From positions 1 through 17,668 of IMG/VR virus record IMGVR_UViG_3300025450_000021: 17,668 bases of DNA; one strand, 5' to 3'. This DNA comes from a virus (taxonomy: Duplodnaviria; Heunggongvirae; Uroviricota; Caudoviricetes). How positions within the stretch are numbered: position 1 is the first letter of the stretch; each line of letters starts with the position of its first letter. The notes below the pieces were generated by a model. The model made no database searches. It was not told the DNA's origin and saw only the letters and a list, made by a program, of their open reading frames with translations. Positions 1-17,668 of the stretch are shown piece after piece. The position numbers were made by a program, and so were the translations under genes.

Positions 1-96
1 ATTGTCACCGACTTCACGTTTGATCTCAAACTTATTTAGGTCTGTAGTTTTCATACGGTGAATTAATTCATCAGTTATTTGTTTGGCGTTCTGCAT
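1..96 (-). CDS. Hypothetical protein, 5' part only (MQNAKQITDELIHRMKTTDLNKFEIKREVGDN...), runs off the left edge
   Basis: Not in the ORF track. ATG at 96-94 with a GAGG SD 6 nt upstream (103-106). The frame is open to position 1 and overlaps the end of the upstream gene, as neighbouring genes do. Confidence 0.6.
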   Translation of the reverse strand, partial: MQNAKQITDELIHRMKTTDLNKFEIKREVGDN

Positions 97-439
97 CTCG
101 TTCCTCTTTGAATTTTTCAACATCTTCAACAGCACTTAATAGTGTATGAGCATAGTTAAATGCTTGTTGTTTACGCATAACTAGGGTAGACTCTGTATCG
201 ATATAGCCTTTAGTTAACAATGTCCAAATATGATGCCAGCGATCCTTGCTCCACCAATTGCTTCTTACAGTTGTATAAACAGTAACACTGACTTCGCCAT
301 GATCGTCAGCTTCTACCCATACATGATGATCGTGCTCAGAAGCACCACACTCACAGGCAACTCGGTAGACTTTACTCTTACCCCAGTCGTTAGTTTGCAT
401 AATACCTTCAGCTGGTACTTGTATTCTTAGGTCAGTCAT
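71..439 (-). CDS. Hypothetical phage protein with a possible metal-binding CxC...H motif (ACECGASEHDHH)
   Basis: 122-aa ORF whose ATG overlaps the folE stop (ATGA, 436-439). Cys/His cluster near the N-terminus. Confidence 0.75.
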   Translation of the reverse strand: MTDLRIQVPAEGIMQTNDWGKSKVYRVACECGASEHDHHVWVEADDHGEVSVTVYTTVRSNWWSKDRWHHIWTLLTKGYIDTESTLVMRKQQAFNYAHTLLSAVEDVEKFKEERDAERQTNN

Positions 440-1206
440 TTAGAAGCATACTCCTGTTGCATTTTAATATTGTCAAAGAATTCTTTCTTTGTGCCAGCAT
501 CATTAGTAAACGCACCTTTGAGTACTGTGGTCTGTGTTAAACTACTCTTGGCCATAATACCGCGATTCTCACAGCAACCATGTGTAGCTTGAATATACAC
601 ACCTAAATCCATGGCTCCTGTAGCTTTTTGGATTTCCCTAGCAATATCGTTACACAACTCTTCCTGGAGAGTCCCGCGACGAGCACACCACTGAGCAATA
701 CGAGTGTACTTAGACAAACCAATAAGTTTTTGTGCGGCGATGATGCCAATGTAAGCGACACCAGTAACGGGCTGATGATGATGACTGCACATAGAGCGGA
801 GCTCACTACGTACCACCAACATACCTTCGTATCGATCCACCGAGTCGTTGGGAAATGCTGTTGCGTCTGGTGCTGGTTCATATCTGCCACTCATTATTTC
901 GTTGAAATACATTTTAGCTAATCGCTTGGCTGTACCTTTGCTATTAGGATCATTTTCACGATCAATAAGCAAACAATCTAATACTTTTTCAAAAGCCTTA
1001 GTAGCTTCTTCGATTAAGACTTCTTTTTGTTCTTCGTCGACAAACTCGCTAATGTTGTCACCGGCCCAAAAACGTTTGCCTCGTCGTTTCATTTGAAAGC
1101 GGATAACATCTGCTAGATTACATTCTTTATAATTTTTGTCATCATCGCCTTGCTGTTCTGCGCCAGCAAGAATGTTTTCGTGTTCGTATATTCTGGATTC
1201 AGTCAT
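436..1206 (-). CDS. folE: GTP cyclohydrolase I (FolE)
   Basis: Family motifs RLAKMY.NEIMSG, SMCSHH (Zn ligands), LIGLSKY.RI, RR..LQE.L and ATHGCC..RGI (third Zn Cys), plus C-terminal GAF...K.EF. GGAG SD at 1212-1215. Confidence 0.97.
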   Translation of the reverse strand: MTESRIYEHENILAGAEQQGDDDKNYKECNLADVIRFQMKRRGKRFWAGDNISEFVDEEQKEVLIEEATKAFEKVLDCLLIDRENDPNSKGTAKRLAKMYFNEIMSGRYEPAPDATAFPNDSVDRYEGMLVVRSELRSMCSHHHQPVTGVAYIGIIAAQKLIGLSKYTRIAQWCARRGTLQEELCNDIAREIQKATGAMDLGVYIQATHGCCENRGIMAKSSLTQTTVLKGAFTNDAGTKKEFFDNIKMQQEYASK

Positions 1207-1223
1207 TATTACTCCTATGTGTT

Positions 1224-1253
1224 ATTATATAGGTTTATTTAGGTCGTTGTCAA
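1224..1253 (-). promoter_or_regulatory. Sigma70-type promoter upstream of folE (TTGACA-N18-TATAAT)
   Basis: Reverse complement reads TTGACA (1253-1248), an 18-nt spacer, then TATAAT (1229-1224), a perfect consensus. The spacer also contains TAAATA. Confidence 0.8.
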
Positions 1254-1453
1254 TTATTTTGTGCTCGAAGTTTACGGCATGCTTCTTTAACAGGTATAGG
1301 ATAGTCAGGACTAATTTCCGAAATTGAACAATCATATTTTACAGTAATGGCAGGATGTACAGTTACATACCATGCTGTATAGATGCAGGCAGTTAATGCT
1401 ATAATAAGGATTGTGATTACATCCCAATTTTGTCTGATAAAAGTATTTTGCAT
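1250..1453 (-). CDS. Small membrane-anchored protein (one TM helix followed by a CxxS...C segment)
   Basis: 67 aa with hydrophobic stretch VITILIIALTACIYTAWYVTV and a C-terminal YDCS...PDYP..VKEACR segment. Fills the gap in the minus-strand run. Confidence 0.65.
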   Translation of the reverse strand: MQNTFIRQNWDVITILIIALTACIYTAWYVTVHPAITVKYDCSISEISPDYPIPVKEACRKLRAQNN

Positions 1454-1635
1454 AAATGGTAATCTTTTTTTGATTTAAAACGAAAAAACATACAATTAGT
1501 ATGGGGATGACTAGTATATCTATCACCGGGCAATCCAAACACTTCTACAATATCGGCACATAATTCATTCCACCAATATTCTTTTTGACCCTGCCAAGGT
1601 ACTTTGATTTCCCAAAGGATATCAGTAACGTCCAT
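1417..1635 (-). CDS. Hypothetical phage protein
   Basis: 72-aa ORF overlapping the upstream stop region. Protein-like composition (VPW...WWNE.CA..VE.FGLPG.RY). Confidence 0.7.
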   Translation of the reverse strand: MDVTDILWEIKVPWQGQKEYWWNELCADIVEVFGLPGDRYTSHPHTNCMFFRFKSKKDYHLCKILLSDKIGM

Positions 1636-1780
1636 TTAATTTTGCTTCTTTTAATTCATCTTGAAGATAATCAATGTAGCTAGTTAGTGCCATACGTGCA
1701 TTTTCTGTATCGGCAGATCTCAAATCTTCTTCGACTTTTTTAATCTTATCTTCAATTTCTGAAACAGTTAACTCATTCAT
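1622..1780 (-). CDS. Small coiled-coil hypothetical protein (52 aa)
   Basis: Start reassigned to ATG 1780 (MNELTVSE...), which has a GAGG SD and an ATGA overlap with the upstream stop at 1777-1779. Heptad-like charged helix. Confidence 0.7.
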   Translation of the reverse strand: MNELTVSEIEDKIKKVEEDLRSADTENARMALTSYIDYLQDELKEAKLNGRY

Positions 1781-1974
1781 TTCTTTAACCTCGTAGCAAG
1801 ACTGCCTCCAAATAATACATTGAAAGCTAACCAAGTTTGCCAAGTAAATGGGATATTTAATACTGGAAATAAAGTATTCAAACTCCAAATACCTACAAGG
1901 GGTCCAAATACAACTGCAATTACAATAAATGCAATACCAAATGTAAGTTTTATTAATGCTGAAGTCATAGTCAT
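1777..1974 (-). CDS. Small membrane protein (65 aa, about 2 TM)
   Basis: Start reassigned to ATG 1974, with an ATGA overlap with the PRTase stop and a GGAGG SD. Two hydrophobic stretches. Confidence 0.7.
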   Translation of the reverse strand: MTMTSALIKLTFGIAFIVIAVVFGPLVGIWSLNTLFPVLNIPFTWQTWLAFNVLFGGSLATRLKK

Positions 1975-2462
1975 AACCAAAAATCCTCCCAAGGATAAAC
2001 TAACCAGCAGTCTTCTTCTGCTTTGTTTACAGACCAAACATAATAGTCTGGGTCTTTGAATTCACTGCTGAGGTTGTGTGTTAAAACTGCAAAGCGAACT
2101 GTATCGCCCCAAACATATTGCCATTGGGTCTCACCGGGTAAACAACTAGATTGCCAATCTTTTTTAATCCAAGCGACAGTAGATCCTTGATCATTGATGT
2201 CATCAACAACAAGAATCCGTTTACCTTCATAAGCATCTTCGGCCATATTACAGTTACTAACACAATCTCCTCCGTCGCGTAGACTTACGTCTAACGATTT
2301 CATCGGAATACCGGTATACTGACTTAATAAATTAGCTGGCACAAGTCCACCGCGGGTTATACCTACAATATAGTCGGGACGCCAATAGTGTGCCGACATT
2401 TGGCGAGCGATATCTAATACCGCTCCTTCGACTTGTTGCCAAGTGTAGTGGATTTTTTTCAT
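1971..2462 (-). CDS. Type I phosphoribosyltransferase, purine (xanthine/hypoxanthine-guanine) PRTase-like
   Basis: PDYIVGITRGGLVPA and the PRPP-binding loop RILVVDDINDQGST. C-terminal WLVYPWE as in xanthine-guanine PRTases. Start reassigned to ATG 2462 (ATGA overlap). Confidence 0.9.
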   Translation of the reverse strand: MKKIHYTWQQVEGAVLDIARQMSAHYWRPDYIVGITRGGLVPANLLSQYTGIPMKSLDVSLRDGGDCVSNCNMAEDAYEGKRILVVDDINDQGSTVAWIKKDWQSSCLPGETQWQYVWGDTVRFAVLTHNLSSEFKDPDYYVWSVNKAEEDCWLVYPWEDFWL

Positions 2463-2698
2463 GCTGTTAGGCCACTTGCCAATGTTTGGCATTCTTCCTT
2501 AGTCATAAAGAAATTATATGTTTGTGAGTCAACAACTTCGCCATCTTTTAAATGTTGCTGTTCTAAATCAAGAGCAAACAAACCTTTTGGAGCAAGTACT
2601 TCGTGTTTCTTTAACACAAGTCGAAAACCTTCTTGTTCTTTGATAACTATTTCTTTGTAGGTATCTTTAATTGATTCGTGTAATTGTTCAACTTGCAT
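2459..2698 (-). CDS. Hypothetical protein (79 aa)
   Basis: Start reassigned to MQVEQ (ATG 2698), 6 nt after a GGAG SD inside the upstream gene's 3' end. Confidence 0.7.
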   Translation of the reverse strand: MQVEQLHESIKDTYKEIVIKEQEGFRLVLKKHEVLAPKGLFALDLEQQHLKDGEVVDSQTYNFFMTKEECQTLASGLTA

Positions 2699-3080
2699 CT
2701 TCATCTCCTTTAATTGCTTCAAATGTTCTATATTTGCCCAAAGCATTGATGTAGTCATCATATAACTTCTTTAGCTTTGGATGTTTACGTTCTAGTGTAA
2801 CATCTCTTTCTGGAATTTGCAAGACTTTTTCAATTGTCTTTAGCCGTTCTTCCAGATCGCGGCCATTTATTACAAGATTACCTTTGACATCTAATGTAGG
2901 CGGGTTGGATTGACTGATTGTCAGTGCGGCATCATAAGGATTGGCAACACTAGTACCAGTAGTCCAGACAGTGTTAGTTCCAGTCGACGTTAAATAACCA
3001 CCATTTGGTATAGTAGCTGTGCTGGTACCATTAGTATATACTGAAGTAGCAGTTGTATTAATTGTTGGGAAGTAGGCCAT
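2688..3080 (-). CDS. Hypothetical protein, Thr/Gly/Ser-rich N-terminus and helical C-terminal domain
   Basis: Low-complexity N-terminal half followed by GNLVINGRDLEERL...KHPKLKKLYDDY. Start probably ATG 3080 (MAYFP); the track start is 3092. Confidence 0.75.
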   Translation of the reverse strand: MAYFPTINTTATSVYTNGTSTATIPNGGYLTSTGTNTVWTTGTSVANPYDAALTISQSNPPTLDVKGNLVINGRDLEERLKTIEKVLQIPERDVTLERKHPKLKKLYDDYINALGKYRTFEAIKGDEDAS

Positions 3081-3549
3081 TCTTTCTATCACTTAAATAT
3101 TTTTCAAAGTGGATCCATTTATTTTCTACAATAAATCCCCACTCGCGTTGGCGTTTGCCCACAAAGAACAATGTCCATGGAGTAACGCCTTCTTTTAATT
3201 CAATACGATGGAAGGTATGTGTGTTACCAAAACGGAAACTGCCGGGGCCACGCCATACTCTTACTTCACAGTTCTTTGTACCATCTTCGTTAAATTGAGC
3301 GATCCACTCATAGTAGCCGCCAGCAAGAATAATAGTAAAATAGTTCCAAGGATGATCATGAACATCATCTGGATCTGATTTTAAGAACTTGTGTAAAAAT
3401 ACGTTGTAAGGGAATGTTACACGTTCTTTGAATAGAACATAGTAACGTTCGAGATATGGTTCGTTCTCTGCACGATCCATAATGATGCGTTTACGGTCAT
3501 GGCGTTCAAGCCAATTAAGGACGAGGTCTTTGATCTTCTGGAGTATCAT
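3058..3549 (-). CDS. Cupin-fold (RmlC-like) metalloprotein
   Basis: Cupin motif 1-like LHKF..SDPDDVHDHPW.YFTIILAGGYYE and motif 2-like GPGSFRF...HTFHRIEL, followed by WTLFFVG.R.REWGF. Confidence 0.75.
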   Translation of the reverse strand: MILQKIKDLVLNWLERHDRKRIIMDRAENEPYLERYYVLFKERVTFPYNVFLHKFLKSDPDDVHDHPWNYFTIILAGGYYEWIAQFNEDGTKNCEVRVWRGPGSFRFGNTHTFHRIELKEGVTPWTLFFVGKRQREWGFIVENKWIHFEKYLSDRKNGLLPNN

Positions 3550-3949
3550 AATGGTCTTTCACTAGTTGATAAGTTGTTTTAAATTTTTCAAATGCTATTT
3601 TTAATCCAGGATATTCATCGCACATTTTTTGTATTCTACTTATATCGGGCAATGTATCTACAAATTCTATAGGCATCTTATATTCGTAGCCTGCTGAACC
3701 TGTAAGAGTAATAGTAGGACCCGAACCGATAGTACCTGAAACAGCACCAGTACTACTAATGGTAAAAGCATTACCACTCGATATTCCTGCACCTGTATAG
3801 TAATAACTAGACCCTGTAGTACTATTAATAGTAATATTACTTAGGGCAGATATTTGATCAGACGTTAACGGTTGTATTTCTTGAGCTGTTATACCAACAG
3901 AATCACTTGACCAATTGAAGGAGTTTGTTAGCACTGAAGAAGTTGTCAT
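3515..3949 (-). CDS. Hypothetical protein, Ser/Thr/Gly-rich N-terminus and helical C-terminal domain
   Basis: AAGGA SD 5 nt before the ATG. Low-complexity region followed by KMCDEYPGLKIAFEKF, similar to the C-terminus of 2688..3080. Confidence 0.75.
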   Translation of the reverse strand: MTTSSVLTNSFNWSSDSVGITAQEIQPLTSDQISALSNITINSTTGSSYYYTGAGISSGNAFTISSTGAVSGTIGSGPTITLTGSAGYEYKMPIEFVDTLPDISRIQKMCDEYPGLKIAFEKFKTTYQLVKDHYDTPEDQRPRP

Positions 3950-5003
3950 GTAAGTCCTTTGTTTGTTTTCGAACAGTGGGAATCATGCGTGTATGATTGT
4001 CCATTAACTCTATAATCTTACGACACAGATCGGGACGATATACAGTATAAGCATTAAAATCTTCTGTCCATTTGCTTGGATATTTAAATCCTTCATAATA
4101 CATTTCGCTGTAACTAAGTCTATCGGGTACTAGCGGAATAGCATCAACTACCGCACCTTCATAGCAACTAATGCCTAGTGTTTCTTGTAAGTTAGCACTA
4201 AACACCATCTTTGCTTCGCCTAACAAGTTATGATATTCATTTTTTGTTAGCTGTTGATCCTGACACACTACAAATTCATACTGCGGTAAATGCGTAGCTA
4301 AGTCTCTGAAAATCTCAACTTGCTTCTCGGGTGCGATGCGATGAGGGAAAAGAATTAGATTACGCTTGGGCATGTTCTTATACATGAGTAGTATATCTTC
4401 CATATACTCCATCGGCCACCCTGTTTGTTGCATCTTGGGAAATTTACTGTCTAATACTTCGGCTAAATCTTCTTCATACCAAGGATTTTCATTTTGAAAT
4501 CCTCCGTTGAGTAATTCTCTAAAGAATAATTCCATATGAAATTTAGTAGCAAAGTAATTATGATCAAACGCATGATAAAAACTTTGTTCAGCGTGTCTAA
4601 CCCAAGGTTTAGCACCGACTAGACGTCCTAAGAAATCTTGAGGATCATAACTGCCAGCATGCCATAGGCCGTGTGTTGTTACAGGAATTTGCAACAACTC
4701 ACTCATATACTTTAAGTTTATGATACCAGGGTGCCAAGCATCAGTGAAGATGAAATGATCGCCAGGCTGAACTGATCCGGAGCAAAATAGACGCCCCATT
4801 TGTTCCACTTGTCGAGACTTATATATATTGGTGCCGCCAAAATTAAGAAAAGCACCAGGAGTAGTGGCTGTAGGAATATCCGTAGGCCCAGATATAATTT
4901 GAACATTGTGTCCTGCCTTTCGTAAGAGAGCAGGTACATGAGTCTTCCATTGACCCGTGTACCTAGTTTCAACAGCTTCTAAATCAATTAGAAATACGGT
5001 CAT
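3903..5003 (-). CDS. Glycosyltransferase, GT-B fold (GT4-like)
   Basis: 366 aa. C-terminal nucleotide-sugar-binding motifs FPHRIAPEKQ (R..xEK) and QETLGISCYEGAVVDAIPLV (E.FG...lEA...G.P.v type EX7E motif). Confidence 0.88.
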   Translation of the reverse strand: MTVFLIDLEAVETRYTGQWKTHVPALLRKAGHNVQIISGPTDIPTATTPGAFLNFGGTNIYKSRQVEQMGRLFCSGSVQPGDHFIFTDAWHPGIINLKYMSELLQIPVTTHGLWHAGSYDPQDFLGRLVGAKPWVRHAEQSFYHAFDHNYFATKFHMELFFRELLNGGFQNENPWYEEDLAEVLDSKFPKMQQTGWPMEYMEDILLMYKNMPKRNLILFPHRIAPEKQVEIFRDLATHLPQYEFVVCQDQQLTKNEYHNLLGEAKMVFSANLQETLGISCYEGAVVDAIPLVPDRLSYSEMYYEGFKYPSKWTEDFNAYTVYRPDLCRKIIELMDNHTRMIPTVRKQTKDLHDNFFSANKLLQLVK

Positions 5004-5241
5004 TATTGTATCTCGGATTTTTACCTAGATAAGGTTTACGTTCGCCTGTGAAAGGCTTCTTAGGACGACGTGTCTTGTCGAAGTTACGCCACTGCCAGCT
5101 TTCTCTGTTGTAGAGGTGAGCTTCGTTAAACTCGCAGAGTTCTGTACGGCACCAATCATGGAATGCCTCGAGATCATCAAATAATTTAACAATATCGGGA
5201 CGTGTTTCGAAATAACTAAAGTCCTTGTAATTCTTAGCCAT
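4984..5241 (-). CDS. Hypothetical protein (85 aa, basic C-terminal tail)
   Basis: TAAGGA SD upstream. Lies between the QueD-like gene and the glycosyltransferase and overlaps the GT start. Confidence 0.8.
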   Translation of the reverse strand: MAKNYKDFSYFETRPDIVKLFDDLEAFHDWCRTELCEFNEAHLYNRESWQWRNFDKTRRPKKPFTGERKPYLGKNPRYNNDRISN

Positions 5242-5252
5242 TATAGCTTTCC

Positions 5253-5651
5253 TTAATATTTAATAAATGAACCATTTTCTCCGTCTTCGGAGACCTCAAT
5301 CCAAACCTCACGGCTTGGATACTTTTGTGAAATCATGTCATACAAATCGTCTGACATCATCTCGCAACTTTTATAATCCAGTTTTAGTATACTGTCTTTG
5401 TATAAATTTTCCAACCAGCGTTTGAACTGGATGAATTCGACATCACGGTCGTTGTGGGTAACTGAAAGCCAAACACGAAAATGGAATATATGACGATGAG
5501 GAGTAGCCAAAAACGATACATCATATTCATCTCCTGTTGCTAAGTTTGGATCAGTTGCGGCCGCTGGATAAGCATGGATGCCTTCTTTTTGGAAGGTGAC
5601 CCAGATCATCTTGTTTGGTCGCCAGTCTTGACGTAGTGTACTTTGTGTCAT
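5253..5651 (-). CDS. dpdL: QueD/PTPS-like T-fold protein, DpdL-like (predicted 7-carboxy-7-deazaguanine decarboxylase family)
   Basis: PTPS-like pattern: N-terminal His (EGIH), HxH pair (PHRH), EFIQFKRWL (DF..lK equivalent), SCEMM (T/SxE) and C-terminal IEVSEDGENGS (V.V.E). The QueD CxxxHGH motif is replaced by LATPHRHIF = LxxxHRHxF (5484-5510), which I recall as the DpdL signature. Confidence 0.75.
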   Translation of the reverse strand: MTQSTLRQDWRPNKMIWVTFQKEGIHAYPAAATDPNLATGDEYDVSFLATPHRHIFHFRVWLSVTHNDRDVEFIQFKRWLENLYKDSILKLDYKSCEMMSDDLYDMISQKYPSREVWIEVSEDGENGSFIKY

Positions 5652-6250
5652 ATAGTTTCCTCAAAAAGGTTTTGATAATTTGAACGGGACATTCTTTCTA
5701 TTGCTGGCATATCATCTTTACTTAATCTAAAGTAAAAACTATCGGATCTAGAATTACATTTTTCAAAATATCCCCAATGACCTTTGACATGTGTACAACT
5801 TAAGGCTGTGTTAGAAACAATTTGATCTTTTCCGTGAATAAATGCTTCTTTAAATTTTTGTTGAATATGTGGAACTGTAAAATCAAATAATTCAGCTTTG
5901 ATAATTTTAAAATTTTCTGTAGTAACTCTTATCTGATATTGTAATTTTTGCCAAATGCTTGAATCTTCATATAATGTATTGGCAACTTTTGAAGGATGTA
6001 TAGTTCCAATAGTATGAGGACTTGTAGCAGATACATCTCTAGTCTTAACTTCTACATAGTATGTAATATTAAATAAATTAAGTACTAACGTAAAATCGGC
6101 ACCTTCTCCGGGTTGGATAGGAACGCCCATATTTCGTAGTATAAGTTCAACATGGCGACCAGCTTTTCCTCCTTGGTTAGTTGGAACTATAAGTCCGACT
6201 AATGGTTGACAAATCTGCTGTTCTATAAGTTGTCGAATTTGTGTATTCAT
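5648..6250 (-). CDS. PD-(D/E)xK nuclease, restriction-endonuclease-like (MutH/Sau3AI/MvaI-type pattern)
   Basis: GGKAGRHVELIL (motif I Glu), GADF (motif II Asp) and YVEVKT (E-x-K). Markedly more AT-rich than its neighbours. Confidence 0.65.
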   Translation of the reverse strand: MNTQIRQLIEQQICQPLVGLIVPTNQGGKAGRHVELILRNMGVPIQPGEGADFTLVLNLFNITYYVEVKTRDVSATSPHTIGTIHPSKVANTLYEDSSIWQKLQYQIRVTTENFKIIKAELFDFTVPHIQQKFKEAFIHGKDQIVSNTALSCTHVKGHWGYFEKCNSRSDSFYFRLSKDDMPAIERMSRSNYQNLFEETI

Positions 6251-6786
6251 AATGATGTGTCTTGTGTATACTGATCCCAGTGAGTATATTTGTCCATACT
6301 CATTAGATCATGTAGTTGATGTGTCCACACACCTGGATTTGTAGCACCCCAAGTGCGATCATCCAGTTTAAGTGTGGCGTTATAGTTGTGTTGATTAATG
6401 TAAGGTAACTTAACACTAATCATAGGTACGAATCTCGGATATTCACTGTATCCAGATTCAAGTACACCTTCAGAGTGACTGACATCAAAATCTAAAGTCA
6501 CCCAGTAGTCTTTCTTTAAACATGGAATAATAACATTATCCCACGCTCGATATTCTTCGTGGCTAATTGCTTTAGGATTAAAACTTTGGCTAGTACCAAA
6601 ATAGATATGCTTGATACGTTTAGATTCATCTAACATTGCTTGACTGTCATCGGCAATACGCAGGATATCTTCTACAGGTGGCGTGCCTACAACAAATAAT
6701 GTAAACATGCCATGACAAATAGTATGCTCTACTTCATAACCTGTAAAGTAAACGACACCTTGTCGTTCTTCTGTGTTTAATCCCAT
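6247..6786 (-). CDS. Protein of unknown function (179 aa) within the modification cluster
   Basis: GAGG SD, start overlaps the MDR gene end and stop overlaps the nuclease start. Alternating beta/alpha pattern (TLFVVG, HIYFG, WVTLDF, ISVKLP, TLKLDD). No family recognised. Confidence 0.8.
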   Translation of the reverse strand: MGLNTEERQGVVYFTGYEVEHTICHGMFTLFVVGTPPVEDILRIADDSQAMLDESKRIKHIYFGTSQSFNPKAISHEEYRAWDNVIIPCLKKDYWVTLDFDVSHSEGVLESGYSEYPRFVPMISVKLPYINQHNYNATLKLDDRTWGATNPGVWTHQLHDLMSMDKYTHWDQYTQDTSL

Positions 6787-7682
6787 TTGATATAACCTCT
6801 GCTGTAACCCTTCGGACGATTAACGCCGTCCGCAAACGCTTGTTGCCATTCTGTAGTACGATTGTAACATCTTGTCCAAAAAGAATCAACCTCTAAGTAG
6901 CCTTTTTCAATCCAATATTTTGCCATATGCATACAATCTATAAATTCTGGATTGCGTGGACTTGGTTTGATGGTAGTAACAGCCTTCCAAAGTTGAGCCT
7001 GTGCTTCTTGTTTGCTAACAGCCTTGCCAACTCCGTCGATAATGACCGCATTGTTATTTAGGTTAATCTGTGTACCTAGCTCATAGTTACCACTTAGATC
7101 GATAACAATATCATAGTTTTCAATAGTACTGGACAATAGTTTATCCTTCCATAGGGCTCGATTACTATGTCCTAGCACATCCACGTGGAAGATATAACCA
7201 TTTAGCCGTAGTGTATGATAAGCTACCCAGGCAAGAAACCCACTGCCAATAATTAGTACTCTGTTATTTTCATTTCTGCCTTGCTTGTCCTGGAAATACG
7301 TCTTAGATTGATTAATAAGATTAATGCCACAAGCTACAGGTTCTAAAATGTAACGAGGATGTGCTTCGGGAATTTTAACATATTCATCTTCTTTAACATT
7401 GTAGTAGTCGGCATAGGCCGGTTCACCACGTGTAGCAACAAAGTCACCGATATTAACTGTTCGTACTTGAGAACCAATATTAGTCACTTGACCGATACCT
7501 TCGTGCCCTTGCATGTGCAATGGTAGTGGCCCGAAATCGCCCATCATCATGTCGATGTCACTGCGACAAACACCAGTCATAACTGCTTTAACTTCAATTT
7601 CGTTAAATGCTATATCGTTTTTGGCATAATCTACTTCTTTGAATACACCGTCGCCGACAGTTTGTAAACATTTAACCATCAT
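6777..7682 (-). CDS. Zn-dependent medium-chain dehydrogenase/reductase (sugar/polyol dehydrogenase-like)
   Basis: GVCRSD (catalytic Zn Cys), GHEGIGQV...G..V....IGDFV, LEPVACG and Rossmann VLIIGSGFLA. Lacks the structural-Zn 4-Cys lobe. Start reassigned to 7682/7679 (overlap with upstream TGA). Confidence 0.88.
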   Translation of the reverse strand: MMVKCLQTVGDGVFKEVDYAKNDIAFNEIEVKAVMTGVCRSDIDMMMGDFGPLPLHMQGHEGIGQVTNIGSQVRTVNIGDFVATRGEPAYADYYNVKEDEYVKIPEAHPRYILEPVACGINLINQSKTYFQDKQGRNENNRVLIIGSGFLAWVAYHTLRLNGYIFHVDVLGHSNRALWKDKLLSSTIENYDIVIDLSGNYELGTQINLNNNAVIIDGVGKAVSKQEAQAQLWKAVTTIKPSPRNPEFIDCMHMAKYWIEKGYLEVDSFWTRCYNRTTEWQQAFADGVNRPKGYSRGYIKWD

Positions 7683-8560
7683 AAAACTTCGATTTGTTTG
7701 TGTATCCATATATCTTGTTCTAGTTGTTTTTGCCAGAAGTTATCGTTATTTAGGTTTTCAACAGCATCTTTAATCATATTTAGGTAAGCATCTTCCGGAC
7801 ACCAACCTAAATCAAAACGTTCTACTGTGTTATCTTGCATTATAAACTCTATGGCACTATTTTCATAGTCCATACTTCGCCAATTAGCACTACAATGCCA
7901 TTTATTACCAAAGTTTATATTACACTTGTCATCCACATCGTATGTGCCATTCGGATTAACAACGCCATACTCTGTACTATCTATGTCTTTTAGTTCCCAC
8001 ATCATCTGTGCGCCTCGACCATTTACTTGATCCTTGCGCCAATCAGGATTCATAGCAATATATAGACTTAGCAAGTGAGGCATTAAGTCTCGACTAACTC
8101 CGCCAAAAGCCAGTTTGCGTGTAGTAAACCAACTGCCGGGACTAGGTATACAGTTCTTACGTGTCCATTCGATATTTACGGACTTAGCTCGCCTTGCTGA
8201 TTCTGATAATTCGGTAATATTACTACGCCACATATTGTTTTTAACCATCATAAAGCGTGTACTTGGAAATGTCTTAACTAAGGTATACCATATATTACTA
8301 GTGCTGACGCCAGGTTTTTCGATAAACACCATACTAGAACATTTAGCAACCTTAGTAGCAATATCAAAGTGTGTAAAATTAGGAGTACAAATATGTACTG
8401 TATCAAACATATGACATGCTACAATAGCCGCATCCACTGTTAAAAAGTCTGCACCTTTAGCAGGATCGCTATCTACAGTAACAATACCGTGACCAAGTTT
8501 ACCTAATACGGTAGCATATAGATTGCCAATACCCATGCCTACAACAAGACTAGTTTTCAT
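7679..8560 (-). CDS. Gfo/Idh/MocA family NAD(P)-dependent oxidoreductase
   Basis: N-terminal Rossmann LVVGMGIG, VHICTPNFTH, the family EKP motif (VFIEKPG) and GGVSRDLMPH (GG...D...H catalytic motif). Confidence 0.9.
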   Translation of the reverse strand: MKTSLVVGMGIGNLYATVLGKLGHGIVTVDSDPAKGADFLTVDAAIVACHMFDTVHICTPNFTHFDIATKVAKCSSMVFIEKPGVSTSNIWYTLVKTFPSTRFMMVKNNMWRSNITELSESARRAKSVNIEWTRKNCIPSPGSWFTTRKLAFGGVSRDLMPHLLSLYIAMNPDWRKDQVNGRGAQMMWELKDIDSTEYGVVNPNGTYDVDDKCNINFGNKWHCSANWRSMDYENSAIEFIMQDNTVERFDLGWCPEDAYLNMIKDAVENLNNDNFWQKQLEQDIWIHKQIEVL

Positions 8561-8810
8561 TTGTAAACTTCTTCCCTTCTTCCCAATACTTAATCATACG
8601 TTGTACATCTTCCATCCGTTCGGTTATAACTTCTGGAGCCGCACGTTCGATTTCTTTTAAATTATGATAGCTAGGATAATGACGCAAACACCAACGAGCT
8701 TGCTCACGTACTTCTTTTGGAATACGTGGAGTCTTTTGAGGATTCATTAAATCCTGTAAAAATTCTTCTGTTCGCTGTATACTTCTAAAGCGTTCATCAG
8801 GTAATGTCAT
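8550..8810 (-). CDS. Small conserved protein resembling the BPSL0761 family
   Basis: Start reassigned to ATG 8810 (GAGG SD). MTLPDER.R....EEFL..L...PRIPKEVREQAR.CLRHYP matches my recollection of that family. Confidence 0.6.
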   Translation of the reverse strand: MTLPDERFRSIQRTEEFLQDLMNPQKTPRIPKEVREQARWCLRHYPSYHNLKEIERAAPEVITERMEDVQRMIKYWEEGKKFTNEN

Positions 8811-10500
8811 GTACACTGGCCTCGAGTTCGTCAAGTTTGTCACTAACTTCTTCAGAAAAGTCTGGTTCATCTTCTAATTGTACACTCGTTGCGTCTACTT
8901 CGTCAAACAATTCGAAATATTTGGTAGTAGCATTAACTGTCTTTTTACCAGTATAGCCACGTGTTCCGGGAATAGCCATCCAAAATTTACTAAATTCATC
9001 AATAATAGCGTTGGCAGTATCTCGATCATCTGTAGCAAATATAGCTTCGATTACATCTTTAGCATAAAGCCTATCAAATTTTTCTTGTACCAGCATAGTC
9101 GGACACTTACCTGCATCATATTGACGATTGGCTTCCTGTACAGCATTGATATGCATCCAAACATTATGTCCCATCATGATAGCATAGGTAAAACTATCCC
9201 AACTAGTCTTGCCAATCTTACCAATTTTATTCATATCATTTGGACCATAGATACAAATTTCGTTAACTTTGACACCATCCATGATAGGGCTTGTGGTAAA
9301 ACTATCAAAATGTCCGTCTTGTACTACTACGTCTTGGAAGAGTCTTGTGTCTTGAGCGTACTTTTTGTCATCAAGAGACGGCAACATGCGGTAGAGCCAT
9401 TTTTCTCTATCGGTAATTTCTGTTTGGACATAGATTTGTCCATTTGCTGTTGCAAGGAACGGCGAGGCGCAATCAAAAGAGATGGTAAAGTTTTCATTAT
9501 GATATTTCCTTATAGCACGTTGTATGTCGGTTAAAATTAATGCCCACTCTAACTTACTGGTGCCCAAGAAATGCATCCAGTCCTGATGTCCTTTTTCAAG
9601 AAGTCCATCAAAGCGTAACGCCACTAGACGTTTTAACGTCAAGTGAATATCGCACATATTTTGTCCGCCCATAGCCCAACCATTAAATGGTTTGTCATAT
9701 TTCTTAGGATCGCAAAAGTCTTTCATTTGTTGATACCAGTCTTCTGCCTGTGCGTGATTTTCACCTTGTAATACATTTAAGAATTTACAAGCACCTGTGC
9801 GATGTTTAATGAAATATTCATTGTTATACTTGGTTGCCGCTACAGCCTGTTGATAACTTTCAATACCAGTGGCCGCACGTCCAACAGGACTACGTTCAAC
9901 CCATGCAGGAATATCAAGTACCATGCCATAATCCATTAAGGCGTCCATCCAAGCAAGAACTTGTTCACGTTTCTTTTGTGCCGCATCTAACTGTGCTTGA
10001 TACAATTTTGGATGATCAATTTTAGACATTTTAGGATTTCCATTCTTGTCTAATTTAGGATTACCTGTGGCATCTAGTTGTGGAACGAGCTCAACACCTT
10101 TTGCATTAACTTCTATCCATTTGGCCGCAACTTCTGGTCCAAGCGGATCTCGCCATTCACCGGCCCACACACCTTTACCAATTTGGAATCCGCCTGAATC
10201 TCCTAGTACCCAACTAGTACTACGATCTCTATTGCGAAACATATCTTCGCTTGGATCAGGTTTAGTCAAATCTAAATTAGCATGTCCAGCTGAGTACAAA
10301 CAATGGTCAAAGTAAAATGCCGCTTTGGGATTTAGATAGTTCATTGCTTCAACCCCCATGGGTCCAAAGCTAGCAGGAATACGTGCAGGATCAACATAGT
10401 TGCCATACCGTTGTTTACCTATGTATGTACTAAAGAATCCCGACGTTGCCGGCAGGAAGTACGCATAATCATTCTGAGTAGCTGTTAAATTTTTATTCAT
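8797..10500 (-). CDS. dpdA: TGT-fold guanine transglycosylase (DpdA-like DNA 7-deazaguanine insertion enzyme)
   Basis: TGT/DpdA barrel motifs in the expected order: LGDSGGFQ (10183-10200 for DSGGFQ), MVLDIP, NVLQG, GWAMGG, MHFLGT, SFDCASP (nucleophile Asp position) and MGHN. Start reassigned to ATG 10500 (ATGA overlap), giving 567 aa. DNA rather than tRNA as target is inferred from the phage context. Confidence 0.85.
   Translation of the reverse strand: MNKNLTATQNDYAYFLPATSGFFSTYIGKQRYGNYVDPARIPASFGPMGVEAMNYLNPKAAFYFDHCLYSAGHANLDLTKPDPSEDMFRNRDRSTSWVLGDSGGFQIGKGVWAGEWRDPLGPEVAAKWIEVNAKGVELVPQLDATGNPKLDKNGNPKMSKIDHPKLYQAQLDAAQKKREQVLAWMDALMDYGMVLDIPAWVERSPVGRAATGIESYQQAVAATKYNNEYFIKHRTGACKFLNVLQGENHAQAEDWYQQMKDFCDPKKYDKPFNGWAMGGQNMCDIHLTLKRLVALRFDGLLEKGHQDWMHFLGTSKLEWALILTDIQRAIRKYHNENFTISFDCASPFLATANGQIYVQTEITDREKWLYRMLPSLDDKKYAQDTRLFQDVVVQDGHFDSFTTSPIMDGVKVNEICIYGPNDMNKIGKIGKTSWDSFTYAIMMGHNVWMHINAVQEANRQYDAGKCPTMLVQEKFDRLYAKDVIEAIFATDDRDTANAIIDEFSKFWMAIPGTRGYTGKKTVNATTKYFELFDEVDATSVQLEDEPDFSEEVSDKLDELEASVHDIT
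10030..10065 (-). repeat. Short in-frame direct repeat (GNPK-LDKN-GNPK) inside dpdA
   Basis: tttaggatttcc (10030-10041) and tttaggattacc (10054-10065) match at 11/12 positions, with a 24-nt period. Confidence 0.7.
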
Positions 10501-10850
10501 TTTATCCAATGTTGTGCTAGAACCATAAGACTTAACCAAGCCCACATGGTATTAAAACCTACAAGTGTTGGCAATGCCTTTTTACGGCTGGCCCAAATAA
10601 GGGTTACACTGGTTAATAAGGTCAAATAATATAGTTCCCAAATTTGAATACCAAAAATTAATCCAGGAATAATAATAATTGCCTTAGCTAACCAGCTGAT
10701 AAACTCGACTGTATTATAAGCAGTCCAATACTCTTTTGTAAACCACATCATATAGCAGTCACGCATATTGTGCCAACCGCTATGTGTATAGCTAATAACC
10801 ATTAGTATTAGCCATACACCGCATGCTAGCAGTATTTGATCCTGTGTCAT
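10497..10850 (-). CDS. Integral membrane protein (about 4 TM helices), function unknown
   Basis: 117 aa with four hydrophobic segments. Its stop overlaps the dpdA start (ATGA). Confidence 0.8.
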   Translation of the reverse strand: MTQDQILLACGVWLILMVISYTHSGWHNMRDCYMMWFTKEYWTAYNTVEFISWLAKAIIIIPGLIFGIQIWELYYLTLLTSVTLIWASRKKALPTLVGFNTMWAWLSLMVLAQHWIK

Positions 10851-10851
10851 A

Positions 10852-11583
10852 TTATTTGCTCTGTGCTGGTAAGATATAATTGTAAACTGCGATACCGCTA
10901 TCTACTGTAATTTGTAATGCACCTGCATCTGCAATACGCATAGTCTTGTCACCTGATAGTGCCAAAATTGCTTGTACAGCGTTCACAGGCCATGCCCACA
11001 TTTGTTTTAATTTACCAGTAACACCTGATTGGAATATAAAGCTACCTGCGTGTGTATTAGCATCGCCAAAATAAAATACTAAATTTCCATTTTCAGTTTT
11101 AACTTGAAATGTTTTTTCTTCTGTGTGGGCTGCCGCTTGATATTTTAATTTCTGAATACTGGCAACTGCTGGTTCAAATTCAACATCCCATGTAGTTCCT
11201 TTGAATTTAGCACTCTTTAATTTTTCGTTAATGATCTGTTCATTCATAAAACGATAATCATTTTCAAAGTCGCCTAATGCATTTTGAAAATGTAGTCCTG
11301 TTGGAATAATTTCGCCGTTACGGTCTTGTTTAACTACACTGATACCGGCACCTTCTTTATATTCTGGGCATTTTAAATGCAAATCTAGTTTATTAAGATC
11401 CGGCATACCAAATACGCCTTCCAACTGGTCGATTGGGTTATGTGTTTTTGCATCAACAATAACCGAACGATCTTCGGCAATCGATTCTATCTTAGTTTCT
11501 TTAGTAGTAGAACTAACTCTAACCAACGGCAAAAAGCCCAGGCTGTGTGTATGTGCTACTAGGTCTTGTAAAAAGTCTTTCAT
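10852..11583 (-). CDS. DNA polymerase sliding clamp (gp45-like)
   Basis: 243 aa with a two-domain beta-rich pattern, near polB, and C-terminal YNYILPA as in phage clamps. Start reassigned to ATG 11583 because the track's first codons contain the GGAG SD. Based on overall pattern and context, not a diagnostic motif. Confidence 0.72.
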   Translation of the reverse strand: MKDFLQDLVAHTHSLGFLPLVRVSSTTKETKIESIAEDRSVIVDAKTHNPIDQLEGVFGMPDLNKLDLHLKCPEYKEGAGISVVKQDRNGEIIPTGLHFQNALGDFENDYRFMNEQIINEKLKSAKFKGTTWDVEFEPAVASIQKLKYQAAAHTEEKTFQVKTENGNLVFYFGDANTHAGSFIFQSGVTGKLKQMWAWPVNAVQAILALSGDKTMRIADAGALQITVDSGIAVYNYILPAQSK

Positions 11584-11603
11584 ATGATTCTCCATGTTTG
11601 TTT

Positions 11604-11631
11604 ATTATATAGGTTTTTGTGACTATGTCAA
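11604..11631 (-). promoter_or_regulatory. Sigma70-type promoter upstream of the clamp gene (TTGACA-N16-TATAAT)
   Basis: TTGACA (11631-11626) and TATAAT (11609-11604). Shares an identical 15-mer around the -10 with the folE promoter. Confidence 0.8.
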
Positions 11632-12399
11632 TGTTTTTCTAACTCGTTTATTGTATTTTACTGCCGATTCTACCAATGTGTGAGATATTTGTACACTATC
11701 AGCATAATGTATAAATGCATTTGTATCCTTGGGGAAACAAGCACCACCAAATCCTCTACTGCCGTCGGAACCTGGAACTTGCATATGGCTACTACCCATA
11801 CGCTCATCCAACTTTAACAGTTCAATAATTGTATTATAATCTGCACCATTTAATTGACACATATCATAAATTTGATTAAAGAACGCTACCTTGACACTTA
11901 GGAAACAATTAGTGGTATATTTCAACATACTTGCTTCTGTCAGTGTGCAATATTCAATTGTATTTAGGTTTTTAAGTGAACTAGTAAATAATTCACTCCA
12001 AATATTGTTGGGGTTAGCACCGCCTAAAATCATATATTCTTGATTAGCAAAGTCTTCGTTAGCACTTACCGCACGTAAAAATTCTGGACTATACGCAATA
12101 CTATGTTTAGGAAAATCTGTTACAATCTTATTCAAATAGTCTGGACGTACGGTACATTTGATCAATACCGGCATAGATTCGGGAACTTGTTCCATTACAC
12201 TATAGATTTGACTAACATCACAATCTCCTAATTGTGTACTAGGAGTACCAACACAAATAATAACCCCGTCTGCATCTGGGTAGTGTTTTATTTCTCCAGT
12301 TGTATATTTTGGATCGACAACGTGTATTATAGTTTCTTTCAATGAGTTGGCTACTGCTTTGCCAACAAATCCGTGACCCGCAATTATAATTTTTTTCAT
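11623..12399 (-). CDS. UDP-glucose/GDP-mannose dehydrogenase family protein (short form, no C-terminal domain)
   Basis: GHGFVG Rossmann motif, ICVGTP, IKCTV, YSPEFLR, EASMLKYTTNCF..KVAFFN and GFGGACFPKD with the catalytic Cys and Lys. Start reassigned to ATG 12399, giving 258 aa. Confidence 0.9.
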   Translation of the reverse strand: MKKIIIAGHGFVGKAVANSLKETIIHVVDPKYTTGEIKHYPDADGVIICVGTPSTQLGDCDVSQIYSVMEQVPESMPVLIKCTVRPDYLNKIVTDFPKHSIAYSPEFLRAVSANEDFANQEYMILGGANPNNIWSELFTSSLKNLNTIEYCTLTEASMLKYTTNCFLSVKVAFFNQIYDMCQLNGADYNTIIELLKLDERMGSSHMQVPGSDGSRGFGGACFPKDTNAFIHYADSVQISHTLVESAVKYNKRVRKTLT

Positions 12400-12400
12400 A

Positions 12401-15067
12401 TTAAAACTCAAATAAACTATTAAAAGTATTTTTTTCTTCGGTACTATTTAGGTCCCACTTTAGTACACCAATTAAATTATCTAACTTATTGTCGATAATT
12501 GTTGCCTCCATTTCAGCATGATCAAAAGGTAAATCTTTGAACCACTGTGGTAATCTCAGTTCATCTACTGGATAAGCAACCGATGTATAACCTAACGGAT
12601 TAGGTTTAAGTTTACAAACAATAACCTTAGCACCGTCTGTAATAGCCATGCTATACTTGTCGTCATACATACGTTTTAATGTATTCCAATTGATACTAGC
12701 ACGGACATGCCCTGGCATATTGGTCTTACCTTGTTTCTTTTCTTTAGCACCATAATCAGTAATATTATTAGCACGTTTGGGACTACCTTTTTCCCATCCT
12801 GGACGAGCTTTGAAACGAATACGGAATTCACTAATATGATCCAGAACTTCTTGTTCAGGTTTACCCATCAATACCATTTCAAGAACATCGCTTAAGAAGT
12901 CTTGAATAAATTCTGGAGTATCACTACGTTTCAGATCCAACCCCATGGCTTTAATCTTTCCTGCTTTGCCATCTATGTCTGCACGTTTACCTTCTTTATC
13001 ATAGTAAAGAACAGCATAGCGTTTCTTAGTAATAAAAAGGGCTTTACTGCCAACAATTTCACGACCGGCACGAATAACTTCTCCACGAGTCTTTGGACAA
13101 TGAAAAGTATCTAACATAAATTGTGGAAATGTTTGATTAACTTCTTCCCCAATTTGATCGTATAATGAAATTACATTCTCTTTACTCCAAGGAATCAATC
13201 CCGCTTCGATGTCCTTCTGTAAAGTGCGATAAGCACTAAAATAACAACTATCAGTGTCACCATATATAATTGCCTTTCCTCTGTAATCATATTCGCCTGT
13301 GATAATCTCGTTTACTTTGGCCGCCATATGCCGGACAATCTGACGTCCTGTGAGTGTGGTCGATTGTCCAATTCGTTTATCAAAGAATCTACAACCGCTA
13401 TTAAGAATAGCGCCATACAGACTGTTAAGATTAATCTTCTTAACAAGTTGTCGTTTGTCCCAGTATTCTTCTTCAACTTTGTTTCCAGCTTTAATTGCAT
13501 CTTTTAATTTGGCCTGCATTTCCTTGCGTTCTGCATACCACCTTTTCAATAGCCCTGGAATTATACCTTCAATTTCATAGGTGAAGATAGTACCATTTGC
13601 CGAAAGCATCCAAGGCTGATTGCTTTCGTAAATTAATCTATATACTTCTGCCGCACTTAATACATCAACGTCGCCATTTTCCCAGTCAATTGTAATATCA
13701 GTACCAATTTCTTGATTCATTACAGCTTCGTATTCATCACTACCAAATTTACCTTCCCAACTAGCCGCAAATGATTTGCCTTTGGCCATTTGAAGTTCAA
13801 TGTATTCTTCTGTTTTAGTTTGACGTAGTTGACCAATAATAGTTTCCGGTCCCATATTTAATGCACGAATAGCACTTGGATAAAGACTGTTAATGTCTAA
13901 TGATCCAACCCAGTCCACAATACCTTCTTTAGGAACAGCAACATAAGCACCGGCAGCCGCAGTATCCTCACGTTCACTCATTTTTGTTCGATTAGGAACT
14001 TGCATACCTCTACGATGTGCTTCGTTAATAATAGCTTGTTCAGTTACAGCCACGGCACCCATTGTAGTTTGTAGCAATACTGTATTTTCATGTGCCAGTG
14101 TATTGGCTAAATCCATGAATTTTAATTTTTTATCTAAATCGTCAAGAAGTTTACAGTCATTGATGTTGTATTCAACGAATGTTTTAAAATCATTGTTGTA
14201 TAATTGATCTAGTGTACCTTCATATTGTGTTTTACGTTTGCCTAGCTCATATTCTGCAATCGCATCAAGTCTATAACTGTGGCGTTCTTCATACGTATAC
14301 TTGCGGTACAATTCGAGATAGTCTAAATGAACGCGACCAATATAGTCATAGGTTACACTATTTCGACCAAACTTTTCATATTCTCTACGTTTTGGAAATT
14401 GATCAAACAAACAAAAACGTCTTGTGTCTTCTTTACTCAATACTTTTGTCACGCGATTAGTTGTGTAAGGAATATCAAATCCTTCTGAGTTCCAACCGCT
14501 AATAACATCAGCATCTTTAATTAGATCCAAAAACATATCCAACAAATCTGCTTCGTTATCAAACAAGTATGTATTAGGAAAGTCTTTGACCATTTCTTTA
14601 GCTTCTTCCATCTCAAGACCCTTAGGAGGAATAGCCATACATACCATAGTTTCTAACCATTGTAGGTAGACAGCAATCGCAGTAATTGGCATGAATGCAT
14701 CGTCTGGACTTGCATAACCACGTTCTGGATCAAAGTCTACCTCAATATCAAAAAATGCTACATTTAACTTTGGAGCATCTTGATTAATATAGTGTTCGCT
14801 TAGTGTAACAAAGATTGGATTAATGTCTGCTTCGTACATTTCCTTGCCACTATTGATGGCTTGTTCTTTGCGTAGTTCTTTTGTGTTTTTACAAATGATA
14901 CGAGTGAGTTGCTCACCGTAAATTGAAGTATGTTTACCCTTAGGGTCTTTAACATAAAATGTATGGCGTACAGGAATATCTCTAAATACTCTTTTGCCAT
15001 CTTTATTTCGCTCAACGATTTTTATAATATCGTTCTCGCGGTCAAACCATGCGTCTACATAAGACAT
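12401..15067 (-). CDS. polB: Family B DNA polymerase with 3'-5' exonuclease (gp43-like)
   Basis: ExoI FFDIEVDF, ExoII GWNSEGFDIPY, ExoIII YNINDC, motif A SLDINSLYPS, motif B KINLNSLYG and motif C YGDTDS. 888 aa with no intein apparent. Confidence 0.98.
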   Translation of the reverse strand: MSYVDAWFDRENDIIKIVERNKDGKRVFRDIPVRHTFYVKDPKGKHTSIYGEQLTRIICKNTKELRKEQAINSGKEMYEADINPIFVTLSEHYINQDAPKLNVAFFDIEVDFDPERGYASPDDAFMPITAIAVYLQWLETMVCMAIPPKGLEMEEAKEMVKDFPNTYLFDNEADLLDMFLDLIKDADVISGWNSEGFDIPYTTNRVTKVLSKEDTRRFCLFDQFPKRREYEKFGRNSVTYDYIGRVHLDYLELYRKYTYEERHSYRLDAIAEYELGKRKTQYEGTLDQLYNNDFKTFVEYNINDCKLLDDLDKKLKFMDLANTLAHENTVLLQTTMGAVAVTEQAIINEAHRRGMQVPNRTKMSEREDTAAAGAYVAVPKEGIVDWVGSLDINSLYPSAIRALNMGPETIIGQLRQTKTEEYIELQMAKGKSFAASWEGKFGSDEYEAVMNQEIGTDITIDWENGDVDVLSAAEVYRLIYESNQPWMLSANGTIFTYEIEGIIPGLLKRWYAERKEMQAKLKDAIKAGNKVEEEYWDKRQLVKKINLNSLYGAILNSGCRFFDKRIGQSTTLTGRQIVRHMAAKVNEIITGEYDYRGKAIIYGDTDSCYFSAYRTLQKDIEAGLIPWSKENVISLYDQIGEEVNQTFPQFMLDTFHCPKTRGEVIRAGREIVGSKALFITKKRYAVLYYDKEGKRADIDGKAGKIKAMGLDLKRSDTPEFIQDFLSDVLEMVLMGKPEQEVLDHISEFRIRFKARPGWEKGSPKRANNITDYGAKEKKQGKTNMPGHVRASINWNTLKRMYDDKYSMAITDGAKVIVCKLKPNPLGYTSVAYPVDELRLPQWFKDLPFDHAEMEATIIDNKLDNLIGVLKWDLNSTEEKNTFNSLFEF

Positions 15068-15082
15068 AAATTTTTTTCTCCA

Positions 15083-15128
15083 TGCAATTTAAGGCTTGCA
15101 AATACCCATGTGCGATTTGTTGGCTCGC
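15083..15128 (-). promoter_or_regulatory. Two small hairpins in the polB leader; candidate translational operator
   Basis: On the mRNA strand: GCGA-N9-TCGC (15128-15112), then TGCAA-GCCTTAAA-TTGCA (15100-15083), ending 1 nt before the GGAG SD (15081-15078). Confidence 0.4.
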
Positions 15129-15135
15129 TGGACCT

Positions 15136-15657
15136 TTATCTTGTGTTGAAAGCAATAACAGTTTTTGTCTGTTCACTTTTATTTGGTTTACTACAATGTA
15201 GCACTGACCCTGGAAAAGTTAATATATCGCCTTCGGTTACTTCTACTTCGAATTCTTCGTCAATAAATTTAAAAGTTGTTTTACTTGAGCCTTCTGGTAA
15301 ATCTAAATAGTATACATTCGAATATAGACAATTAGCATGACTATGCCAACTGTGATAATCTCCTGTACGATATTGTTGAAACCAATAATCGATACAATCA
15401 ATATTAAATGGTAATTTTAACATATTTTTAACTTGTCTACAATGCTCTTTGAGCAACGGACTCATTATATTAAAATATGTCGAATTTAATGATTGACCCC
15501 AGTCAGTATTTGAAATACGTTGTGGAATCAATCCATTCTCTTCAATAATACTATGTTCACCTAACTTACTAATTGATTCAAGCAAGTGTTCTTTAATTAG
15601 TTCGTGCTGATCTAGTTTAGTAATTAAAAATGCACTGGGCTGTTGTACTACTCGCAT
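15136..15657 (-). CDS. 2OG-Fe(II) oxygenase (HxH-type, TIGR02466-like)
   Basis: WFQQY..GDYHSWHSH..CLYSNVYYL, EGDILTFPGSVLH (distal His) and KTVIAFN. Confidence 0.82.
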   Translation of the reverse strand: MRVVQQPSAFLITKLDQHELIKEHLLESISKLGEHSIIEENGLIPQRISNTDWGQSLNSTYFNIMSPLLKEHCRQVKNMLKLPFNIDCIDYWFQQYRTGDYHSWHSHANCLYSNVYYLDLPEGSSKTTFKFIDEEFEVEVTEGDILTFPGSVLHCSKPNKSEQTKTVIAFNTR

Positions 15658-15659
15658 AT

Positions 15660-15917
15660 TTAAATACGTTTTGTAATATCCAAAATTGCTTCAATTTCTT
15701 CCCAGTCTTCGTTATATTGTTGCCAATCGCCTTTATGAGCAATCTTGATAGCCTTGTTAATAACGCTAGGTTTAATTTGTAATTCTTCGGCAACTGCTTT
15801 AACAGTTTCTTTTAAGCCTTCTTGCAAATCTTCTACTTCACGTAATACAGTAGAACCCTCGCTAATTAGTCGTTCTAATTTTGCTTTTTCTTCTGCGCCA
15901 TAATTTCTGCCTGCCAT
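15660..15917 (-). CDS. Small DNA-binding protein, T4 DsbA / GapR(DUF2312)-like
   Basis: 85 aa, helical. KLERLISE...EVEDLQEGLKETVKAVAEELQIKPSVINKAIKIAH fits the DsbA/GapR pattern. Strong AAGGAG SD. Confidence 0.6.
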   Translation of the reverse strand: MAGRNYGAEEKAKLERLISEGSTVLREVEDLQEGLKETVKAVAEELQIKPSVINKAIKIAHKGDWQQYNEDWEEIEAILDITKRI

Positions 15918-15937
15918 AGTTCTCTCCTTATATGCCT

Positions 15938-15966
15938 ATTATAAAGTATTTATTGCTTAAGAGCAA
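15938..15966 (-). promoter_or_regulatory. Sigma70-type promoter (TTGCTC-N17-TATAAT) with overlapping palindrome and embedded ATAAATA
   Basis: TTGCTC (15966-15961), a 17-nt spacer and TATAAT (15943-15938). Inverted repeat TTGCT-N4-AGCAA at 15953-15966. ATAAATA at 15953-15947. Confidence 0.7.
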
Positions 15967-15974
15967 CACTTTTT

Positions 15975-16574
15975 TTATTTAAATTTTGGTCCGGTTAACC
16001 AAATAACTAAACTTTTTCTAATACCCTTTGTAACGGGTGTAACACGATGCATCATAAAACTTGGAAATAAAATCAAAGCACCTTTACGCATTTTTGGTCT
16101 TTCGGTTCTATTATCCCCACATGTATTAAATTCAAAATCTCCGCCTTCAAAATCGACTCCAGGTTCGTTTAATAATAATGTCATGGACAATTTTCTATTT
16201 TCATGCCAATCTTTCATCATTTCACCTAACGCCATGTCTATGTGAAAATCATATCTTCCATCTTTATCAGCTTCATAAGTTGAATATTGTATGAACTCGT
16301 AACCGTTTATGTCAAAATTGAAATATTTTTCATTCATATAATCCAGTGCATCGTTGAATCTTTCAAAGATCCAATAGTTATCTTTGTTAGGATGCATAAA
16401 ATTTATATCACTCTTTCTTACGTTTCCTCGATCTATTCCTGGCATTAATCCTAATTTGGAAGTATGCTCTATAATTTGATCTAATTCTTTTAGCGTAAAA
16501 ACAGTATCGTCCAACGCATAGGTTGGGAAATAGCGTAAACGTTGATATGTGTTATTGGAGATTTTCTTGTACAT
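15975..16574 (-). CDS. 2OG-Fe(II) oxygenase (PKHD/prolyl-hydroxylase-like, HxD-type)
   Basis: YDFHIDM (HxD), RKLSMTLLLN, FEGGDFEF, KGALILFPSFMMHRVTPVTKG.RKSLV.W. Confidence 0.92.
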   Translation of the reverse strand: MYKKISNNTYQRLRYFPTYALDDTVFTLKELDQIIEHTSKLGLMPGIDRGNVRKSDINFMHPNKDNYWIFERFNDALDYMNEKYFNFDINGYEFIQYSTYEADKDGRYDFHIDMALGEMMKDWHENRKLSMTLLLNEPGVDFEGGDFEFNTCGDNRTERPKMRKGALILFPSFMMHRVTPVTKGIRKSLVIWLTGPKFK

Positions 16575-16594
16575 ACACTAATTATCAGTGTATG
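16572..16594 (-). repeat. Perfect 8-bp inverted repeat covering the oxygenase start codon
   Basis: CATACACT-GATAATT-AGTGTATG on the minus strand; the terminal ATG is the start codon at 16574. Confidence 0.7.
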
Positions 16595-16606
16595 AAAGAG
16601 ACTAGA

Positions 16607-17668
16607 TTATTTTCTGATTTCTTTTAAACCATGCTGTGCGTATAGATGATGTAGTTCTTCATCGCTTGCAAGTTCTAAATGACTTAAATCGTAACCGCCT
16701 TTTTTGCTCAATCGGCGCATCATACGATAACGTTTGGTTGGATGTAGTTTTGACTGAGCGTCTTCTAAATTAAGATGTCCGCCGCTTGGTGTAGCATCTT
16801 TTGCATCCATTACTCCTGGAGTTGCTCCCATAGGATCGAACCCTATTCTGTGATCTGAATTTTGATCTTCTTTAACTTTCTTCTTATGCTTCATAGCATT
16901 GCTTAGTTTTTTAGTACCTGTATCGGCTTTATTAAACTCTTTAGCAACACTAGATTTAATACCTAATTTTTTAGCAAACTCTGGATTATGTGCGGCAGCG
17001 GCCATAGTACGTGCTTGTTTTTCTGTAGTACTTTTTTCACTAATAACACTTTCGTTTGGTACACAGTTATTAACACGAACACCGCCTTTAATCTTGGTGC
17101 CTTCTTTGTGTTTGCCTGTCCAGCATTTAGCATCTAATCGTTGTTTAACTTCTGCTACATCCTGCTTTTTAGAACTAGCGGATTCTTTCATTAAAACACG
17201 TTCGGCAATATGGCTAGCGTACTGACGCATTAGTTGTTTCTTTTCTGTAACAGCTTCTAAATGTTGGTCTTCAACTTCTTTAAAATAAGATTTAAGAACA
17301 GTTGGTTTTGAAATAACAGTTTCTTTCGGTGCTTGATAGTGTTGCATCGCCATTTGTACCGGCAATGACACTTTATGAGGATTGGCACCTTCGTTTAAAA
17401 CTGTGTTATTGTTAACTTCTTCTTTTAAAATTTTGACATCATTTTTGTCAATGATAGATAAAAATTTGTTTATACTTTCATCTGTACTTGTTGGAAAATA
17501 TTTCTTTGCAATATCAGGATGACGACTTATAGCGGCCTTAGTATATTTTCCCATTACTCCATCGACTCCATCATGATTTGGTCCAAATGGACCTAGTTTT
17601 CCGCGTTCTCCCGCGGATATTAATTCTTTTTGTAACTGCATGATCTTAGGATCTGCCGGAGCAGTAGT
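16607..17668 (-). CDS. Modular charged protein with an N-terminal peptidoglycan-binding-like motif; possibly virion-associated; 5'-truncated by the window edge
   Basis: The frame stays open from 17641 to the edge (TTAPADPKIMQLQ...). LQKELISAG...GVDGVMGKYTKAAI matches the PGBD pattern (LQ..L...G...vDG.fG..T..Av). Short modules follow (CWTG...NCVP; QARTMAAAAHNPEFAKKLGI). Confidence 0.75.
   Translation of the reverse strand, partial: TTAPADPKIMQLQKELISAGERGKLGPFGPNHDGVDGVMGKYTKAAISRHPDIAKKYFPTSTDESINKFLSIIDKNDVKILKEEVNNNTVLNEGANPHKVSLPVQMAMQHYQAPKETVISKPTVLKSYFKEVEDQHLEAVTEKKQLMRQYASHIAERVLMKESASSKKQDVAEVKQRLDAKCWTGKHKEGTKIKGGVRVNNCVPNESVISEKSTTEKQARTMAAAAHNPEFAKKLGIKSSVAKEFNKADTGTKKLSNAMKHKKKVKEDQNSDHRIGFDPMGATPGVMDAKDATPSGGHLNLEDAQSKLHPTKRYRMMRRLSKKGGYDLSHLELASDEELHHLYAQHGLKEIRK

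Follow-up and report, generated by a model that had tools for sequence, protein, structure and literature searches.

How does a phage come to carry a small endonuclease in the midst of genes for altering its own DNA, and what would such an enzyme cut? The locus that raises this question lies in the first 17.7 kb (17,668 nucleotides, hereafter the window) of an 81.7-kb IMG/VR viral contig. The sequence-only reading of this stretch had proposed a recently acquired nuclease for which a modified guanine serves as the protective component of a phage-borne restriction-modification pair, or alternatively a free-standing homing-type enzyme. CheckV scores the contig as 22% complete, so that the full genome would be some 350 kb long; the carrier of the nuclease cassette is a giant freshwater phage.

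The nuclease gene and its neighbours

All genes of the window lie on the minus strand. The nuclease gene (5648–6250, minus strand) encodes a stand-alone protein of 200 residues, P0001, with a predicted PD-(D/E)xK endonuclease fold of the MutH/Sau3AI type. ATGA overlaps join it to both neighbours, as had been noted from the letters alone: the stop codon of a gene for a 179-residue protein overlaps the nuclease start at 6247–6250, and the nuclease stop overlaps the start of a dpdL-like gene at 5648–5651 (both on the minus strand). The latter overlap predicts that translation of the nuclease is coupled to that of dpdL. Promoter-like matches around the nuclease do not exceed the shuffled expectation, and its coding strand contains no terminator-like site. 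The gene is poor in G and C (31.8%, as against 37.8% for the whole contig), ranking fourth lowest among the 93 open reading frames of the contig, and its third-position GC content of 15.4% is the lowest among the frames listed, namely those of the window and the 15 contig frames of lowest GC. Only 1.3% of 603-nucleotide windows are equally AT-rich, and an earlier hand count of 46 G or C in the 180 positions from 5821 to 6000 (25.6%) proved exact. Ratios of dN to dS between pairs of nuclease relatives range from 0.05 to 0.3, with no interrupted or degenerate copy in approximately 100 loci, and on these comparisons the reading frame can be taken as a real gene under purifying selection.

The gene directly downstream (5253–5651, minus strand; phrog_17812) carries the DpdL signature LxxxHRHxF in the form LATPHRHIF, and its product shares 34% of residues (E 1e-16) with the DpdL that the Cellulophaga phage phiST encodes as gp040, and 53% with the homologue in phage ACP17, so that its initial description as dpdL-like stands. 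DpdL, as defined in PMC10516641, is a proposed CDG decarboxylase. Directly upstream of the nuclease, the 179-residue protein (6247–6786, minus strand) has no assigned function and has a homologue in the deazaguanine cluster of ACP17. Further along the same string of genes lies a divergent DpdA-like DNA guanine transglycosylase of 582 residues (8797–10545, minus strand) with an invariant DSGGFQ motif. The Pfam TGT model failed to detect this gene, even in a six-frame search, and only fold searching revealed the relationship: the top 50 Foldseek matches to its predicted structure (pLDDT 78) are all tRNA-guanine transglycosylases, with E-values from 6e-8, and an ESM Atlas search leads to the same fold. 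The first step of the 7-deazaguanine pathway is represented by GTP cyclohydrolase I (FolE; 436–1206, minus strand; PF01227, E 7e-38), and a QueD-like PTPS is encoded outside the window at contig positions 61912–62388. Two radical-SAM frames further along the contig are at most candidates for QueE, and a 247-residue gene considered as a DpdA3 of the phiST type was rejected for lack of similarity. Pfam matches among the other products of the window include a T4-type family B DNA polymerase (PolB), a DsbA-like protein, 2OG-Fe(II) oxygenases, sugar-nucleotide enzymes and a phosphoribosyltransferase. Taken from gene content, then, the nuclease sits inside a 7-deazaguanine DNA-modification cluster (DpdL, DpdA-like protein, FolE and QueD) whose modification is itself predicted, which bears out the modification-operon setting first proposed, with DpdL next door and the TGT-fold gene and folE in the same gene string.

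The same reading had pointed to the lack of a methyltransferase, and this holds beyond the window for the families searched. No DNA methyltransferase Pfam match is found among the 27 window frames; a six-frame search of the contig with PF02086, PF01555, PF00145, PF05869 and PF02384 is negative, as are searches of larger related contigs (29–60% complete) with PF02086, PF01555 and PF02384. Dam-type methylases (PF02086, PF05869) are likewise absent from the contig and five relatives. In one relative, L060, the nuclease directly follows N6-adenine methyltransferase genes, a classical restriction-modification layout. Site avoidance was considered as a clue to specificity and dropped, there being no 4–6-mer depleted in nuclease-bearing relative to nuclease-lacking loci; GATC, at 1.07–1.12 times expectation in the nuclease-bearing loci, is not avoided.

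Fold, active site and family of the nuclease

An AlphaFold model of the nuclease built on an alignment of the family (pLDDT 87.5) has MutH (2aoq_A) as its best structural match, with a Z-score of 13.4 and an rmsd of 3.3 over 171 aligned residues of 200 (VIA-align). The N-terminal domain of Sau3AI (4pxg_B) follows at Z 11.4 and its C-terminal domain at Z 9.9, while the next families, including other type II restriction enzymes, score below 8. The top five Foldseek matches are all MutH and an ESM Atlas search agrees. Alignment with hhalign places the MutH active-site residues E56, D70, E77, K79 and K116 opposite E35, D52, E67, K69 and K102 of the phage protein. Across 38 distinct full-length relatives, E35 (codon 6146–6148, minus strand) is 97% conserved, whereas D52 (6095–6097) and both E67 and K69 of the E67-V68-K69 triplet, the counterpart of E77-L-K79 in MutH (6044–6052), are 100% conserved; K102 (5945–5947) is also invariant in the relatives. 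The PD-(D/E)xK pattern E...D...EVK that had been recognised by eye, which is invariant in 15 close homologues, is thus confirmed by conservation, by fold and by its mapping onto MutH.

Sequence profiles place the family near MutH at greater distance. The Pfam MutH model (PF02976) matches 7 of 82 family members, with a best E-value of 1.3e-5, and does not match P0001 itself at E 0.01; profile–profile comparison of the family with E. coli MutH gives an E-value of 1.2e-4 and a probability of 55%. The alignment runs out at about position 142 in the profile of the family and position 170 in MutH, leaving the C-terminal third unaligned. Since this is the region that in MutH contains R184, K186 and Y212, the recognition site is not inferable from the comparison. 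Putative DNA-facing residues (R71, Q104, Q106, R108, Q130 and R175) are invariant across members that reside in different genomic contexts.

P0001 is accordingly placed in the MutH/Sau3AI branch of the PD-(D/E)xK superfamily, as a predicted endonuclease with one domain. It belongs to the MutH/Sau3AI fold group and appears to be neither MutH proper nor half of a classical restriction-modification pair. It resembles the E. coli and Haemophilus MutH proteins (PDB: 2aoq, 2aor, 2azo) in its fold, five active-site residues, similar size and single-domain build, but shares only about 15% identity with them and is phage-borne, residing in a deazaguanine operon with no noted mismatch-repair context. 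MutH proper reads GATC, senses the methyl group through its C-terminal R184, K186 and Y212, and has MutS/MutL and Dam as partners. Sau3AI and the monomeric type II enzymes MvaI and BcnI (4pxg, 7xm0, 2odh, 2oa9; Z 11.4, 9.9 and 7.5) share the fold family and are site-specific, with cutting that depends on the modification state of a short site. Sau3AI differs in having two MutH-like domains rather than one, and type II systems differ in having a cognate methyltransferase, for which the L060 relative offers the only adjacent candidates.

The family is sizeable and known from metagenomes and viral contigs. Fourteen metagenomic homologues are 55–98% identical to the nuclease, and when 1.84 billion representatives were searched with a profile of the family, approximately 260 clusters at 50% identity were recovered, nearly all of 180–200 residues. 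The sampled members are all metagenomic or from viral contigs, those looked up have no NCBI accession, and none is characterised. The protein has no match in Pfam, PHROGs, NCBIfam or PADLOC, and nothing relevant came up among PDB sequences when it and two profiles served as queries. Searches by megablast and tblastn of 50,697 GenBank phage records gave no nuclease match, so that the cultured DpdL phages ACP17, PA5oct, Phosso and phiST are without a detectable relative. A related-locus search with two single proteins as queries was also negative, as was a scan of prokaryote genomes with one peptide pattern, which is weak evidence of absence. Full-text literature searches retrieved no paper that connects the deazaguanine clusters of phages with a nuclease resembling MutH.

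An optional cassette in the dpd cluster

The distribution of the gene was examined from two directions. Among 60 loci selected through the nuclease (59 viral contigs found with it, plus L004), approximately 52 share one slot inside the dpd cluster, commonly in the order PolB, 247-residue gene, DpdA-like gene, a variable stretch, 179-residue gene, nuclease, DpdL and, further on, FolE. More distant relatives fall inside a dpd cluster at approximately 24 of 44 loci, some in the order DpdA, nuclease, 179-residue gene, DpdL, and at the remaining 20 or so they adjoin HNH, MazG or ligase genes. About a quarter of family loci lie outside dpd clusters, although the related contigs are all fragments and a lack of dpd genes near these members is therefore uninformative. 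When loci were instead selected through DpdL (the best 80 of at least 585 contigs, 74 of them evaluable), only 10 of the 74 contained the nuclease, which indicates that it is not needed for modification. At other loci the slot between the 179-residue gene and dpdL is empty, the two genes meeting in an ATGA overlap, or is occupied by small open reading frames, 2OG-Fe(II) oxygenase genes, a GIY-YIG gene (L069) or an HNH gene (L136). The 179-residue gene, a fixed component of the cluster, is present at 52 of the 60 nuclease loci and at nearly all dpdL loci; it was rejected as a nuclease-specific partner because it occurs with the nuclease present or absent.

The boundaries of the insertion are sharp. 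Homology to nuclease-less relatives ends a few bases at most from where the nuclease starts, the ATGA at 6247–6250 forming the upstream edge, and the lineage of the window differs from its empty-slot relatives by the nuclease reading frame and approximately the first 20 nucleotides of dpdL, which the cassette also replaces. In another pair of loci the contents of the slot are exchanged: L133, with a MutH-like gene, and L136, with its HNH gene, have flanks that are about 91% identical, and their similarity lasts until the slot gene's start codon and restarts some 20 nucleotides before dpdL. By these alignments the nuclease gene is an optional, precisely bounded cassette.

Gain and loss of the cassette can be followed on a DpdA tree built from 107 distinct sequences, where its presence and absence require 16 changes, 13 of them forced by well-supported branches, compared with about 36 when labels are shuffled. 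One clade of 24 members carries the nuclease throughout. In the window's own clade of ten it is found only in the window, a near-twin and L073, and the comparison of close relatives that had been suggested as a check thus finds the nearest ones without it. The nuclease tree conflicts with the backbone, as L073 is nearer to the window in DpdA with a nuclease only 33% identical, and L004 is farther in DpdA with one 61% identical. Across the loci, nuclease identity nonetheless tracks PolB identity (Spearman 0.66), and no pair combines nuclease identity of at least 70% with PolB identity below 75%. As for the proposal of recent acquisition, its argument from AT-richness fails: the nuclease lies about 3.4 GC points under its flanks at 56 of the 60 loci, in genomes of 37–52% GC and including the clade in which all sampled members carry it. 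Such an offset is a family trait that follows each genome's own composition and gives no sign of recent arrival. The part of that proposal which stands is the optional character of the cassette and its lack in the window's nearest relatives.

Possible roles of the nuclease

We consider the most probable role, at a probability of roughly 0.4, to be that of a modification-sensitive, restriction-like nuclease with deazaguanine as the protective mark. Such an enzyme would act as a monomer on ordinary DNA, nicking or cutting it at a short site that contains guanine; its targets would be host DNA or the DNA of rival phages without the mark. Deazaguanine DNA, that of the phage itself, would not offer the N7 contact and would thereby be immune. 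The base replacement may thus stand in for the methyltransferase of a restriction-modification pair, in the way that hydroxymethylcytosine does for the T4 endonucleases II and IV, and a pair with deazaguanine as its modification component is plausible. A global change of guanine would protect against many site-specific nucleases, so that cassettes could be gained, lost or swapped without a cognate methylase. Two known systems can be compared with this scheme. Endonucleases II (DenA) and IV (DenB) of T4 attack unmodified DNA while the hydroxymethylcytosine genome is protected, the same logic as that proposed here, but they have different folds and the base is C rather than G. The timing differs as well: in T4 the modified base enters as the DNA is copied, and deazaguanine insertion is believed to follow replication. 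The bacterial Dpd system (dpdA-K) is a 7-deazaguanine-based restriction-modification island that pairs a deazaguanine self mark with restriction functions. Its restriction part is a multi-protein helicase/nuclease assembly, unlike the single small MutH-like gene of the phage, and no PADLOC model matches the nuclease.

The fold, in which the complete set of five active-site residues of MutH is retained, the Pfam MutH matches within the family, purifying selection without broken copies, the recurrence of the dpd location in two gene orders and the ATGA coupling to dpdL, with neither excess promoter-like matches nor a terminator-like site of its own, all argue for a restriction-like role. So do the lack of a detectable methyltransferase in the contig and its larger relatives, the lack of an avoided short site in nuclease-bearing loci, and the N6-adenine methyltransferase genes beside the L060 relative. 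Invariance of the putative DNA-facing residues across contexts fits a shared short site better than long targets specific to each locus. Against this, no more than 10 of the 74 evaluable, closely related dpdL clusters (from the best 80 of at least 585 contigs) contain the nuclease, about a quarter of family loci fall outside dpd clusters, the slot receives HNH, GIY-YIG and 2OG-oxygenase genes as well and is thus a hot-spot of a general kind, and recognition specificity is not readable from the unaligned C-terminal third. Insertion of deazaguanine is moreover thought to be post-replicative (PMC10516641), which would leave nascent phage DNA transiently unprotected. The scarcity of the nuclease among dpd clusters and the HNH and GIY-YIG genes in its slot, which weaken the restriction-modification reading, are also what makes a serious rival, if on balance a rather unlikely one, of a free-standing selfish homing-type endonuclease comparable to those that Seg and Mob genes encode in T4-like phages. 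In mixed infections such an enzyme would cut a target near the junction of the 179-residue gene and dpdL in cassette-less relatives and be copied in by recombinational repair, its position in the deazaguanine operon reflecting the location of the target with no functional link. Like Seg, Mob and Hef and the PD-(D/E)xK homing enzyme I-Ssp6803I, the nuclease is an optional gene between conserved ones, sporadic among collinear relatives (10 of the 74 loci from that same best 80), with at least 13–16 changes on the DpdA tree and 3 of 10 members in the window's clade. Its clean boundaries, the MutH-like and HNH genes in the identical slot of L133 and L136, the GIY-YIG gene in that of L069, the conflict of L073 and L004 with the backbone, the low GC relative to flanks and the HNH genes that adjoin family members in non-dpd contexts point the same way. 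Homing is harder to reconcile with the lack of degenerate copies at dN/dS of 0.05–0.3, with the 24-member clade that stably retains the gene, with a nuclease identity that follows PolB, and with residue conservation that is family-wide across differing contexts; in addition the nuclease belongs to a restriction-enzyme catalytic family, and the folds closest to its own belong to a nickase and to restriction enzymes with short sites rather than to known homing enzymes. The two readings can hold together, given that restriction genes are mobile too.

Two further roles carry less weight. Unrelated cargo, 2OG-Fe(II) oxygenase genes and small open reading frames included, is found in the slot, and members of the family occur in several other neighbourhoods of replication and nucleotide metabolism, as would be expected of a gene merely parked in a recombination hot-spot with a role unconnected to base modification, for example in superinfection exclusion, nucleotide scavenging or other anti-defence. 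We judge this improbable in view of the dpd location that recurs in two gene orders and the predicted translational coupling to dpdL. A MutH-like nickase that acts on the phage's own DNA is very improbable. It would read the hemi-modified duplex, with deazaguanine in the old strand and guanine in the new, and nick the new strand for strand-directed repair or to start recombination-dependent replication. The best structural match is indeed a monomeric nickase that reads hemi-modified sites, size and single-domain build fit it, and hemi-modified DNA must exist if modification of the DpdA type is post-replicative as proposed. Yet most relatives with the same modification cluster manage without the gene, no gene of mismatch repair was noted among the annotated products of the window, and the region that holds the methyl-sensing residues of MutH is unaligned.

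What the nuclease means for phage biology depends on which role holds. A nickase on hemi-deazaguanine DNA would derive a signal for strand discrimination or replication restart from base replacement rather than from methylation, and a homing enzyme would extend the mobile nucleases known from T4-like phages by a fold of the restriction type. The family could also supply new modification-sensitive enzymes for mapping 7-deazaguanine. If the restriction-like reading is true, and the enzyme cuts normal DNA but spares deazaguanine DNA, no other restriction-like enzyme of a phage would before it have been keyed to the replacement of a purine. It would show that a global base change can confer universal immunity, under which phages are free to acquire and swap restriction nucleases without methylases.

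A variable slot between the 179-aa gene and dpdL

The MutH-like nuclease gene (5648–6250, minus strand; 200 aa) is bounded by ATGA overlaps at 6247–6250, with the upstream 179-aa gene, and at 5648–5651, with dpdL. Comparison with 80 related loci on other viral contigs (L067–L146, about positions 5400–6000; chosen by dpdL as the best 80 of at least 585 contigs) shows that this junction is a hyper-variable slot. About 27 of these loci have no gene at all in the slot, 34 carry a member of a 115–140-aa family and 19 a member of a 65–75-aa family. Other occupants are 2OG-Fe(II)/DUF6445 oxygenases (L068, L120 and L131), a GIY-YIG gene (L069), an HNH gene (L136) and, in some loci including the window, a MutH-like gene. 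Close to its 3' end (5671–5679) the nuclease gene contains the 9-nt string ATTATCAAA, which is identical to the opening codons of dpdL in several relatives with an empty slot (L132, L074, L086). This match may be a recombination scar or may have arisen by chance.

The 179-aa protein on the other side of the slot (6247–6786) has no family match. It is found in nearly all of the related clusters, with a homologue inside the deazaguanine cluster of phage ACP17, and evolves fast (37–92% identity, versus 62–96% for DpdL in the same relatives).

The deazaguanine genes and their neighbours

The DpdA-like transglycosylase (8797–10545, minus strand) is 582 aa long, far exceeding a typical DpdA or TGT. 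Its fold is that of a TGT and its sequence includes a DSGGFQ motif; the C-terminal tail is modelled poorly, and the Pfam TGT model does not detect the protein. Among related clusters the DpdA-like alleles fall into two classes, with about 35–40% versus 60–86% identity to the copy in the window. On the other side of dpdL, a 366-aa protein (3903–5003), annotated as a 'glycosyltransferase' in some phage records, gives only faint matches to Pfam GT families. Its gene adjoins DpdL in the window, in ACP17, in Sinorhizobium phage Phosso and in PA5oct-like phages, the last of which also retain the 582-aa DpdA-like gene beside it. Interspersed among the deazaguanine genes (6777–8870 and 11623–12411) are Zn-ADH-like, Gfo/Idh/MocA, BPSL0761-family and UDP-glucose dehydrogenase-like genes; these are missing in the related locus L004 and patchy in other relatives, and are therefore accessory to the cluster.

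Short-site composition and a methyltransferase-linked relative

Across the whole 81.7-kb viral contig (G000:C1), GCGC is strongly depleted (30 observed, 88 expected). CGCG, GGCC and several GC-rich 6-mer palindromes are likewise under-represented; GATC is not.

In locus L060 (4974–10607; on a 71.6-kb viral contig), two or three Eco57I/N6_Mtase-type methyltransferase ORFs are followed by a 229-aa member of the nuclease family and then by a DUF7487/Vsr-like nuclease gene. This stretch has the appearance of a classical R-M-like island carried by a phage.

Extent of the phage group

A close DpdL relative is encoded by at least 585 IMG/VR contigs in the viral contig collection, which suggests that this deazaguanine cluster is shared by a very large group of T4-like jumbo phages that are still uncultured.
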